Part shown: one piece after another, positions 1-64,000 of the stretch
How positions within the stretch are numbered: the stretch's first letter is position 1
Layout of the letters: every line of letters starts with the position of its first letter
NCBI RefSeq assembly: GCF_058153355.1
Contig: NZ_CM177019.1
Length of the DNA stretch: 64,000 nucleotides
Direction: 5' to 3' (one strand)
The notes under the pieces: model-generated
What the model was told of the DNA's origin: nothing
The model's input: only the letters and a program-made list of their open reading frames with translations
Database searches by the model: none
Position numbers and translations under genes: made by a program

Positions 1-128
<128 letters not shown>

Positions 129-148
129 TCTCGATTGATATCGAACAA

Positions 149-170
149 AGGGCCTGCGGGCCCTTTTTTC
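149..170 (+). terminator. Rho-independent terminator after ompC
   Basis: GC hairpin agggcc-tgcg-ggccc followed by a T-run (ttttttc). Confidence 0.7.
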
Positions 171-239
171 ATTGTTTTCAGCGTACAAACACAGTTTTTT
201 GGTGTACTCTTGCGACCGTTCGCATGAGGATAATCACGT

Positions 240-1295
240 ATGGAAATAAGCTTTACCCGCGTGGCACTGCTGGCTGCCGCGCTCTTCTTTGTTGGTTGCG
301 ATCAAAAACCACAACCCGCCAAAACCCACGCTATTGAAGTTACCGTTCTCGAAGGCAAAACCATGGGTACCTTCTGGCGTGCCAGCATTCCGGGCATTGA
401 CGCCAAACGCAGTGCCGAACTTAAAGAAAAGATTCAGACCCAGCTGGACGCTGACGATCAGCTGCTTTCGACCTATAAAAAAGATTCCGCGCTGATGCGC
501 TTTAACGACTCGCAAAGTTTGTCGCCGTGGCCGGTAAGTGAAGCGATGGCCGATATCGTCACCACCTCGCTGCGCATTGGCGCAAGGACCGATGGTGCGA
601 TGGATATAACCGTCGGGCCGCTGGTGAATCTGTGGGGCTTTGGCCCGGAACAACAACCGGTTCAAATTCCGAGCCAGGAACAGATCGATGCGATGAAAGC
701 CAAAACCGGCTTACAGCACCTGACGGTCATTAATCAGTCGCATCAGCAATATCTGCAAAAAGACCTGCCGGATTTATATGTCGATCTCTCCACTGTCGGC
801 GAAGGCTATGCGGCGGATCATCTGGCACGCTTGATGGAGCTGGAAGGGATTTCCCGCTATCTGGTGTCGGTGGGCGGCGCGCTGAACAGCCGTGGTATGA
901 ACGGTGAAGGCCAGCCGTGGCGGGTAGCGATTCAAAAACCAACTGATAAAGAAAACGCGGTTCAGGCCGTGGTGGATATCAACGGTCATGGCATTAGCAC
1001 CTCTGGCAGCTACCGTAACTATTACGAACTGGACGGCAAACGTCTTTCCCATGTTATCGATCCGCAAACCGGGCGTCCCATCGAACACAATCTGGTATCC
1101 GTGACGGTGATTGCCCCGACGGCGCTGGAAGCCGACGCCTGGGATACTGGCTTAATGGTACTCGGGCCGGAGAAAGCCAAAGAGGTTGTTCGCCGGGAAG
1201 GGCTGGCGGTTTATATGATCACCAAAGAGGGCGATAGCTTTAAAACCTGGATGTCGCCACAGTTTAAAAGCTTCCTTATCAGCGAAAAAAATTAA
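240..1295 (+). CDS. apbE: FAD:protein FMN transferase (ApbE/Ftp family lipoprotein)
   Basis: 351-aa ORF; N-terminal signal peptide with lipobox LFFVGC; length and position match apbE downstream of ompC. Confidence 0.9.
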   Translation: MEISFTRVALLAAALFFVGCDQKPQPAKTHAIEVTVLEGKTMGTFWRASIPGIDAKRSAELKEKIQTQLDADDQLLSTYKKDSALMRFNDSQSLSPWPVSEAMADIVTTSLRIGARTDGAMDITVGPLVNLWGFGPEQQPVQIPSQEQIDAMKAKTGLQHLTVINQSHQQYLQKDLPDLYVDLSTVGEGYAADHLARLMELEGISRYLVSVGGALNSRGMNGEGQPWRVAIQKPTDKENAVQAVVDINGHGISTSGSYRNYYELDGKRLSHVIDPQTGRPIEHNLVSVTVIAPTALEADAWDTGLMVLGPEKAKEVVRREGLAVYMITKEGDSFKTWMSPQFKSFLISEKN

Positions 1296-1368
1296 AGCGC
1301 AAGATTGTTGGTTTTTGCGTGATGGTGACCGGGCAGACTAAAGGCTATCCTTAACCAGGGAGCTGATT

Positions 1369-2433
1369 ATGAAAAACGCCACATGCTTAACTGACGATCA
1401 ACGCTGGCAATCTGTCTTAGCCCGCGACCCGAACGCCGACGGCGAATTCGTTTTCGCCGTGCGCACCACGGGTATCTTTTGCCGTCCGTCTTGCCGCGCC
1501 AGACATGCCTTGCGGGAAAATGTCTCCTTCTACGCAAATGCCAGCGAGGCACTCGCCGCCGGATTTCGCCCCTGCAAACGTTGTCAGCCAGACAAAGCCA
1601 ATCCCCGGCAACATCGCCTTGATAAAATTACCCACGCCTGCCGACTTCTGGAACAGGAAACGCCTGTAACGCTGGAAACCTTAGCCGACCAGGTGGCGAT
1701 GAGCCCGTTCCATCTGCATCGGTTGTTTAAAGCGACTACCGGAATGACGCCTAAAGCCTGGCAACAGGCCTGGCGCGCTCGCCGTTTGCGTGAATCGCTG
1801 GCGAAAGGGGAGAGCGTGACGACGTCTATTCTTAACGCCGGATTCCCCGACAGCAGCAGTTACTACCGCAAAGCTGACGAAACGCTGGGCATGACGGCTA
1901 AACAATTCCGTCATGGTGGCGAAAATCTGGCGGTGCGTTACGCGCTGGCTGATTGTGAGCTGGGCCGTTGCCTGGTGGCAGAAAGCGAGCGGGGGATTTG
2001 CGCGATATTGCTGGGCGATGATGACGCGACGCTAATCAGCGAGTTGCAGCAGATGTTTCCCGCTGCCGACAACGCGCCTGCCGATCTGCCGTTTCAGCAA
2101 CATGTGCGTGAAGTGATCGCCAGCCTCAATCAACGCGATACGCCGCTGACGTTACCGCTGGACATTCGCGGCACTGCTTTTCAGCAACAAGTCTGGCAGG
2201 CACTGCGCACGATACCTTGTGGTGAAACCGTCAGTTATCAGCAACTGGCGAACGCCATCGGCAAACCGAAAGCGGTACGGGCCGTTGCCAGCGCCTGTGC
2301 AGCCAACAAGCTCGCTATCGTAATACCCTGTCATCGGGTAGTCCGTGGTGATGGCACACTTTCCGGTTACCGCTGGGGCGTGTCGCGCAAAGCGCAACTG
2401 CTGCGCCGTGAAGCTGAAAATGAGGAGAGGTAA
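1369..2433 (+). CDS. ada: Bifunctional transcriptional regulator / O6-methylguanine-DNA methyltransferase Ada
   Basis: 354-aa ORF; N-terminal Cys cluster (CRPSCRA...CKRCQP), AraC-type HTH region, C-terminal PCHRV methyl-acceptor motif. Confidence 0.93.
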   Translation: MKNATCLTDDQRWQSVLARDPNADGEFVFAVRTTGIFCRPSCRARHALRENVSFYANASEALAAGFRPCKRCQPDKANPRQHRLDKITHACRLLEQETPVTLETLADQVAMSPFHLHRLFKATTGMTPKAWQQAWRARRLRESLAKGESVTTSILNAGFPDSSSYYRKADETLGMTAKQFRHGGENLAVRYALADCELGRCLVAESERGICAILLGDDDATLISELQQMFPAADNAPADLPFQQHVREVIASLNQRDTPLTLPLDIRGTAFQQQVWQALRTIPCGETVSYQQLANAIGKPKAVRAVASACAANKLAIVIPCHRVVRGDGTLSGYRWGVSRKAQLLRREAENEER

Positions 2434-3083
2434 TGTTGGATCTGTTTGCCGATGCTGAACCGTGGCAAGAACCACTGGCGGCTGGAGCGGTGATTTTGCG
2501 CCGTTTTGCTTTTAACGTTGCGGAACAACTGATCCGCGATATTAATGACGTTGCCAGCCAGTCGCCGTTTCGCCAGATGGTCACCCCCGGGGGATATACC
2601 ATGTCGGTGGCAATGACCAACTGTGGGCATCTGGGCTGGACGACCAATCGGCAAGGTTATCTCTATTCGCCCATTGATCCGCAAACAAATAAACCGTGGC
2701 CCGCCATGCCGCAGAGTTTTCATAATTTATGTCAACGTGCGGCGACGGCGGCGGGCTATCCAGATTTCCAGCCAGATGCTTGTCTTATCAACCGCTACGC
2801 TCCTGGCGCGAAACTGTCGCTGCATCAGGATAAAGACGAACCGGATCTGCGCGCGCCGATTGTTTCTGTTTCTCTGGGCTTACCCGCGATTTTTCAATTT
2901 GGTGGCCTGAAACGAAATGATCCGCTCAAACGTTTATTGCTGGAACATGGCGATGTGGTGGTATGGGGCGGTGAATCGCGGCTGTTTTATCACGGCATTC
3001 AACCGTTGAAAGCGGGCTTTCATCCACTCACCGCCGACTGCCGCTACAACCTGACATTCCGTCAGGCAGGTAAAAAAGAATAA
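2433..3083 (+). CDS. alkB: Fe(II)/2-oxoglutarate-dependent DNA/RNA demethylase AlkB
   Basis: 216-aa ORF; start overlaps the ada stop (taATG), the classic ada-alkB operon arrangement; HQDKDE...H motif. Confidence 0.93.
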   Translation: MLDLFADAEPWQEPLAAGAVILRRFAFNVAEQLIRDINDVASQSPFRQMVTPGGYTMSVAMTNCGHLGWTTNRQGYLYSPIDPQTNKPWPAMPQSFHNLCQRAATAAGYPDFQPDACLINRYAPGAKLSLHQDKDEPDLRAPIVSVSLGLPAIFQFGGLKRNDPLKRLLLEHGDVVVWGGESRLFYHGIQPLKAGFHPLTADCRYNLTFRQAGKKE

Positions 3084-3158
3084 AAATAAGAATTATTATT
3101 GCTGTGCGCGCGGAGATGTTTAAACTGCGGGCTGTAATTCATTGTCCGGGTTTTCTGC

Positions 3159-4802
3159 ATGGAACTTCTTGTACTTGTCTGGCGGCAGTATCGCTGGCCA
3201 TTTATCAGTGTGATGGCGCTAAGCCTCGCCAGTGCGGCATTAGGCATTGGCTTAATTGCTTTTATCAATCAGCGCCTTATCGAAATGGCGGATACCAGTC
3301 TGCTGGTATTGCCAGAATTTCTGGGTTTATTGCTGCTGTTGATGGCCGTCACTCTCGGATCGCAACTGGCGCTCACCACTTTGGGGCATCACTTCGTTTA
3401 CCGACTGCGTAGTGAATTTATCAAGCGGATTCTGGATACCCATGTCGAGCGCATTGAACAACTTGGTAGCGCCTCGTTGTTGGCGGGGTTAACCAGCGAT
3501 GTGCGCAATGTCACCATTGCTTTTGTGCGTCTGCCGGAACTGGTGCAGGGGATCATTCTCACTATCGGTTCCGCGGCGTATTTGTGGATGCTATCGGGCA
3601 AAATGTTGCTGGTAACGGCTATCTGGATGGCAGTCACCATCTGGGGTGGTTTTGTGCTGGTGGCGCGGGTGTACAAACATATGGCGACCCTGCGTGAAAC
3701 CGAAGATAAGCTGTACACGGATTTTCAAACCGTACTCGAAGGGCGCAAAGAGCTGACTCTGAACCGTGAACGCGCCGAGTATGTGTTTAACAACCTCTAC
3801 ATTCCTGATGCGCAAGAGTATCGCCATCATATTATCCGCGCAGACACCTTCCATCTTAGTGCTGTGAACTGGTCAAACATCATGATGCTGGGCGCAATCG
3901 GTCTGGTGTTCTGGATGGCGAACAGTCTCGGTTGGGCTGATACCAACGTTGCCGCGACCTATTCGTTGACGCTGTTATTCCTGCGTACGCCGCTGCTTTC
4001 GGCGGTTGGCGCATTACCGACGCTGCTGACGGCGCAGGTGGCGTTTAACAAGCTGAACAAATTCGCACTCGCGCCTTTCAAAGCAGAGTTTCCGCGTCCG
4101 CAGACGTTTCCCAACTGGCAAACGCTGGAGCTGCGCAATGTTACGTTTGCTTATCAGGATAACGCGTTTTCCGTTGGGCCGATTAACCTCACCATTAAAC
4201 GTGGCGAACTGCTGTTTCTGATTGGCGGCAACGGTAGCGGAAAATCAACACTGGCCATGTTGCTGACGGGCTTGTATCAACCACAAAGCGGCGAAATTTT
4301 GCTGGATGGCAAACCTGTCAGCGGCGAACAACCGGAAGATTATCGCAAACTGTTTTCGGCAGTGTTTACCGATGTCTGGTTGTTTGATCAACTGCTGGGG
4401 CCGGAGGGGAAACCTGCTAACCCGCAACTGGTTGAGAAGTGGCTGGCGCAGCTGAAAATGGCTCATAAGCTTGAGTTAAGCAACGGGCGTATTGTTAACC
4501 TGAAGTTATCAAAAGGGCAGAAAAAACGCGTGGCGCTGTTGCTGGCGCTGGCAGAAGAACGCGATATTATCCTGTTGGATGAATGGGCGGCAGATCAGGA
4601 CCCTCACTTCCGCCGTGAGTTTTATCAGGTGCTGCTGCCGCTGATGCAGGAGATGGGTAAAACGATTTTCGCCATCAGTCATGATGATCATTACTTTATC
4701 CACGCCGACCGTCTGCTGGAAATGCGCAACGGGCAACTTAGCGAGCTGAAGGGCGAAGAGCGCGATGCTGCTTCGCGTGATGCCGTTGCCCGGACGGCAT
4801 AA
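3159..4802 (+). CDS. yojI: Fused ABC transporter permease/ATPase (microcin J25 efflux type)
   Basis: 547-aa ORF; N-terminal TM region, Walker [13 protein letters not shown] signature LSKGQKKR, Walker B ILLDE. Confidence 0.88.
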
Positions 4803-5007
4803 TATTTCGACGCTGACCTGGCGGACTGCTGCCGCCAGGTCAATATTCTAAAAAACCCTTCGTTTCTAATAACCCTATAATTAATCAACGAAATTATAAT
4901 ATTTCTAAAATTAGAATATAATTTATAAACATTATTTAAATGTTGTTACTTAAGTGTTACCGTTGATGCCGCGCAAATCTCACCTGCAATAAAGCGACTA
5001 AAAGTAA

Positions 5008-6666
<1,659 letters not shown>

Positions 6667-6680
6667 TGATGTGGCGTATG

Positions 6681-7132
6681 CTGATAAGACGCGTCAGCGT
6701 CGCATCAGTCAACCGGCTTGGGCGTTAGATGTCGGATGCGGCGTGACCGCCTTATCCGACCTATGGGGTGGAGCACTTCACAGCGGTGTAGGCCTGATAA
6801 GACGCGCCAGCGTCGCATCAGTCAACTGGCTTGGGCGTTAGATGTCGGATGCGGCGTGACCGCCTTATCCGACCTACGGGGTGGAGCACTTCACAGCGGT
6901 GTAGGCCTGATAAGACGCGCCAGCGTCGCATCAGGCAACCGGCTCGGGCATTAGATGTCGGATGCGGCGTGACCGCCTTATCCGACCTACGGGGTGGAGC
7001 ACTTCACAGCGGTGTAGGCCTGATAAGACGCGCCAGCGTCGCATCAGGCAACCGGCTTGGGCGTTAGATGTCGGATGCGGCGTGACCGCCTTATCCGACC
7101 TACGGGGTGCCACACTTCACGGCAGTTTAGCG
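6681..7132. repeat. Tandem array of four ~113-bp REP/BIME units in the mqo-eco intergenic region
   Basis: The motif ctgataagacgcg recurs at 6681, 6794, 6907 and 7020 (period 113 bp); each unit holds two inverted REP-like palindromes (ctgataagacgcgccagcgtcgcatcag and gatgcggcgtgaccgccttatccgacctac). Confidence 0.8.
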
Positions 7133-7615
7133 GACTACCGCGTTGTCAATTTTCTCTTCCGCCTTCCAGATGCGGTATTTCACATCTACATTGTCTGGCG
7201 TATACACCACGATCGGCAGCTTGCTGTTGTAACGCAGCATTCCAGCATCGCCCAGATACGCGGTGACAAATTTCTTCTCTTTCTTGCCATCCGGGCAGGC
7301 CATCATCGTGGAAACCGGCGAGCTAACTTTATCAAAGACGTAATAATCATAGCCCCAGCCTTCCAGCGTTTTGCTTTCCAGCTTCCCGCCGAGACGATGC
7401 AAATTGCAATCGACTTCCAGCGTCTGACCGATTAACAGTTCTACTTTCAGGGTAGATTCATCTTCTTGCGGGGTTAACTGAATCACCTGGCGCTTCATGC
7501 CTTTTTCAGCTTGTGGATAAGGCGCGATTTTTTCCAGTGGCTGGACGCTCTCTGCCGCCCAGGCGGAAGTGGTGGCGAAAGCGGCAAACAATACTGCAGG
7601 TAGAATGGTCTTCAT
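7127..7615 (-). CDS. eco: Ecotin, periplasmic serine protease inhibitor
   Basis: 162-aa product from the internal ATG ([20 protein letters not shown] signal peptide); the longer 169-aa ORF start is less likely. Confidence 0.9.
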
Positions 7616-7874
7616 TTTTTTGCTTTCCTTCTTCATTTATAGGTTTTCACCGATGATGTCGCTGAAGGTTAACATATTCATCAGATTTATTAATTTGCTT
7701 TATGAATAACTTAAAGAACATTCAGACAATTTTACCTGCTCTTTTAGTGTTAAATTCTGACGAGAGAACAAACCAGTAGAAATATCTCTGGTGAATTAAT
7801 CGCTATATAAATATGTTTATAACCATTTGAAATGTGAGCAAAAGCCCGTTTTTGCCACGCTTCCCGCCACTCTT

Positions 7875-7909
7875 TTGATCCTGCTACAGGTTTTACCTCG
7901 ATCGGGGTA
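7875..7909 (+). promoter_or_regulatory. Candidate napF promoter control region: weak FNR-like half-site pair (7875-7888) and NarP/NarL 7-2-7 heptamer pair (7894-7909)
   Basis: TACCTCG-AT-CGGGGTA fits the NarL/NarP 7-2-7 consensus TACYYMT-NN-AKRRGTA; TTGATcctgCTACA lies 20 bp upstream with only a partial right half; about 115-150 bp upstream of the napF start. Confidence 0.4.
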
Positions 7910-8022
7910 TGCATCTTTGACACATCCTTTAATATCTTAGCGGCTATAAAAATGGCTTATTAATTATGCGGTTTATTTGGTCGCTCTCAATTTTCAGAGC
8001 GCGTTAATGATGGAAGGTCAAT

Positions 8023-8517
8023 GTGAAGATTGATGCATCCCGTCGGGGCATACTCACTGGTCGCTGGCGCAAAGCCAGTAACGGTATCCGTCCGCCCTGG
8101 TCCGGTGATGAATCTCATTTTCTGACCCATTGCACCCGCTGTGACGCCTGTATTAATGCTTGTGAAAACAACATTCTGCAACGCGGCGCGGGGGGCTATC
8201 CGAGCGTTAATTTCAAAAATAACGAGTGCAGCTTCTGTTATGCCTGCGCGCAAGCTTGCCCCGAATCGCTATTTTCTCCGCGCCACACCAGGGCCTGGGA
8301 TTTGCAGTTCACCATTGGGGACGCGTGCCTGGCGTATCAGTCAGTTGAATGCCGTCGCTGTCAGGATAGCTGTGAGCCAATGGCAATTATCTTTCGCCCG
8401 ACGCTCTCCGGGATCTACCAGCCGCAACTTAATAGCCAACTTTGCAACGGATGTGGAGCATGTGCAGCCAGCTGTCCGGTATCAGCCATAACTGCGGAGT
8501 ATCTCCATGCACACTAA
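8023..8517 (+). CDS. napF: Ferredoxin-type protein NapF (Fe-S, periplasmic nitrate reductase accessory)
   Basis: 164-aa ORF with several CxxCxxCxxxCP ferredoxin motifs; first gene of the nap cluster. Confidence 0.9.
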   Translation: MKIDASRRGILTGRWRKASNGIRPPWSGDESHFLTHCTRCDACINACENNILQRGAGGYPSVNFKNNECSFCYACAQACPESLFSPRHTRAWDLQFTIGDACLAYQSVECRRCQDSCEPMAIIFRPTLSGIYQPQLNSQLCNGCGACAASCPVSAITAEYLHAH

Positions 8518-8770
8518 CTGGCAAGTTTGCAGCCTGGTCGTGCAGGCCAAAAGCGAACGAATTTCAGACATCAGCACCCAACTGAACGCCTTTCCCGGCT
8601 GTGAAGTCGCTGTCAGCGACGCGCCGAGCGGTCAGTTGATTGTGGTGGTGGAAGCAGAAGACAGCGAAACGCTGATCCAAACCATTGAGTCAGTACGCAA
8701 CGTAGAGGGCGTGCTGGCGGTGTCGCTGGTTTATCACCAGCAGGAAGAGCAAGGTGAGGAAACACCATGA
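8507..8770 (+). CDS. napD: NapA chaperone NapD
   Basis: 87-aa ORF overlapping napF and napA at both ends (translational coupling). Confidence 0.9.
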
Positions 8771-11253
8771 AACTCAGTCGTCGTAGCTTTATGAAAGCTA
8801 ACGCCGTTGCGGCCGCTGCGGCGGCTGCCGGTCTCAGCGTGCCGGGCGTTGCCCGCGCCGTTGTTGGTCAGCAGGAAGCCATTAAATGGGATAAAGCACC
8901 ATGCCGTTTCTGCGGTACTGGTTGTGGCGTTCTGGTCGGAACGCAGCAGGGGCGTGTGGTGGCCTGTCAGGGCGACCCGGACGCACCGGTTAACCGTGGC
9001 CTGAACTGCATTAAGGGCTATTTCCTGCCCAAAATCATGTACGGTAAAGACCGTTTGACGCAGCCGCTTCTGCGTATGAAAAACGGTAAATATGACAAAG
9101 AAGGCGAGTTCACCCCAATCACCTGGGATCAAGCCTTCGATGTGATGGAAGAAAAATTCAAAACTGCCCTGAAAGAAAAAGGGCCGGAATCGATCGGTAT
9201 GTTCGGTTCTGGTCAGTGGACTATCTGGGAAGGTTATGCCGCGTCCAAGCTGTTCAAAGCGGGCTTCCGTTCGAACAACATCGACCCGAACGCGCGTCAC
9301 TGTATGGCGTCGGCGGTAGTTGGCTTTATGCGTACCTTTGGTATGGATGAGCCGATGGGCTGCTATGACGACATCGAACAGGCTGACGCGTTTGTGCTGT
9401 GGGGCGCTAACATGGCGGAGATGCACCCGATTCTCTGGTCGCGCATCACCAACCGTCGTCTCTCTAACCAGAACGTCACCGTGGCGGTGCTTTCTACCTA
9501 CCAGCATCGTAGCTTCGAGCTGGCGGATAACGGCATCATCTTTACGCCACAGTCTGACCTGGTGATCCTGAACTACATCGCCAACTATATCATTCAAAAC
9601 AACGCGATAAATCAGGACTTCTTTAGCAAACACGTTAACCTGCGCAAAGGGGCGACGGACATCGGCTACGGTTTACGTCCGACCCATCCGCTGGAAAAAG
9701 CAGCGAAGAATCCAGGTTCTGACGCTTCCGAGCCGATGAGCTTTGAAGATTACAAAGCCTTCGTTGCTGAGTATACGCTGGAAAAAACCGCTGAAATGAC
9801 CGGCGTGCCGAAAGACCAGTTAGAACAACTGGCGCAGCTGTATGCCGATCCGAACAAGAAAGTCATCTCCTACTGGACGATGGGCTTCAACCAGCATACC
9901 CGTGGCGTGTGGGCCAACAACCTGGTCTACAACCTGCACCTGCTGACTGGCAAAATTTCTCAGCCGGGTTGCGGTCCGTTCTCCCTGACCGGGCAGCCTT
10001 CCGCGTGCGGTACTGCGCGAGAAGTGGGCACCTTTGCTCACCGTCTGCCTGCGGACATGGTGGTGACCAATGAGAAACACCGTGATATCTGCGAGAAGAA
10101 GTGGAATATCCCGAGCGGCACCATTCCGGCGAAAATCGGCCTGCACGCGGTGGCACAGGACCGTGCGCTGAAAGACGGCAAACTGAATGTTTACTGGACC
10201 ATGTGTACCAACAACATGCAAGCCGGGCCGAACATTAATGAAGAGCGTATGCCGGGCTGGCGCGATCCGCGCAACTTTATCATCGTTTCCGATCCGTATC
10301 CGACAGTCAGTGCGCTGGCAGCCGACTTGATCCTGCCGACCGCAATGTGGGTAGAAAAAGAGGGTGCTTACGGTAACGCCGAACGCCGTACTCAATTCTG
10401 GCGTCAGCAGGTACAGGCACCGGGCGAAGCGAAATCGGATCTCTGGCAGTTAGTTCAGTTCTCCCGCCGCTTCAAAACTGAAGAAGTGTGGCCGGAAGAG
10501 TTGCTGGCGAAGAAACCGGAACTGCGTGGCAAAACGCTGTATGAGGTTCTGTATGCCACCCCGGAAGTGAGCAAATTCCCGGTATCCGAACTGGCAGAAG
10601 ATCAGTTGAACGATGAATCCCGCGAGCTGGGCTTCTATCTGCAAAAAGGGCTGTTCGAAGAGTATGCATGGTTTGGTCGCGGTCACGGTCACGATCTCGC
10701 GCCGTTCGATGACTACCACAAAGCGCGCGGTCTGCGCTGGCCGGTGGTTAACGGTAAAGAAACGCAGTGGCGTTATAGCGAAGGTAACGACCCGTACGTG
10801 AAAGCGGGTGAAGGCTACAAGTTCTACGGTAAACCGGATGGCAAAGCGGTGATCTTCGCACTGCCGTTCGAACCGGCGGCGGAAGCACCGGATGAAGAGT
10901 ACGATCTGTGGCTCTCTACCGGGCGTGTCCTGGAGCACTGGCACACCGGCAGTATGACTCGCCGTGTACCGGAACTGCACCGTGCCTTCCCGGAAGCGGT
11001 CCTGTTTATTCATCCGCTGGATGCGAAAGCGCGCGATCTGCGTCGTGGCGACAAAGTGAAAGTGGTTTCTCGCCGTGGCGAAGTCATCTCGATTGTTGAA
11101 ACGCGCGGTCGTAACCGTCCGCCGCAGGGCCTGGTGTATATGCCGTTCTTCGACGCCGCACAGCTGGTTAACAAACTGACGCTGGATGCGACCGATCCGC
11201 TCTCGAAAGAGACGGACTTCAAGAAGTGTGCGGTCAAACTGGAGAAGGTGTAA
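8767..11253 (+). CDS. napA: Periplasmic nitrate reductase catalytic subunit NapA (molybdoenzyme)
   Basis: 828-aa ORF; Tat signal ([19 protein letters not shown]), N-terminal 4Fe-4S Cys motif [10 protein letters not shown]. Confidence 0.95.
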
Positions 11254-11259
11254 GCCATT

Positions 11260-11955
11260 ATGTCCCGGTCAGCGAAACCTCAAAATGGTCGCCGCCGCTT
11301 TCTGCGCGATGTCGTTCGCACAGCTGGCGGGCTGGCTGCCGTGGGTGTGGCGCTGGGGTTACAACAGCAAACCGCACGTGCATCTGGCGTGCGGTTGCGC
11401 CCGCCCGGAGCCATAAACGAGAACGCCTTTGCCAGTGCCTGCGTACGTTGCGGTCAGTGTGTTCAGGCTTGCCCTTACGACACCTTAAAACTGGCGACAC
11501 TGGCCTCTGGCCTGTCGGCGGGCACGCCATATTTTGTTGCACGGGATATTCCTTGCGAAATGTGTGAGGACATTTCGTGCGCCAAAGTGTGCCCGAGCGG
11601 TGCGCTGGATCGAGAGATCGAATCGATCGACGACGCGCGGATGGGGCTGGCGGTGCTGGTGGATCAGGAGAACTGCCTCAACTTTCAGGGGCTGCGCTGC
11701 GATGTTTGCTATCGCGAATGCCCGAAAATTGATGAGGCAATCACCCTGGAGCTGGAGCGTAACACGCGTACCGGTAAGCACGCCCGTTTTCTGCCGACGG
11801 TTCACAGCGACGCCTGTACCGGCTGCGGTAAGTGCGAGAAAGTGTGCGTGCTGGAACAACCCGCAATCAAGGTGTTACCGCTGTCACTGGCGAAAGGGGA
11901 GTTAGGTCACCATTACCGCTTCGGCTGGCTGGAGGGGAACAATGGCAAATCGTAA
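11260..11955 (+). CDS. napG: Ferredoxin-type protein NapG
   Basis: 231-aa ORF; Tat-like signal (RRRFLRD) and four Cys clusters. Confidence 0.9.
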
Positions 11956-12805
11956 ACGTGACGCCGGGCGCGAGGCGCTGGAGAAAAAAGGCTGGTGGCG
12001 CAGTCACCGTTGGTTAGTGTTACGTCGCCTTTGTCAGTTCTTCGTGCTGGGGATGTTTTTGAGCGGTCCGTGGTTTGGTGTGTGGATCTTGCACGGCAAC
12101 TACAGCAGTAGCCTGTTATTCGACACCGTTCCGCTGACCGATCCGCTGATGACGCTGCAAAGCCTTGCCAGCGGTCATCTGCCTGCCACGGTAGCGCTGA
12201 CAGGTGCGGTGATTATCACCGTGCTCTACGCCCTGGCAGGAAAGCGATTATTTTGCAGCTGGGTCTGCCCGCTGAACCCGATTACCGACTTAGCAAATTG
12301 GTTACGCAGACGATTTGACCTCAATCAGTCTGCGACGATCCCTCGCCACATTCGCTACGTGCTGTTGGTGATCATTCTGGTGGGATCGGCCTTAACTGGC
12401 ACGCTCATCTGGGAATGGATCAACCCCGTTTCCCTGATGGGGCGTAGCCTGGTAATGGGCTTCGGCAGCGGCGCGCTGCTTATTCTCGCGCTGTTTTTAT
12501 TTGATCTACTGGTCGTTGAACACGGCTGGTGCGGGCACATTTGTCCGGTTGGTGCACTGTATGGCGTGCTGGGTAGTAAAGGTGTGATTACCGTTGCGGC
12601 CACCGATCGGCAGAAATGTAACCGCTGTATGGATTGTTTTCATGTTTGCCCGGAACCGCATGTGCTACGTGCCCCGGTGCTGGATGAACAAAGCCCGGTG
12701 CAGGTCACCAGCCGCGATTGCATGACGTGCGGTCGCTGCGTGGATGTCTGTTCTGAGGATGTATTTACAATAACTACACGATGGAGTTCGGGAGCGAAAT
12801 CATGA
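11942..12805 (+). CDS. napH: Membrane-bound ferredoxin-type protein NapH
   Basis: 287-aa ORF; TM helices plus C-terminal Fe-S Cys motifs. Confidence 0.9.
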
Positions 12806-13251
12806 AAAGCCATGACCTGAAGAAAGCGCTGTGTCAATGGACGGCGATGCTGGCCCTGGTGGTGAGCGGCGCGGTTTGGGCGGCTAATGGCGTCGATTTT
12901 AGCCAGTCGCCGGAAGTATCCGGGACGCAGGAAGGGGCCATTCGGATGCCAAAAGAGCAGGATCGGATGCCGCTGAACTATGTGAATCAGCCGCCAATGA
13001 TCCCGCATAGCGTTGAAGGTTATCAGGTAACGACCAATACCAACCGCTGCTTGCAGTGCCACGGTGTCGAAAGCTATCGCACCACTGGCGCGCCGCGCAT
13101 TAGTCCTACTCACTTTATGGACAGCGACGGCAAAGTGGGTGCAGAAGTGGCTCCACGTCGTTACTTCTGTCTGCAATGCCACGTGCCGCAGGCTGATACC
13201 GCGCCAATCGTGGGGAATACCTTTACCCCGTCAAAAGGTTACGGGAAATAA
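12802..13251 (+). CDS. napB: Periplasmic nitrate reductase diheme cytochrome c subunit NapB
   Basis: 149-aa product from internal ATG (MKSHDLKK...); two CxxCH heme motifs (CLQCH twice). Confidence 0.9.
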   Translation: MKSHDLKKALCQWTAMLALVVSGAVWAANGVDFSQSPEVSGTQEGAIRMPKEQDRMPLNYVNQPPMIPHSVEGYQVTTNTNRCLQCHGVESYRTTGAPRISPTHFMDSDGKVGAEVAPRRYFCLQCHVPQADTAPIVGNTFTPSKGYGK

Positions 13252-13260
13252 GAGGTTATT

Positions 13261-13863
13261 ATGGGAAATTCTGACCGTAAGCCTGGTCTGATTAAGCGCC
13301 TGTGGAAATGGTGGCGTACCCCCAGCCGTCTGGCGCTAGGGACGCTGCTGTTGATCGGTTTTGTCGGCGGCATCGTTTTCTGGGGCGGCTTTAACACTGG
13401 GATGGAAAAAGCCAATACCGAAGAGTTCTGCATTAGCTGCCACGAAATGCGTAACACGGTGTATCAGGAATACATGGATTCTGTGCACTACAACAACCGT
13501 AGTGGCGTCCGTGCGACCTGTCCGGATTGTCACGTTCCGCACGAGTTTGTGCCGAAGATGATACGCAAGCTCAAAGCAAGTAAAGAGCTGTATGGTAAAA
13601 TTTTTGGCGTTATTGACACGCCGCAGAAATTTGAAGCTCATCGCCTGACGATGGCACAGAATGAGTGGCGGCGCATGAAGGACAATAACTCGCAGGAGTG
13701 TCGTAACTGTCACAACTTCGAGTATATGGATACAACCGCCCAGAAATCAGTTGCCGCTAAGATGCACGACCAGGCGGTGAAAGATGGGCAAACCTGTATT
13801 GATTGCCATAAAGGGATAGCGCACAAGCTGCCCGATATGCGCGAAGTCGAGCCAGGTTTTTAA
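13261..13863 (+). CDS. napC: Tetraheme cytochrome c NapC (NapC/NirT family quinol dehydrogenase)
   Basis: 200-aa ORF; N-terminal TM anchor and four CxxCH motifs (CISCH, CPDCH, CRNCH, CIDCH). Confidence 0.9.
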   Translation: MGNSDRKPGLIKRLWKWWRTPSRLALGTLLLIGFVGGIVFWGGFNTGMEKANTEEFCISCHEMRNTVYQEYMDSVHYNNRSGVRATCPDCHVPHEFVPKMIRKLKASKELYGKIFGVIDTPQKFEAHRLTMAQNEWRRMKDNNSQECRNCHNFEYMDTTAQKSVAAKMHDQAVKDGQTCIDCHKGIAHKLPDMREVEPGF

Positions 13864-13875
13864 CAGGGTTATTGC

Positions 13876-14499
13876 GTGGGTATGCTTGAAGCCAGAGAGT
13901 TACTTTGCGAGCGGGATGAACGAACCTTATTTAGTGGTTTGTCATTTACGCTGAACGCAGGCGAGTGGGTACAAATCACCGGCAGCAACGGCGCGGGGAA
14001 GACAACGTTTCTCCGCTTGCTGACGGGGTTGTCTCGCCCTGACGCGGGTGACGTTCTCTGGCAAGGGCAGCCCTTGCATCAGGTACGCGACAGCTACCAT
14101 CAAAACCTGTTATGGATAGGCCATCAGCCGGGGATCAAAACCCGGCTGACGGCGTTAGAAAATCTGCACTTTTATCATCGCGATGGTGATACCGCACAAT
14201 GTCTGGAAGCCCTGGCGCAGGCCGGGCTTGCCGGATTCGAAGATATTCCGGTAAATCAACTTTCTGCCGGGCAACAACGCCGCGTCGCTTTAGCGCGTCT
14301 GTGGCTGACCCGTGCCACGTTATGGATACTCGACGAGCCTTTTACCGCGATTGACGTTAACGGCGTCGATCGTCTGACCCAGCGTATGGCGCAGCATACG
14401 GAGCAGGGGGGGATTGTGATTCTGACTACCCACCAGCCGCTCAACGTTGCTGAAAGTAAAATTCGCCGCATTTCACTGACGCAAACGGGGGCCGCATGA
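13876..14499 (+). CDS. ccmA: Heme exporter ATP-binding protein CcmA
   Basis: 207-aa ORF; Walker [13 protein letters not shown] signature LSAGQQRR. Confidence 0.9.
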
Positions 14500-15158
14500 T
14501 GTTCTGGCGCATTTTCCGTCTTGAGCTGCGCGTGGCGTTTCGCCATAGCGCCGAAATCGCTAACCCGCTGTGGTTCTTCCTGATTGTTATTACCCTTTTT
14601 CCGCTCAGTATCGGTCCGGAGCCGCAACTGCTCGCGCGTATTGCGCCGGGCATTATCTGGGTTGCAGCGCTGCTTTCATCCTTGCTGGCACTGGAACGAC
14701 TGTTCCGTGACGATTTGCAGGACGGCAGTCTTGAACAATTGATGTTGTTGCCGTTACCCTTGCCCGCCGTTGTGCTGGCGAAGGTGATGGCGCACTGGAT
14801 GGTAACAGGTCTGCCGTTACTCATCCTTTCGCCTCTGGTAGCAATGCTACTGGGAATGGATGTTTATGGCTGGCAAGTGATGGCGCTGACGCTGCTGCTG
14901 GGAACCCCAACGCTTGGTTTTCTCGGTGCACCGGGCGTGGCGCTGACAGTGGGACTTAAGCGCGGTGGTGTGCTGCTCAGCATACTGGTATTACCGCTGA
15001 CTATCCCATTACTCATCTTTGCCACCGCCGCGATGGACGCGGCTTCCATGCATTTGCCCGTTGACGGGTATCTGGCAATTTTAGGCGCGTTGTTGGCAGG
15101 CACCGCGACATTAAGTCCTTTTGCGACGGCGGCAGCGTTACGAATCAGCATTCAATAA
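14496..15158 (+). CDS. ccmB: Heme exporter membrane protein CcmB
   Basis: 220-aa polytopic membrane ORF overlapping ccmA by 4 nt. Confidence 0.9.
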
Positions 15159-15199
15159 CGCTGGATTACTGATTTTTGTTCGAGTCTGGTATCGAAACT

Positions 15200-15937
15200 A
15201 TGTGGAAAACACTGCATCAACTGGCGATCCCACCACGGCTGTATCAAATCTGTGGCTGGTTTATACCGTGGCTGGCAATTGCCAGTGTGGTCGTGCTTAC
15301 CGTCGGCTGGATCTGGGGATTCGGCTTTGCTCCGGCTGATTATCAGCAGGGAAATAGCTACCGCATTATCTACCTGCATGTGCCTGCGGCGATCTGGTCG
15401 ATGGGCATTTATGCATCAATGGCGGTGGCAGCGTTTATTGGCCTGGTCTGGCAGATGAAAATGGCCAACCTGGCGGTGGCGGCGATGGCCCCCATTGGTG
15501 CCGTGTTTACCTTTATTGCCCTGGTTACCGGCTCTGCATGGGGAAAACCGATGTGGGGCACCTGGTGGGTATGGGATGCACGTCTGACTTCTGAACTGGT
15601 GCTGCTGTTTCTGTATGTTGGTGTCATTGCCCTGTGGCACGCCTTCGACGACCGTCGTCTGGCGGGCCGTGCGGCAGGTATCCTGGTGCTGATTGGCGTG
15701 GTGAATCTGCCGATTATTCATTACTCCGTGGAGTGGTGGAACACCCTGCATCAGGGATCAACGCGGATGCAGCAAAGTATCGATCCGGCGATGCGTTCGC
15801 CGCTGCGCTGGTCGATTTTTGGCTTCCTGCTGCTGTCTGCCACGCTGACGCTGATGCGGATGCGTAATTTAATTTTGCTGATGGAAAAACGCCGTCCGTG
15901 GGTGAGTGAACTGATACTGAAAAGAGGCCGTAAATGA
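15200..15937 (+). CDS. ccmC: Heme exporter protein CcmC
   Basis: 245-aa product from internal ATG (MWKTLHQLA...); WWxWD-like tryptophan-rich motif (WGTWWVWDARL). Confidence 0.88.
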   Translation: MWKTLHQLAIPPRLYQICGWFIPWLAIASVVVLTVGWIWGFGFAPADYQQGNSYRIIYLHVPAAIWSMGIYASMAVAAFIGLVWQMKMANLAVAAMAPIGAVFTFIALVTGSAWGKPMWGTWWVWDARLTSELVLLFLYVGVIALWHAFDDRRLAGRAAGILVLIGVVNLPIIHYSVEWWNTLHQGSTRMQQSIDPAMRSPLRWSIFGFLLLSATLTLMRMRNLILLMEKRRPWVSELILKRGRK

Positions 15938-16143
15938 CCCCTGCATTTGCTTCCTGGAATGAATTTTTCGCAATGGGCGGTTACGCCTTTTTTGTCTGGC
16001 TGGCGGTGGTGATGACCGTTATTCCGCTGGTGGTTTTGGTCGTGCACTCGGTGATGCAGCATCGCGCAATTCTGCGTGGCGTGGCGCAACAGCGGGCGCG
16101 TGAGGCGCGTTTACGTGCTGCGCAACAGCAGGAGGCTGCATGA
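15934..16143 (+). CDS. ccmD: Heme exporter protein CcmD
   Basis: 69-aa single-TM ORF overlapping both neighbours. Confidence 0.85.
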
Positions 16144-16619
16144 ATATTCGCCGTAAAAACCGTTTGTGGATTGCCTGTGCCGTGCTGGCGGGGCTGGCAC
16201 TGACTATCGGCCTGGTGTTGTATGCGCTGCGCTCGAATATCGATCTTTTTTATACGCCGGGGGAAATTCTCTACGGCAAGCGTGAAACTCAACAGATGCC
16301 GGAAGTCGGTCAGCGTCTGCGCGTTGGCGGGATGGTGATGCCGGGTAGTGTGCAGCGCGATCCCAATTCGCTGAAAGTAACGTTCACCATTTACGACGCT
16401 GAAGGTTCAGTAGATGTCTCTTACGAAGGCATTTTGCCGGATCTGTTCCGTGAAGGGCAGGGCGTAGTGGTGCAGGGCGAACTGGAAAAAGGTAATCATA
16501 TCCTCGCGAAAGAAGTACTGGCGAAACACGATGAAAACTACACGCCGCCAGAAGTCGAGAAAGCGATGGAAGCTAATCACCGTCGCCCGGCGAGTGTTTA
16601 TAAGGACCCAGCATCATGA
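16140..16619 (+). CDS. ccmE: Cytochrome c-type biogenesis heme chaperone CcmE
   Basis: 159-aa ORF with N-terminal TM anchor; position in the ccm operon. Confidence 0.9.
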
Positions 16620-18559
16620 TGCCAGAAATTGGTAACGGACTGCTGTGCCTGGCGCTAGGAATTGCGCTGTTGCTGTCCGTGTATCCGCTATGGGGCGTGG
16701 CGCGCGGGGATGCGCGCATGATGGCTTCTTCGCGCTTGTTTGCCTGGCTGCTGTTTATGTCTGTGGCTGGCGCATTTCTGGTGCTGGTCAATGCTTTCGT
16801 GGTCAACGACTTTACCGTCACCTATGTTGCCAGCAACTCCAATACCCAGCTTCCGGTGTGGTATCGCGTAGCGGCAACCTGGGGTGCGCATGAAGGCTCG
16901 CTACTGCTGTGGGTGCTGCTGATGAGCGGCTGGACATTTGCGGTGGCGATTTTTAGTCAGCGTATTCCGCTGGATATTGTGGCCCGTGTACTGGCGATAA
17001 TGGGGATGGTCAGTGTCGGCTTTTTGCTGTTCATTCTCTTTACCTCTAACCCGTTCTCACGCACGTTGCCGAACTTCCCGATTGAAGGGCGCGATCTTAA
17101 CCCGCTGTTGCAGGATCCAGGGCTGATCTTCCATCCGCCTCTGCTCTATATGGGGTACGTCGGTTTCTCGGTGGCGTTTGCTTTTGCCATTGCTTCTTTG
17201 CTGAGTGGGCGTCTGGACAGCACTTACGCACGCTTTACCCGTCCGTGGACGCTGGTGGCGTGGATCTTCCTGACGCTCGGCATTGTGCTCGGTTCCGCAT
17301 GGGCCTATTACGAACTCGGCTGGGGCGGTTGGTGGTTCTGGGATCCGGTAGAAAACGCCTCATTTATGCCGTGGTTGGTGGGTACTGCGCTGATGCACTC
17401 GCTGGCGGTCACTGAACAGCGTGCCAGCTTCAAAGCGTGGACATTACTGCTGGCAATCAGTGCCTTCTCGCTGTGTCTGCTGGGGACTTTCCTTGTGCGT
17501 TCCGGCGTGCTGGTATCGGTACACGCGTTTGCGTCTGATCCGGCGCGCGGTATGTTTATCCTCGCTTTTATGGTGCTGGTGATTGGCGGTTCGCTGCTGC
17601 TGTTTGCCGCGCGTGGACACAAAGTTCGCTCACGCGTAAACAATGCGCTGTGGTCGCGGGAATCTTTGCTGTTAGCGAACAACGTTTTGCTGGTCGCCGC
17701 GATGCTGGTGGTGTTGCTGGGGACGCTGCTGCCGCTGGTGCACAAGCAACTGGGACTGGGCAGCATTTCGATTGGCGAACCGTTCTTCAACACCATGTTT
17801 ACCTGGCTGATGGTGCCGTTTGCGCTACTGCTGGGTGTCGGTCCTCTGGTGCGCTGGGGGCGCGATCGCCCACGTAAAATCCGCAATTTATTGATTATCG
17901 CCTTCATCTCTATGCTGGTGCTGTCTCTGCTGTTGCCGTGGCTGTTCGAAAGCAAAGTTGTGGCGATGACGGTGCTCGGCCTGGCAATGGCCTGCTGGAT
18001 TGCGGTGCTGGCAATTGCGGAAGCTGCGCTGCGTATTTCACGCGGCACGAAAACCACCTTCAGTTATTGGGGAATGGTGGCGGCTCACCTGGGGCTGGCA
18101 GTGACAATTGTTGGTATTGCCTTTAGCCAGAACTATAGCGTTGAGCGTGATGTGCGCATGAAGTCCGGCGATAGCGTCGATATTCATGAATATCGCTTCA
18201 CCTTCCGTGATGTCAAAGAGGTGACTGGCCCGAACTGGCGCGGCGGTGTGGCGACTATCGGCGTAACGCGCGATGGCAAGCCGGAAACGGTGCTGTATGC
18301 GGAAAAACGTTATTACAACACTGCCGGGTCGATGATGACCGAAGCGGCGATTGACGGTGGCATCACGCGTGACCTGTACGCAGCGCTCGGTGAAGAGTTG
18401 GAAAACGGCGCGTGGGCTGTGCGTCTTTACTACAAACCGTTTGTTCGCTGGATTTGGGCGGGCGGGCTGATGATGGCGTTGGGCGGGCTGCTGTGCCTGT
18501 TTGATCCTCGCTATCGTAAGCGCGTAAGCCCGCAAAAAACTGCGCCGGAGGCTGTATGA
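16616..18559 (+). CDS. ccmF: Cytochrome c-type biogenesis heme lyase subunit CcmF
   Basis: 647-aa polytopic membrane ORF; WGGWWFWD tryptophan-rich motif. Confidence 0.92.
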
Positions 18560-19113
18560 AGCGCAAAGTATTGTTAATTCCTTTGATTATCTTCCTGGCG
18601 ATTGCCGCGGCATTGCTGTGGCAGCTGGCACGTAATGCCGAAGGGGATGATCCGACCAATCTGGAATCGGCGCTCATTGGCAAGCCGGTGCCAAAGTTTC
18701 GCCTCGAATCACTGGACAACCCGGGGCAGTTTTATCAGGCGGATGTGCTGACTCAGGGCAAACCAGTGCTGCTTAACGTCTGGGCGACCTGGTGTCCGAC
18801 CTGCCGTGCGGAACATCAATATCTGAATCAGCTTTCTGCGCAGGGCATCCGCGTAGTTGGCATGAACTATAAAGACGATCGCCAGAAAGCGATCAGCTGG
18901 CTGAAAGAGCTGGGCAATCCTTACGCGTTAAGCCTGTTTGATGGCGACGGCATGTTAGGGCTGGATCTCGGTGTCTATGGCGCGCCAGAAACGTTCCTCA
19001 TCGACGGCAACGGCATCATTCGCTATCGCCATGCGGGCGATCTCAATCCTCGCGTCTGGGAAGAAGAGATCAAGCCGCTGTGGGAGAAATACAGTAAGGA
19101 GGCCGCACAATGA
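18556..19113 (+). CDS. ccmG: Thiol:disulfide interchange protein CcmG (DsbE)
   Basis: 185-aa ORF with thioredoxin motif WCPTC. Confidence 0.9.
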   Translation: MKRKVLLIPLIIFLAIAAALLWQLARNAEGDDPTNLESALIGKPVPKFRLESLDNPGQFYQADVLTQGKPVLLNVWATWCPTCRAEHQYLNQLSAQGIRVVGMNYKDDRQKAISWLKELGNPYALSLFDGDGMLGLDLGVYGAPETFLIDGNGIIRYRHAGDLNPRVWEEEIKPLWEKYSKEAAQ

Positions 19114-20162
19114 GGTTTTTATTGGGCGTGCTGATGCTGATGATCTCCGGCTCAGCGCTGGCGACCATCGACGTGTTGCAGTTTAAAGATGAAGCACAGG
19201 AACAACAGTTTCGTCAGCTTACTGAAGAACTGCGCTGCCCGAAATGCCAGAACAACAGCATTGCCGATTCCAACTCGATGATTGCCACCGACCTGCGCCA
19301 GAAAGTGTATGAACTGATGCAGGAAGGTAAAAGTAAGAAAGAGATTGTCGATTATATGGTGGCGCGTTACGGCAACTTCGTCACTTACGACCCGCCGTTA
19401 ACGCCGCTGACCGTTCTGCTGTGGGTGCTACCGGTGGTGGCTATTGGCATTGGCGGTTGGGTCATTTACGCCCGCTCGCGGCGTCGGGTACGCGTGGTGC
19501 CGGAAGCGTTTCCTGAACAAAGCGTGCCGGAAGGTAAGCGTGCCGGATATGTTGTTTATCTGCCGGGTATTGTGGTGGCGTTAATTGTGGCTGGCGTCAG
19601 CTACTACCAGACCGGCAATTATCAGCAGGTGAAAATTTGGCAGCAGGCCACGGCACAGGCGCCGGCGTTATTGGACAGGGCGCTGGATCCGAAAGCTGAG
19701 CCGCTCAACGAAGAAGAGATGTCCCGCCTTGCGCTGGGGATGCGTACTCAACTGCAAAAAAATCCGGGAGATATAGAAGGCTGGATTATGTTGGGCCGCG
19801 TTGGCATGGCGCTGGGTAACGCCAGTATTGCCACCGATGCATACGCCACTGCGTATCGCCTCGATCCGAAGAACAGCGATGCTGCACTCGGATACGCTGA
19901 AGCGTTGACACGTTCATCTGATCCCAACGACAACCGCCTGGGTGGTGAACTGCTACGCCAGTTAGTAAGAAGCGACCACAGCAATATCCGTGTGTTAAGC
20001 ATGTATGCGTTCAATGCCTTTGAGCAGCAGCGATTTGGCGAAGCCGTTGCCGCGTGGGAGATGATGTTGAAACTCTTACCTGCCAACGATACTCGCCGTG
20101 CGGTGATTGAACGCAGTATCGCGCAGGCGATGCAACACTTATCACCACAGGAGAGTAAATAA
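19110..20162 (+). CDS. ccmH: Cytochrome c-type biogenesis protein CcmH (fused CcmH/CcmI type with TPR region)
   Basis: 350-aa ORF; N-terminal LRCPKCQNNS motif, TM segment, TPR-like C-terminus. Confidence 0.9.
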   Translation: MRFLLGVLMLMISGSALATIDVLQFKDEAQEQQFRQLTEELRCPKCQNNSIADSNSMIATDLRQKVYELMQEGKSKKEIVDYMVARYGNFVTYDPPLTPLTVLLWVLPVVAIGIGGWVIYARSRRRVRVVPEAFPEQSVPEGKRAGYVVYLPGIVVALIVAGVSYYQTGNYQQVKIWQQATAQAPALLDRALDPKAEPLNEEEMSRLALGMRTQLQKNPGDIEGWIMLGRVGMALGNASIATDAYATAYRLDPKNSDAALGYAEALTRSSDPNDNRLGGELLRQLVRSDHSNIRVLSMYAFNAFEQQRFGEAVAAWEMMLKLLPANDTRRAVIERSIAQAMQHLSPQESK

Positions 20163-20222
20163 GAACAAGCCCGATGGTGATGCCATCGGGCCAGACTGAT
20201 GGCAAAGTGCGCTTTGTTTATG

Positions 20223-20256
20223 CCAGATGCGGCGTAAACGCCTTATTCAGCCTACA
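20223..20256. repeat. REP palindrome flanking the IS insertion (ccmH side)
   Basis: gccagatgcggcgtaaacgccttattcagcctac, the REP family seen elsewhere in the window. Confidence 0.55.
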
Positions 20257-20350
20257 AAATCGTGCGAACTCAATACATTGCTCGATCCGCGTAGATACTG
20301 TTATGGCCTGCAAGTTTTTTTCTACCCCGGTTTCCCAGATTGCAGGCATG

Positions 20351-21577
<1,227 letters not shown>

Positions 21578-21622
21578 TGATAAGCGTAGCGCATCAGGCA
21601 GTTTTGCGTTTGTCATCAATAT

Positions 21623-21657
21623 CAGCCCGAGGGTAAATCCATCGGGCTATTTTTTTA
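21623..21657. terminator. Bidirectional intrinsic terminator between the IS element and the narP 3' end
   Basis: Hairpin agcccga-gggtaaatccatc-gggct flanked by an A-run on one side and atttttttatt on the other; lies just downstream of the narP stop. Confidence 0.5.
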
Positions 21658-22302
21658 TTGTGCCCCACGTTGTTGCAGGAACAGAATGGTGGCCGCCACG
21701 CGTGAGCGGACATTGAGTTTACGCAGCAGATTGCGAATGTGTACTTTTACTGTCTGCTCGGAAATATTCAACACCGAGGCAATCTGTTTATTTGACAGTC
21801 CCTGTGCCAGCTCGTGCAGAACATCCAGCTCGCGCTCCGTCAGCACGCTGAAGGGATCTTCTTCCGCGCCAAACATTTCACGTTCACGTAAGTACTGATT
21901 GACGCGTTCGCTAAAGACTTTGCTGCCTTTCGCTCCGGCACGAATCGCTTCCAACAACACTTCCGGATCGCTGTCTTTCAACAGATAACCGTCTGCGCCT
22001 GCGTCTATCAGCGCAAACACATCGCTGGAGGCATCTGATACGGTCAGGATAATAATTTGCGCGGTAACGCCATCCCTGCGCAAGGCATTGAGGGTATCCA
22101 GGCCACTCATACCTTTCATATTGAGATCCAGCAAGATCACGTCGATATCCAGTCTATTCGCCAGATCGATAGCACTCGCGCCGTCGCCCGCTTCGGCGAC
22201 CACTTCAAAGCCAGGATCAAGCTCCAGTAACTGACGAACACCGCGTCGCATAAGTGGATGATCATCCACAATCATCACCTGAAAAGGCGTTGCTTCAGGC
22301 AT
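21655..22302 (-). CDS. narP: Nitrate/nitrite response regulator NarP (NarL/FixJ family)
   Basis: 215-aa product from internal ATG (MPEATPFQVMIVDDHPLMRRG...); receiver domain plus C-terminal LuxR-type HTH. Confidence 0.9.
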   Translation of the reverse strand: MPEATPFQVMIVDDHPLMRRGVRQLLELDPGFEVVAEAGDGASAIDLANRLDIDVILLDLNMKGMSGLDTLNALRRDGVTAQIIILTVSDASSDVFALIDAGADGYLLKDSDPEVLLEAIRAGAKGSKVFSERVNQYLREREMFGAEEDPFSVLTERELDVLHELAQGLSNKQIASVLNISEQTVKVHIRNLLRKLNVRSRVAATILFLQQRGAQ

Positions 22303-22621
22303 AGTAGTCTCCTGAGGTTTTATTAGAATCATTATGTTTGAGCGTAGCGTTGGAAACGCTACCAGGCGCGTGAATGTTACCCCATTTTATGTATGGACAT
22401 GTAGTGAAAAGTACAGCTCAGTAGTTCACCCTCGCATCATTTTCATTATAAATATGGAATTTTGCATCAACTTCCCATCAAGAAAAACAACTAAAAAATC
22501 AATCACAATACATGTGCATTTCTTTAAACAGTTTTTAAAAACTGACTCCGGGTATGGAGCTATGGGTATTTTCAGTACCCAATGCTTTTGACAGCAATTA
22601 ATTTCATAGGATGAAAGCTCA

Positions 22622-25216
22622 ATGCATCAATCTGGTTCTGTTTCTCTTTGTCGTTCCGCAATATCTGTTCTGGTGGCTACAGCGTTATATTCACCCATAG
22701 CATTGGCATCAACTGTTGAGTATGGTGAGACAGTTGATGGTGTTGTCCTGGAAAAAGATATCCAGCTGGTTTATGGGACCGCCAATAATACGAAAATCAA
22801 TCCTGGCGGAGAACAGCATATAAAAGAATTTGGTGTAAGTAATAATACTGAAATTAACGGAGGGTATCAGTACATTGAAATGAATGGCACCGCAGAATAC
22901 TCAGTATTAAATGACGGTTATCAAATTGTTCAAATGGGTGGCGCGGCAAACCAGACTACCCTCAATAATGGTGTGCTACAGGTTTATGGCGCAGCGAATG
23001 ATACTACCATTAAAGGCGGGCGCTTAATTATTGAAAAAGATGGCATTGCCATCTTCGCCGTTATCGAAAAGGGAGGACTACTGGAGGTTAAAGATGGCGG
23101 ATTGGCATTTGCGGTAGATCAAAAAGCAGGCGGTGCGATTAAAACAACCACGCGGGCCATGGAGGTATTCGGAACAAACCGTCTCGGTCAGTTTGATATC
23201 AAAGATGGGGTTGCTAACAATATGCTGTTGGAAAACGGCGGAAGTTTGCGGGTTGAAGAGAATGACTTCGCTTATAATACCACTGTGGATAGTGGTGGTT
23301 TACTGGAGGTTATGGATGGCGGGACTGCAACTGGCGTTGACAAAAAAGCAGGCGGAAAATTAATTGTTTCAACGAATGCGCTGGAAGTGAGTGGTACAAA
23401 CAGTAAAGGCCAATTTAGCATAAAAGATGGCGTGTCTAAAAATTATGAACTGGATGATGGTTCCGGGCTAATTGTTATGGAGGGCACTCAGGCAATTGAC
23501 ACTATCCTTGATGAGCATGCAACCATGCAATCGTTGGGAAGAGATACTGGTACGAGAGTGCAGGCACATGCAGTTTATGATCTTGGTCGGTCAGTGCAGA
23601 ATGGAAGCATAAAATATTCCTCAAATGCCATATCTGAAAATATGGTTATCGATAATGGTCGCGCTAATGTCTGGACTGGCACAATGGTTAACGTAACAGT
23701 CAGAGGAAATGAGGGCATTATTGATGCAATGGCGCTAGAATTAAATTTTTATACACCGGCTACATTTTTAGGTGACTTGGTGGTTTCTGATGGTGCATCT
23801 TTAAGAACGCATGGCGCAGTGGATACCAGTAAAGCAGATGTTTCTATCGAAGAGAGTTTTTGGGCTATTATTGCCGATATCAATAATATAAACCAAAACA
23901 CCCGTCTCAATTTAGCAAACCTGGTGATGTCAGACGGAACTGTCGTTATGATGGCTGAGCCAGTGACTCGTTCATCTGTGACGGCAAGTGCGGAAAATTT
24001 CACTACGTTGACCACCAATACCCTATCGGGAAACGGCAATTTTTATATGCGTACCGATATGGCTAATCATCAGAGCGATCAGCTCAACGTGACCGGTCAG
24101 GCAACAGGTGATTTCAAAATATTTGTGACGGACACGGGGGCCAGCCCGGCAGCAGGTGATAGCCTTACACTGGTAACAACGGGCGGCGGTGATGCTGCAT
24201 TTACCTTGGGCAATGCCGGAGGCGTTGTTGATATAGGTACGTATGAATATACCTTGCTGGATAATGGCAACCATAGCTGGAGTCTGGCAGAGAATCGCGC
24301 GCAAATTACCCCTTCAACCACTGATGTGCTGAATATGGCGGCAGCACAACCGCTGGTATTTGATGCAGAACTGGACACCGTGCGTGAGCGTCTTGGTAGC
24401 GTAAAAGGCGTTAATTACGATACGGCGATGTGGAGTTCGGCAATTAACACCCGCAACAACGTGACCACTGATGCGGGAGCTGGCTTTGAGCAAACATTGA
24501 CGGGGCTGACGCTCGGTATCGATAGCCATTTCTCCCGTGAAGAAAGCAGAACAATTCGCGGCTTGTTCTTTGGTTACTCTCATTCTGATATTGGTTTTGA
24601 TCGCGGCGGCAAAGGCAATATTGATAGCTACACCCTGGGGGCTTATGCCGGTTGGGAGCATCAGAACGGTGCCTATGTTGATGGGGTGGTGAAAGTTGAC
24701 CGTTTTGCCAACACCATCCATGGCAAGATGAGTAATGGGGCAACAGCGTTTGGCGATTACAATAGTAACGGCGCGGGTGCTCATGTTGAGAGCGGGTTCC
24801 GTTGGGTTGACGGATTGTGGAGTGTTAGACCCTATCTCGCCTTTACCGGCTTTACCACAGATGGTCAGGACTACACGTTATCAAACGGCATGCGCGCGGA
24901 TGTGGGAAATACCCGCATATTACGCGCTGAAGCGGGAACGGCGGTAAGCTATCACATGGACCTGCAAAACGGTACGACGCTGGAACCCTGGCTGAAAGCC
25001 GCCGTGCGTCAGGAATACGCCGATTCTAACCAGGTGAAAGTTAATGACGACGGTAAATTTAATAATGACGTGTCTGGAACCAGTGGCGTTTATCAGGCTG
25101 GGATAAGGTCATCGTTTACCCCGACGTTAAGCGGTCATTTGTCAGTCAGCTATGGCAATGGCGCGGGGGTAGAATCACCGTGGAATACCCAGGCGGGTGT
25201 GGTCTGGACGTTCTGA
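22622..25216 (+). CDS. yejO: Autotransporter (type Va) adhesin-like protein, apparently intact
   Basis: 864-aa ORF; signal peptide; repetitive Gly/Asp-rich passenger domain with an internal ~80-aa tandem duplication; C-terminal beta-barrel ending ...GVVWTF; lower GC than neighbours. Confidence 0.8.
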   Translation: MHQSGSVSLCRSAISVLVATALYSPIALASTVEYGETVDGVVLEKDIQLVYGTANNTKINPGGEQHIKEFGVSNNTEINGGYQYIEMNGTAEYSVLNDGYQIVQMGGAANQTTLNNGVLQVYGAANDTTIKGGRLIIEKDGIAIFAVIEKGGLLEVKDGGLAFAVDQKAGGAIKTTTRAMEVFGTNRLGQFDIKDGVANNMLLENGGSLRVEENDFAYNTTVDSGGLLEVMDGGTATGVDKKAGGKLIVSTNALEVSGTNSKGQFSIKDGVSKNYELDDGSGLIVMEGTQAIDTILDEHATMQSLGRDTGTRVQAHAVYDLGRSVQNGSIKYSSNAISENMVIDNGRANVWTGTMVNVTVRGNEGIIDAMALELNFYTPATFLGDLVVSDGASLRTHGAVDTSKADVSIEESFWAIIADINNINQNTRLNLANLVMSDGTVVMMAEPVTRSSVTASAENFTTLTTNTLSGNGNFYMRTDMANHQSDQLNVTGQATGDFKIFVTDTGASPAAGDSLTLVTTGGGDAAFTLGNAGGVVDIGTYEYTLLDNGNHSWSLAENRAQITPSTTDVLNMAAAQPLVFDAELDTVRERLGSVKGVNYDTAMWSSAINTRNNVTTDAGAGFEQTLTGLTLGIDSHFSREESRTIRGLFFGYSHSDIGFDRGGKGNIDSYTLGAYAGWEHQNGAYVDGVVKVDRFANTIHGKMSNGATAFGDYNSNGAGAHVESGFRWVDGLWSVRPYLAFTGFTTDGQDYTLSNGMRADVGNTRILRAEAGTAVSYHMDLQNGTTLEPWLKAAVRQEYADSNQVKVNDDGKFNNDVSGTSGVYQAGIRSSFTPTLSGHLSVSYGNGAGVESPWNTQAGVVWTF

Positions 25217-25278
25217 TAACAGAAAATAAACAGGCCGTAATGTGTCGCGGTCTGTTTATCAAATTAATCGCAGATATA

Positions 25279-25309
25279 AAAAAACCAACCGCAATAGGTT
25301 GGTTTTTCT
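25279..25309. terminator. Bidirectional intrinsic terminator between yejO and proL
   Basis: Hairpin ccaacc-gcaata-ggttgg flanked by aaaaaa upstream and ttttt downstream. Confidence 0.55.
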
Positions 25310-25319
25310 TGGGATTTTT

Positions 25320-25396
25320 GGTCGGCACGAGAGGATTTGAACCTCCGACCCCCGACACCCCATGACGGTGCGCTACCAGGCTGCGCTACGTGCCGA
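25320..25396 (-). tRNA. proL: tRNA-Pro (GGG anticodon)
   Basis: Minus strand reads CGGCACGTAGCGCAGCCTGGTAGCGCACCGTCATGGGGTGTCGGGGGTCGGAGGTTCAAATCCTCTCGTGCCGACCA: cloverleaf-compatible, GGG anticodon in a T-GGG-G context, TTCAAATCC T-loop, 3' CCA. Confidence 0.85.
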
Positions 25397-25469
25397 CTCG
25401 TGGCTGCTAATACTACCGTTTTCCACAACGAATGCAAGTAAGATATTTCGCTAACTGATTTATAATTAA

Positions 25470-27230
25470 TCAGTTAGCGATAAAACGCTTCTCGTCTGTC
25501 AGCACCTGCAATAACAAACTTAACTGTGGTTTTTCATCTTTCACTCTTTCACCACGTAAGTTGTACGTGCGGTATTTACCGTTATTGTTCAGCACTAACG
25601 TCATTTTCGGGGTGGTAATTGCCAGCGTATCGTTATCCGCAGCAGTAACCCAGTAATGACGGCGTTGGGGGTTGAACAAATCCTGACCTTGCGAATATTC
25701 GCTGGCAGGTGTGCTGACATGTAGCAGGCGTTGCATCAGCGTCGTCATCAGATCGGTATGATCGGTCAGCGCATTAATACGCTGCGCCGGCGTGCCTAGC
25801 CAGTGAATCACTAATGGTACCTGCAGATGACCGTGGGACCAGTCAAAGGTTTCTTCCTCTTCGCTCAGCGGAATACCCCGGCCGGCAGTGATAATCACCA
25901 CCGTATTGTCCAGTTTGCCAGAATCACGCAGTGCATTGAGCACGCGGTTGATCTGGTCATCGACATTGCCTGCCGCCCGGCTATATTTCCGTGCAAATGC
26001 CTGCTGATTGCTGTCGTCAATGTTAGTGCCATTGAAAGACACCCACGAGAACCAGCGGTTATCTTCTTGTGCGTAGCGGCCCAGCCAGTTGATCCACTGC
26101 GTGGCGGTCTGCTCGTCGGATTGGGTACGTACGCTCGGCATCGAGAAATCTGACAACAATGCCTGGCGATACAGCGGGCTGGTAAAGCCATCTGACGAGA
26201 ATAACCCCAGCTGATAGCCTTGCTGATTAAGCGCAGTAATTAACGCCGCAGGCGTACGGGTCGACAGAATGCCGTCCATATAGCTTGGCGAGATGCCATA
26301 GAACAGGCCAAAGATGCCGTTGTCTGTAGTGTTGCCGGAGCTCATATGGCGCGTGAACGAAATATTTTGCTCAGCAAAACCTGCCAGCGCAGGCATCTGC
26401 TTCTCGAAGCGTGAGTAGTTCAGGCCATCGACAGTAATCAACAGCACATTCTGCCCGGTGCCCATATCGCGATAGCGCAGTTCGCTTAACGGATACTGAA
26501 CGGAAACGGCGTCTGGATTGCCTTGCTCAATAAGACGGCGTTGATACTCCTGCGCATCAAGCAGACCATGCTTCTCAAGAAAACGTCGCGCCGTCATCGG
26601 GTACGAAAGCGGCAGGTTAGCGCGCTGCATGGTGATCGGGCGATAGAAGTTGGCATCGGCCCAGATATACACCACATGCGATGCAATAAAAGCGATAAAT
26701 AAGAATGCGGCCAGCGGGCGCGCGAAGCGCCGACGACGCGTCAGGCTGCGTAGCTTTTGCCAGCTCCACGTCGCAAACACCAGTTCAAGCAATAAAATAA
26801 CCGGCACGCTAATGAACATCAGCTGCCAGTCGCGCGCCATCTCATTTTCGTCTGGGTTGATAACCAACTGCCAGACGATGGGATTAAGATGGAGATGGAA
26901 ACGAGTAAAGACTTCGCTATCGATCAGTAATAGCGTCATTCCCGCCGTTGCTAAAATGACGGACAAAAACCTCATCAGCCTCTGAGAGCCGACGATAAAG
27001 GTCAGCGGGAAGAGGATCAGCAAGTAGGTGGCAAACACCAGGAAGCTGAAATGGCCGATAATGCTTACGTAGGAATAAATACGACCAGCAAGCGTTGTCG
27101 GCCAGTCGGCGATAAACAGGTAACGGCTGCCAATGACGAGCGAAAGCAGAATATTGAACAGTGCAAACCAGTGCCCCCAACTGACCATCTGGGAGACTTT
27201 TTCACGGTAGCGCTGACGATGAGTTACCAT
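25470..27230 (-). CDS. yejM: Inner membrane protein YejM/PbgA (sulfatase-like periplasmic domain)
   Basis: 586-aa ORF; five N-terminal TM helices plus a C-terminal alkaline-phosphatase-superfamily domain; synteny with yejL-yejK. Confidence 0.9.
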   Translation of the reverse strand: MVTHRQRYREKVSQMVSWGHWFALFNILLSLVIGSRYLFIADWPTTLAGRIYSYVSIIGHFSFLVFATYLLILFPLTFIVGSQRLMRFLSVILATAGMTLLLIDSEVFTRFHLHLNPIVWQLVINPDENEMARDWQLMFISVPVILLLELVFATWSWQKLRSLTRRRRFARPLAAFLFIAFIASHVVYIWADANFYRPITMQRANLPLSYPMTARRFLEKHGLLDAQEYQRRLIEQGNPDAVSVQYPLSELRYRDMGTGQNVLLITVDGLNYSRFEKQMPALAGFAEQNISFTRHMSSGNTTDNGIFGLFYGISPSYMDGILSTRTPAALITALNQQGYQLGLFSSDGFTSPLYRQALLSDFSMPSVRTQSDEQTATQWINWLGRYAQEDNRWFSWVSFNGTNIDDSNQQAFARKYSRAAGNVDDQINRVLNALRDSGKLDNTVVIITAGRGIPLSEEEETFDWSHGHLQVPLVIHWLGTPAQRINALTDHTDLMTTLMQRLLHVSTPASEYSQGQDLFNPQRRHYWVTAADNDTLAITTPKMTLVLNNNGKYRTYNLRGERVKDEKPQLSLLLQVLTDEKRFIAN

Positions 27231-27249
27231 AACCTGTTATCTGTTTCCC

Positions 27250-27477
27250 TTAGTGCGCTTTGTCTTCGTTGATAGAGGACTGTAAGGCGCGGGCAAAAGA
27301 GTTGGCAATTGCCTGGCGTTGGGCCGGGGCAATGCTGGTGTTGATAAGGTTAGTGACCATGTTGCCTAACACCATCAGGGAAAGGTCGGTCGGAGCCTTA
27401 TGTTTTTCCAGTACGTTGAGCAGCTCTGCGAGCAATTGTTCAACCTGTTCATCACTGTAGCGGGAAATTTGTGGCAT
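27250..27477 (-). CDS. yejL: UPF0352 family small protein YejL
   Basis: 75-aa ORF immediately upstream of yejM. Confidence 0.85.
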
Positions 27478-27658
27478 AAATCGAAATCAGTTAGTTGATG
27501 AAAGGGCAACATATTACCGTAGCAACGGTTTTTTTTCTGCTTTTTTATGCGTTAAATCATTCTCGTTACGCCGCCTTCTGTAAAATTACCGCCATCTTTT
27601 ATTGCGTCGCTTAACCGGCGGTGGTTGAATACCGGCCGGTCTTAAAGGAGAGTTTATC

Positions 27659-28666
27659 ATGAGTCTGGATATCAACCAGATTGCTCTGCACCAGCTTATC
27701 AAGCGTGATGAGCAGAACCTTGAGCTGGTGTTGCGCGATTCATTGCTGGAACCGACGGAAACCGTCGTTGAGATGGTGGCAGAACTGCATCGGGTCTATA
27801 GCGCCAAAAATAAAGCTTACGGCTTGTTTAGCGAAGAGAGTGAACTGGCGCAGACGCTGCGCTTACAGCGTCAGGGTGAAGAGGACTTTCTGGCCTTTAG
27901 CCGCGCGGCAACCGGTCGCCTGCGTGACGAATTAGCGAAATATCCTTTTGCTGACGGTGGCTTCGTGCTGTTTTGTCACTACCGTTATTTAGCTGTCGAA
28001 TATCTGCTGGTGGCGGTTCTGAGCAACCTGAGCAGTATGCGCGTTAACGAAAATCTCGACATCAACCCGACCCATTATCTTGATATCAATCATGCGGATA
28101 TTGTTGCGCGTATTGATTTAACCGAATGGGAAACCAATCCAGAGTCGACCCGGTATCTCACTTTCCTGAAAGGGCGAGTCGGGCGCAAAGTAGCCGATTT
28201 CTTCATGGACTTCCTCGGTGCCAGCGAAGGGTTGAACGCGAAAGCGCAAAACCGCGGATTATTGCAGGCGGTTGATGATTTCACTGCCGAAGCACAACTG
28301 GATAAAGCAGAACGGCAGAACGTGCGTCAGCAGGTCTACAGCTACTGTAATGAGCAATTGCAGGCGGGTGAAGAGATCGAGCTTGAATCGCTGTCGAAAG
28401 AGCTGGCGGGCGTCAGCGAAGTGAGCTTCACGGAATTTGCGGCTGAAAAAGGCTACGAACTTGAAGAGAGCTTCCCGGCAGACCGTAGCACGTTGCGTCA
28501 GTTGACGAAGTTTGCCGGTAGCGGTGGTGGCTTGACCATTAACTTTGATGCGATGCTGTTAGGTGAGCGCATTTTCTGGGACCCGGCGACCGATACCCTG
28601 ACCATTAAAGGCACGCCGCCGAACTTGCGCGATCAATTGCAGCGCCGGACGTCTGGCGGCAATTAA
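27659..28666 (+). CDS. yejK: Nucleoid-associated protein NdpA (YejK)
   Basis: 335-aa ORF starting [19 protein letters not shown]...; length and synteny. Confidence 0.9.
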
Positions 28667-28681
28667 TCGGTTTGGTGTTAT

Positions 28682-28716
28682 GAATGCCAGATGCGGAGTG
28701 AACGCCTTATCTGGCC
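28682..28716. repeat. REP palindrome downstream of yejK, immediately 5' of the group II intron
   Basis: gaatgccagatgcggagtgaacgccttatctggcc, an inverted repeat gccagatg...tctggc. Confidence 0.55.
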
Positions 28717-29319
28717 TACAAGTGCGACAAGAAGTCGTCCAACATATTGTTTTGATAAATTATTTATATAAAACCAACTATTCCATTAGTTGTAGCCTAC
28801 TGAGGCAGGCAAAGCTGGTAACGGCTCTGTCTGAAGCCCTTGGGACAATGTAGCTTAGCAAATATTGCTTCAGTTAATCGTGAGAAAACCTGATCGCTAC
28901 AAGCATCATGCGGCGAGAGCGCTAGGCTGGGCGGTATGGTTAACATAGTGAACTGTCGTTAAACGTCGTAACAGAGAACGAGCCAAAGATGCTGATAGGC
29001 TTGCACCAAAAGGTAAGGGGTAAGGCTATTCCTGTTCGTAGTGGGAATACATGGACAATAACTCCCCCGGCGGATAGACAGAACCTAACCCGTTCTTTGT
29101 ATGTTGGTCGGAACTTGGTAAGCCCGAATTCTCGCCCTAGTGGCAGGGGCACCGTAAGGCAAACTGATGAGAATGCGGGTAAAGGAGGATGGAAAAAGCG
29201 AAAGCCGGACTGTAATCGTGCGGATAGAGGTTCAATATTTGCCTTAACGGGAAACCGTGCTGACTTCCATCTGGTCTTTAATTGCGAAACATCTGCGAAG
29301 GTTTCTTTGGATGACATGT

Positions 29320-30999
29320 ATGAAAATTACATCTAACAATGTAACTGCGGTCATCAACGGAAAAGGTTGGCATTCCATTAACTGGAAGAAATGCCATCAA
29401 CACGTTAAAACCATACAGACAAGAATCGCAAAGGCGGCATGTAACCAGCAATGGCGTACAGTCGGTAGATTGCAACGATTGCTGGTTCGCTCATTCAGCG
29501 CCAGAGCACTGGCGGTGAAACGAGTTACGGAAAATAGCGGGCGTAAAACCCCCGGAGTTGATGGTCAAATCTGGAGTACTCCAGAATCAAAATGGGAAGC
29601 GATATTCAAACTCAGGCGAAAAGGGTACAAGCCCCTACCGCTAAAAAGAGTTTTTATACCCAAATCTAATGGCAAGAAAAGACCATTAGGAATCCCCGTC
29701 ATGCTTGACAGGGCAATGCAGGCCCTGCATCTGCTGGGATTGGAGCCTGTATCGGAAACTAATGCAGATCACAACAGTTATGGTTTCAGACCAGCGCGAT
29801 GTACGGCTGACGCCATTCAACAGGTATGTAATATGTATAGTTCCCGGAACGCCTCGAAATGGGTTCTGGAAGGCGATATTAAAGGATGCTTTGAACACAT
29901 TAGCCACGAGTGGCTGCTTGAAAATATTCCTATGGACAAGCAAATACTCCGTAATTGGTTGAAAGCCGGGATCATCGAAAAAAGCATATTCAGCAAAACT
30001 CTCTCGGGTACACCCCAGGGAGGAATCATATCTCCAGTTCTGGCAAACATGGCCCTGGATGGACTGGAAAGACTGCTGCAAAATCGCTTTGGTCCGAAAC
30101 GCTCAAAAACATTCAGGAAACATCAGGTTCACTTCGTCCGGTATGCTGATGATTTCATCATTTCCGGAAAGTCGAAAGAACTTCTGGAGGAGAATGTTCT
30201 TCCGTTGGTGAAATCATTTCTTGCAGAAAGAGGGCTGACGTTATCCGAAGAGAAAACGGTCATCACTCACATTACTGACGGATTTGATTTCCTTGGGCAG
30301 CACGTCCGACGCTTCGGTAGAAAACTCATAATCAGACCAGCCAAGAAAAACGTTAAACAATTTCTTAGCAAGATCAGAGAGACTATTGAAGGTAACCGAA
30401 CGGTTCCTGCATGGGTGCTAATAAATCTGCTTAATCCAATCATCACCGGGTGGGCAAACTATCACCAACATGTAGCATCGGCAGAGACATTTAACTATGT
30501 CGACAACCAAATCTGGCGCAAAATCTGGCAGTGGTGCAGAAGGAGACATCCCGGCAAAGGCCGGAGATGGATCTTCCGAAAGTACCACACGACAATAAAA
30601 ATGTGTCATGGTCGATTTTATGGAGTCGATCCGGAGGGTAGGAAATATGTTCTGTCCCGGGCCAGCGACATCCATATTAATCGCTATATAAAAATAAAGG
30701 GAACGGCAAATCCATATGATCCCGAGTGGGAAACATACTTCGAAAGAAGGCTGGACTACTCATGGAAGAAATCCCAACAGGGGCAGAAAAGGATTCTCGC
30801 TATATGGAAAAGGCAAGGATCGCGCTGCCCTTTATGTGAGCAACCGATTAATCGCGATACAGGATGGAATGTTCATCATTTGCTCAAGAAATCTCTTGGC
30901 GGTAGCGATGATGTGAGCAATTTAGTCCTACTCCATCCCAACTGCCATCGACAACTACATAGTAATGACGCTGGTCTCCCACAAGGTGGAGGCTTATAA
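29320..30999 (+). CDS. Group II intron-encoded protein: reverse transcriptase / maturase / HNH endonuclease
   Basis: RT motifs (KKRPLGIPVMLDRAMQ, FVRYADDFIISG), a maturase X region, and a C-terminal HNH (CPLCEQPI...WNVHHLLKKSLGGSDDVSNLVLLHPNCHRQLH). Start codon uncertain: ATG at 29257, 29311 or 29320. Confidence 0.88.
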   Translation: MKITSNNVTAVINGKGWHSINWKKCHQHVKTIQTRIAKAACNQQWRTVGRLQRLLVRSFSARALAVKRVTENSGRKTPGVDGQIWSTPESKWEAIFKLRRKGYKPLPLKRVFIPKSNGKKRPLGIPVMLDRAMQALHLLGLEPVSETNADHNSYGFRPARCTADAIQQVCNMYSSRNASKWVLEGDIKGCFEHISHEWLLENIPMDKQILRNWLKAGIIEKSIFSKTLSGTPQGGIISPVLANMALDGLERLLQNRFGPKRSKTFRKHQVHFVRYADDFIISGKSKELLEENVLPLVKSFLAERGLTLSEEKTVITHITDGFDFLGQHVRRFGRKLIIRPAKKNVKQFLSKIRETIEGNRTVPAWVLINLLNPIITGWANYHQHVASAETFNYVDNQIWRKIWQWCRRRHPGKGRRWIFRKYHTTIKMCHGRFYGVDPEGRKYVLSRASDIHINRYIKIKGTANPYDPEWETYFERRLDYSWKKSQQGQKRILAIWKRQGSRCPLCEQPINRDTGWNVHHLLKKSLGGSDDVSNLVLLHPNCHRQLHSNDAGLPQGGGL

Positions 31000-31005
31000 A
31001 GGCTT

Positions 31006-31039
31006 GAGCGGTATGCGGGGAAACTCGCACGTACCGTTC
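31006..31039 (+). ncRNA. Group II intron domain V (catalytic hairpin)
   Basis: GAGCGGTATGCGGGGAAACTCGCACGTACCGTTC: a 34-nt hairpin with the AGC triad, 2-nt bulge and GAAA tetraloop typical of domain V, directly after the intron ORF stop. Confidence 0.75.
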
Positions 31040-31118
31040 TTAGGGGGCGGCGAGACAGTAATGAATCGCTGCTACCCGACAAAATAGCAATACCGTAATC
31101 AGGCATAATTTGCAGATA

Positions 31119-31149
31119 CAAAAAACCCCGCCGGAGCGGGGTTTTTTTT
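31119..31149. terminator. Bidirectional intrinsic terminator (rplY 3' end)
   Basis: aaaaaa-ccccgc-cgga-gcgggg-tttttttt: a perfect GC stem flanked by A and T runs, 17 bp downstream of the rplY stop. Confidence 0.7.
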
Positions 31150-31165
31150 ACAACTTATTCAGCGA

Positions 31166-31558
<393 letters not shown>

Positions 31559-31574
31559 TCAATTAAAACTACCA

Positions 31575-33335
31575 TTAACCGCGTAATTCGTGCGCCCGAC
31601 GAAAACGACCTTCGTAATCAAACACTTTTTCACGCACTTGCCAGTACTGGCCTTTCATTCGTGCGACGACGAAATCCGGATGGCGCAGCAACGCTTGTTG
31701 GGCGAGGATATCGGCAGCGGTGATCCAGCGCAGAGGGATGCCCGGTGTGCGCGTATGCGGGCGGATAAAAAGCTGCTCGAAGGCGGTACGCTGGGCAGGT
31801 GTTTGCAGACGGAAACGCTCACTCACATCCGCGCCGTCTTCATCGTAATAGGTGATTTTCAACCATTCGCCTTTCTCGTCGTGCCCATGTTGCAAAGACA
31901 TGCCGCTACAGCGTAATACCAGCGCGTCTTTCAGTCGTAGCGCCGCTTTTAACATGTCGTCTGGATCAACCAGTATGGTGTCACATTCGCGGCAGCGGCG
32001 GGCGGCAATATCATTTTCTGCGTTACATTGCGGGCAATTTTTAAAACGGAAACGGAAGTCACACTGTTCTCGATGACCGTCGTCATCATCAAACCATCCC
32101 TGACAACGACGACCAAAGTGTTCAATCAATGTCCCGTCAGCGGTCGTTTTCCCCCAAAAGGTGTTGGCAAAACCGCAGGCAGGGCAGAAAACCTGTACCG
32201 GAACGTTGTCACTTTTGCCTTTCGGTGTACCGACCTCCGGCGCGTAGAGATCGTGAGGATTACCCGCATAATCAAGAATTAAGCAATCAGTCTTGCCTGG
32301 AGCCAGACGCAGACCGCGCCCGACAATTTGTTGGTAAAGACTCACCGATTCGGTAGGGCGCAGAATAGCAATAAGATCGACGTGCGGGGCGTCAAATCCG
32401 GTGGTCAGTACCGCGACGTTGACCAGATAGCGAAAACGCTGGGCTTTAAAATCTTCAATTAATACATCGCGTTCAGCGCCTGGCGTGTCGCCGGTAATAA
32501 GTGCTGCATCCTCAGCGGGCAGCAAGCCGACAATCTCTTTTGCGTGTTCGACTGTCGCAGCGAAAATCATCACCCCTTTGCGCGTTGCGGCGAACTCCAT
32601 AATCTGGCTGATGATGTGCGGGGTAATACGTTGCTGTTTTTTCAGCTCGCGGTTGAGATCGGCTTCGCTGAACAGCCCGTTACTCTGTGCCTGCAATCGG
32701 CTGAAATCGTATTGCACTACTGGCATATCCAGTCGTTCTGGCGGCGTCAGATAGCCGTGTTTAATCATATAACGCAGCGGCAGCTCATAAATACAGTCGC
32801 GGAAAAGGGCTTTCTCATCGCCGCGTACCATGCCGTGATAATGAAACTGATAAATCCAGCCTTTGCCCAACCGAAAAGGCGTGGCAGTCAGCCCTAACAG
32901 GCGTAAGCGGGGATTCACTTTTGTCAGGTGAGTGAGGATTTGCTGATACTGGCTCTCTTCATCGTCACCAATACGATGGCATTCATCGACAATCAACAGT
33001 GAAAATTCACCCTGAAAGGCATCAAGGTTACGGGCGACCGATTGCACGCTGCCAAATACTACTTTACCGTGGCTCTCTTTACGCTTCAGCCCGGCGGCAA
33101 AAATATCGGCTTCCAGCCCCAGCGCCTGATATTTTGCATGGTTTTGCGCCACCAGCTCTTTAACGTGTGCCAGTACCAGAACACGACCACGCGCCAGCCG
33201 CGCCAGTTCCGCTATCACCAGGCTTTTACCTGCACCGGTGGGCAGCACGATAACGGCAGGGGTTTTATGACGACGAAAATGGTTGAGCGTGGCATCCACG
33301 GCTTCTTGCTGATATGGACGGAGTGTAAAAATCAT
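31575..33335 (-). CDS. radD: ATP-dependent DNA repair helicase RadD (YejH), superfamily 2
   Basis: 586-aa ORF; Walker A (PTGAGKS), DECH box, C-terminal zinc-finger-like Cys pairs (CPACG, CPQCN...CREC). Confidence 0.9.
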
Positions 33336-33484
33336 GGTCTCGCGTAGGTAGATTATTCTGCTAATAGTATGCCACGGTTCTTTTTCCCTTGAGGGAAGTT
33401 ATTAGACCGCTATACTGGGCAGACAACAGTTCAGATTTTCGGGTCATTACCCGACCTCCGTTTTTTACAGGCAAAATCACACAC

Positions 33485-34180
33485 ATGCGACTTGATAAAT
33501 TTATCGCACAGCAACTCGGCGTTAGCCGTGCTATTGCCGGGCGTGAAATCCGCGGCAATCGTGTCACCGTCGATGGCGAAATCGTCCGTAATGCAGCGTT
33601 CAAACTGCTCCCTGAACATGATGTCGCTTACGATGGCAACCCGCTGGCGCAGCAACACGGTCCACGTTACTTCATGCTCAATAAGCCTCAGGGCTATGTT
33701 TGCTCCACGGACGACCCGGATCACCCAACGGTGCTCTATTTTCTGGATGAACCGGTAGCGTGGAAACTGCACGCCGCAGGGCGTCTGGATATCGATACCA
33801 CCGGTCTGGTGCTGATGACTGATGATGGTCAGTGGTCGCACCGCATTACTTCTCCGCGCCATCATTGCGAGAAGACCTATCTGGTGACACTGGAATCACC
33901 CGTAGCTGACGATACGGCAGAGCAATTTGCTAAAGGCGTGCAGTTGCATAATGAAAAAGATCTCACTAAGCCTGCGGTATTGGAAGTGATCACCCCAACG
34001 CAGGTTCGTCTGACCATCAGCGAAGGGCGTTATCATCAGGTGAAACGCATGTTCGCCGCCGTGGGTAACCACGTGGTTGAGTTGCACCGAGAACGTATTG
34101 GCGGCATTACGTTGGATGCTGATTTAGCACCCGGTGAATATCGTCCATTAACTGAAGAAGAAGTTGCCAGCGTCGTCTAA
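33485..34180 (+). CDS. rsuA: 16S rRNA pseudouridine(516) synthase RsuA
   Basis: 231-aa product from ATG at 33485 ([15 protein letters not shown]...); S4 domain plus pseudouridine synthase core. Confidence 0.9.
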
Positions 34181-34207
34181 CACTTTTATGACTTTCAGGA
34201 GCCCGTT

Positions 34208-35398
34208 GTGACCACCCGACAGCATTCGTCGTTTGCTATTGTTTTTATCCTTGGCCTGCTGGCCATGTTGATGCCGCTGTCGATTGATATGTATCTGCCC
34301 GCGCTACCGGTAATTTCAGCGCAATTTGGCGTACCTGCGGGCAGTACGCAGATGACCCTCAGTACTTATATTCTGGGCTTTGCGTTGGGGCAGTTAATCT
34401 ACGGGCCGATGGCAGACAGTTTCGGGCGTAAGCCGGTGGTTCTTGGCGGTACGCTGGTGTTTGCCGCCGCCGCGGTGGCGTGTGCGTTGGCACAAACCAT
34501 CGATCAGCTGATTGTGATGCGTTTCTTCCACGGTCTGGCTGCGGCTGCGGCCAGCGTGGTTATCAACGCTTTAATGCGTGATATCTACCCGAAGGAAGAG
34601 TTCTCACGGATGATGTCGTTTGTCATGCTGGTGACGACCATTGCACCGCTGATGGCACCGATAGTTGGCGGCTGGGTGCTGGTGTGGCTGAGCTGGCATT
34701 ACATCTTCTGGATCCTCGCCGTAGCGGCGATTCTGGCTTCGGCAATGATCTTCTTTCTGATCAAAGAAACCTTACCACCGGAGCGTCGCCAGCCTTTTCA
34801 CATTCGTACCACTATTGGTAACTTTGCGGCGCTGTTTCGTCATAAGCGTGTCCTGAGTTATATGCTGGCCAGCGGTTTCAGCTTTGCCGGAATGTTCTCG
34901 TTCCTGAGCGCCGGACCGTTTGTCTACATTGAAATTAACCACGTCGCGCCGGAAAACTTTGGTTATTACTTTGCGCTAAACATTGTTTTCCTGTTCGTGA
35001 TGACCATCTTTAACAGTCGCTTCGTCCGCCGTATTGGCGCGTTAAATATGTTCCGCTCGGGGTTGTGGATACAGTTTATTATGGCGGCGTGGATGGTCAT
35101 CAGTGCGCTGCTGGGGCTGGGATTCTGGTCGCTGGTAGTTGGCGTTGCGGCGTTTGTGGGCTGCGTGTCGATGGTGTCATCTAATGCGATGGCGGTCATT
35201 CTTGATGAGTTTCCCCACATGGCGGGAACGGCATCTTCGCTGGCAGGCACCTTCCGTTTTGGTATAGGGGCAATTGTTGGCGCATTGCTTTCTCTTGCGA
35301 CCTTTAACTCTGCATGGCCGATGATTTGGTCAATTGCATTCTGCGCAACCAGCTCCATTCTCTTCTGTCTGTACGCCAGTCGGCCGAAAAAACGGTGA
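34208..35398 (+). CDS. bcr: MFS efflux transporter Bcr (bicyclomycin/multidrug resistance)
   Basis: 396-aa, 12-TM MFS ORF with a GTG start; synteny. Confidence 0.9.
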
Positions 35399-35730
35399 TC
35401 TATTGCACAACGAGGAAGCTAAAAGGCTTCCTTTGTTGATGCATGTCAACCACAAATCCATCATTCCCCCGATATATGTTTATTTTATGTAAAATCAATT
35501 TATGTAAAAAGTCACATCATTGTAGTTAAAAAGGTTGAGTTAGATCGCAGAAACGGGTACATATAGCCCCGCAAACGTGACCACGCCCGCAGATATTATT
35601 TAAATCAGAGCCATAGAGGCCACGCTGGCGAGGCATCAATCTTTACGATCTGTATAAAGACGGATTGTTGATGATGTGTTAAAATTGATGTAAACAAATT
35701 GTGAAGTAAATGTGCTTCCGGGGAAAATAA

Positions 35731-36075
35731 GTGACTTCATTACAACTCTCAATCGTCCATCGACTGCCGCAGAACTATCGCTGGTCTGCTGGTTTCGCAG
35801 GTTCGAAGGTTGAACCGATTCCGCAAAATGGACCGTGCGGTGACAACAGCCTGGTGGCGCTTAAATTGCTTAGCCCGGATGGTGATAATGCATGGTCGGT
35901 GATGTACAAACTAAGCCAGGCGTTAAGCGACATCGAAGTTCCATGCTCGGTACTGGAGTGTGAAGGTGAGCCGTGCCTGTTTGTAAATCGCCAGGACGAG
36001 TTTGCTGCAACATGCCGATTGAAAAATTTTGGTGTGGCAATTGCCGAACCCTTCTCAAACTACAATCCTTTTTAA
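35731..36075 (+). CDS. yejG: Uncharacterized protein YejG
   Basis: 114-aa ORF preceded by a long AT-rich intergenic region; synteny. Confidence 0.8.
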
Positions 36076-36078
36076 GCG

Positions 36079-37668
36079 TCAGCTCAACGCCAGTAGCTGA
36101 CGCGTATACTCCTGCTGCGGTGCGGCAAACACGCGCGCGCACGGTCCTTGTTCCACTACTTCCCCTTGTCGCAGTACGATAACCTGATGACATAACGCGC
36201 GGACAACGTGCAAATCGTGACTGATAAACAAATAGGCCAATTGATGCTTTTGTTGCAATGATTTCAATAGCGTCAATATTTGCGCCTGTACCGTTTTGTC
36301 GAGCGATGATGTTGGTTCATCAAGAATGATCAGCGAGGGCTTAAGAATTAACGCCCTGGCAATCGCAATACGTTGCCGCTGACCACCAGAGAACTCCGCC
36401 GGATAACGGTGGCGTGTTTCAGGATCTAATCCCACTTCATGCATCACGGCTATCACTTGTTGTTCGCGTTGCACGGCAGAAAGCATCGGCTGGTGAACCC
36501 GTAAACCTTCCTCGATAATTTGCAAAACGTTGAGTCGTGGGTTGAGCGAGGAGTTAGGATCCTGAAATACCACCTGAATGCGATGGCGAATAGGTAATAG
36601 CTGACGGCGGTTTAAATTTTGCAATGGCTGACCGTCAAAAACGATGCTGCCCTGAGAGTTAATCAGTCGCAGCAGCGCCAGTCCCGTCGTGCTTTTCCCG
36701 GAACCGGACTCGCCCACTAAACCCAGTGTTTCACCCGCCCGTAGCGTAAAACTGATGTTTTTCACCACCACATTATGATCCACAATGCGCTTCAAAATCC
36801 CTTTGCGAATGGGGAAGGCAACCTGAAGCTGTTCAACATCTAGCAACGTTGAGGCAGGTTCTGGCAATGGGACCGGGTCGCCTGATGGTTCACTGTTGAG
36901 TAGCTTTTGTGTGTAGGGATGAGTGGGTGAGGCAAATAGCGTAGCAGCGTTATTTTGCTCGACACAGCGACCGTTTTGCATTACCGCCACGCGGTGAGCC
37001 AGTTTTCTGACAATACTGAGGTTATGAGTAATAAACAGCATGCCCATATTCAGCTCGCCTTGCAGTTCGCGCAACAGCTGTAAAATCTGCGCCTGGACAG
37101 AGACGTCCAGCGCGGTGGTCGGTTCATCGGCAATTAATAATTCCGGTCGCGTTAACAGCGCCATCGCAATCATCACCCGCTGGCGTTCGCCGCCGGAGAG
37201 CTGATGCGGATAATCTGTCAGCCGTTTTGCCGCCTGGCGGATACCGACGCGATCAAGGCAGTTAAGAATTTCGCCACGAGCCGCTTCCCGACGCATCCCG
37301 CGGTGGAGTGAAAGCACTTCATAAAGCTGTTTTTCCAGGGTATGCAATGGATTTAACGACACCATCGGTTCCTGAAAAATCATGGCAATCTTATTACCGC
37401 GTACACCGCGTAACGTTTGATCGCTGGCATGAAGCAGCGATTCGCCATGAAAACGAATATCGCCGGAGAGATATTCAACCGGCGGGGAAGGGAGCAGGCG
37501 TAAAATTGACAGCGCGGTAACGCTCTTACCTGAACCAGACTCACCCACCAGCGCCAGCGTTTCGCCAGCCTCAATCTGTAGTGAAACATCATTGACTACT
37601 GTGCGTACGGTTTGCTGATGGCGAAAACCCACCGACAAATTTTCAATCGCTAACAGAGTTTGCGTCAT
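36079..37668 (-). CDS. yejF: ABC transporter ATP-binding protein YejF (peptide/microcin C uptake; duplicated ATPase)
   Basis: 529-aa product from internal ATG ([11 protein letters not shown]...); two Walker A motifs (GESGSGKS twice) and two ABC signatures. Confidence 0.9.
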
Positions 37669-37669
37669 G

Positions 37670-38695
37670 CTACACCGCCTTATTAGGATCAAATGCGTCG
37701 CGGACGGCTTCACCAATAAAGATCAGCAAAGACAACAATATCGCCACCGACAAGAAGGCGGTGATCCCAAGCCACGGGGCCTGAAGGTTATTTTTCCCTT
37801 GTAACAGCAGTTCGCCGAGTGACGGTGAACCGAGCGGCAGACCGAAGCCGAGGAAATCGAGTGAGGTCAGGGTGGTGATCGAACTACATAAAATAAACGG
37901 TAAAAAGGTGAGGGTAGCGACCATGGCATTTGGCAACATATGACGCAGGATGATACTGCGATCGCTGACGCCAAGCGCCTGCGCCGCACGGATGTAGTCG
38001 AAATTACGGGTACGTAAAAACTCCGCCCGCACCACGCCGACCAGACTCATCCAGCCAAACAAGACGGTAATTGCCAACAGCCACCAGAAGTTAGGCTGTA
38101 CGACGCTGGAAAGTAAAATAATCAAAAACAGCGTCGGCATCCCCGACCATACTTCAATAAAACGTTGCCCCCAGAGATCGACTTTACCGCCGTAATAGCC
38201 TTGTAGCGCCCCCGCCAACACGCCCATCACGCTGGAGCAGAGGGTCAGCATCAGGCCAAACAGAACTGAGATCCGCGTGCCATAGAGAATGCGCGCCAGC
38301 ACATCGCCGCCATTGGCATCCGTTCCCAGCCAGTTTTGCCGGGAGGGTGGAGAAGGGAAGGGCTTATCGGTAGCAAAGTTGATACTGGTAGCACCAAAGC
38401 GAATCGGTGCCCACAGTACCCAGCCTTTATCTTCCAACCGCTGTTTCAGCCACGGGTCCTGATAATCAGCCTGGCTTGCCAGCGGGCCGCCAAAATCGCT
38501 TTCGCTGTAGTTTTTCAACAACGGGAAATACCAACTGCCGTCATAACGTACCAGCAACGGTTTATCGTTGGCGATAAGTTCAGAACACAAACTCAAACCA
38601 AATAAGACGAGGAAAATCCATAACGACCAGTAGCCGCGACGGTTATGACGAAAACGCGCCCAACGGGCCTGATTGACGGGGCTGAGTCGCGACAT
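37670..38695 (-). CDS. yejE: ABC transporter permease YejE
   Basis: 341-aa polytopic membrane ORF of the BPD-transporter permease type. Confidence 0.9.
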   Translation of the reverse strand: MSRLSPVNQARWARFRHNRRGYWSLWIFLVLFGLSLCSELIANDKPLLVRYDGSWYFPLLKNYSESDFGGPLASQADYQDPWLKQRLEDKGWVLWAPIRFGATSINFATDKPFPSPPSRQNWLGTDANGGDVLARILYGTRISVLFGLMLTLCSSVMGVLAGALQGYYGGKVDLWGQRFIEVWSGMPTLFLIILLSSVVQPNFWWLLAITVLFGWMSLVGVVRAEFLRTRNFDYIRAAQALGVSDRSIILRHMLPNAMVATLTFLPFILCSSITTLTSLDFLGFGLPLGSPSLGELLLQGKNNLQAPWLGITAFLSVAILLSLLIFIGEAVRDAFDPNKAV

Positions 38696-39789
38696 TAACG
38701 TCCCTCAAAATCTATACGCGGATCGACCAGCGTATAGCTGATATCACTGACAATATTCAGCAGCAGGCCAATCAGGGTGAAAATATACAAGGTACCAAAC
38801 ATTACAGGATAATCGCGCGAGACGGTCGCTTCGTAGCCCAGTAAGCCAAGACCATTGAGTGAAAACATCACCTCAATCAGCAGCGAGCCGGTAAAAAACA
38901 TGCTGATAAACGTCGCCGGAAAACCGGCAATCACCAGCAGCATGGCGTTGCGGAACACATGTTTCCAGAGAATATTTTTTTCACTTACCCCTTTCGCACG
39001 GGCGGTCACCACGTATTGCTTGCGCACTTCATCAAGGAATGAGTTTTTTGTCAGCATGGTCAGCGCCGCAAAGCCGCCAATCACCGTCGCCAGCACCGGC
39101 AGCGTGATATGCCACAGATAATCGGTGATTTTCTGATACCACGGCAGCGAATCAAAGTTAGCGGAAACCAGGCCGCGCAGAGGGAACAGGTCGAAATAGC
39201 TGCCGCCCGCGAAGAAGACAATCAGCAGGATGGCAAACAAAAAGGCAGGAATGGCGTAGCCGATGATGATAAATGCGCTACTCCAGACGTCAAAGCGGCT
39301 GCCGTTATAAACAGCTTTGCGAATACCCAGCGGAATCGACACCAGATAGATAATCAGCGTGCTCCACAATCCGAGGGTGATGGAAACAGGCAGACTGTCT
39401 TTAATCAGCGTCAGCACAGAAGCGCTGCGAAACAAGCTGTCGCCAAAATCAAAGCGAATGTAGTCCCAGAGCATTTTGAAGTAACGTTCGTGGATCGGCT
39501 TATCAAAACCGTAGCGATGAGTGATCTCGGCGATCACTTCTGGATCTAATCCGCGTCCGCCACGGTAATTACTGTCGCTGATATTGCCGACGCCCGTTTG
39601 TGCATGGCTGGCACGAACACCTTCACCGCCAGCGCCGGGTAATACTCCGGCATTACCAAACTCGATGGCGGCGATGGCCTGGTCGACCGGACCGCCAGGC
39701 GCAATTTGCACGATGAAAAAGTTGATAGTGATAATCGCCCATAACGTTGGGATCACCAGCAACAGACGGCGAATCAGATAAGCGCCCAT
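38695..39789 (-). CDS. yejB: ABC transporter permease YejB
   Basis: 364-aa polytopic membrane ORF; stop overlaps the yejE start. Confidence 0.9.
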
Positions 39790-41604
39790 CTACTCTCCCT
39801 GTTGTCTGGCTGACGGCAGTTTCGTCGCTTTATTAACGTCATACCACCAGGTATCGATACCCAGGCTGTAAACAGGGCGCACTGCGGGTTGAGAGAATTT
39901 ATCCCACCAGGCGAGACGGTCTTCCGCCATATACCACATTGGCAGCATGTAATAATTCCACGTTAATACGCGATCCAGTGCTCGCCCCAACGGCAGTAAT
40001 TTTTCTTTATTTCCCTGCGCGGCAATAATTTGGTTGATCAGCGAGTCGATAACCGGACTTTGCACGCCGGGGGCATTATAAGTGGAGTTGATATATTCCG
40101 ATGACCAGGAAATCTGTAAATCGGAACTGGGCCACGGCATCGCCCGCCATACGCGCGGCATCATGTCATAGTCGCGACTGCGCATGCGGTTGGTGATTTG
40201 CGAGTTATCCACCTTGCGAATGTCCATGTTGATACCCAGCCGTTGCAGGCTGTGCTGGAACGGTAATACCCACTGACTATTGCTGCTTGCGGGAAGCAAT
40301 AATTCAAAGCTGAGAGGCTGACCCGTTGTGGCATTAACGCGTTGCTGACCCTTCAGCACCCAGCCCGCTTCATTGAGAAGTTTGTCGGCTTTTAACAGGT
40401 TGTCACGATCGTAGCCATCGCCTTTCGATACCGGCGGCTGGTAGATTTGTGTGAAGACTTCTGGCGGAAGATCTTTTTTCATTGGTGCCAGAAGCACCAG
40501 CTCCGCGGCGTCGGGGTAATTTCTGGCTGCGTATTCGGTATTCTGAAAATAACTGTTCGTGCGACTCCAGGCATTGTAAAACAACGCCTTGTTCATCCAT
40601 TCAAAGTCAAAGGCGAGAGTGATCGCTTCCCGGACCCGGCGATCGCTGAATACCGGACGTTGGATATTAAACGCCAGCCAGCGCGTATCCTGGGCTGATT
40701 CGTTCTTTTGCTCATCTTTGATGATGTATTTCTTATCGAAATTTTTACCGGTATAGCGCGTGGCCCAGTTTTTGGCGTCGTTTTCCATACGCAAATCAAA
40801 GGCACCGGCTTTAAACGCTTCAAAGGCGACATTATCATCGAGGTAGTAATCGTAGCGAATGGTGTCGAAATTCCAGCGTCCACGGTTTACCGGTAAGTTT
40901 GCTGCCCAGTAATCTTTCACGCGGGAATAGACAATATTTTGCCCCATTTTCCAGGACGTAATGCGGTACGGACCACTGGCAAGCGGAGGCGTGGCGAGCG
41001 GATCGCTAAGTTTGTGATCCTTCCAGTACTTTTCTGGAAAGACCGGCAGCGAAAACAGGCTCAGCATATCTTCTTTGCCGGGTTTCGCTAACTCAATACG
41101 CACGGTTAATGGTGCAATGGCTTTGACGGTGGTGCCTTTGTAGACCAGACGAAATTGCGGTACGCCTTCGGTCATAAATTTTTGAAAAGTGAATTCGACA
41201 TCGCGGGCAGTAATGGGGGAACCATCATGAAAACGGGCGCGCGGATTAATTGCGACCTCCACCCAGGAATAATCGTCAGCATAGCGCGCACTTTCGGCAA
41301 TCAGCGGATAATAACTACCTGGCTCGTCATCGGAAGTAGTAAATAGCGTGTCGTACAACTGCTCGGTGCGTGCGCCTGGGTTGCCGCGCAGTGCATAACG
41401 GTTGAAATTATCGAAGGTGCCGAGGGCTGACAACGTTATCTGCCCCCCTTTTGGCGCGGCGGGGTTCACATAATCAAAATGGTTGAAATTAAACGCGTAC
41501 CGGGGTTCGCCCAGCACGGCAAAGGCATAGCTTTCCTTGATAGCCTGCGCCTGCGCACCAAAGGTGAACAGAGCGATAAACAGCAGTAGTATGCGCACAA
41601 TCAT
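39790..41604 (-). CDS. yejA: ABC transporter periplasmic substrate-binding protein YejA (family 5 SBP)
   Basis: ~604-aa ORF with signal peptide ([17 protein letters not shown]); start may be at 41610. Confidence 0.9.
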
Positions 41605-41685
41605 CTGCAACAGATTTCCTTTTACTCATCATTAGCCGCAAACCGGCATGCTTTCACTATGAATAATAAGGGACGTAAGCACGCC

Positions 41686-43242
41686 TTACCACTGCGGCGT
41701 ATACGGTTTCTTCAGCCAGCGGACAAAATCGTCCAGCGGTAATGGGCGACTGATCCAGTAGCCTTGCATGAAATTAACGCCGCGTTCGCTTAGCCATCGC
41801 GCCTGTTCCGGCGTTTCAACCCCTTCAGCAACCGTCAGCATATTGAGACGTTTCGCCAGCGTCAGCACCGCGTCAAGTACGGGTGAAGTGATCGTTTCCG
41901 TACCGATGGCGTTGATAAATCCACGATCAATTTTCAGATAATCGAGCGTAAAACGCTCAAGATAGATAAGCGCGCTGTGCCCGGTGCCAAAGTCATCAAT
42001 AGCAATTTCAACGCCGACTGAATGCAGCCAGGCGAAGAGTTGCGTGGCTTCTTGCTCTTTCAACATATCGCGCTCGGTAATTTCCAGCACAATCTGGAAA
42101 TGATGTGCGGGCAGGGAAGTGAGCAATTTTTGGATATCAGCTTTAAAGCTTTCGCTGTGCAGATGGTCCGGCGCAATGTTAATGCCAAATTTGACGCCTA
42201 CCGGCAGTACTTTTTCTAATTCTGCGGCATCACGGGCAATCAACTCAAACAGGTGCTGAGTCAGCGGCACAATCATCTTTTGCGATTCGGCAAAGTTGAT
42301 GAAGGCATCCGGGGGAATTTCTCCCGCTACAGGATGCCGCCAGCGTAGTAGTACTTCCAGGCCTGTTACCCGCAAAGCTTGTGTATCAACCACCGGTTGA
42401 TATACCACGTAAAATTGTTCGCGCTTGATGGCGGTCATGATTTCTCTGCCCGGTCGCATACGCACGCTCATCAGGTAATAGCAGAGAAGTCCAACCATTG
42501 TTCCACTCATGCCGCCCAGTAAAAATGCATACCACACATCGTTCCATGTCCAGTCATCCGCATAAAGCCGAACGGTCAGAGGAATGCCCGCAATTTTAGT
42601 TTCACGGACCGGCATGTCGGTTAATTCATTAACGTTCATCAAACGTGAAGAAAAGGTAGATAGCGCAGTATTGCCAATAATGAGGGCGACGCCATCGTAA
42701 TCTTCCTGCCGTGAACTATAAAAGAGAGAAGGCGTCAGGTTGAGATTCAGAGCGGCAAACACGCCGCTATTTTTCAGCAAAGGGTTGCGATACCAGATGA
42801 CGATTGCGGGTTTGTTCGGCACCATCGGCGTGCCGGGTAAGATCGCCATATCGACGTTTTTATTAATGTCGAGCGCCGGAATCAATTCATTGAGTGGAAT
42901 GTCCATCTCACCAGTCGCAGATGAACAGAATGTTTTTTTATCTTTTACCAGCACAAACGTACGGACATTCATGCTAAACGCCGCGCGGGCAGTCAGTTCG
43001 GGGTTAGCCTGCTGGCAGGTATCTAAGGTCAGCGGCTGGAGCCGGTCAGTAGTAGATTTCAGGTCGGCAAAATAGGTATCGAGATACTTTTGTACGTCGG
43101 TAATCAGTGTGTCGTATTTGACTTCGTGCTTATGCCAGGCCACTAAAAACTGAAGGCAGCTCACCAGTATCGCAATCATCACGCCTGCAACGATGCAGGT
43201 AAGCATAAGCTTACGTCCAGAAGAGGGAGCGCGTATGAACAT
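41686..43242 (-). CDS. rtn: Membrane-anchored EAL-domain protein (c-di-GMP phosphodiesterase-like) Rtn
   Basis: 518-aa ORF; N-terminal TM plus periplasmic region and C-terminal EAL domain (EVLLRW...EITE...). Confidence 0.85.
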   Translation of the reverse strand: MFIRAPSSGRKLMLTCIVAGVMIAILVSCLQFLVAWHKHEVKYDTLITDVQKYLDTYFADLKSTTDRLQPLTLDTCQQANPELTARAAFSMNVRTFVLVKDKKTFCSSATGEMDIPLNELIPALDINKNVDMAILPGTPMVPNKPAIVIWYRNPLLKNSGVFAALNLNLTPSLFYSSRQEDYDGVALIIGNTALSTFSSRLMNVNELTDMPVRETKIAGIPLTVRLYADDWTWNDVWYAFLLGGMSGTMVGLLCYYLMSVRMRPGREIMTAIKREQFYVVYQPVVDTQALRVTGLEVLLRWRHPVAGEIPPDAFINFAESQKMIVPLTQHLFELIARDAAELEKVLPVGVKFGINIAPDHLHSESFKADIQKLLTSLPAHHFQIVLEITERDMLKEQEATQLFAWLHSVGVEIAIDDFGTGHSALIYLERFTLDYLKIDRGFINAIGTETITSPVLDAVLTLAKRLNMLTVAEGVETPEQARWLSERGVNFMQGYWISRPLPLDDFVRWLKKPYTPQW

Positions 43243-43345
43243 GATTCCGTTAATTTCCTGAAATTACGACAACATTTAAAAGATAACAATGACCGGACTA
43301 TAGCCTGGATCAAGACGCGGAAACATCATTTTCTCTGATGAATGA

Positions 43346-43376
43346 AAACAAAAAAGCACTGCCTAAGCAGTGCTTT
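43346..43376 (-). terminator. Intrinsic terminator downstream of mepS
   Basis: Hairpin aaagcactgc-ctaa-gcagtgcttt; on the minus strand it is followed by a T-run. Confidence 0.55.
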
Positions 43377-43422
43377 CAGTTAACTCGTCAGGATAGCCAA
43401 GGGATTGCATCCAAACGGTTTA

Positions 43423-43989
43423 TTAGCTGCGGCTGAGAACCCGGCGTGCTTCGTTGTAACGCTTCTTCCAGTACGGTTCATTCATGCTGGAAATAATAAC
43501 ACCACTGCTGGTGGAAGCATGGACAAACTGATTGTTGCCGATATAAATACCGACATGGCGTCCCGTTGAACCGGCGCGGAACAGAACTAAGTCACCCGTA
43601 CGCAAATTACTGCGCGAAACAGACTTACCCATTTCCTGCTGTTCGTAAGTCGAACGCGGAAGTTCTAAGCCAAATTGCTCACGGAATGTACGCTGTACGA
43701 AACCAGAACAATCGATACCTTTTTTAGTGCTGCCGCCCAGACGATAGCGTACGCCTTTCCAGTCAGCATACTGATCCATAATTCGCGATTTTACGTCGAC
43801 ATTACGAACCAGGTTTTCAAATTCATCCTGAGAAGCTTGCAGTGATGATGTTTCACTACCCACTGCACGTGTCTCAGGATGCATATTCTTTGCGGTGTTA
43901 TTTGCACTACATGCAGAAAGCAGAACCGCTACTGCAATCGCGGGGATCCCGCGCAAGATATATCTCAAAATCGGTTGAGATTTGACCAT
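43423..43989 (-). CDS. mepS: Peptidoglycan DD-endopeptidase/LD-carboxypeptidase MepS (Spr), NlpC/P60 lipoprotein
   Basis: 188-aa ORF; lipobox LSAC; NlpC/P60 catalytic Cys context (GIDCSGFVQ). Confidence 0.9.
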
Positions 43990-44401
43990 GTTGTTTGTTT
44001 TCCCTTGAAGTCCTTAACGACAAATATCGTTATAAAAAAATGCCAAGCGACACGAGACTAATTACCTGGGCATGTTGAAACAATTCCTTAAGGCCAAATC
44101 TGTGGACTAACGCACAAAATTATATGCTGTGAGGATAATCTACCGCCGAGGCAAAACGAGTTCGAGATTACCCGATTGGTGCGGTCTTGGCGAGTGGTTT
44201 TACATGATTTTTTATAAGAAAAAGTGATACAGAAAGTTAATAAGCGGGATTGGTCAATTAAAGTACGATTGAGTGAAACGCATACAATCCATTCATTTAC
44301 TTAGGGAATGATTTTTGTGTTCGATGAAAGAAAGCAAAGGCGCACATCATCAGGAATATCCTTACTATAAAAATAAACCTGATGATGTTAATTACCGTGA
44401 G

Positions 44402-45115
44402 TTATTTGTTTTGGAAATGTTTGTTTTTTCCCGGTAGTGATTTGTCAAAAAAGGTGATTAATCGATCACTTAATGGCGTCAGCAACATCCAGGGCAAACC
44501 AATCAATATCACGGTCATCGAACCAACAATGATGTCAGTAAACCAGTGTGCACCAATCATTACTCTGGGAAATGCAAAAACCACAAAAATAATAAGGGCG
44601 ATAAGGCCTGCGACTTTGCCGAAATAACGCCACATGAATGCCGAAAAAATAAGCAGCATCATGCCGTGATCGCCGGGAAAGCTGTCTCGTGAGGCATCTT
44701 TCGTGGGGATAGGGAGCAGTTCGCTGACGCGGTAAATATTGGCAAAAGTTAATGTTGGGCTGGCCCGTTTTACAGGAATTAATGCCTGTCCCAGTTGGTT
44801 TAAGACCACTGCAGTTAATAGCATGACGAGGCCAATAATCACGATACGTCGTCGGCCTGGGGCGTTTTCTTTCAGCCAGAAACTCAGCATCAACATTCCC
44901 ATTGCCAGCAGTGAACAACCGTCGAAGGCACGATTATTGGTCAATGCAACCAGCCACAAAAAGGCCTTACTTTCGACCAGTTTCTGATTAAAGAAATAAA
45001 AAATATCCGCATCAATCGGCAACCAGAATCCATGATTAACGGGAATATACCAGGAAAGAAACAGCGCGAGGCCGACAATATTCAACAACACTATTTGCGG
45101 CAAATTTTTAATCAT
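44402..45115 (-). CDS. lpxT: Lipid A 1-diphosphate synthase LpxT (PAP2 family)
   Basis: 237-aa product from internal ATG (MIKNLPQIVLLN...); PAP2 phosphatase motifs; polytopic. Confidence 0.88.
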   Translation of the reverse strand: MIKNLPQIVLLNIVGLALFLSWYIPVNHGFWLPIDADIFYFFNQKLVESKAFLWLVALTNNRAFDGCSLLAMGMLMLSFWLKENAPGRRRIVIIGLVMLLTAVVLNQLGQALIPVKRASPTLTFANIYRVSELLPIPTKDASRDSFPGDHGMMLLIFSAFMWRYFGKVAGLIALIIFVVFAFPRVMIGAHWFTDIIVGSMTVILIGLPWMLLTPLSDRLITFFDKSLPGKNKHFQNK

Positions 45116-45153
45116 ATTTTCTCTAATTATCTTACTGAAAAACGCAGGCAACC

Positions 45154-46140
45154 TTACGCGGTAGTCGCTAAACGAAGCTTCAACAGCGCGCTCTGCAAAG
45201 CATTCCAGTCAGCTTCGCTGCTGGAAATCAGCTCAATACGACTGTCCGGTGGCGCAACGTTTTGCGTTTCAATGTGCAGGTCATCGCCCTGACGGTTGAT
45301 TCGCACCAGCCCTTCGGGAATACGCATCACGCCTTTGACGCGTTCCACCGGTGCAAGTCGCGCCCATTCCAGAATGCCAATGGTGTCGAATACCGTATCA
45401 GCGTCGAATATCCAGCCACAGGCCTGATGCCCTTGTCCACTGTTCAGACTGCGACGCCAGCGTTGATGCTCTGGCAGGCTTAACGCTGCTAATCCTTTTT
45501 TCACGCTATGCTGATGAGAATGCGCCGCGCTGGCGGGCAACTCGGCTAAATTGCGACGTGGCAAATCCAGAAGATGACCGTCAATTTTCCCATGCTCGCT
45601 GTGAATTAATTGCCGATCGCCACCATTTTGCTGCCACCAGCGCTGTAGCGCTTGCTCACTTTCGGGCGTCGCACGGTCGGATTTATTGGCGACAATAATG
45701 TCTGCGGCAGCCAGCTGGTCACGGAAGTTTTCATTGCTGGCGCTTTTTTCGTCCAGCAGCAGGCGTGGATCGAGAATGCACAACGTGGCGCGCAGATCTA
45801 TCCACGGTTCATACACGGGCGCGGTTAAGAGATCGAGGATCTGTTTCGGATGGCCCAGCCCGGTCGGCTCTATCAACAAGCGGTCTGGTTTTCCCTGACG
45901 CAGTAAGGTATTCAACCCTACCTGCATGGGTAAACCATTAACGCAGCACATACAGCCGCCGGGGATCTCTTTCAACAATGCGCCGCTATCGGCGAGCAAA
46001 GCACCATCAATTCCGACTTCCCCAAATTCATTAACCAGTACCGCCCATTTTTCGTTGGGATCTTTATGGGCTAACAGATGAAGAATCGACGTAGTTTTCC
46101 CGCTGCCGAGAAAACCGGTGATGAGGTTGGTCCTGGTCAC
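45154..46140 (-). CDS. yeiR: CobW/COG0523-family zinc-binding GTPase YeiR
   Basis: 328-aa ORF; P-loop GFLGSGKTT and CxCC motif (GGCMCCV). Confidence 0.88.
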   Translation of the reverse strand: MTRTNLITGFLGSGKTTSILHLLAHKDPNEKWAVLVNEFGEVGIDGALLADSGALLKEIPGGCMCCVNGLPMQVGLNTLLRQGKPDRLLIEPTGLGHPKQILDLLTAPVYEPWIDLRATLCILDPRLLLDEKSASNENFRDQLAAADIIVANKSDRATPESEQALQRWWQQNGGDRQLIHSEHGKIDGHLLDLPRRNLAELPASAAHSHQHSVKKGLAALSLPEHQRWRRSLNSGQGHQACGWIFDADTVFDTIGILEWARLAPVERVKGVMRIPEGLVRINRQGDDLHIETQNVAPPDSRIELISSSEADWNALQSALLKLRLATTA

Positions 46141-46257
46141 AACGGCTCCGCAATATTCTTAAAAGTTAACTGAGCGTTAATCCTGGCTAAAAAAGGCAGA
46201 AAAGAGAAGGGGAGAGCGGACGAAGGCGAGCTTCATCCGCTTTAACCGCAGAAATCG

Positions 46258-47724
46258 TTAAATTTTGAGGGTATTTAATAGCGCCTGATGCGCGCCGAAT
46301 TGTGCGATTTGTTGCCAGGCTTGTTCGATAGCCTGCACAAAATGCGGGTTATCTGGCAGATCATCACCGAAAACTTCACGCAGAGAAAGCAGGGCGGTTA
46401 CGCGTTGTTCACTGCTACTGCCCGCAACAAGTTCGCAAATTTTATCGCTAAGCGGATCGCGAACATCAATGGCATTTCCGGCATCATCAACGCCGCTGAC
46501 GTAACGCATCCAGCCTGCAACGCCTAATGCCAGCAACGACCAGTCCGTTTCGCGCGCCAGATGTATGCGAATACCTGCCAGCATACGTTGCGGTAATTTC
46601 TGGCTACCATCCATTGCGATTTGCCAGGTCTTATGTTTCAGCGCCGGGTTAGCAAAACGTGCAATTAACTTATCCGCATATTGTGTTAAATCGACATCTT
46701 TAATTCGCAGTGTCGGCGCTTGCTCATCCAGCATTAATGCTCTGGCGGCATGGCGAAATGCACGATCCTGCATGCAATCGCTGATGTGGGCGAATCCTGA
46801 GAGGTAACCCAGATAAGCGAGAAAAGAGTGGCTACCATTAAGCATACGCAGTTTCATCTCTTCCCATGGCAGAACATCATTCACCATTTGTACACCGGCG
46901 ACTTCCCAGGCTGGACGCCCTGCAACGAAGTTATCTTCCACTACCCACTGGATAAACGGCTCGCAGCTAATTGCACAGGGATCATTCACCCCCAGATGCT
47001 GGCTAATTTCTGCCAGCGACTCGTCGGTTGCTGCTGGAACAATGCGGTCGACCATGGTTCCCGGAAAACTGACGTGTTCTTTTATCCACCCGGCGAGTTC
47101 TGGTGAACGTTTTTCCGCCATCCCCTGCACCGCGTTTTTCACCACATGGCCATTGTCGGGAATATTGTCGCAGGAGAGTACGGTAAACGGTGCAAGGCCG
47201 CGTTCACGGCGTCGTTTCAGTGCTTCGACGAGAATACCCGGCACGGAGTGAGGTTCTTCAGGATTTTGAAGATCGTGAATAATCCGCGGATTGCTGGTGT
47301 CGAGTGCACCGGTGGCCGGGTCAATACAATAGCCTTTTTCGGTAATCGTCAGGGAAACAATTGCCACCTGTGGCTCGCAAAATTTCTCAATAATTGCCGC
47401 TAAGGAATCCAGTTTTGCATTCAGGCATTCGTGAACGGCACCGACAATTATCGCCTGATTGCCGTCCGCACCTTTCTCCAGCACGGTATATAAATGGTTC
47501 TGTGCGCGGAGCTGGCTCATCAGTTGATCGCCGCTGAACAAGCTGATCTCACAGATCCCCCAGTCGCCGCCCTGGGCATTCAGCACACGATCGGTCAGTA
47601 ACGCCTGATGTGCGCGGTGAAAGGCTCCGAAGCCAAAATGAACGATACGTGATTGCAACTGCTGGCGATCGTAGCGTGGAGCGTGTACCTGAGGCGGGAG
47701 CGTAGCGGAGGCGATTGTATTCAT
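46258..47724 (-). CDS. yeiQ: Mannitol-dehydrogenase-family oxidoreductase YeiQ
   Basis: ~488-aa ORF of the long-chain mannitol/fructuronate dehydrogenase family; start may be at 47733. Confidence 0.85.
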   Translation of the reverse strand: MNTIASATLPPQVHAPRYDRQQLQSRIVHFGFGAFHRAHQALLTDRVLNAQGGDWGICEISLFSGDQLMSQLRAQNHLYTVLEKGADGNQAIIVGAVHECLNAKLDSLAAIIEKFCEPQVAIVSLTITEKGYCIDPATGALDTSNPRIIHDLQNPEEPHSVPGILVEALKRRRERGLAPFTVLSCDNIPDNGHVVKNAVQGMAEKRSPELAGWIKEHVSFPGTMVDRIVPAATDESLAEISQHLGVNDPCAISCEPFIQWVVEDNFVAGRPAWEVAGVQMVNDVLPWEEMKLRMLNGSHSFLAYLGYLSGFAHISDCMQDRAFRHAARALMLDEQAPTLRIKDVDLTQYADKLIARFANPALKHKTWQIAMDGSQKLPQRMLAGIRIHLARETDWSLLALGVAGWMRYVSGVDDAGNAIDVRDPLSDKICELVAGSSSEQRVTALLSLREVFGDDLPDNPHFVQAIEQAWQQIAQFGAHQALLNTLKI

Positions 47725-47946
47725 AGGAGTCACGTCTTAGTAACGATTGATTAACAATGACAGTGTAAAGTTATATGACAGAAATTGAAATTGGTCTGGA
47801 TTGTTAATTCGATGAAGTGTGAGGGCGATCAATGAACTGGTGAATATTACGGGAGAACTATATTCAGGAAGCGAAAAATAGAAGATTGGTATAATAAATT
47901 AAAAAAGGGACAGCCTGAGCTATCCCTTTTCTGCATGCGGCTGAAG

Positions 47947-48519
47947 TTAGTCAGCACGACCCATATAACGGCGTTCTTCGATATGGATACGAATTTTTTC
48001 GCCCGGGCTTAAGTATTCTGGTACCTGAATCACCAGACCAGTGCTCAATGTCGCCGGTTTGTTACGGGCGCTGGCAGATGCCCCTTTGATGCCTGGTGCG
48101 GTTTCAACGATTTCCAGATCAACGGTCTGCGGCAGCTCAAGCGCCAGCAGTTGACCGTCCCAGGTCAGCACCTGCATGTCCGGCATGCCGCCCTCAGGCA
48201 TAAACAGCAACTCTTCTTCAATCTGATCTTTGGTGAAGGTATACGGGGTATAGTCTTCTTTATCCATAAAGACATATTCGTTGCCATCGACATAGGAGAA
48301 GTCAACGTAACGGCGGGTCAGCGTCACGGTGTCAACGATATCATCTCCTTTGAAACGCTCTTCTACTTTCAGCCCGGTACGGACATCAGAAAAACGCATT
48401 TTGTACAGCGTAGCGGCACCGCGGGCAGTGGGCGACTGAATATCAATGTCCTTAACCAGCAGCAGTTTGCCGTTGTAATTCAGTACCATACCTTTTTTAA
48501 TTTCGTTCGCTCTTGGCAT
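47947..48519 (-). CDS. yeiP: Elongation factor P-like protein YeiP
   Basis: 190-aa product from ATG at 48519 ([26 protein letters not shown]...), an EF-P fold; the longer 275-aa ORF is an in-frame upstream extension and is rejected. Confidence 0.9.
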
Positions 48520-48673
48520 CGAAAAATTCCTGTAGTCGAAAATGTCAAAAATATCGCGACAAAGTACTCGCGACGGGCCTTTCGGGCAAGTGGTATTCGC
48601 ACTTTTGCTGGTGCAAAAAAGGTGGTACTGTGCGCGCTCATCAATCCGGTGGTTAACCTTAAGAGAACAACGT

Positions 48674-48928
48674 ATGGAATGCCGTCCGGGTTGCGGGGCG
48701 TGTTGCACTGCCCCTTCAATTTCCAGCCCTATTCCCGGTATGCCAGATGGCAAGCCCGCCAATACGCCCTGCATTCAGCTTGATGAACAGCAACGCTGTA
48801 AAATTTTCACCTCGCCACTGCGGCCGAAAGTCTGTGCAGGCTTACAAGCCAGCGCTGAAATGTGCGGTAACTCGCGTCAGCAGGCAATGACCTGGCTTAT
48901 CGATCTGGAAATGCTGACCGCGCCTTAA
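48674..48928 (+). CDS. yeiW: Small Cys-rich protein YeiW
   Basis: 84-aa product ([19 protein letters not shown]...), Cys-rich; start chosen by length and synteny. Confidence 0.7.
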
Positions 48929-50106
48929 ACATCTTTAATCCGCAGTAAGCAAAACAGAGTGGCGACAATCATCACCATCGCAAACCAGAACACAGCGTGA
49001 TAATTCCAGATCTCGGCGACGATGCCCGCCACAGATCCTGCGATGATCCAGCCCACGCGCGACGTGTTGGTATAGAGCGTGGTGGCTGAACCTGCCTGAC
49101 CGGGCATCAAATCCTGAAAATAGAGCATCCCGATGCCGCCCAGAATGCCAATAAAAATAGCATTTAGCAGCTGCAAGCCCAACAGAATGGCAGGTGAATG
49201 CGCCATCAGCATTCCTGCGTAAAAACAGACGCCACCCACGGCAGCAACGCGCATTAAGAAACGCTTACCCAGACGTTTGGCAAAATATCCGGCAATCAAC
49301 ATGGTCGGGATTTCCAGCCCGGCGGCGGTCCCCATCATCACGCCTGCCAGTTTCTCGGGAAGATGCAGTTCGTTGATAATAAATAGTGGCATGTTGATGA
49401 TGTACAGGCTGTTCGAGCCCCACATCAATGTACAAATGACAAACAGCAGCAGCGTATCGCGACGGTTACGGCGCGGCGCTTCAACCGTGCCGGTCGCCAG
49501 CGGAAGCTCTTTTTGCATCGACGGTAAAAACAGCCACACCATCACGCCGCAAACAATAAACGCTACCGCTGCGCTCAGATACATTACCGTAAAGCTGAAA
49601 CCCATCGCTAAGGCATAAGCCAGCGGCGGGCCAATGACCCATGCCAGTGAAACCTGAGCGCGTAAAAAAGAGCTGAACATCACCGCCTCACGTCCGGTTT
49701 TGTCGGCATGTTCACGAGCAAGGGCAAACATTTGCGGGTTAGCGGTCGAGCCAAAGCTGCTAAGAAAGACGCCAACGAATAGCAAAACAAAGTAGTTGCG
49801 ATTCCAGGCAAAAAGGGTGCAGGCCAGCACGCCTAACAGGCAGCAAAAGACAATCAGCGATTTGCGATCGCCGCGCTTATCAGAGCGCCCGGCGAGAAAC
49901 TGACTGACCAGAATCCCAATGACAGCGCTGCCGGTAAAGAAGAATCCCACCATCGCCGGACGGGCATGTACTTCATCGGTAAGGAAAATACTGAGTGTCG
50001 GGGTTTGCAGAGCGCCCGCAATACCGGTGAGAAAGGCAACGATTAAAAACGCCGTCGAGGTCAGGTCAAACGATTTCGCGCTGGAGACTGCGGGGGAGTT
50101 ATGCAT
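48925..50106 (-). CDS. setB: Sugar efflux transporter SetB (MFS)
   Basis: 393-aa, 12-TM MFS ORF; synteny next to the fru operon. Confidence 0.9.
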
Positions 50107-50373
50107 GCTGGTCGATCACTGGAAGAGGAAGACGCGGAGTTTACGCTGCTTGTTAGAAAATAAACAGACAGCGAAATCAAAAGCGCCACGAATAATCAAA
50201 ATGCCATTTCACTGTTGCTGATTGTCTGCTGACGCTGCTGAATTGAAATTACTGACCACGGATTTTCCCATCAGCAATTAGGAAAAATGACAAAAAATTG
50301 TGCAGCACATCAAACTTTTGCTCATTACTTTACGGCTTTCCTTGCGTGCTGAAACAGAAGTATTATGCTTTCT

Positions 50374-50452
50374 TGAAACGTTTCAGCGCGATCTTGTCTT
50401 TAACCCTAAGTCAGGTTGGCGCTTTTTTTCTCATAGAAGCTGAATCGTTTCA
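50374..50452 (+). promoter_or_regulatory. fruBKA promoter region with two Cra(FruR)-type operators
   Basis: Perfect palindrome TGAAACGTTTCA at 50374-50385 and TGAATCGTTTCA (within gctgaatcgtttcaattcagc) at 50441-50452, matching the Cra consensus TGAAWC-GWTTCA, 20-100 bp upstream of fruB. Confidence 0.6.
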
Positions 50453-50473
50453 ATTCAGCAAGAGAGGAGAACT

Positions 50474-51604
50474 ATGTTCCAGTTATCCGTACAGGACATC
50501 CATCCGGGCGAAAAGGCCGGAGACAAAGAAGAGGCGATTCGCCAGGTCGCTGCGGCGCTGGTGCAGGCCGGTAATGTAGCTGAAGGCTACGTCAATGGCA
50601 TGCTGGCGCGCGAACAGCAAACCTCTACGTTCCTCGGCAATGGTATTGCTATTCCACACGGCACTACCGACACCCGCGATCAGGTGCTGAAAACCGGCGT
50701 TCAGGTATTTCAGTTCCCGGAAGGCGTCACCTGGGGTGACGGCCAGGTAGCGTACGTGGCGATCGGTATTGCTGCCAGCTCGGATGAACATCTGGGTCTG
50801 TTACGCCAGCTGACCCACGTACTGAGCGATGATTCCGTTGCTGAACAGCTGAAGTCAGCAACGACAGCAGAAGAACTTCGCGCATTGCTGATGGGCGAAA
50901 AGCAGAGTGAGCAGCTGAAGCTCGATAACGAAATGCTGACGCTGGATATTGTCGCCAGCGATCTGCTGACGCTTCAGGCGCTTAACGCTGCGCGTCTGAA
51001 AGAAGCAGGGGCAGTTGACGCCACCTTCGTCACTAAAGCCATCAATGAACAACCGCTGAACCTCGGACAGGGCATCTGGCTGAGCGATAGCGCTGAAGGC
51101 AATTTGCGTAGCGCGATTGCGGTAAGCCGTGCGGCAAATGCTTTTGATGTGGACGGCGAAACGGCAGCCATGCTGGTGAGTGTGGCGATGAATGACGATC
51201 AGCCCGTCGCGGTTCTTAAGCGTCTCGCTGATTTGTTGCTCGACAATAAAGCTGACCGTTTGCTGAAAGCGGATGCGGCAACGTTGCTGGCGCTGCTGAC
51301 CAGCGATGATGCGCCGACCGACGACGTGTTAAGCGCGGAGTTTGTGGTGCGCAATGAACACGGCCTGCATGCTCGTCCAGGTACCATGCTGGTCAATACT
51401 ATTAAACAATTTAACAGTGATATTACCGTGACAAACCTTGATGGCACCGGCAAACCGGCAAACGGACGTAGTCTGATGAAAGTTGTGGCACTTGGCGTTA
51501 AGAAAGGTCATCGCCTACGCTTTACCGCCCAGGGTGCAGATGCTGAGCAGGCGCTGAAAGCCATTGGCGACGCTATCGCTGCTGGTCTTGGGGAGGGCGC
51601 ATAA
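50474..51604 (+). CDS. fruB: Fructose PTS multiphosphoryl transfer protein FruB (EIIA-M-FPr)
   Basis: 376-aa ORF; N-terminal EIIA(Fru)-like domain and C-terminal HPr-like domain (GLHARPG). Confidence 0.92.
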
Positions 51605-52542
51605 TGAGCAGACGTGTTGCTACTATCACCCTTAATCCGGCTTATGACCTTGTTGGTTTCTGCCCGGAAATTGAACGCGGCGAAGTGAACCTGGTGAAAA
51701 CCACCGGTCTGCATGCGGCGGGTAAAGGCATCAACGTGGCCAAAGTATTAAAAGACCTGGGAATTGATGTCACCGTTGGCGGCTTCCTCGGTAAAGACAA
51801 TCAGGATGGTTTTCAGCAACTGTTCAGCGAGCTGGGCATTGCCAACCGTTTCCAGGTTGTACAGGGGCGCACCCGAATTAACGTTAAGCTGACGGAAAAA
51901 GACGGCGAAGTGACCGACTTCAACTTCTCGGGTTTTGAAGTTACCCCCGCCGACTGGGAACGCTTTGTGACTGATTCTCTGAGCTGGCTCGGTCAGTTCG
52001 ATATGGTCTGTGTCAGCGGAAGCTTACCGTCAGGCGTCAGCCCGGAAGCGTTCACCGACTGGATGACTCGCCTGCGTAGTCAGTGTCCTTGCATTATCTT
52101 TGATAGTAGCCGTGAAGCGTTAGTGGCAGGTTTGAAAGCGGCACCGTGGCTGGTGAAACCTAACCGCCGCGAGCTGGAAATCTGGGCGGGCCGTAAACTG
52201 CCTGAAATGAAAGATGTGATTGAAGCTGCGCATGCGCTGCGTGAACAAGGTATCGCGCATGTCGTTATTTCACTGGGTGCCGAAGGCGCGCTTTGGGTTA
52301 ATGCCTCCGGCGAATGGATCGCCAAACCACCGTCAGTCGATGTCGTAAGCACCGTTGGCGCAGGGGATTCTATGGTTGGTGGCCTGATTTATGGCTTGCT
52401 GATGCGTGAATCCAGTGAGCACACACTGCGTCTGGCGACAGCTGTTGCAGCCCTGGCGGTAAGTCAAAGCAATGTGGGTATTACCGATCGTCCGCAGTTG
52501 GCCGCAATGATGGCGCGCGTCGACTTACAACCTTTTAACTGA
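51604..52542 (+). CDS. fruK: 1-phosphofructokinase
   Basis: 312-aa PfkB-family ORF (GG motif, C-terminal GAGDSMVGG). Confidence 0.92.
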   Translation: MSRRVATITLNPAYDLVGFCPEIERGEVNLVKTTGLHAAGKGINVAKVLKDLGIDVTVGGFLGKDNQDGFQQLFSELGIANRFQVVQGRTRINVKLTEKDGEVTDFNFSGFEVTPADWERFVTDSLSWLGQFDMVCVSGSLPSGVSPEAFTDWMTRLRSQCPCIIFDSSREALVAGLKAAPWLVKPNRRELEIWAGRKLPEMKDVIEAAHALREQGIAHVVISLGAEGALWVNASGEWIAKPPSVDVVSTVGAGDSMVGGLIYGLLMRESSEHTLRLATAVAALAVSQSNVGITDRPQLAAMMARVDLQPFN

Positions 52543-52558
52543 CAGCAGGAGAGGCATA

Positions 52559-54250
52559 ATGAAAACGCTGCTGATTATTGACGCTAATCTCGGTCAGGCA
52601 CGCGCCTATATGGCGAAGACCCTGCTGGGCGCGGCGGCGCGAAAAGCAAAACTGGAAATCATCGACAATCCGAACGACGCTGAAATGGCGATTGTTCTCG
52701 GTGATTCCATCCCGAACGACAGCGCGCTGAACGGTAAAAATGTCTGGCTGGGCGATATTTCCCGGGCAGTTGCGCACCCTGAGCTGTTCCTGAGTGAAGC
52801 CAAAGGCCATGCGAAACCTTACACTGCACCGGTCGCTGCGACAGCACCAGTTGCCACCAGTGGTCCGAAACGCGTAGTTGCGGTGACAGCTTGCCCGACT
52901 GGCGTAGCACACACATTTATGGCGGCTGAAGCCATTGAAACCGAAGCGAAAAAACGTGGCTGGTGGGTGAAAGTTGAAACCCGTGGTTCTGTTGGCGCGG
53001 GTAATGCGATCACCCCTGAAGAAGTAGCCGCAGCGGATCTGGTGATTGTGGCGGCAGATATCGAAGTGGATCTGGCGAAATTTGCTGGTAAACCGATGTA
53101 TCGCACCTCTACCGGTCTGGCGCTGAAGAAAACCGCGCAGGAACTGGATAAAGCGGTTGCTGAAGCAACGCCGTATGAACCGGCGGGCAAAGCTCAAACA
53201 GCGACCACTGAAGGTAAGAAAGAGGGTGCAGGCGCTTACCGTCACTTGCTGACGGGCGTCTCTTACATGCTGCCGATGGTCGTTGCAGGTGGTCTGTGTA
53301 TCGCGCTTTCTTTTGCTTTTGGTATCGAAGCGTTTAAAGAGCCGGGTACGTTGGCAGCGGCGCTGATGCAGATTGGTGGTGGTTCAGCCTTTGCGCTGAT
53401 GGTGCCGGTACTGGCAGGTTACATTGCCTTCTCCATTGCCGATCGTCCGGGTCTCACGCCGGGTCTGATTGGCGGTATGCTGGCGGTCAGCACCGGTTCT
53501 GGCTTCATTGGGGGTATTATTGCGGGCTTCCTGGCTGGTTACATTGCGAAGTTAATCAGTACGCAACTGAAACTGCCACAGAGTATGGAGGCGCTGAAAC
53601 CGATCCTGATCATTCCGCTAATTTCCAGTCTGGTGGTCGGTCTGGCGATGATCTACCTGATCGGTAAACCGGTTGCTGGCATTCTCGAAGGGTTGACTCA
53701 CTGGCTGCAGACCATGGGGACTGCGAATGCGGTTCTGCTGGGGGCGATCCTCGGTGGCATGATGTGTACTGACATGGGCGGTCCGGTAAATAAAGCAGCG
53801 TACGCATTCGGTGTGGGTCTGCTGAGTACTCAAACCTATGGCCCGATGGCGGCGATTATGGCGGCAGGTATGGTGCCACCGCTGGCAATGGGTCTGGCAA
53901 CAATGGTGGCGCGTCGCAAATTCGACAAAGCGCAGCAGGAAGGTGGCAAAGCCGCTCTGGTTCTTGGTCTGTGCTTTATTTCGGAAGGTGCAATTCCGTT
54001 TGCTGCTCGTGATCCGATGCGTGTGCTGCCGTGTTGTATCGTTGGTGGGGCGCTGACTGGCGCAATCTCAATGGCGATTGGTGCGAAACTGATGGCACCG
54101 CACGGTGGTCTGTTTGTTCTGCTGATCCCTGGCGCTATTACGCCGGTACTGGGTTACCTGGTAGCAATTATTGCCGGTACGCTGGTGGCGGGTTTGGCCT
54201 ATGCCTTTCTGAAACGTCCGGAAGTGGACGCAGTAGCGAAAGCAGCGTAA
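52559..54250 (+). CDS. fruA: Fructose PTS EIIB'BC component FruA
   Basis: 563-aa ORF; EIIB Cys motif (VTACPTGVAHT) and polytopic EIIC domain. Confidence 0.92.
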   Translation: MKTLLIIDANLGQARAYMAKTLLGAAARKAKLEIIDNPNDAEMAIVLGDSIPNDSALNGKNVWLGDISRAVAHPELFLSEAKGHAKPYTAPVAATAPVATSGPKRVVAVTACPTGVAHTFMAAEAIETEAKKRGWWVKVETRGSVGAGNAITPEEVAAADLVIVAADIEVDLAKFAGKPMYRTSTGLALKKTAQELDKAVAEATPYEPAGKAQTATTEGKKEGAGAYRHLLTGVSYMLPMVVAGGLCIALSFAFGIEAFKEPGTLAAALMQIGGGSAFALMVPVLAGYIAFSIADRPGLTPGLIGGMLAVSTGSGFIGGIIAGFLAGYIAKLISTQLKLPQSMEALKPILIIPLISSLVVGLAMIYLIGKPVAGILEGLTHWLQTMGTANAVLLGAILGGMMCTDMGGPVNKAAYAFGVGLLSTQTYGPMAAIMAAGMVPPLAMGLATMVARRKFDKAQQEGGKAALVLGLCFISEGAIPFAARDPMRVLPCCIVGGALTGAISMAIGAKLMAPHGGLFVLLIPGAITPVLGYLVAIIAGTLVAGLAYAFLKRPEVDAVAKAA

Positions 54251-54260
54251 TAAAAGGTGT

Positions 54261-54292
54261 GTTACAGGGCAGAAATTTCCTGCCCTGTAACA
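54261..54292 (+). terminator. Intrinsic terminator-like hairpin after fruA
   Basis: gttacagggcag-aaatttc-ctgccctgtaac, a perfect 12-bp stem immediately after the fruA stop; the downstream T-run is weak. Confidence 0.5.
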
Positions 54293-54672
54293 TTTGATGA
54301 GCGCAAAGGGAATGACCAGTTTGTGAATGTAATTTTATGAATTTAAATGGTTTTATCTTTCAGTAGAAACCTGAAATGTTCATCAAACACTAAGGTTATT
54401 TCCTCAAGGGCAGATTATTTTCTGCCCTTTTTAGTGTTCCTGTTCTGTGCATCCAGTCACAAATTCCTCACTTTTGTAATTCAGGCATTTAATCGCATTT
54501 TGTGAGCCTGCTCAAATCTGCCCATTTTGCCTCTCTGGCGGCAATTTACTTTACGTAAAACATGCATACTATGAGCACATGTTTAAATATGAACACATGT
54601 TTAAACCGTCTTTGCAGTATCTATATTCTTGTGGATTGACAGGGTTGGTAATTTTTTACCAGAGGACGTGCT

Positions 54673-55614
54673 ATGCGCGAAAAGGATTATGTCGTAATTA
54701 TAGGCTCGGCGAATATTGATGTCGCCGGATATTCACATGAATCATTAAATTATGCGGATTCAAATCCAGGTAAAATAAAATTTACGCCTGGTGGGGTAGG
54801 GCGCAATATTGCACAAAACCTGGCGTTGCTGGGTAATAAAGCCTGGCTACTGAGCGCCGTAGGCAGTGATTTTTATGGTCAATCGCTGCTAACGCAAACC
54901 AATCAATCTGGCGTTTATGTCGATAAATGCCTGATTGTGCCGGGAGAAAATACGTCGAGCTATTTATCATTACTCGATAATACCGGTGAAATGCTGGTTG
55001 CTATAAATGACATGAATATTAGCAACGCTATTACAGCTGAATATCTCGCACAGCACCGTGAATTTATTCAGAGGGCAAAGGTCATTGTCGCGGACTGTAA
55101 TATCAGTGAAGAGGCACTGGCATGGATTCTGGATAATGCCGCCAACGTACCCGTATTTGTCGATCCTGTTTCTGCGTGGAAATGTGTCAAAGTGCGCGAC
55201 CGTCTAAATCTGATCCACACTCTCAAGCCAAACCGCCTTGAAGCGGAAACCCTGAGTGGGATTGCGTTGTCAGGGCGTGAAGATGTGGCAAAGGTTGCCG
55301 CCTGGTTCCATCAACATGGCCTGAACCGACTGGTATTGAGCATGGGCGGCGACGGCGTTTATTACAGTGATATCAGCGGTGAAAGTGGTTGGTCTGCGCC
55401 GATTAAAACCAATGTCATTAATGTTACCGGAGCGGGCGATGCCATGATGGCGGGACTTGCTTCGTGTTGGGTAGACGGAATGCCGTTTGCCGAATCTGTT
55501 CGTTTCGCACAGGGATGTTCGTCAATGGCGCTCTCCTGTGAATACACCAATAACCCCGATTTATCGATTGCCAACGTTATATCGTTAGTGGAGAACGCAG
55601 AATGTCTGAATTAA
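54673..55614 (+). CDS. psuK: Pseudouridine kinase (PfkB family)
   Basis: 313-aa ORF with ribokinase-family motifs (GGVGRNIA, GAGDAMMAG). Confidence 0.88.
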   Translation: MREKDYVVIIGSANIDVAGYSHESLNYADSNPGKIKFTPGGVGRNIAQNLALLGNKAWLLSAVGSDFYGQSLLTQTNQSGVYVDKCLIVPGENTSSYLSLLDNTGEMLVAINDMNISNAITAEYLAQHREFIQRAKVIVADCNISEEALAWILDNAANVPVFVDPVSAWKCVKVRDRLNLIHTLKPNRLEAETLSGIALSGREDVAKVAAWFHQHGLNRLVLSMGGDGVYYSDISGESGWSAPIKTNVINVTGAGDAMMAGLASCWVDGMPFAESVRFAQGCSSMALSCEYTNNPDLSIANVISLVENAECLN

Positions 55615-56540
55615 AAATTTCCCCTGAATTATTACAAATTTCCCCGGAAGTGCAGGACGCTTTAAAAAACAAAAAACCGGTTGTGGCACTGGAATCGACC
55701 ATCATTTCTCACGGGATGCCATTCCCGCAAAATGCTGAGACGGCAATTGAAGTAGAAGACACAATTCGTAAGCACGGTGCTGTACCTGCAACAATCGCCA
55801 TTATTGGTGGTGTCATGAAAGTAGGTTTGAGCAAAGAAGAAATTGAATTGTTAGGCCGTGAAGGACATAACGTGACGAAAGTCAGTCGCCGTGATTTACC
55901 TTTTGTCGTTGCCGCAGGAAAAAATGGCGCGACCACCGTTGCTTCAACGATGATTATCGCGGCACTTGCAGGAATTAAAGTATTTGCAACGGGGGGGATT
56001 GGTGGTGTGCATCGCGGTGCGGAACATACATTCGATATTTCTGCCGATTTACAGGAACTGGCAAATACTAATGTCACCGTTGTTTGTGCCGGTGCAAAAT
56101 CTATTCTCGATTTAGGATTAACAACAGAATATTTAGAAACCTTCGGTGTACCGTTAATTGGCTATCAGACAAAAGCGCTGCCTGCGTTTTTCTGCCGTAC
56201 CAGCCCATTTGAAGTCAGTATTCGCCTTGATAGTGCCACGGAAATCGCTCGTGCAATGGCAGTGAAATGGCAAACCGGTTTGAACGGCGGCCTGGTAGTG
56301 GCGAATCCGATCCCGGAGCAGTTTGCGATGCCGGAGGAATCTATCAATGCAGCCATAGATCAAGCTGTCGCCGAAGCCGAAGAGCAGGGCGTTATTGGTA
56401 AAGAAAGTACACCGTTCCTGCTGGCTCGTGTTGCTGAACTGACCGGTGGTGACAGCCTGAAATCCAACATCCAACTGGTGTTCAACAACGCCATTCTGGC
56501 GAGCGAAATTGCCAAAGAATACCAGCGTCTCGCGGGTTAA
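55602..56540 (+). CDS. psuG: Pseudouridine-5'-phosphate glycosidase
   Basis: 312-aa ORF overlapping psuK by 13 nt; indigoidine-synthase-A-like family. Confidence 0.9.
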   Translation: MSELKISPELLQISPEVQDALKNKKPVVALESTIISHGMPFPQNAETAIEVEDTIRKHGAVPATIAIIGGVMKVGLSKEEIELLGREGHNVTKVSRRDLPFVVAAGKNGATTVASTMIIAALAGIKVFATGGIGGVHRGAEHTFDISADLQELANTNVTVVCAGAKSILDLGLTTEYLETFGVPLIGYQTKALPAFFCRTSPFEVSIRLDSATEIARAMAVKWQTGLNGGLVVANPIPEQFAMPEESINAAIDQAVAEAEEQGVIGKESTPFLLARVAELTGGDSLKSNIQLVFNNAILASEIAKEYQRLAG

Positions 56541-56633
56541 TTTCTGACGGGCAGAAAGCCGTCGCCCGTACTGATCATACATACCAAAACCTGGCGCTTG
56601 CGCCGGGTTTACTGGCATGAAAGGAAAATCATT

Positions 56634-57884
56634 ATGGATATAATGAGAAGTTTGGTGGGTATGGTGGTATTGCTGGCAATTGCATTCTTATTGTCAGTGA
56701 ATAAAAAGCGTATCAGCGTACGCACGGTCGGAGCTGCATTGCTGCTGCAAATCGCTATTGGTGGCATTATGCTCTACTTCCCACCGGGAAAATGGGCAGT
56801 AGAGCAGGCGGCATTAGGCGTTCATAAAGTGATGTCTTACAGTGATGCCGGTAGCGCCTTCATTTTTGGTTCGCTGGTTGGGCCGAAAATGGATGTCCTG
56901 TTTGATGGCGCGGGCTTTATCTTCGCCTTTCGCGTACTTCCGGCAATTATTTTCGTCACTGCGCTCATCAGCCTGCTGTACTACATTGGCGTGATGGAGC
57001 TGCTAATCCGCATTCTTGGCAGTATTTTTCAGAAAGCCCTCAACATCAGCAAAATCGAATCTTTTGTTGCGGTTACCACTATTTTCCTCGGGCAAAATGA
57101 GATCCCGGCAATCGTTAAACCGTTTATCGATCGCATGAATCGCAACGAGCTATTTACGGCAATTTGTAGCGGGATGGCGTCCATTGCTGGTTCGATGATG
57201 ATTGGTTATGCCGGAATGGGCGTACCAATTGACTACCTGTTAGCGGCATCGCTGATGGCGATCCCTGGTGGTATTTTGTTTGCACGTATTCTTAGCCCAG
57301 CCACCGAGCCTTCGCAGGTGACATTTGAAAATCTGTCGTTCAGCGAAACGCCGCCAAAAAGCTTTATCGAAGCGGCGGCGAGCGGTGCGATGACCGGGTT
57401 GAAAATCGCCGCTGGTGTGGCGACGGTGGTAATGGCGTTTGTGGCAATTATTGCGCTGATCAACGGCATTATCGGCGGAATTGGTGGCTGGTTTGGTTTT
57501 TCCAATGCCTCTCTGGAAAGTATTTTTGGCTATGTGCTGGCACCGCTGGCGTGGATCATGGGCGTGGACTGGAGTGATGCCAACCTTGCGGGTAGCCTGA
57601 TTGGGCAGAAACTGGCGATTAACGAATTCGTCGCTTACCTGAGTTTCTCCCCATACCTGCAAACGGGCGGCACGCTGGAAGTGAAAACCATTGCGATTAT
57701 CTCCTTTGCGCTTTGTGGTTTTGCTAACTTTGGTTCTATCGGTGTTGTCGTTGGGGCGTTTTCGGCTATTTCGCCAAAACGCGCGCCGGAAATCGCTCAG
57801 CTTGGGTTACGGGCGTTGGCAGCAGCAACGCTTTCCAACCTGATGAGCGCGACCATTGCCGGGTTCTTTATTGGTTTAGCTTGA
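56634..57884 (+). CDS. psuT: Nucleoside (putative pseudouridine) transporter, NupC/CNT family
   Basis: 416-aa product from ATG at 56634 (MDIMRSLVGMVVLLAIAFLL...); close paralogue of the ORF at 59824-61074. Confidence 0.9.
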   Translation: MDIMRSLVGMVVLLAIAFLLSVNKKRISVRTVGAALLLQIAIGGIMLYFPPGKWAVEQAALGVHKVMSYSDAGSAFIFGSLVGPKMDVLFDGAGFIFAFRVLPAIIFVTALISLLYYIGVMELLIRILGSIFQKALNISKIESFVAVTTIFLGQNEIPAIVKPFIDRMNRNELFTAICSGMASIAGSMMIGYAGMGVPIDYLLAASLMAIPGGILFARILSPATEPSQVTFENLSFSETPPKSFIEAAASGAMTGLKIAAGVATVVMAFVAIIALINGIIGGIGGWFGFSNASLESIFGYVLAPLAWIMGVDWSDANLAGSLIGQKLAINEFVAYLSFSPYLQTGGTLEVKTIAIISFALCGFANFGSIGVVVGAFSAISPKRAPEIAQLGLRALAAATLSNLMSATIAGFFIGLA

Positions 57885-57888
57885 GTTT

Positions 57889-57929
57889 CATTGCCGGATG
57901 TACGCGCTTATTAAGCGTTGCATCCGGCA
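57889..57929. repeat. REP-like palindrome / bidirectional terminator between psuT and yeiL
   Basis: ttgccggatg-(20 nt)-catccggcaa inverted repeat. Confidence 0.45.
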
Positions 57930-57954
57930 ATCGCGTACTATTCCAGATTAATTT

Positions 57955-58614
57955 TTACTGCATCATCCCGGAGAATTTATTCTCCGGGTCCATCTCCAGC
58001 GCCAGCCCTAACAACTGCTTTCTGTTTTTAATTAAATACCCTTTCTTACTTTTAATTAATAAACCGTCGTGAATGAGTTGAGCGATCACATATAGTAAGT
58101 GACGATAAGTAACACCTAAATACTCTGCTGCCTGGGTATGTTTTTCGTGATAAAGATCACCTTCCTGCGAGAGTAATATAAATGCTGCCAGGCGATTCAC
58201 TAACGGAAATGATTGATTCTGAGTTAAAGAAACAATATTGCGATAATTTTTATGGCTTAAAGTAACGCAGAGTTTTCGTAAAAATAGCGTGTCGTTTAAT
58301 AACAGCGGACGGTAATTTTTCATGGGGAGTGCAAGGCACCAACACTCTTCAATCGCCTGTACCGCTCGTGGTTCATGATCTTTATCGATTAACTCAATCT
58401 CGCCAATAAAACAGGGTGCAGCAAAGAAATCAATCAGCGACACGCGACCATTAGCAAGCGTGGCGTAAAGCCTGGCGCGGCCTCGCGTCAGGTAAAACAG
58501 CCATGACGGCTGTTGCCCTTCCTGCACAATGTAGTCACGCGCTAAAAAATGAAACAGCCGTGTATCGGCTGAAACATCCGTTGAAAAGCAATCCTTATAC
58601 GCGGACTCACTCAT
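57955..58614 (-). CDS. yeiL: CRP/FNR-family transcriptional regulator YeiL
   Basis: ~219-aa ORF with a cNMP-binding-like domain and C-terminal HTH; start at 58614 chosen by length (alternative 58653). Confidence 0.85.
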
Positions 58615-58782
58615 CAATTGCTGCTTAAGATCATTATTGTGGATTTCTTTCACGATGTTTATCCGCTATGAGATTTCTCATATTTAGCATACGTACGCTG
58701 TTGTTAAGATTCAATCATCGGCCCGGTCGAATTTTCTTTGCTGTAGAAAAAATAACACAACTGGAAACAGAGGAAATAAACA

Positions 58783-59724
58783 ATGGAAAAGAGAAAAATT
58801 ATTCTGGATTGTGATCCGGGTCATGATGATGCTATTGCCATAATGATGGCCGCGAAACATCCGGCGATTGATTTATTAGGTATCACTATTGTGGCGGGGA
58901 ATCAAACCCTCGATAAAACATTAATTAATGGCCTGAATGTTTGCCAGAAACTGGAGATTAATGTTCCGGTTTATGCGGGGATGCCGCAACCCATTATGCG
59001 TCAACAAATCGTTGCCGATAATATTCACGGTGAAACCGGGCTGGATGGTCCGGTATTCGAACCGCTGACTCGTCAGGCAGAAAACACCCATGCGGTGAAA
59101 TATATCATCGATACCCTGATGGCAAGCGATGGCGATATCACTCTGGTGCCGGTTGGTCCGCTTTCAAATATCGCGGTGGCAATGCGTATGCAGCCCGCAA
59201 TCCTGCCGAAAATCCGTGAAATTGTACTGATGGGCGGCGCTTACGGTACTGGCAACTTCACCCCATCTGCCGAGTTCAACATTTTTGCTGACCCGGAAGC
59301 CGCACGCGTGGTGTTCACCTCCGGCGTTCCATTAGTGATGATGGGCCTCGATCTCACCAACCAGACCGTTTGCACTCCGGACGTGATTGCACGGATGGAA
59401 AGGGCAGGCGGCCCTGCCGGAGAGTTGTTCAGCGACATCATGAACTTCACTCTGAAAACCCAGTTCGAAAACTACGGTCTGGCTGGCGGCCCGGTACATG
59501 ACGCCACCTGTATCGGTTATCTGATTAACCCCGATGGTATTAAAACCTAGGAGATGTACGTCGAAGTGGACGTCAACAGTGGCCCTTGTTACGGGCGTAC
59601 CGTCTGCGACGAGCTGGGCGTTCTTGGCAAGCCCGCCAATACCAAAGTCGGCATCACTATTGATACCGACTGGTTCTGGGGATTAGTCGAAGAGTGCGTG
59701 CGCGGCTACATCAAAACCCATTAA
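58783..59724 (+). pseudogene. rihB: Pyrimidine-specific ribonucleoside hydrolase RihB interrupted by an in-frame amber (TAG) codon at 59548-59550
   Basis: N-terminal DPGHDDAIA hydrolase motif; the reading frame continues uninterrupted after the TAG for 58 more codons ([57 protein letters not shown]), giving the expected 313 codons in total. Confidence 0.8.
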
Positions 59725-59823
59725 GTGTTGATAACAAGCCGGGACAGTATCGCAAGATGCAGGCCCGGCTATTTCTGATGGGCAGAAAGCCGTCGCCCAA
59801 AATGACATGAAGAGATAATAACT

Positions 59824-61074
59824 ATGGATGTCATGAGAAGTGTTCTGGGAATGGTGGTACTGCTGGCAATTGCGTTTTTGCTGTCAGTAAACAAGAAGAA
59901 GATCAGCCTGCGTACCGTTGGCGCGGCGTTAGTGTTACAGGTCGTGATTGGCGGCATTATGCTTTGGTTACCGCCAGGGCGTTGGGTCGCAGAAAAAGTC
60001 GCTTTTGGCGTGCATAAAGTGATGGCGTACAGCGACGCAGGTAGCGCATTTATCTTCGGTTCTCTGGTTGGACCGAAAATGGACACCTTATTTGATGGCG
60101 CAGGATTTATCTTTGGTTTCAGGGTATTACCGGCAATTATCTTCGTTACAGCACTGGTGAGTATTCTCTACTACATCGGTGTGATGGGGATCTTAATTCG
60201 CATTCTCGGCGGTATATTCCAGAAAGCGTTAAATATCAGCAAGATCGAGTCATTCGTCGCGGTCACTACCATTTTCCTCGGGCAAAACGAAATTCCGGCA
60301 ATCGTCAAACCCTTTATCGATCGTCTGAATCGCAATGAATTATTTACAGCGATTTGTAGCGGGATGGCCTCGATTGCTGGTTCGACAATGATTGGTTACG
60401 CCGCACTGGGCGTACCAGTGGAGTATTTGCTGGCGGCATCGTTAATGGCGATTCCCGGCGGGATCTTGTTTGCCCGCCTGTTAAGCCCGGCTACGGAATC
60501 TTCTCAGGTTTCCTTTAATAACCTCTCTTTCACCGAAACACCGCCAAAGAGCATTATTGAAGCCGCTGCGACAGGGGCAATGACCGGGCTGAAAATCGCT
60601 GCGGGTGTGGCGACAGTGGTGATGGCATTTGTCGCCATCATTGCGTTGATCAACGGTGTTATCGGCGGCGTTGGTGGCTGGTTTGGTTTTGAACATGCCT
60701 CGCTGGAGTCCATTTTAGGTTACCTGCTGGCCCCGCTGGCGTGGGTGATGGGTGTTGACTGGAGTGATGCGAATCTTGCCGGAAGTTTGATTGGACAGAA
60801 GCTGGCGATTAATGAATTTGTCGCTTACCTCAATTTCTCACCCTATCTGCAAACGGCTGGCACTCTCGATGCTAAAACCGTGGCGATTATTTCCTTCGCG
60901 TTGTGCGGTTTCGCTAACTTTGGTTCTATCGAGGTGGTGGTTGGTGCATTTTCTGCGGTTGCGCCACACCGTGCGCCGGAAATCGCCCAGCTTGGTTTAC
61001 GCGCGCTGGCGGCGGCGACACTTTCTAACCTGATGAGTGCGACCATTGCCGGGTTCTTTATTGGCTTAGCGTAG
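59824..61074 (+). CDS. nupX: Nucleoside transporter NupX (NupC/CNT family)
   Basis: 416-aa ORF (MDVMRSVLGMVVLLAIAFLL...), highly similar to psuT along its whole length. Confidence 0.9.
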   Translation: MDVMRSVLGMVVLLAIAFLLSVNKKKISLRTVGAALVLQVVIGGIMLWLPPGRWVAEKVAFGVHKVMAYSDAGSAFIFGSLVGPKMDTLFDGAGFIFGFRVLPAIIFVTALVSILYYIGVMGILIRILGGIFQKALNISKIESFVAVTTIFLGQNEIPAIVKPFIDRLNRNELFTAICSGMASIAGSTMIGYAALGVPVEYLLAASLMAIPGGILFARLLSPATESSQVSFNNLSFTETPPKSIIEAAATGAMTGLKIAAGVATVVMAFVAIIALINGVIGGVGGWFGFEHASLESILGYLLAPLAWVMGVDWSDANLAGSLIGQKLAINEFVAYLNFSPYLQTAGTLDAKTVAIISFALCGFANFGSIEVVVGAFSAVAPHRAPEIAQLGLRALAAATLSNLMSATIAGFFIGLA

Positions 61075-61129
61075 TGCGCGAGTTATGAGCCGGATAAGAC
61101 GCGGTCAAGCGTCGAATCCGGCAAGATTG

Positions 61130-62218
61130 TTACACCATCGGCACTAATGAAAGCGCGTTATCGGCAGACAGGGTAGGGTTGTTTAAGCTGCCGCTGGCGC
61201 GTGAAATTGCCGCGCAGGCCATAGCAAAACGGGCACTATCACGGAAACTGCTTCCTTCCAGAAAGCTATACACCAGGCCCGCCATAAAACCATCGTCAGC
61301 ACCAAAACTGTCTACCGTCTTATGCGCTGGCGCAGTCAGCAAAAATTGTTCGCCATCCTTTTGGCTGCAATAAACAGACTCATCGGGCAAATAAACAAAC
61401 AGTTGCTGAACGCCTTGCTGATGCAACGCATTCACTGCGGCATTACGATCAGCATCGCGGGTTATCGGCTGGCCCCATAAAATTTCCAGCTCCGGCAAAG
61501 TGGGTTTCAGAGTGTGAATATGCGCCAGCCAGTGTTTGATTTTGCCCGCTTTGAATTCTGAAACGGTATCGACAAACACCGGGATTTCATCAGCGAGGGT
61601 AAAGACCCACTCCAGCGCCTCGGCTGTCAGGTTGCAATCAGCCAGTACCACGCCCGCATGACGAAGTAAATCGCGCGACCCGTTCAGTAGTTGCGGTGTC
61701 AACTGATCCAGCAGATGGGTATCGTTAATCGCCAGCACGGTTTGATCGTCTCGATTGGCAATTGCCAGATACGTCGATGTGCTTTGACCATGTAAACGAA
61801 CGCAGCCGGAGACATTCACTCCGGCGCGGCGCGTTTCTTCCAGGAGCATTTCGCCATAAAAGTCATCGCCAATCACTGAAAGCAAATGGACGTCGCGGCC
61901 TAACAGCGCCAGATTGTGGGCGATATTGCGTCCAACGCCGCCTGCCGAGCAATGAATTGTACCGGGATGAGAAGCCGCTTGCGGGTAACGGATATCCGCC
62001 ATCCCGCGAATATCCATATTGATTGTCCCCACCACTACGCAGTATTCCTGCTCGGTGAGAATGTAACCTTTGCCTTTAATCCGACCTTTGCGCATTAAAT
62101 CCATAATATGCGCTGCAACACGCGAACGGCTGATTTGCAGCATATCCGCAATTTCGTTCTGCTGAATCAGCGGGTTACGCCTTAATATTGCAAGGATCTC
62201 CTTCTCCCGGTTATTCAT
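61130..62218 (-). CDS. yeiI: Sugar kinase with N-terminal HTH domain, YeiI (PfkB family)
   Basis: 362-aa ORF; N-terminal wHTH (EILAILRRNPLIQQNEIADMLQISRSRV) plus ribokinase-like domain. Confidence 0.88.
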   Translation of the reverse strand: MNNREKEILAILRRNPLIQQNEIADMLQISRSRVAAHIMDLMRKGRIKGKGYILTEQEYCVVVGTINMDIRGMADIRYPQAASHPGTIHCSAGGVGRNIAHNLALLGRDVHLLSVIGDDFYGEMLLEETRRAGVNVSGCVRLHGQSTSTYLAIANRDDQTVLAINDTHLLDQLTPQLLNGSRDLLRHAGVVLADCNLTAEALEWVFTLADEIPVFVDTVSEFKAGKIKHWLAHIHTLKPTLPELEILWGQPITRDADRNAAVNALHQQGVQQLFVYLPDESVYCSQKDGEQFLLTAPAHKTVDSFGADDGFMAGLVYSFLEGSSFRDSARFAMACAAISRASGSLNNPTLSADNALSLVPMV

Positions 62219-62220
62219 CT

Positions 62221-63078
62221 TCAGGCTACCGCTTTTTCAGTTTGTTGCGCTTTCAGCCAGGCGATTTCTTCTGCCCAGATATCCGGGTTGATGGTTTCAA
62301 GGATCAGCGGAATTTCGTCGAAACGGTCGTCCTGCATGATCCAGCGGAACGCATCATGACCGATATTGCCTTCACCGAGGCTATGATGGCGGTCAACGCG
62401 GCTGCCAAAGGTGCTTTTCGCATCGTTAAGGTGCATCCCGCGCAGATACTTAAAGCCGACAATACGGGCAAAATCCGCGAACGTTTTCTCGCATTCGGCT
62501 GGAGTACGCAAATCATACCCGGCAGCGAAAGCATGGCAGGTATCAATGCAGACGCCGACGCGGGATTTATCTTCCACGCCGTCGATAATCGCCGCGAGAT
62601 GTTCGAATTTAAACCCTAAGTTGCTGCCCTGACCGGCGGTATTTTCAATCACCGCTGTCACACCTTGAGTTTTATCCAGCGCAATGTTGATGGATTCGGC
62701 AATACGCGCCAGACAATCCTCTTCTGAAATTTGCATCAGGTGACTGCCGGGGTGGAAGTTGAGCAGAGAGAGGCCCAGTTGTTCGCAACGCTGCATTTCA
62801 TCTATAAACGCATCGCGTGACTTTTCCAGGGCTTCGGCAACCGGATGGCCGAGGTTAATCAGATAACTGTCGTGGGGAAGAATTTGCGCCGATGTGTAGT
62901 GATACTTTTCACAGGCGGCTTTGAATTCATCGATGGTTTGCGTCGTGAGCGGTGCGGCACGCCACTGGCGTTGGTTTTTGGTGAACAAGGCAAACGCGGT
63001 TGCGTCGATTTCGGCGGCGCGAATTGCGGCATTTGCCAGACCGCCAGCAGCACTAACGTGCGCTCCAATGTATTTCAT
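62221..63078 (-). CDS. nfo: Endonuclease IV (AP endonuclease, TIM-barrel)
   Basis: 285-aa ORF starting [39 protein letters not shown], with conserved His/Asp/Glu metal ligands. Confidence 0.92.
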
Positions 63079-63151
63079 GCGAGGACTCCTGTTAAACCCG
63101 CTGGAGGAAAACGGTAATGATAGCGGGTTAACAGGAGCAAGATGTAGTGGT

Positions 63152-64000
63152 TTATGCGATGACGCTTTGAATCACATAGTTAATCGCACCACCACCAACA
63201 ATCAGCCAGGCAAACAGTACCAGAGCCATCAGCAGAGGTTTCGCCCCGGCTTTTTTCAGCGCGCTGACGTGAGTGGTCAGACCCAGCGCCGCCATCGCCA
63301 TTGCCAGCAGGAAGGTATCCAGCGTTACCAGCATATTCACTACGCTCTGCGGTAACAGGTGGAACGAGTTAAAGATGGCAACTACGATGAACAAGATGGC
63401 AAACCACGGAATAGTGATTTTGCTTTTCTCGCCGCTGTTCGCCCCAGACAGCTGTTTAACACGCGCCGCCAGCAGGATGAGGAACGGAGCCAGCATTATC
63501 ACGCGCAGCATTTTGGAAATAACTGCTGCGTTTTCTGCATCCGGGCTGATGGCATGACCTGCCGCCACCACCTGCGCCACTTCGTGCACAGTAGAACCAA
63601 TGTAGATACCGAAAGTTTCCGGACTAAACCATTGAGACATCAGCGGATATATCGCCGGGTAGAGGAAAATCGCGACGGTCCCGAAGATAACGACGGTTGC
63701 AACAGCCACGGTTACTTTACTGGCTTCCGCTTTCACTACCGGCTCAGTCGCCAGTACCGCGGCAGCACCACAGATACTGCTACCGGCACCGATCAACCAG
63801 CTGGTGTGCTTATCCAGACCAAACACTTTCTGCCCCAGGAAACAAGCCAGCAGGAAGGTACTGGACAGCGTCAGCACGTCAATGATGATCCCACTGATAC
63901 CGACATCGGCAATTTGCGAGAACGTCAGACGGAAGCCATAAAGAATGATACCCAGACGTAATAAATATTGCTTGGCAAACAGCACACCACCGTCACAGCT
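63152..64000 (-). CDS. yeiH: Inner membrane protein YeiH (UPF0324 family), 5'-truncated by the window end
   Basis: Polytopic membrane ORF; the frame stays open to the window edge, so the true start lies beyond 64000. Confidence 0.85.

Follow-up and report, generated by a model that had tools for sequence, protein, structure and literature searches.

The window, by which we mean the whole 64-kb stretch of DNA that was analysed, carries the fruBKA operon together with the divergent gene setB, and two palindromic sites lie between them. The genes and the elements around the start of the operon are given below, with positions relative to the transcription start (+1) in brackets.

48925–50106, minus strand: setB, divergent sugar efflux transporter gene upstream of fruB; the open reading frame corresponds to SetB.
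50296–50317, no strand assigned: CRP-like site with core TGTGC-N6-TCAAA at 50299–50314 (centre −69.5); conserved, with a putative assignment.
50342–50347 (−34 to −29), plus strand: putative −35 element of fruB, TTGCGT, placed from the start site; CTTGC is conserved.
50364–50369 (−12 to −7), plus strand: putative −10 element of fruB, TATGCT, placed from the mapped start site, with a 16-bp spacer to the −35 element.
50376, plus strand: fruBKA transcription start (+1), K-12 position 2263593 transferred via an indel-free alignment.
50374–50385, minus strand: core TGAAACGTTTCA of Cra operator 1 ('fruB proximal'), with the 14-mer GCTGAAACGTTTCA at 50374–50387; assigned by consensus match, K-12 identity and conservation.
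50441–50452, plus strand: core TGAATCGTTTCA of Cra operator 2 ('fruB distal'), with the 14-mer GCTGAATCGTTTCA at 50439–50452; assigned by consensus match, K-12 identity and conservation.
50474–54250, plus strand: fruBKA operon (fruB 50474–51604, fruK 51604–52542, fruA 52559–54250), assigned by full-length NCBIfam equivalog matches.

The RefSeq annotation of E. coli K-12 and of E. coli IAI39 has the same gene layout, and the region was found in 5417 of 5426 complete E. coli genomes with 95–99% identity. FruB is 100% identical to the FruB of Escherichia sp. MOD1-EC7003, and the K-12 start site of setB (coordinate 2263836) falls at 50133 by alignment transfer. Among the targets of Cra, a master regulator of carbon flux, fruBKA is the founding one. 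A tblastn search of the 64-kb window with an approximate Cra sequence as query returned no gene of the LacI family, so that the regulator appears to be unlinked to fruBKA; the cra gene of E. coli is likewise unlinked to this operon.

The earlier note had placed two palindromes 67 bp apart upstream of fruB, and both are present exactly at the coordinates that it gave, the distance being measured from start to start. The core of operator 1, TGAAACGTTTCA, is a perfect palindrome. The sequence runs ...ttcTTGAAACGTTTCAgcgcg... around operator 1 and ...gaaGCTGAATCGTTTCAATTCAGCaag... around operator 2. A site was counted as a Cra operator if it conformed to the 14-bp consensus GCTGAAnCGnTTCA with the core TGAAWCGWTTCA, and both sites do; against the 14-bp Cra consensus GCTGAANCGNTTCA there are 0 mismatches at operator 1 on the minus strand and at operator 2 on the plus strand. 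As the two sites match the consensus on opposite strands, their GC-extended half-sites point toward one another. Counting both strands, the 64-kb window holds two copies of the core pattern TGAAWCGWTTCA, against an expectation of 0.01 from 100 dinucleotide-preserving shuffles, none of which contained two matches. The sole further 14-mer in the window with no more than one mismatch to the Cra 14-mer is GCGGAATCGGTTCA (35811–35824, minus strand), which lies inside the yejG coding sequence and was set aside as probably a chance match.

Characterised operators from E. coli provided the comparison that the earlier note had asked for. Table 1 of PMC11157272 lists the sequences 'fruBproximal', TTCTTGAAACGTTTCAGC, and 'fruBdistal', GAGGCTGAATCGTTTCAA, and that paper gives Ramseier et al. 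1993 as the source of both. Window positions 50370–50387 reproduce 'fruBproximal' exactly, and positions 50436–50453 reproduce 'fruBdistal' save for one flanking base (A at 50438, G in K-12). Alignment of the setB–fruB intergenic region with K-12 covers 381 nt without an indel and with 12 substitutions, none of them in the operator cores; the K-12 sequence thus differs in the one base of the upstream flank of operator 2 and in 11 other positions. The 12-bp cores of both sites, the sequence flanking operator 1 and the 67-bp spacing are shared with the fruBKA operons of E. coli K-12 and Salmonella, in which the operators are also placed in the same way with respect to start site, ATG and setB.

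Binding of Cra to both E. coli fruB operators has been measured by biolayer interferometry and visualised by atomic force microscopy (AFM), in which each of the two operators on a single DNA was seen to carry its own Cra dimer (PMC11157272). E. coli FruR is described as repressing fru in the absence of fructose-1-phosphate (F1P) by binding downstream of the start site (PMC7897506), and the weakening of Cra binding by F1P has been published for E. coli sequences identical to those of the window. The cores are identical to K-12 operators that Cra binds and their positions are conserved, which supports the Cra interpretation, one that is already known. The genes are indeed fruBKA, and the control of the fructose PTS operon by Cra that the earlier note had expected is borne out. 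From sequence identity and conservation we have little doubt that the two palindromes serve as Cra (FruR) operators repressing fruBKA in this strain. Since the Cra operator pair of fruBKA is already known, it can play the part of positive control that had been assigned to it: a classic operator pair was correctly recovered from the sequence, and this lends support to the other regulatory-site calls made in the window at that stage.

Conservation was followed in 80 species of Enterobacteriaceae, ranging from Escherichia to Franconibacter and Atlantibacter, which gave 79 distinct leaders; a wider homologue search with FruB had returned only near-identical proteins of Escherichia and Salmonella, so the comparison of layouts is one within Enterobacteriaceae. 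Every one of the 80 species has operator 2, at about −33 relative to the ATG. The core of operator 1, at about −100 from the ATG, is exact in 75 species, and the remaining 5 differ in its first two bases only. Its right half, GAAACGTTTCAGC, is invariant in all leaders, as are the operator core columns. Nearly all of the 80 species keep a spacing of 66–68 bp from start to start, and the gap between the operators is 50–52 bp in the 79 distinct leaders. Operator 2 reads TGAATCGTTTCA in Escherichia, Citrobacter and Salmonella and the reverse complement, TGAAACGATTCA, in most other genera. Its two central W positions change jointly, and the site is almost never a perfect palindrome, which operator 1 always is.

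The start site of fruBKA in K-12 is at 2263593 according to the SMRT-Cappable-seq table of PMC6131387, which leaves a 5' UTR of 98 nt before the fruB ATG at 50474 (+99). The core of operator 1 spans −2 to +10 and its 14-mer −2 to +12, overlapping +1. The core of operator 2 spans +66 to +77 and its 14-mer +64 to +77, within the transcribed leader and 22 nt before the ATG. The earlier description of both sites as lying in the fruBKA promoter is therefore loose, since the K-12 start site puts operator 1 across +1 and operator 2 in the leader.

A consensus scan of 50050–50520 for promoters and terminators returned no match. This negative result is uninformative, because the −10 element is weak and the long interrupted stem of the terminator described below exceeds the loop limit of the scan. 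The promoter of fruB is probably weak and activator-dependent, in which case a miss by a consensus scan is expected. For E. coli, a CRP site is placed about 60 nt before the start of fruB (PMC8088597), and the element at 50299–50314 would fit it. The CRP-like site is conserved as AAATGTGC-N6-TCTAA across genera, and overall as TGTGC-N6-TC(A/T)AA. A further GCTGAAAC half-site is found in the spacer between the −35 and −10 elements at 50345–50355; together with the right half of operator 1 (50380–50390) it makes up an inverted repeat of 11 nt (91%), and it is kept in some genera only.

The segment between the two operators contains an RNA element.

50386–50430, plus strand: predicted intrinsic terminator of the leader, consisting of hairpin P1 (50386–50422), U-tract (50423–50429) and 3' end at C50430 (+55); assigned by fold, covariation and Term-seq.

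In the P1 stem, GCGCGA (50386–50391), which follows directly on operator 1, pairs with TGGCGC (50417–50422), and U7 comes next. The minimum free energy (MFE) fold gives this hairpin −13.3 kcal/mol in the window. A hairpin with a U-rich tail is present in 79 of 79 leaders, starting 10 nt from the start site, with a mean energy of −14.1 kcal/mol (range −10.4 to −21.7 kcal/mol), and in all but two (77/79) the stem directly abuts the tail. P1 is recovered in the RNAalifold consensus of the 79 distinct leaders. Three of its six pairs covary (CG 32, UA 26 and UG 21 at the first; CG 43 and UA 22 at the second; AU 64 and GC 4 at the third). Over the whole tested structure 59 cells are changed on both sides, compared with 9.6 in column shuffles, none of 500 of which reached 59; control registers slid by 1–3 columns gave at most 17. 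As it is pairing and not sequence that the covariation keeps, the segment is better understood as an RNA structure than as a protein site.

An RNA 3' end has been mapped by Term-seq in K-12 at 2263539, 44 nt before the fruB ATG and ending ...GGCGCUUUUUUUC (Adams et al. 2021, PMC7815308). The same data set gives this end a Rho score of 0.26 ('No') and an intrinsic-terminator score of 9.61 against a threshold of 3, and leaves the column for a characterised regulatory element empty (PMC7815308). The end is listed in the sheets for LB OD 0.4 and LB OD 2.0, and a third listing is presumably that for M63-glucose; the main text of the paper makes no mention of fruB (PMC7815308). By alignment transfer K-12 2263539 corresponds to window position 50430, and a start at 50376 with a 3' end at 50430 predicts a leader RNA of 55 nt. 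The hairpin and U7 between the operators are thus, by prediction from the leader sequences and with the in-vivo 3' end supplied by the K-12 orthologue, an intrinsic (Rho-independent) leader terminator. An Rfam search of the leader gave chance-level matches only (E > 2), placing it in no described RNA family. We found no description of the terminator in the freely accessible papers searched, and searches of the sRNA literature returned nothing on an RNA from the fruB leader of E. coli or Salmonella. When the P1 arms were blocked in the comparison of 79 leaders, no conserved alternative pairing or RNA antiterminator emerged, and any regulation of the terminator would then have to come from protein or kinetics. 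Of all that this locus offers, only the conserved leader terminator with an operator on either side seems to us worth an experiment.

Two further pairings are predicted downstream of P1.

50439–50459, plus strand: inverted repeat around operator 2, GCTGAAT (50439–50445) and ATTCAGC (50453–50459) with a 7-nt spacer; found by repeat search.
50428–50468, plus strand: helix P3, UUCUC (50428–50432) with GAGGA (50464–50468, the Shine-Dalgarno region), enclosing the inverted repeat; assigned by fold and consensus.

The first of these is the longer inverted repeat in which operator 2 had been said to be embedded, and GCTGAAT(N7)ATTCAGC is present and conserved. A 7-bp repeat is not significant by itself; 6 of its 7 pairs are invariant across the 79 distinct orthologous leaders. 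The repeat forms hairpin P2 (50439–50459), with a 7-nt loop, in the MFE fold and in the RNAalifold consensus, and its invariant pairs carry no covariation information. It may act as an RNA hairpin or as an extended DNA site. P3 joins the end of the terminator's U-tract to the Shine-Dalgarno region, and a single pair in it shows covariation, being UA in 65 sequences, AU in 7 and unpaired in another 7: species with CAC for CUC mostly carry GUG for GAG, 7 being compensated and 7 broken. We regard the evidence for this helix as suggestive; it may sequester the Shine-Dalgarno sequence in read-through transcripts.

From these elements a scheme of regulation can be outlined. In the absence of fructose, Cra encoded elsewhere in the genome would bind both operators as dimers. 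At operator 1, which sits on the start site (−2 to +12), it would hinder initiation or the escape of polymerase from the promoter. Operator 2, being part of the transcribed leader, could act only on an elongating polymerase or on the RNA. Fructose entering through FruBA would yield fructose-1-phosphate, which would lower the affinity of Cra for DNA and so relieve repression. A division of labour between operator 1 and operator 2 is what this arrangement suggests, and the literature searched offers no explanation of why a second operator should lie deep in the leader.

Two published observations bear on the roles of the operators. A spontaneous deletion of 67 bp, which arose in E. coli BL21 during adaptive evolution on tagatose, relieved the repression of fruBKA more than 2-fold on every sugar (PMC10101011). 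The deleted segment corresponds to window positions 50386–50452, and evidently the deletion would have arisen by recombination between the two operators, which are direct repeats 67 bp apart. It takes P1, the U-tract, operator 2, the anti-Shine-Dalgarno tract and the GC flank of operator 1, and leaves the core of operator 1 in place. Operator 2, the terminator and the anti-Shine-Dalgarno tract are removed jointly, so that the effect of neither operator is isolated. The second observation concerns the short leader RNA, which is readily seen in LB to which no fructose has been added (PMC7815308), implying either that operator 1 does not fully silence initiation or that the RNA is unusually stable.

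We tentatively propose that the two operators and the terminator could work as one device, in which operator 1 would limit initiation, Cra at operator 2 would park polymerases that escape on the U-tract, and fruBKA would be controlled largely by repressor-dependent attenuation. If this were true, uninduced cells should contain the 55-nt leader RNA, and the Shine-Dalgarno sequence of read-through transcripts should be paired with the U-tract of the terminator. A terminator with operator 2 one polymerase footprint past its U-tract would give a simple explanation for the second operator, and such a module may also explain why laboratory evolution deleted precisely these 67 bp.

As a roadblock the mechanism would run as follows: Cra bound at operator 2 stalls the polymerase, its active site being on the U-tract just past P1, a leaky terminator becomes an efficient one and the 55-nt RNA is released, until F1P removes the Cra roadblock and permits read-through. 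Such assistance would elaborate how operator 2 acts and leaves its identity as it is. The case for it begins with the conserved and covarying hairpin with its U-tract between the operators, and with an in-vivo 3' end that coincides with the end of the U-tract, has a Rho-independent signature and was recorded at LB OD 0.4 and 2.0. The last U (50429) lies 10 bp before the 14-mer of operator 2, and the 79 leaders have no indel there. A polymerase halted by a DNA-bound protein stops roughly 11–15 nt before it, which we take to correspond to 50424–50428 at operator 2 and so to fall on the U-tract, where Cra would turn a pause into termination. The 67-bp deletion of the module also derepresses the operon although the core of operator 1 remains; like the presence of the short RNA in LB, this agrees with a roadblock and is no proof of it. 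Cra at operator 2 is, by geometry only, a candidate for the factor regulating the attenuator. The intrinsic-terminator score of 9.6 speaks against such assistance, since the terminator may be strong unaided; the deletion is confounded; and the fixed spacing discriminates weakly, as the whole gap between the operators varies by only 2 bp. No link between Cra, a roadblock and fruB was found in the literature searched. On balance we regard roadblock-assisted attenuation as possible and somewhat doubtful.

Cooperative looping would account for the pair of operators differently, with a Cra tetramer, or Cra dimers joined through FruK, bridging the two sites in a small loop and giving tight repression similar to that of lac. 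E. coli FruR has been described as a LacI-family protein that forms tetramers (PMC7897506), the spacing of the operators stays within 66–68 bp in nearly all of the 80 species, and an A/T tract lies between them. A distance of 67 bp from centre to centre corresponds, by our estimate, to about 6.4 helical turns, which puts the operators on nearly opposite faces of the helix and disfavours so short a loop. AFM showed separate dimers, and its authors state that longer spacings are needed to test looping (PMC11157272). The covariation between the operators preserves RNA pairing, moreover, which DNA bending leaves unexplained. Looping is in our judgement unlikely.

The reading in which the palindromes are bound by some other LacI-family repressor, or are chance or structural features with no role for Cra here, draws on the absence of a visible cra gene from the window and on an AACGTT-like central core that is common to many LacI-family operators, and it is close to refuted by the 0 mismatches of both sites to a 14-mer specific to Cra, by their identity with operators bound by purified Cra, by their position, orthologous to that in E. 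coli, with which the genome shares about 99% identity, by the lack of any LacI-family gene in the window and by a chance expectation of 0.01.

Repression of fruBKA by Cra from a pair of operators can be set beside several known systems. The fruR–fruB region of Vibrio cholerae resembles the window in the family of the regulator, in the TGAATCGATTCA-type motif and in sites that overlap and lie downstream of the start (PMC7897506, PMC8088597). It has three FruR sites, O1–O3, with fruR adjacent and divergent, whereas the window has two sites and an unlinked regulator gene. In Vibrio, the site from which FruR with F1P activates lies between the −35 and −10 elements; in the window repression is expected, and both sites are at or after +1. 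The start of the V. cholerae fruB leader also gives rise to a short transcript, IGR4, of 107 nt. Pseudomonas putida differs from the window in having a single operator, with cra adjacent to fruBKA. What it has in common with the window is repression by a Cra that F1P releases, through an operator located downstream of the start site of fruB (PMC4050194, PMC5141268).

The lac operon, with the LacI operators O1, O2 and O3, shares with the window a start-proximal operator and an auxiliary operator in transcribed DNA, both served by a repressor of the LacI family. The auxiliary lac operators act through looping by a tetramer at in-phase distances, whereas the sites in the window are spaced out of phase and separated by an RNA terminator. 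Leader terminators identified by Term-seq in E. coli (PMC7815308) have in common with that of the window a hairpin, a U-tract and Rho independence, with the 3' end here 44 nt before the start codon. The window's terminator is set apart from leader attenuators of that set in that no RNA antiterminator was found and that operators of the same repressor stand on both sides.

Upstream of the promoter elements lies a further conserved array.

50217–50275, no strand assigned: GCTGA/TCAGC array with copies at 50217, 50228 and 50237 (plus strand) and 50271 (minus strand), that is −159, −148, −139 and −105; from motif positions.

Between −170 and −81 the motif occurs in a mean of 3.8 copies, as against 0.145 in shuffles, and its positions are conserved (82 sequences). 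Only three clusters of the GCTGA type are present in the 64-kb window. The extended motif of the array is tGCTGA[A/C]g. Extra half-sites for Cra are an unlikely explanation, since beyond GCTGA the array runs [A/C]-G whereas Cra sites run W-C-G. A role in the control of setB was likewise rejected, as the array persists in six loci that have no setB upstream. A perfect inverted match of 13 nt, TGCTGAATTGAAA at 50236–50248 with TTTCAATTCAGCA at 50448–50460, connects the array with the right flank of operator 2 over a distance of 199 nt; it has a mismatch in K-12 and is therefore probably lineage-specific.

In comparisons with complete E. coli genomes, the best full-length matches to the setB–fruB region (50100–50600) have no more than 98.8% identity, and 99% is reached in only 4 records. 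For the yejG region (35600–36100), by contrast, several E. coli genomes match at 100%, and 853 at 99% or above. Such a difference in identity between two regions of one window hints at a possible mosaic ancestry. Elsewhere in the window, at 6681–7120 and just after an open reading frame of 548 amino acids, there is a 113-bp tandem repeat in 3.9 copies with 96% identity, which contains REP-like palindromes (a BIME-type array).

Follow-up and report, generated by a model that had tools for sequence, protein, structure and literature searches.

Two palindromic boxes 5' of the psuK-psuG-psuT operon of E. coli are probably tandem operators for YeiI, which would act as a pseudouridine-sensing repressor at a CRP-dependent psuKGT promoter (rough probability 0.65). 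The boxes, O1 (54573-84) and O2 (54591-602), lie 18 bp apart, centre to centre, directly 3' of the -10 hexamer. It is proposed that one dimer of the winged-helix-PfkB protein YeiI occupies each box and thereby keeps RNA polymerase from the start site, and that pseudouridine, or possibly its 5'-phosphate, is bound in the kinase-like domain of YeiI and leads to its release from the DNA. Full expression would also require cAMP-CRP at a class-I-type site approx. 70.5-71.5 bp 5' of the predicted start, since the -35 hexamer (TTTACT) is weak. All coordinates refer to the window, i.e. the whole 64-kb stretch that was analysed. The build of the site and its conservation, the linked genes and the patterns of residues, all described below, were observed directly.

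Tandem repeat and palindromic boxes

Within the 64-kb window, exactly two copies of CACATGTTTAAA are present (54576-54587 and 54594-54605), 18 bp apart from start to start and 68-97 bp 5' of the psuK ATG (54673). The preliminary description had reported two copies of a 17-bp repeat within 54573-54607, approx. 70-100 bp upstream of psuK and with the small palindromes ACATGT and TTTAAA. The two copies, their position and both palindromes were found again, but the period is 18 bp and not 17. The full repeat (54570-54605) has 2.0 copies with a period of 18 bp according to TRF and is located 68-103 bp 5' of the ATG.

Tandem unit 1: 54570..54587, + strand, TATGAGCACATGTTTAAA, 18 bp, from TRF and a repeat search
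Tandem unit 2: 54588..54605, + strand, TATGAACACATGTTTAAA, 18 bp, 17/18 identical to unit 1

It is the sole tandem with a period of 16-30 and at most one mismatch in the 64-kb window, and none of 150 dinucleotide-preserving shuffled windows contained a comparable one.

Within the repeat, two boxes were recognised, both matching the 12-bp palindrome type RAACA-YR-TGTTY. Each of them reads RARCAYRTGYTY, i.e. the 12-bp palindrome GAACA-YR-TGTTC.

Box 1 (proposed O1): 54573..54584, no strand assigned, GAGCACATGTTT, abuts the -10 hexamer and spans the predicted start, 7/12 columns invariant in seven lineages
Box 2 (proposed O2): 54591..54602, no strand assigned, GAACACATGTTT, 18 bp from box 1, 8/12 columns invariant

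The dyad symmetry and the size of both boxes suit an HTH dimer. Across twelve lineages, the central YR switches among CA, TG, CG and TA while the AACA and TGTT arms are retained, as would be expected of palindromic DNA to which a symmetric protein binds. Apart from the two boxes, the only match to the motif in the window is one site within the coding region of yejB; the scan of the 64 kb found none near yeiI, nupX, rihB or yeiL. A DeoR-like reading, TGTT-N8-AACA spanning both boxes, was rejected as it leaves the equally conserved outer half-sites without partners.

Conservation of the boxes and their spacing

Phylogenetic footprinting was carried out on eleven orthologous loci obtained from a PsuK protein scan, comprising Escherichia species, E. 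albertii, five Citrobacter, a Raoultella MAG and two Buttiauxella. The 200 bp 5' of psuK were aligned and invariant columns were counted on seven lineages, with the following result:

Upstream flank, 54473-97: 4% invariant columns
CRP-like 22-mer, 54498-519: 64% (14/22)
Stretch from the CRP-like site to the -35 hexamer, 54520-44: 16%
-35 hexamer TTTACT, 54545-50: 83% (5/6)
-35/-10 spacer, 54551-66: 50%
-10 hexamer TACTAT, 54567-72: 67%
Box 1, 54573-84: 58%
Inter-box spacer, 54585-90: 17% (1/6)
Box 2, 54591-602: 67%
42 bp 3' of box 2, 54603-44: 12%

The boxes, the two hexamers and the CRP-like site thus form conserved islands with 58-83% invariant columns, whereas the value is 4-17% for the flanking DNA and for the spacer between the boxes. 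For the boxes alone, the values are 58-67% versus 12-17% in the neighbouring DNA. No indels were present from the CRP-like site through box 2 in any aligned species. The footprint thus showed both boxes conserved at a fixed spacing, which is 18 bp from Escherichia to Buttiauxella as well as in Salmonella, Yersinia and Pasteurella, and 19 bp in Shewanella and Aliivibrio.

A palindromised matrix, trained on the Escherichia, Citrobacter and Buttiauxella boxes only, was then used to scan ten whole loci of 9-15 kb for box pairs 17-19 bp apart. In 8/10 loci, the top-ranked pair was located directly 5' of an HTH-PfkB gene or of psuK, with box 1 at the following distances from the start codon:

Yersinia: -33
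Serratia: -33
Pasteurella: -33
Aliivibrio: -47
Shewanella: -58
Enterobacter: -96
Salmonella: -103
Affinibrenneria: -276

The matrix scan did not recover the two-box site in the Xenorhabdus locus or the Ruminococcaceae contig. The chance that the top match falls within 300 bp 5' of one given gene is approx. 0.02-0.03 per locus. The outcome is therefore far beyond chance, even if only three or four independent lineages are counted. The arrangement TTTACT-N16-TAnnAT-box 1-N6-box 2 is common to the species from E. coli through Salmonella and to Affinibrenneria. In Yersinia and Serratia, TTTACT is present together with both boxes at their usual spacing, and the -10 hexamer is less clear. The start codon called at 'MFK' in these two genera is best read as box 1 lying 5' of the true start MTSREKQIL.

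The interpretation as a tandem operator for a dimeric regulator, already put forward in the preliminary description, gains support from the footprint, from the overlap with the core promoter and from the eight matrix matches. A paired operator remains the best reading, but its unit appears to be the 12-bp palindrome RAACA-YR-TGTTY and not the direct repeat as such.

Gene neighbourhood and linkage to a candidate regulator gene

The gene order in the window is fruBKA, psuK, psuG, psuT, yeiL (- strand), rihB, nupX, yeiI (- strand) and nfo (- strand). The genes of interest are:

psuK: 54673..55614, + strand, pseudouridine kinase, first gene of psuK-psuG-psuT (ORF, K-12 orthologue, Pfam PfkB)
psuG: 55602-56540, + strand, psuK-psuG-psuT operon
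psuT: 56634-57884, + strand, psuK-psuG-psuT operon
yeiI: 61130..62218, - strand, HTH_24 (residues 1-48) and PfkB (58-348), candidate regulator of the operon

In E. albertii, Citrobacter, Raoultella and Buttiauxella, psuK-psuG-psuT is followed by convergent yeiI and nfo, and the yeiL-rihB-nupX block is, judged by this comparison of gene orders, an insertion of the E. coli clade. The operon is convergent to yeiI in Enterobacter, Salmonella and Affinibrenneria as well. Nine genera show this convergent arrangement. The psuKGT-yeiI cluster of Salmonella and Affinibrenneria is located in an unrelated neighbourhood, which indicates that psuKGT and yeiI travel as a four-gene set. Seven distant taxa, namely Yersinia, Serratia, Pasteurella, Xenorhabdus, Shewanella, Aliivibrio and the Ruminococcaceae contig, have no separate psuK and instead carry [HTH-PfkB]-psuG(-psuT) operons with the HTH-PfkB gene in first position. 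Among regulator genes, yeiI or its HTH-PfkB homologue is thus alone in being linked to the psu operon in every case, and this linkage strengthens the earlier suggestion of YeiI as the candidate regulator. A constitutive sigma-70 promoter signal has been described at nfo>yeiI (PMC3946193), which would fit a constitutively made repressor.

It is unlikely that the boxes are real operators bound by a different regulator, be it YeiL, which belongs to the CRP/FNR family, or a factor encoded elsewhere. The position of yeiL 70 bp 3' of psuT in the window speaks for such a regulator, as does the resemblance of AACA-N2-TGTT to the 5-N4-5 palindromes of some CRP/FNR-family proteins (e.g. the PrfA box). 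However, the boxes are kept in E. albertii, Citrobacter, Raoultella, Buttiauxella, Enterobacter, Salmonella and Affinibrenneria, whose clusters lack yeiL-rihB-nupX. In Yersinia, Serratia, Pasteurella, Shewanella and Aliivibrio, no regulator other than the HTH-PfkB protein itself regularly accompanies the boxes. YeiL, which had been named as a second protein to be assayed, is disfavoured because it is absent from most of the psu-yeiI clusters that have boxes.

YeiI in comparison with PsuK

YeiI matches the Pfam domains HTH_24 (E = 1e-10) and PfkB (E = 6e-68) as well as NCBIfam NF007416 with 809 bits. In its AF2 model (pLDDT 89), an N-terminal domain of three helices precedes a PfkB body, and the best match among solved folds is E. 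coli PsuK with a TM score of 0.95 and an rmsd of 1.7-1.9 Å. PDB searches found no solved structure of any HTH-PfkB protein. The kinase part of the operon-first HTH-PfkB proteins is 59-60% identical to E. coli PsuK, whereas YeiI is only 38% identical to it.

Twenty functional positions were compared in PsuK numbering, with residue roles taken from the PsuK structures (PMC9247573). The operon-first HTH-PfkB proteins equal PsuK at 20/20 positions and their kinase motifs are intact. All twelve pseudouridine contacts of PsuK (N14, D16, S30, G41, V42, N45, Y97, N143, V166, S167, K170 and D256) are kept by YeiI and by nine out of ten other members of its class that were checked. The catalytic motifs show a different pattern. 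In 11/11 members of the YeiI class, N187 is replaced by T, S or A, by which the NXXE asparagine is gone, G255 is changed to D, which turns the GAGD motif into GADD, and D29 is lost; M114 is changed to T in 9/11. All eleven members checked thus deviate from the motifs of active PfkB kinases (NXXE and the GAGD anion hole with the catalytic Asp), whereas PsuK and the operon-first HTH-PfkB proteins have canonical NXXE and GAGD.

The recognition helix ISRSxVAxHIM(N/D)L is near-identical in YeiI and in the operon-first class, which matches the DNA motif shared by both. PsuK is a homodimer (PMC9247573), in agreement with one dimer per palindrome. In the papers searched, psuKGT has no assigned regulator and YeiI no assigned function, and YeiI appears there only as 'uncharacterised sugar kinase' or 'hypothetical TF'.

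Promoter, CRP-like site and adaptive mutation

The conserved psuK promoter and the site upstream of it are composed as follows:

CRP-like site: 54498..54519, no strand assigned, TTTTGTGAGCCTGCTCAAATCT, core TGTGA-N6-TCAAA, centre 54508.5
-35 hexamer TTTACT: 54545..54550, + strand, conserved psuK promoter, 54547 being the site of a recurrent SNP
-10 hexamer TACTAT: 54567..54572, + strand, predicted, separated from the -35 hexamer by a 16-bp spacer

Across species, the -10 hexamer reads TAYTAT or TACAGT and is always located directly 5' of box 1. With 8/12 matches to the consensus, TTTACT-16-TACTAT was slightly below the threshold of the promoter scan, which flagged TTTAAA-16-TATATT (54600-27, 9/12) instead, an E. 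coli-only candidate. For the conserved promoter, transcription is predicted to start at approx. 54579-80, so that box 1 would extend from about -6 to +6 and box 2 from about +12 to +24. A sigma-54 reading of TGGCAA-N5-TTGCC just 5' of the SD in Citrobacter was rejected, since E. coli has TGGTAA...TTACC and since a start at this position would leave no leader.

The core of the CRP-like site matches TGTGA-N6-TCACA at 9/10 bases and is kept in other genera as TGTGA-N6-TCATA or TTACA. From its centre to box 1, the distance is 64.5 bp in seven psuK-type lineages and 65.5 bp in Affinibrenneria. In Pasteurella it is 54.5 bp, so that the site is 10 bp, i.e. one helical turn, nearer. With a start at 54579 or 54580, the centre would be at -70.5 or -71.5, a position that depends on the predicted start and would fit class I geometry (reference centres -61.5, -71.5 and -82.5). 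A second CRP-like site is present 52-55 bp further upstream of the first. The main text of the CRP SELEX paper (PMC3105977) does not name psuK.

An adaptive mutation is located in the same promoter. Between psuK and fruA, the SNP NC_000913.2:2257444 A->C recurs during colonisation of the mouse gut (PMC7518454, PMC9509342, PMC6731689, PMC10340439), and 'psuKp A->C' was observed in long-term stationary phase as one unique allele in three populations (PMC7858067). The SNP was placed by calibrating its coordinate on three srlR mutations of the same table, which gave a unique offset of 1978. It corresponds to position 54547 of the window, 126 bp 5' of the ATG, and is T->G on the sense strand, by which TTTACT becomes TTGACT. 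This is a better -35 hexamer and supports the conserved promoter independently. It is plausible that the stronger hexamer increases expression when catabolite repression is active or little inducer is present, which fits the altered psuK expression and faster growth of the mutant (PMC9509342).

Sites that abut the -10 hexamer and cover +1 are typical of repressors. This argues against YeiI as an activator or dual regulator of psuKGT, which is improbable, and it is equally improbable that the promoter through which the boxes act is the downstream one found in E. coli only, TTTAAA-16-TATATT (54600-54627). The latter has the higher score in the promoter scan, but its -10 hexamer is not conserved beyond the E. 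coli clade, and box 2 would overlap its -35 hexamer and hence repress again. In favour of an activator or dual regulator are the evolution experiments, whose main texts report a single -35 allele at the psuK promoter and no yeiI knock-outs or other loss-of-function alleles, although the repressor genes frlR, srlR, dgoR and glpR were also mutated in experiments that hit this promoter. The absence of yeiI knock-outs counts against the simple repressor model, since one would expect them if high expression resulted from the loss of YeiI alone. Pseudouridine being already present, with promoter strength as the limiting factor, could account for this.

Transcript leader and allelic variation

In the leader of psuK, the two E. 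coli units can pair as an 11-bp hairpin (54581-91 with 54596-606), and the 97-nt leader is more stable than its shuffles (z = -2.6). This would be in line with an RNA-level element in the 5'-UTR that controls stability, translation or attenuation. Such an element is nevertheless very improbable. Across species, only five invariant pairs are left, and these are the adjacent operator half-sites. The helix contains invariant pairs plus broken ones and no convincing compensatory change, and the changes in the central YR leave the palindrome intact at the DNA level but would not maintain an RNA helix. A hairpin inside one box is impossible due to its 2-nt loop, and an Rfam scan of 54000-54900 gave matches at chance level only. 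A small ORF (MFKYEHMFK..., 54579-54719) that starts in box 1 was discarded as its reading frame differs from that of psuK and it lacks conservation.

The window is from E. coli, and its fruA-psuK intergenic region is 96.9% identical to that of K-12, with an identical repeat sequence. The 80-bp segment 54536-54615 is 100% identical in O157:H7 and other strains. Seven divergent E. coli genomes were sampled, in which the boxes, the -35 and the -10 hexamer are invariant while the spacer and the flanks vary; each of them contains two units. A divergent, E. albertii-like haplotype (approx. 78% identical) is found in approx. 1,200 of 5,426 complete E. coli genomes, and its units are only 12/18 alike with both boxes intact. 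The near-perfect direct repeat is thus specific to the major allele of E. coli and to its nearest relatives, and according to the alignments, the conserved entity is two palindromic boxes 18 bp apart rather than the direct repeat as such. A functionless recent slippage duplication of the 18-bp stretch, as which the head-to-tail, 17/18 identical units and the restriction of their near-identity to this allele and its closest relatives could be read, has next to no probability given that both boxes and their spacing are older than the genus, that the seven sampled genomes show no copy-number variant and that the approx. 1,200 genomes with dissimilar units keep both boxes.

Proposed origin and significance of the candidate regulator

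The assignment of the boxes to YeiI as a repressor extends to an evolutionary scheme. In many Gammaproteobacteria, an operon-first protein consisting of an HTH and an intact pseudouridine kinase would repress its own operon via the same boxes. In Escherichia, Citrobacter, Salmonella and Enterobacter, these roles would be split between PsuK, which kept catalysis and lost the HTH, and YeiI, which kept the HTH and the pseudouridine pocket and lost key catalytic motifs. By a slight balance, we favour the view that YeiI is a pseudouridine-sensing pseudokinase repressor ('PsuR') which arose when a self-repressing HTH-pseudouridine kinase was duplicated and split into PsuK and YeiI. PsuK would then have taken the promoter-proximal position, and YeiI would have become the sensor-regulator. 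The ancestral bifunctional form would persist in Yersinia, Serratia, Pasteurella, Shewanella and Vibrionaceae. What we infer from the patterns described above is where transcription starts, that YeiI binds the DNA and represses, which effector it senses and that the promoter depends on CRP. Counterpoints are that the box spacing of 18 bp corresponds to a non-integer number of helical turns and that E. coli has no box close to yeiI itself.

For psuKGT, an operon without a regulator in the literature searched, the scheme offers a concrete mode of control by CRP activation and a specific repressor, and the orphan protein YeiI would gain a function. It would also be a clean natural case of a bifunctional enzyme-regulator split into an enzyme and a pseudoenzyme sensor. 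If it is true, YeiI would be the first characterised transcription factor on the PfkB/ribokinase fold in the literature searched, and the promoter and its regulator would be a ready-made pseudouridine-responsive pair. Such a pair would be directly useful as a biosensor in the current engineering of strains that produce pseudouridine for mRNA therapeutics (PMC10552469, PMC13090712).

Comparison with known systems

The ROK repressors NagC and Mlc of E. coli resemble YeiI, as it is understood here, in combining an N-terminal HTH with a sugar-kinase-type fold that has turned into a ligand sensor. As proposed for YeiI, they repress catabolic or transport operons via palindromic operators at CRP-dependent promoters. 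In contrast to them, the putative sensor domain of YeiI is of the PfkB/ribokinase type and not ROK/ASKHA, and its HTH belongs to HTH_24. At psuK, the sequence of the operators and their tandem arrangement at 18 bp are different as well, and the role of YeiI is a predicted one.

The operon-first HTH-PfkB proteins resemble enzyme-repressors such as BirA, NadR, PutA and the archaeal riboflavin kinase RbkR. In Yersinia, Serratia, Pasteurella and Shewanella, each of them combines intact kinase motifs with an HTH, its promoter contains the boxes, and it looks like an enzyme and an autorepressor in a single chain. Unlike BirA, NadR, PutA and RbkR, they belong to another enzyme family, and in E. coli the roles appear to be divided between the paralogues PsuK and YeiI.

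The deoP2, cdd, udp and nupG promoters controlled by CytR or DeoR also serve nucleoside catabolism and have one or more CRP-like sites upstream and a specific repressor at the core promoter. The second CRP-like site upstream of psuK is reminiscent of CytR-controlled promoters. The boxes themselves are not of the TTGCA type, and no CytR half-sites were identified. They match the DeoR operator TGTTAGAA.TTCTAACA in the outer TGTT...AACA only (11/16 by eye). The core of the Bacillus LexA 'Cheo box' GAAC-N4-GTTC and of the Listeria PrfA box TTAACANNTGTTAA is nearly as in the psuK boxes, and GAACAnnTGTTC contains both GAAC-N4-GTTC and AACAnnTGTT. This likeness concerns the sequence only, as Bacillus LexA and PrfA are not present here; the E. 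coli LexA site is CTGT-N8-ACAG. Resemblances to KdgR, FabR and LexA sites were rejected as partial sequence similarity.

By analogy with NagC/Mlc, BirA, NadR and CytR, the proposed combination of CRP with a specific repressor at a nucleoside-catabolism promoter and of a sensor with an enzyme fold is familiar. The new elements, as deduced from the comparisons above, are the PfkB-based regulator and the split into an enzyme and a pseudoenzyme.

Promoter and leader of psuK

The recurrent adaptive SNP between psuK and fruA, which originates from mouse-gut and long-term stationary-phase experiments, lies at 54547 (2259422 in K-12 NC_000913.3). It converts TTTACT, the conserved -35 element of psuK, to TTGACT by a change at the third base. 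Among the main-text passages on psuK covered by the analysis, none gives this location. The spacer between -35 and -10 also contains a perfect 10-bp palindrome, TTTACGTAAA (54550-54559), which was found in Escherichia only.

Further downstream, a hairpin precedes the gene:

54646-54661: hairpin TGGTAA-TTTT-TTACCA, immediately upstream of the psuK Shine-Dalgarno sequence GAGGA (54662-54666)

It was kept in 11 out of 11 species and contains one covarying pair. At this pair, the major E. coli allele has U-A and E. albertii has U.G; the minor allele of E. coli shares C-G with Citrobacter and Buttiauxella. The conservation together with this pair suggests an RNA-level element that would act on translation or stability.

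In the HTH-PfkB genes of Yersinia and Serratia, homologues of the proposed regulator yeiI, the start is called at an ATG within box 1, the first of the two proposed operator palindromes (loci L015 and L016, 6001-6027; MFKNKQVS...). Alignment with homologues suggests that the true start is MTSREKQIL, 27 nt downstream of the called ATG. In that case, box 2 would end 3 nt upstream of the start codon.

Variation and rearrangement of the locus

The E. coli genome collection contains two deep haplotypes (loci L030 and L031). psuK and its promoter are ~78% identical in 1,201 of 5,426 genomes, yeiI is ~80% identical in about 2,000, and recombinant combinations of both were found. Flanking genes such as fruA are near-identical. 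Strain 2017.10.01CC (L022) has lost psuK, psuG, psuT and yeiL, and an IS1 element is located immediately upstream of the psuK -10 position. Strain ER1709 is missing most of the fruA-psuK intergenic region.

In the E. coli clade, an inserted block, yeiL-rihB-nupX (57955-61074), separates psuT from yeiI (loci L005-L012). With 88% identity to PsuT, NupX appears to be a duplicate of this transporter of the pseudouridine operon. Compared with K-12, rihB of this strain carries CAG to TAG at 59548-59550, a change that leaves only 255 of the nucleosidase's 313 residues.

Several repeats were observed besides. The fruA terminator hairpin (54260-54292) has a near copy with a T-run 142 bp downstream (54406-54429), and the K-12 annotation lists nothing in between. 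Either the terminator may have been duplicated, or an unannotated short transcript may end here. At 6681-7120, a 113-bp unit with REP/BIME-like content is present in 3.9 copies (96% matches). A 21-bp tandem of 1.9 copies (55610-55649) within the 5' end of psuG codes for LKISPEL/LQISPEV.

Tandem CRP-like sites

Upstream of psuK, a further CRP-like site was detected:

54446-54461: second CRP-like site with the sequence TGTGCATCCAGTCACA, which matches 9 of the 10 core bases and precedes the first CRP-like site by 55 bp

Distal sites of a similar kind are located 52-53 bp from the first site in E. albertii, Citrobacter and Enterobacter. CytR-controlled nucleoside promoters typically have tandem CRP sites at such spacing. 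No CytR half-sites were identified here. In having two CRP-like sites ~52-55 bp apart, the psuK upstream region resembles the CytR-controlled nucleoside promoters.

Follow-up and report, generated by a model that had tools for sequence, protein, structure and literature searches.

A 23-nt stem-loop, here called hp1, precedes both of the paralogous transporter genes psuT and nupX, and a comparison of their leaders suggests that it is probably a previously undescribed cis-regulatory RNA hairpin that controls transporter expression. We are confident, if not certain, that selection maintains hp1 in the leader as a nucleic-acid hairpin with a function. A mechanism in which it binds a factor and sets expression is a more tentative proposal, to which we would give somewhat less than an even chance, and the best explanation taken whole, that is, the selected hairpin together with this mechanism in a blend weighted to the latter, falls just short of even.

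The window analysed here is a stretch of 64,000 nucleotides (contig NZ_CM177019.1 of RefSeq assembly GCF_058153355.1) in which psuT (56634-57884) and nupX (59824-61074) lie co-oriented on the + strand with 1,939 bp between them. Each encodes a NupC/CNT-family transporter of 416 aa; PsuT, a nucleoside transporter, passes the Pfam cut-offs for all three domains (Nucleos_tra2_N, Gate and Nucleos_tra2_C), in agreement with the RefSeq annotation, and NupX is 87% identical to it over the full length and without gaps. In the coding alignment the DNA identity is 79% and the longest exact run is 26 nt, so that the earlier note's phrase "near-identical in long stretches" suits the proteins but is generous where the DNA is concerned. 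The gap holds yeiL (57955-58653, - strand), which encodes a CRP/FNR-family regulator (Pfam cNMP_binding and HTH_Crp_2) and is divergent from rihB-nupX, and rihB (58783-59724, + strand), a pyrimidine nucleoside hydrolase gene that is interrupted in the window by an in-frame TAG at 59548-59550. The sequence, the coordinates, the two 416-aa products, their direct orientation and the 1.9 kb gap containing yeiL and rihB are all as the earlier note gave them. In nupX-type loci rihB is the gene upstream of hp1, and in psuT-type loci this place is taken by psuG (55602-56540, + strand; pseudouridine-5'-phosphate glycosidase, Pfam Indigoidine_A). Two DNA-binding proteins are encoded at the loci, YeiL and YeiI, the latter with a winged-helix domain.

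The sequence TTTCTGAYGGGCAGAAAGCCGTCGCCC occurs at exactly two places in the window, 56541-56567 on the psuT side and 59772-59798 on the nupX side, both on the + strand and identical at 26 of 27 positions, and this pattern search bore out the earlier observation of a shared 27-nt motif ahead of both genes. With up to three mismatches allowed, these remained the only two places, against an expectation of 0 from 100 shuffles. The motif appears to be more than chance or a neutral leftover, since the fourfold-degenerate sites of psuT and nupX are only 46.8% identical (JC distance 0.93, a near-saturated neutral background), an identity of 26/27 is reached by only 18 of the 1,222 27-nt windows of the coding alignment, and the two leaders are scarcely alignable outside the motif. 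The 27-mer directly follows the stop codon of psuG, but stands 47 nt after that of rihB, and the psuT leader has 41 extra nt between motif and ATG relative to the nupX leader.

The earlier note took the 27-mer itself as the conserved unit, and in this respect it has to be corrected. The functional unit is the stem-loop hp1, which lies inside or overlaps the 27-mer at 56547-56569 and 59778-59800: the first six nucleotides, TTTCTG, fall outside it and are conserved only in Escherichia and its closest relatives, and the stem runs 1-2 nt past the 3' end of the 27-mer. The stem has the form N-Y-GGGC/GCCC-R-N and encloses an 11-nt loop, AGNNNGCNGUC. On the psuT side, hp1 (56547-56569, + strand) starts 7 nt after the psuG stop codon, with the stem ACGGGC/GCCCGU (56547-56552 with 56564-56569) and the loop AGAAAGCCGUC, and scores 42.2 bits with the covariance model R1. 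The nupX copy (59778-59800, + strand; 38.9 bits with R1) has the same loop on a stem of 5 bp, (A)UGGGC/GCCCA(A) (59779-59783 with 59795-59799), in which the outermost pair is A.A in the window and a C-G pair of the psuT copy is replaced by U-A.

An alignment of the leaders for covariation, which the earlier note had suggested as a check, revealed that such exchanges recur across genera. In this alignment (A1), 91% of the stem cells are paired and four of the six pairs show double changes, values that none of 500 shuffles reached when the sequences were treated without regard to phylogeny; controls slid along the alignment were 29-53% paired. Compensatory changes include C-G, U-A and U.G at pair 8-28 and A-U and G-C at pair 7-29, and the GC core itself carries double changes, from G-C to A-U in Leclercia and from G-C to U-A in E. 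sichuanensis, while L043, a distant metagenome-assembled genome, has a GAGC/GCUC stem with an 11-nt loop. In loop columns 13, 14, 18, 19, 21, 22 and 23 the identity is 90% or higher, up to invariance, and columns 15-17 and 20 vary freely; the invariance of the core is partly by construction, as the sequences of A1 were picked by their match to the core pattern; a match of at least 12 of 15 core positions within 170 nt has, by a binomial estimate, a chance of roughly 0.002 per leader. The loop is conserved and non-palindromic. G.U and A.C exceptions number about three each in A1 and the per-pair table, counts that do not tell which strand is selected. The earlier note had left the choice between a shared cis-regulatory RNA and a protein-binding site; because the stem covaries, the cis-acting RNA hairpin is favoured. 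Two other foldings were rejected. A 5' helix or pseudoknot between TTTCTG and CAGAAA is perfect in Escherichia and only 52% paired across genera, and an alternative minimum-energy fold in Escherichia, GACGG/CCGUC, needs a lineage-specific C at loop position 20 that is not conserved.

The distinct leaders that carry the hp1 core number about 50 and come from more than 15 Enterobacterales genera, namely Escherichia, Citrobacter, Klebsiella, Enterobacter, Kosakonia, Phytobacter, Leclercia, Salmonella arizonae, Buttiauxella, Kluyvera, Superficieibacter, Pseudocitrobacter, Cedecea, Pantoea, Ewingella and others. In every case the core is on the coding strand, with the enzyme gene (psuG or rihB) before it and the transporter gene after it, and its distance from the start codon varies among leaders from 25 to 68 nt. 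The psu and rihB-nupX operons occupy separate loci in most genera. Because the core stands upstream of both psuT-type and nupX-type genes in this many genera, the comparison supports the view that the leader element predates the duplication and persists in both paralogues. This agrees with the earlier note, which held that the duplication had included a conserved 5' leader element and named absence of the motif upstream of orthologues in other species as the finding that would speak against it.

Within E. coli, hp1 is present in 5,424 of 5,426 genomes, at a median of two places and a maximum of three, and a search with R1 over 436 kb (the window and the other loci) gave no further copies. It is intact in E. 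albertii, whose locus is without yeiL. Among loci that are free of hp1, a Pasteurellaceae locus has an intrinsic terminator at the same position and Yersinia has a hairpin followed by UUUU. Flanking genes differ between genera, with no conserved extra neighbour that might be a partner and no regulator gene consistently linked to both the psuT and the nupX contexts. A metagenome scan with GGGCAGNNNGCNGTCGCCC revealed no new gene context: 118 of the 120 matches were without psu, rih or nupX context, mostly on GC-rich contigs, and were taken as chance, and the other two were Escherichia loci.

A covariance search with Rfam 15 gave no match covering hp1, even at permissive thresholds, and searches by gene names and by the sequence itself returned no mention of the element in the searchable literature. 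Several known classes were considered and rejected. As an intrinsic terminator hp1 fails, being followed by GUACUGAU or AAAAUGAC with no U tract and negative in the terminator scan. A riboswitch is not indicated by a lone hairpin for which we found no conserved pseudoknot, loop-downstream pairing or long-range helix to the ribosome-binding region. Against a palindromic operator, symmetry is limited to the outer 4-6 bp and does not extend to the conserved inner 11 nt, and the outer positions covary instead of being fixed; the scan gave no promoter-like site adjoining hp1. Nor does it appear to be a leader peptide, given that the period-3 frame x-G-Q-x-A-V-A has internal stops in five species and usually no upstream start; the other two frames were no better. 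With REP/BIME elements it shares its character as a GC-rich imperfect palindrome in intergenic regions of enterobacterial operons, but its two places per genome, the single gene family to which it is tied and its lack of REP sequence, as well as the result over 436 kb, set it apart from these and other dispersed repeats.

Besides the motif described in the earlier note, the leader contains two further elements, hp2 and a CA-rich block. Found in the psuT leader of the window and absent from most nupX-type leaders, hp2 (56580-56619, + strand) is a long irregular hairpin, identified through folds and a cross-genus comparison of its arms, with the core AAACCUGGCG-CUUG-CGCCGGGUUU (56587-56610), the outer pairs CAU/AUG and CCA/UGG, and a base that stops shortly before the Shine-Dalgarno sequence. 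Its stem, stable and conserved, is followed by only 3-4 U, 3 in the window itself, which falls short of the criterion of the terminator scan (5 T in 8); the scan did not flag it, and these U residues are able to pair with a conserved A tract. A conserved U.G wobble in hp2 becomes U-A or C-G in some genera and there are also G.U variants, and since these pair only in the + strand RNA, the wobble points to selection on RNA. Rfam matches to hp2 were far below threshold and came via terminator stems (isrJ, at 19.5 bits against a threshold of 37, the rnk leader, FsrA and CC0196). The spacer and CA-rich block (56570-56589, + strand; ACUGAUCAUACAUACCAAAA, with the consensus AUAUCAGACAUACCAAAA in alignment A2) recurs in psuT-type leaders and, outside Escherichia, in many nupX-type ones; most of it is deleted from the nupX leader of Escherichia.

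No alternative pairing of hp1 with hp2, the Shine-Dalgarno sequence or the start codon was found, and hence no visible switch; the loop has no consistent downstream partner of at least 5 bp, and long-range pairing of the block 3' of hp1 with the spacer from Shine-Dalgarno to AUG, good in Klebsiella (GAUAUC/GAUAUC), is not conserved. In the nupX leader, a fold prediction places a hairpin distal to rihB directly 5' of hp1 (59737-59770, + strand; AGCCGGG...CCCGGCU, then AUUUCUGA). Upstream of psuK there are a conserved CRP-like site and ACACATGTTT repeats, and between yeiL and rihB a conserved TATGAGATTTCTCATA; these promoter-region elements differ between the two operons and hp1 resembles neither.

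Taking these comparisons together, we propose that hp1 acts in cis as an RNA stem-loop within the untranslated stretch that separates psuG or rihB from psuT or nupX, that the leader of the ancestral transporter gene already contained it, and that both paralogues have kept it. The stem would need only to pair, while a trans-acting factor, most probably a protein, would recognise the sequence of loop nucleotides A13, G14, G18, C19, G21, U22 and C23. Binding at hp1 could then set the amount of transporter against that of the upstream enzyme, without dependence on the promoter regulators of the two operons. One possible route is ribosome access, as hp1 would lie about 23-46 nt from the start codon with hp2 folded; another, in psuT-type leaders, is read-through of the terminator-like hp2. 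The comparisons show that the hairpin exists and covaries, that its conserved loop is asymmetric, that it is non-coding and limited to these leaders, and that it is distinct from the candidate promoter operators; its action as + strand RNA, the binding of a factor to its loop and the step of expression that would be controlled are inferred. The variable distance to the start codon, the lack of a visible switch and the strand-neutral G.U and A.C counts weigh against the proposal. A bolder version would make hp1 the sensor of a new, unusually small RNA switch, responding to a pyrimidine-nucleoside metabolite or a dedicated RNA-binding regulator and governing the uptake of pseudouridine and pyrimidine nucleosides in E. 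coli and most Enterobacteriaceae, independently of CRP-, YeiL- and YeiI-type promoter control; this we regard as speculative and quite unlikely.

The strongest competitor may be a passive structural RNA, either a hairpin for processing or stability or a barrier between cistrons, which together with hp2 would fix a lower, uncoupled level of transporter with no dedicated factor or signal. The intercistronic position in all loci, the recurrence of a hairpin or terminator-like structure between enzyme and transporter genes in the hp1-free Pasteurellaceae and Yersinia loci and the lack of a switch-like alternative structure are all compatible with this, but a passive hairpin has no need of seven loop bases conserved across more than 15 genera while the stem covaries. 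Moreover, the hairpins between rihB and hp1, which are unrelated from genus to genus, show how passive ones evolve at the same locus, and we consider this reading rather unlikely. It is also conceivable that GGGC-N11-GCCC is recognised as DNA inside the operon by a roadblock repressor or another factor, for instance YeiI or YeiL, given that the core is an inverted repeat, that the G.U and A.C exceptions are balanced and that the loci encode these two proteins. Against such a site, the inner 11 nt are conserved but asymmetric, the paired changes in the GC core (Leclercia, E. sichuanensis and L043) fit base pairing better than an altered protein specificity, the conserved palindromes at the two promoters differ in sequence, hp1 is intact in the yeiL-less E. 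albertii locus and no promoter-like site adjoins it. The DNA site thus seems improbable.

Slightly less credible still is a mini-riboswitch core for a pyrimidine nucleoside or breakdown product, with hp2 (transcription) or the ribosome-binding region (translation) as its platform. A covarying stem with conserved unpaired bases is a riboswitch-like pattern, hp1 immediately precedes transporter genes, in psuT leaders a terminator-like hairpin follows it, and no regulator gene consistently accompanies both contexts; nevertheless, nearly all known aptamers are larger than a lone 5-6 bp stem and its 11-nt loop, neither a conserved pseudoknot nor tail pairing nor an Rfam match was found, and the spacing to hp2 and to the start codon is variable. 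The element could instead be a transcription pause or recruitment signal on the non-template strand, in which an invariant G-C-N-G-T-N-G is read, like the ops element read by RfaH-type NusG paralogues. The ops element is a 12-nt non-template-strand element in the leader of long operons, with the consensus GGCGGTAGnnTG; the RfaH regulon is not known to include the operons discussed here. G18, C19, G21, T22 and G24 of hp1 align with G2, C3, G5, T6 and G8 of ops, and in psuT-type copies G18...C27-G28 agrees with the pause pattern G(-10) Y(-1) G(+1), but the best register matches 8 of 12 positions, with 3-4 mismatches that include positions 7, 10 and 11 (a weak test), G+1 is A in nupX-type copies, and the covarying stem would be left unexplained. 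We therefore give such a signal very little weight. Least of all do we credit a by-product of recent gene conversion between neighbouring paralogues, without function. Both Escherichia copies do share psuT-like states (AAA and C) at otherwise free loop positions, but conversion explains at most these four positions, the nupX copy has retained nupX-type flanks and a nupX-type 8-28 pair, and the core is conserved where the operons are at separate loci and where the fetched locus holds only one operon, so that conversion is contradicted as a full explanation.

If hp1 is the cis-acting RNA proposed here, a close parallel would be the PyrR attenuators of the Bacillus pyr operon, conserved-loop hairpins in untranslated regions, one of them intercistronic and directly upstream of the transporter gene pyrP, with a terminator hairpin next. 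Both systems would place a conserved-loop hairpin before a pyrimidine transporter gene, RNA-level control inside an operon and a terminator or terminator-like hairpin thereafter. In contrast, hp1 has no sequence resemblance to the PyrR binding loop, we found no antiterminator overlapping hp2, hp2 has only its 3-4 U, and most nupX-type leaders are without it; E. coli is not known to have a PyrR attenuation protein. The lambda nut boxB and other processive antitermination signals are likewise short GC-stem hairpins at variable distances upstream of terminators, and the boxB loop is read by a protein, as we propose for hp1. Unlike hp1, boxB has a 5-nt purine loop and an accompanying boxA; hp1 has its 11-nt loop and no boxA-like block, and nothing here implies a phage N-type protein. 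Intrinsic terminators and intra-operon attenuators resemble hp2 in their GC-rich stem followed by U residues, and it is through such stems that the Rfam matches arose, but hp1 lacks the U tract and hp2 has only UUU(U). The preQ1-I riboswitch, one of the smallest aptamers, resembles hp1 in having a short stem (about 5 bp), a loop of some 11 nt, an A-rich stretch downstream and a position before transport or salvage genes, but it needs a pseudoknot between loop and 3' tail, for which hp1 has no conserved counterpart and no Rfam match.

The intergenic regions of E. coli have often been searched for structured RNAs, yet hp1 is in no Rfam 15 family. It may represent a second, post-transcriptional layer of control on psuKGT and rihB-nupX, two poorly understood nucleoside-uptake systems. 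The substrate of PsuT is deduced only from its operon, and NupX transports uridine and cytidine weakly (PMC11241209). The element may also have practical relevance, as psuT, psuG and psuK are handled in strains engineered for the production of pseudouridine (PMC13090712, PMC10552469). Being short and present in K-12, with clear stem, loop and compensatory mutants, hp1 lends itself to direct tests of function, and a specific binding partner, if one exists, would add a new regulator to the pyrimidine salvage of enteric bacteria.

Finally, the earlier note raised the possibility that psuT and nupX, as direct repeats, mediate the deletion of yeiL-rihB, and the three cases that we examined gave no hybrid deletion of this kind. 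An E. coli strain with a single copy of the motif has an IS1-associated deletion, and an Escherichia lineage carries internal deletions of the psu genes. In E. albertii, which is without yeiL-rihB-nupX, the transporter resembles psuT from end to end and the junction falls within a REP-like element; in the window, REP-like elements are found 3' of psuT and 3' of nupX.

The psuT (56634-57884) and nupX (59824-61074) genes, which encode paralogous NupC/CNT transporters, are each preceded on the + strand by a copy of the 27-mer TTTCTGAYGGGCAGAAAGCCGTCGCCC (56541-56567 and 59772-59798), with one base different between the copies. This confirms the earlier note, which had reported a near-identical 27-mer (26/27) upstream of both genes; these are the sole two matches with up to three mismatches in the 64-kb window, and shuffled sequences predict none. 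Gene order agrees with the K-12 annotation: psuK, psuG, psuT, yeiL (opposite strand), rihB, nupX, and yeiI (opposite strand). The role of PsuT has been inferred from its operon, and NupX shows weak uridine and cytidine transport (PMC11241209). The two genes are old paralogues. Their products (416 aa each) align without gaps at 87% identity, and the coding DNA is 79% identical, falling to 53% at third codon positions and 46.8% at fourfold-degenerate sites (JC distance 0.93). Just 18 of the 1,222 27-nt windows in the coding alignment reach 26/27, and the leaders hardly align beyond the 27-mer. A neutral non-coding 27-mer would have diverged from 26/27, and the observation is therefore real and needs explaining.

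The conserved unit is not the 27-mer itself, as had been supposed, since its 5′ TTTCTG is kept only in Escherichia and its nearest relatives, but a 23-nt stem-loop, hp1, placed by cross-genus alignment at 56547-56569 (psuT copy) and 59778-59800 (nupX copy) on the + strand. The consensus of 50 distinct aligned 35-nt segments is N-Y-G-G-G-C-A-G-N-N-N-G-C-N-G-T-C-G-C-C-C-R-N. Columns G10, G18, G21, T22, G24, and C26 are invariant, and conservation reaches at least 90% at G9, G11, C12, A13, G14, C19, C25, and C27, this core invariance being partly by construction, as matching the core was the basis on which sequences were selected; columns 15-17 and 20 are free to vary. Columns 7-12 pair with 24-29, with standard pairs in 91% of cells and two-sided changes in four of the six pairs. 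None of 500 shuffles, a control that ignores phylogeny, matched the pairing, the double-change count, or the covariation score, and sliding the 3′ partner reduced pairing to 29-53%. Pair 8-28 occurs as C-G, U-A, and the intermediate U.G, pair 7-29 as A-U and G-C, and further double changes turn G-C into A-U in Leclercia and into U-A in Enterobacter sichuanensis; in one distant metagenome-assembled genome, the stem is GAGC/GCUC and the loop 11 nt long. Even the sole C/T difference between the window copies is compensated, giving C-G at psuT (56548/56568) and U-A at nupX (59779/59799). We thus consider it quite probable that hp1 is a selected functional hairpin. The four loop positions that are free to vary have identical bases (AGAAAGCCGUC) in both Escherichia copies (56553-56563 and 59784-59794), a state like that of psuT-type and unlike that of nupX-type relatives, while the nupX flanks remain nupX-type; this could reflect a very short conversion tract or co-selection.

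Of 5,426 complete E. coli genomes, 5,424 have the element, with a median of two copies and never more than three, and it is therefore no dispersed repeat. A NupX scan of one genome per species yielded 60 loci, which were annotated with the window's own proteins and whose leaders were read. In these loci, the motif core lies 5′ of a transporter gene in Escherichia, Citrobacter, Klebsiella, Enterobacter, Kosakonia, Phytobacter, Leclercia, and Kluyvera, and it was also found there in Buttiauxella, Superficieibacter, Pseudocitrobacter, Entomohabitans, Salmonella enterica subsp. arizonae, Cedecea, Pantoea, and Ewingella. We had looked for its absence or lack of conservation upstream of orthologues in other species, and the core was found across these genera. 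In the loci examined, hp1 is without exception on the coding strand and in a psuG/psuT-type or rihB/nupX-type gap. Most genera have psuKGT (with yeiI convergent to it) and yeiL/rihB-nupX at unlinked loci, and the nested arrangement of the window occurs only in Escherichia, one Citrobacter amalonaticus, Entomohabitans, and one Phytobacter. The proposal that the duplication included a conserved leader element is borne out by the core upstream of psuT-type and nupX-type genes in many genera, an occurrence indicating that hp1 does not postdate the duplication and was retained by the two transporter lineages. Izhakiella, Pluralibacter, and one metagenome-assembled genome have a hairpin with a different loop; among the leaders read, those of Yersinia, a Pasteurellaceae genome, and Affinibrenneria show no recognisable hp1.

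No Rfam family matched hp1, and neither the sequence of the two copies nor a terminator scan revealed a U tract. A covariance model found no further copies in 436 kb, matches from a metagenome pattern scan were essentially all without psu/rih/nupX context and mostly on GC-rich contigs, and literature searched by gene names and sequence held no mention of the leader. hp1 is a conserved, covarying RNA hairpin outside every described family, and the earlier suggestion of a shared cis-regulatory RNA or protein-binding site was largely right. A coding role was rejected, as stop codons interrupt the candidate frame in five species and a start codon is usually missing. Also considered were a 5′ helix or pseudoknot with hp1, pairing of its loop with downstream sequence, and a long-range helix to the ribosome-binding region, all of which are unconserved. 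psuG and psuT share a reading frame that is stop-free for 31 codons from the psuG TAA to the psuT ATG (56538-56636), which is probably chance because the frame and stop codons differ in other genera.

About 100 nt are conserved in psuT-type leaders, in the order hp1, a CA-rich block (consensus AUAUCAGACAUACCAAAA), and a second hairpin, hp2, which folds at 56580-56619 with the core AAACCUGGCG-loop-CGCCGGGUUU. In place of a conserved U.G wobble in hp2, Pseudocitrobacter has U-A, Leclercia and E. sichuanensis have C-G, and G.U variants occur in two genomes; such combinations pair only in + strand RNA, so in this part of the leader selection acts on the RNA. It resembles a terminator stem, and the sole Rfam matches in the leader, far below threshold, were between hp2 and the terminator stems of sRNA models; only 3-4 U follow it, and the terminator scan gave no flag. 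Attenuation of some kind between enzyme and transporter genes seems to be a recurring theme, because a clear intrinsic terminator (Pasteurellaceae) and a hairpin with UUUU (Yersinia) occupy the equivalent position. Most nupX-type leaders have lost hp2, several have the CA-rich block, and the Escherichia nupX leader retains little besides hp1, which alone is thus common to all. If hp2 folds, the distance between hp1 and the start codon is about 23-46 nt in either leader type. The psuT start codon itself sits in a local hairpin, CAUUAU-GGAU-AUAAUG (56628-56648), that covers the AUG and codon 4 and whose sequence is kept even at synonymous sites; at nupX (59802-59835), AUGACAU/AUGUCAU pairing encloses the Shine-Dalgarno sequence and AUG in a loop.

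A stem conserved only in its pairing, together with a fixed asymmetric loop, is the signature of sequence-specific reading, and we therefore propose, tentatively, that hp1 is a loop-bound cis-regulatory RNA hairpin that sets transporter synthesis. Its loop would be bound by a partner, most likely a protein, and how much transporter is made per upstream enzyme would thereby be adjusted through ribosome access and, in psuT-type leaders, also through read-through of hp2. Here we infer the strand, the partner, and the controlled step; the anatomy and conservation of hp1 are observed. The conserved loop makes it unlikely that hp1 is a passive processing or stability hairpin. A site read in DNA, such as a roadblock, is quite unlikely because the inner part of hp1 is asymmetric, its double substitutions are paired, and the promoter operators differ, and we find a mini-riboswitch hard to credit in an element so small and without a pseudoknot.

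There is what we take to be a resemblance of hp1 to ops, but an ops-like transcription signal would leave the stem unexplained and is very improbable. Gene conversion might account for the free loop positions AAA and C shared by both Escherichia copies; as the only source of the 27-mer identity, however, it is excluded by conservation at unlinked loci, and we give it almost no weight.

Upstream of psuK, conservation marks a CRP-like site, TGTGA-N6-TCA (54501-54516), and repeats of ACACATGTTT, with two copies of (A)CACATGTTT about 8 nt apart (about 54575-54606). Conservation of these elements extends from Escherichia to Klebsiella, and Yersinia has a related pair; they are likely to mediate promoter-level control of psuKGT, possibly with YeiI as the regulator. 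One transcriptome study grouped psuT and psuG with CRP-type carbohydrate genes (PMC12803456), and a sigma-S SELEX peak lies inside psuG (PMC5493296). The yeiL-rihB intergenic region contains the perfect palindrome TATGAGATTTCTCATA (58667-58682), whose core GAGATTTCTCAT is shared without change by 15 of the 16 loci compared, which come from some 10 named genera. YeiL is a CRP/FNR-type protein, and the palindrome is a good candidate for its operator because its 5-N4-5 geometry is typical of sites of that family. YeiI (61130-62218, − strand) is a fusion of a winged helix (HTH_24) and a PfkB kinase, nearly every psuKGT locus has its gene in convergent orientation to psuT, and the first gene of the Yersinia psu operon (L045 2806-3924) encodes such a fusion, of 372 aa with an N-terminal HTH-like segment; YeiI may be a kinase-derived regulator of pseudouridine catabolism. 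YeiL and YeiI probably act at TATGAGATTTCTCATA and the psuK promoter sites. Neither set of conserved promoter-region elements (psuK, yeiL-rihB) resembles hp1. As the promoter controls differ and hp1 is common, hp1 is tied to the transporter cistron and not to either operon's regulator.

Recombination between psuT and nupX had been suggested to delete yeiL-rihB, but no hybrid gene was present in the three cases examined. E. albertii is without yeiL-rihB-nupX, its transporter is psuT-like along its entire length, and its psuT-side and nupX-side flanks meet at a single REP-like element (L029 about 3454-3510). Since REP-like palindromes also follow psuT (57893-57932) and nupX (61088-61123) in the window, as in K-12, the presence or absence of the cassette looks REP-bounded. 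In E. coli 13C1065T (L182 4400-5954), IS1A lies between truncated psuG and truncated rihB, with psuT and yeiL missing, which explains a genome with a single motif copy. In Escherichia sp. MOD1-EC7003 (L002 1930-3140), psuK is gone, as are the 5′ part of psuG and most of psuT (about 1 kb inside the gene); the leader with hp1 and hp2 is still intact, and differs by one change at a loop position that is free to vary. In the window, rihB (58783-59724) looks like a pseudogene upstream of an intact nupX, because it has an in-frame amber TAG (59548-59550) where K-12 and four other Escherichia lineages have CAG. The region 55600-62200 is about 91-94% identical, in the best-aligned segments, to K-12, E. 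whittamii, two other Escherichia species, and E. coli SCPM-O-B-8794, and at the psuG-psuT junction, just 14 of 5,408 matching records from complete E. coli genomes reach 99% identity to it; the lineage of Escherichia from which the window derives is therefore an uncommon one.

Follow-up and report, generated by a model that had tools for sequence, protein, structure and literature searches.

A premature amber codon at a Dcm site of rihB in Escherichia coli, probably produced by deamination of 5-methylcytosine

Organization of the rihB locus

The DNA analysed here is a single stretch of 64 kb, hereafter the window, which carries on its plus strand a broken copy of rihB (also named yeiK), a ribosylpyrimidine nucleosidase gene whose frame of 313 codons extends from position 58783 to position 59724. 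The gene is flanked by yeiL (57955–58653, minus strand) and nupX (59824–61074, plus strand), and the order yeiL-rihB-nupX-yeiI is the same in strains 2014C-3075, N96 and K-12 MG1655. As a side observation on this neighbourhood, nupX is absent from several B2-like haplotypes (those of loci L002, L004 and L028). The rihB frame opens with an ATG at 58783 and comprises 255 sense codons (58783–59547) before it reaches an amber codon, TAG, at 59548–59550 (Q256*), so that the ORF listed for the 5' part covers 58783–59550. The same frame continues on the same strand into a 3' remnant (59551–59724) made of 57 sense codons (codons 257–313, 59551–59721) and a terminal TAA (59722–59724). The initial annotation of this DNA had described an amber codon splitting rihB into a 255-codon ORF and 58 downstream codons, and the count of 57 sense codons plus TAA bears this out. 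Owing to the TAG at codon 256, the uninterrupted 313-codon frame is absent from the window, and its rihB is a pseudogene rather than a functional member of the family.

The identity of the gene is supported by several lines of evidence in addition to synteny. The 5' ORF encodes most of the nucleoside-hydrolase fold, and its translation contains at residues 9–16 the calcium-binding motif DCDPGHDD, corresponding to the N-terminal DXDXXXDD fingerprint described for these enzymes (PMC8910321, PMC10526354). The domain PF01156 (IU_nuc_hydro) is recorded on an identical 255-amino-acid product in public contigs. With NF007417, a RihB equivalog model of 313 positions, the 5' fragment scored 585.7 bits over profile positions 1–255, above the cut-off of 459, and the 3' fragment matched positions 257–313 with 119.4 bits. 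Once the stop is restored, the protein aligns to the structure of E. coli YeiK/RihB (PDB 1Q8F) over all 313 residues (E = 8e-214). The restored window copy is thus the same, also in its genomic context, as the pyrimidine-specific ribonucleoside hydrolase RihB/YeiK (PDB 1Q8F, 3B9X and 3MKM), from which the actual copy differs in being cut at codon 256; the cost annotated for this truncation, the C-terminal 58 residues (256–313), agrees with the two NF007417 pieces.

The 3' remnant itself contains an ORF of 56 codons that starts at the ATG at 59554, and in many public assemblies remnant ORFs of 56 and 52 amino acids are called as separate genes. We considered the idea that the mutation had created a new start for the 3' fragment and rejected it, as the AGGAG-ATG arrangement is also found in the wild type and leaves zero spacing between the motif and the ATG.

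An ungapped alignment with the intact rihB of strain 2014C-3075 over 942 nt revealed 14 differences, namely 12 synonymous changes, the substitution M20I and C766T, which converts CAG to TAG and is the sole disabling change in the window's allele. The lesion is therefore the single-nucleotide change initially proposed, with neither frameshift nor deletion. The residue I20 of the window's protein is also the one found in the crystallised protein. In agreement with the annotated recent inactivation, the nearest intact allele adds only this one missense difference, and the 3' remnant bears no further damage. The exact rihB allele of the window was found in no complete E. coli genome of the collection searched, in which the best intact allele is 98.5% identical to it. 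More broadly, rihB matches in this collection fall at 95–99% identity in 3,176 genomes and at 90–95% in 2,244 genomes, which delineates deep haplotype classes. Intact alleles have CAG at codon 256, the codon from which the initial annotation had most simply derived the stop, and both K-12 and N96 have the C, within CCAGG, at this site; the T was thus derived in the window's lineage.

Dcm context and authenticity of the base change

The initial annotation made no mention of the context in which the mutation lies. In intact alleles, codons 255 to 257 read ACC-CAG-GAG and contain the sequence CCAGG, a Dcm site (CCWGG), whose inner C is the base replaced by T at 59548. The site has thereby decayed to CTAGG (59547–59551), and the change is a G:C-to-A:T transition. 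The altered C occupies what would be the methylated cytosine position of CCAGG. Enumeration of CCWGG motifs in the stop-restored rihB of the window returned one site only, at gene positions 765–769. A stop can be reached in the restored gene by 81 different single-base changes, 14 of them transitions, and the C-to-T change of this site's inner C, at codon 256, is one. The Dcm context would account both for codon 256 having been struck and for the repeated appearance of this allele in E. coli.

We then looked at Dcm sites over the whole window. In the unpolarised comparison with N96, transitions are found at 4 of 310 Dcm targets versus 601 of 31,721 other C/G positions. When changes were polarised with K-12, the window's lineage had changed at 2 of 156 Dcm targets versus 100 of 17,451 other C/G positions (odds ratio 2.25, p = 0.23). 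Neither comparison, with N96 or with K-12, reveals a significant general excess of C-to-T changes at Dcm sites across the window, so the hotspot signal comes solely from the recurrence within rihB described below. The window-wide test neither supports a hotspot nor points to sequencing errors affecting the motif at large. Just one further C-to-T change at a Dcm site is specific to the window's lineage, at position 25798 in yejM/lapC (ORF 25470–27230, minus strand), an essential gene, where CCAGG on the minus strand has become CTAGG and Pro has been replaced by Leu (HWPG to HWLG), the 586-amino-acid ORF remaining intact.

Dcm-methylated CCWGG motifs are spots of systematic error for nanopore base callers, and the position of the T within such a motif could suggest a miscall, of assembly or of base calling, in a rihB that is in fact intact, a possibility already raised in the initial annotation. 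A Logan contig (L003), a k-mer assembly built directly from the reads of run SRR31441161, however matches the window at every one of 10,218 bases, T included, which makes a sequencing error unlikely. The contig may derive from the same isolate and would then perhaps not be fully independent. Yet the two changes among 156 ancestral Dcm targets do not draw a motif-wide error pattern, and the same allele is found in many unrelated assemblies and among proteins of early draft genomes, one of them being EFX25398.1 (O55:H7 str. 3256-97). We consider a miscall highly improbable and take the T at 59548 as real.

Recurrence of the Q256* allele

Among 5,426 complete E. coli genomes, Q256* is present in three, those of strains SCU-104, PCP07083 and HCM-26C-1, whose rihB is labelled in RefSeq as a pseudogene with an "internal stop". 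The same allele is thus already marked as a pseudogene in other genomes. These three genes carry the identical stop at the identical CCAGG, on rihB haplotypes that are 45–47 nt away from the window's allele, a distance which indicates that their Q256* arose independently of the window's lineage. When all fetched loci are considered, Q256* occurs on 12 distinct rihB alleles, which form seven haplotype groups at least 9–10 nt apart. The amber allele of the window is separated by 38–55 nt from every other amber allele and by only 14 nt from an intact one. Three other amber alleles were compared with intact counterparts (that of SCU-104, that shared by PCP07083 and HCM-26C-1, and that of L002), and in each case the two are 99.9% identical, with a single mismatch in 942 nt. 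Finally, the bases at positions -10 and +5 around the TAG are found in four combinations among Q256* alleles, so that any conversion tract shared between them would be confined to less than about 15 bp. By these measures, the Q256* alleles are independent and recent mutations.

These counts were made with care for one source of confusion. Exact look-up of the 255-amino-acid protein returned ten places encoding this product, and we first entertained the idea of reading these matches as a direct count of amber alleles. This turned out to be misleading in part: seven of the ten (L005–L011) are contig ends and were left out of the amber counts. These seven are short Logan contigs from different runs that end exactly at rihB codon 255/256, the next base, where present, being the wild-type C. 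Such ends likely reflect branching of the assembly graph at a polymorphic site in mixed samples.

Codon 98 and comparison with sites outside Dcm motifs

A second in-frame Dcm site exists in part of the rihB haplotypes. Wherever codon 97 is CGC, it forms with the following CAG the sequence C-CAG-G, and this is the case in all haplotypes that carry a stop at codon 98. Q98* was verified, as a split into 97 and 201 amino acids, on at least five haplotype groups, and it is present in 5 of the 5,426 complete genomes. The window and its closest relatives have CGT at codon 97, hence neither CCAGG at codon 98 nor Q98*. A third CCWGG of rihB, at gene position 696, allows synonymous changes only. One strain that is unrelated to the window's (L030) has both Q98* and Q256* in its rihB; two ambers in one gene fit decay rather than a function that is being kept.

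As controls, we performed exact look-ups of hypothetical truncated products, which amounts to targeted sampling and not to an unbiased census of lesions; the control set leaves aside Q41, Q55, Q69, Q74 and Q75, nonsense sites giving short products. For Q137, Q194 and W299, the ten places examined include one verified stop each, the others being contig ends. Q227 is represented by a single unverified contig, and the product truncated at W297 had no match by exact look-up. The same look-up gave no match for arbitrary truncations of 240, 250, 254 and 257 amino acids. In the complete genomes, Q194* and Q137* each occur in 0 of 5,426. To summarise the recurrence, Q256* lies on seven haplotype groups and Q98* on at least five, and none of the five sites examined outside Dcm motifs has more than one verified event. 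If only events coming from identical N-terminal look-ups are counted, 7 of 10 independent events fall on the two Dcm sites among the seven sites examined (binomial p = 0.008, to be read with the targeted sampling in mind). Other kinds of lesion were also encountered in rihB, IS1 insertions splitting the gene in at least three complete genomes (E. coli 2017-19-1CC, P377 and VL7S7).

This distribution bears on another possible origin of the stop, that is, one ancient amber allele spread by recombination, or C-to-T changes occurring by chance and unrelated to methylation, with the Dcm context a coincidence. E. coli does recombine, rihB haplotype classes are deep, and the window as a whole lacks an excess of changes at Dcm sites, all of which would be compatible with such an origin. 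On the other hand, a single travelling allele is hard to reconcile with a TAG found in four local contexts, as defined by the bases at -10 and +5, and on alleles that differ by as much as 55 nt, and with the three tested amber alleles that differ from an intact one by the single base. Chance is likewise at odds with the second in-frame CCAGG, at codon 98, being also recurrent, whereas CAG codons outside Dcm motifs are not. We regard recombination or chance as a very unlikely explanation of the Q256* alleles.

Proposed mechanism and relation to known hotspots

Taken together, these results suggest that rihB of the window is a recent pseudogene that arose by deamination of 5-methylcytosine at a Dcm site, its product being most likely inactive and its loss probably neutral, a reading to which we assign a probability of about 0.78. 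The sequence of events would be as follows. Dcm would methylate the inner cytosine of CCAGG, which is the first base of codon 256. This 5-methylcytosine would deaminate to thymine, a base that uracil glycosylase does not remove. Very-short-patch repair would then miss the resulting T:G mismatch, leaving CTAGG in place of CCAGG and TAG as codon 256. Translation would stop after residue 255, and the loss of RihB would persist as a neutral change. E. coli generally carries dcm; in the present case, neither dcm nor vsr falls within the 64 kb analysed, and we assume that this strain methylates the site. The sequence data establish the base change, its Dcm context, its recurrence and its support from reads; this methylation, deamination as the chemical event and the inactivity of the truncated protein are inferred.

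Deamination of 5-methylcytosine at a Dcm site is the most likely cause of the stop and, being a textbook mechanism, brings nothing new in mechanistic terms. Its classical example is lacI. According to the account given in PMC12606429 of the work of Coulondre et al. (1978), the amber hotspots of lacI arise at the second C of CCAGG through G:C-to-A:T changes; they are over-represented about 10-fold, and a strain without cytosine methylation lacks them. As far as this account goes, the hotspots of Coulondre, Miller, Farabaugh and Gilbert (1978) share with rihB the CCAGG motif, the second C as the mutated base, the G:C-to-A:T change to CTAGG, the in-frame amber codon and a recurrence that is specific to the site when set against other codons able to yield a stop. 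They differ, in the same account, in that they were obtained in laboratory cultures of K-12 and that their dependence on methylation was proven genetically (PMC12606429), whereas the rihB alleles are natural ones from databases, for which we assume methylation and have a rough figure for the excess in rate. The broken rihB shows neatly, in natural strains, what the 1978 work had established for lacI. It also cautions that different strains sharing one nonsense allele have not necessarily inherited it from a common ancestor. In natural bacterial populations, methylation-induced hypermutation, with C-to-T changes at Dcm-methylated cytosines in enterobacterial genomes, was reportedly the subject of a study by Cherry in J Bacteriol in 2018 (200:e00371-18), cited in PMC10710837 and PMC9241588, compared with which rihB provides a single-gene illustration and not a genome-wide estimate.

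The one mildly new point is that both in-frame CCAGG sites of rihB act, throughout E. coli, as hotspots at which ambers recur in nature. More tentatively, and with somewhat less than even confidence, we propose that these sites, at codons 98 and 256, could serve as natural reporters of Dcm-dependent deamination of 5-methylcytosine in wild E. coli, where a dispensable gene would be disabled repeatedly at these two bases. In the literature searched, we found no description of such a role for rihB, and a paper bringing together rihB and pseudogenes merely lists the gene in a table. If the proposal is true, the frequency at which very-short-patch repair misses methylation damage in the wild could be estimated from public genomes, and one could ask whether the loss of rihB is favoured in particular niches.

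Possible expression by amber suppression

The initial annotation had left room for expression of the gene through amber suppression. The codon lost is a Gln codon, so that a supE-type tRNA-Gln(CUA), or near-cognate reading by a tRNA-Gln, would insert Gln and restore wild-type RihB exactly, and the 3' remnant needed for this is undamaged. Low-level read-through of UAG with Gln indeed occurs in suppressor-free E. coli. Our results give this view no support. We found no suppressor tRNA with a CUA anticodon within the 64-kb window, whose only tRNA gene is a tRNA-Pro(GGG) at 25319–25395. Amber alleles occur sporadically and are of recent origin, those tested lying a single base from an intact twin, strain L030 has two ambers in its rihB, and RefSeq calls the allele a pseudogene with an internal stop. 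As for the undamaged remnant, it is equally expected of a young pseudogene. With the search for tRNAs limited to the window, we regard continued expression of rihB by suppression as highly improbable and favour its inactivation.

Consequences for RihB and dispensability of the gene

To assess what the truncation would remove, we relied on the published description of the fold, in which the polypeptide, past the active-site helices, forms the last strands of the central sheet, two short strands and a C-terminal helix (PMC8910321). The two short strands make up the main tetramer interface and the C-terminal helix completes the active site (PMC8910321). By our mapping onto this description, the lost residues 256–313 appear to include all three elements: the final beta-strands of the core, the hairpin of the main tetramer interface and the terminal helix at the active site. 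Without them, the 255-residue product would most likely be inactive. A single-sequence AlphaFold2 model was also tried for mapping the lost elements and was discarded as unusable (mean pLDDT of 35); the mapping rests on the published fold (PMC8910321).

The loss of this activity is expected to be of little consequence. In E. coli, deletion of rihA, rihB and rihC has no apparent phenotype, and nucleoside phosphorylases make the hydrolase activity redundant (PMC8910321). Since salvage is ensured by phosphorylases and deletion is without phenotype, the loss of rihB is probably neutral. The other lesions met in natural rihB genes (IS1 insertions, further nonsense alleles and the two ambers of L030) agree with this, and the breakage is most simply read as the neutral decay of a gene that is dispensable. 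In practical terms, the annotation of this genome should give rihB as a pseudogene with an internal stop, and RihB activity is best taken as absent from the strain; given RihA, RihC and the nucleoside phosphorylases, a phenotype is unlikely.

It could be argued instead that selection in some niches favours strains without rihB, Dcm sites being only the fastest mutational route to it. Such a view finds some encouragement in the variety of ways by which the gene is disabled (Q98*, Q256*, Q137*, Q194*, W299* and, in at least three complete genomes, IS1) and in the neighbouring nupX being missing from some haplotypes. However, disabled alleles are rare, Q256* and Q98* together accounting for 8 of the 5,426 complete genomes, and they sit at the tips, one base from an intact allele, as expected of mutations that are neutral or mildly harmful and fail to spread. 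The absence of an apparent phenotype upon deletion of the hydrolase genes (PMC8910321) also speaks against it. This reading is compatible with the Dcm mechanism and departs from our main reading in the reason given for the persistence of the allele; such selection might contribute to the recurrence but would not explain the preference for Dcm sites. We consider it unlikely and retain neutral persistence of an allele produced by deamination. A broader decay of the genome, in the manner of Shigella, was also considered and rejected, the window being collinear with N96 save for one group II intron, with no other aligned gene visibly broken.

Other features of the window

The intron in question is a complete group II intron inserted on the plus strand between yejK and rplY (28722–31080) and absent at this position in N96 and in K-12. 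It is recognised by the Rfam families group-II-D1D4-7 (28774–28921) and Intron_gpII (31004–31080), and encodes a protein of 580 amino acids (29257–30999) with reverse transcriptase, maturase and HNH domains. Between ccmH and narP, on the minus strand, lies a gene of the IS110 family that encodes the 326-amino-acid transposase of IS621 (20400–21380); N96 has an IS621 transposase gene in the corresponding place, where the annotation gives an IS110-like element of the IS621 family. Finally, the region between mqo and eco holds tandem repeats of about 113 bp (6668–7130), whose copy number is unlike that of N96, as seen from overlapping, offset BLAST alignments.
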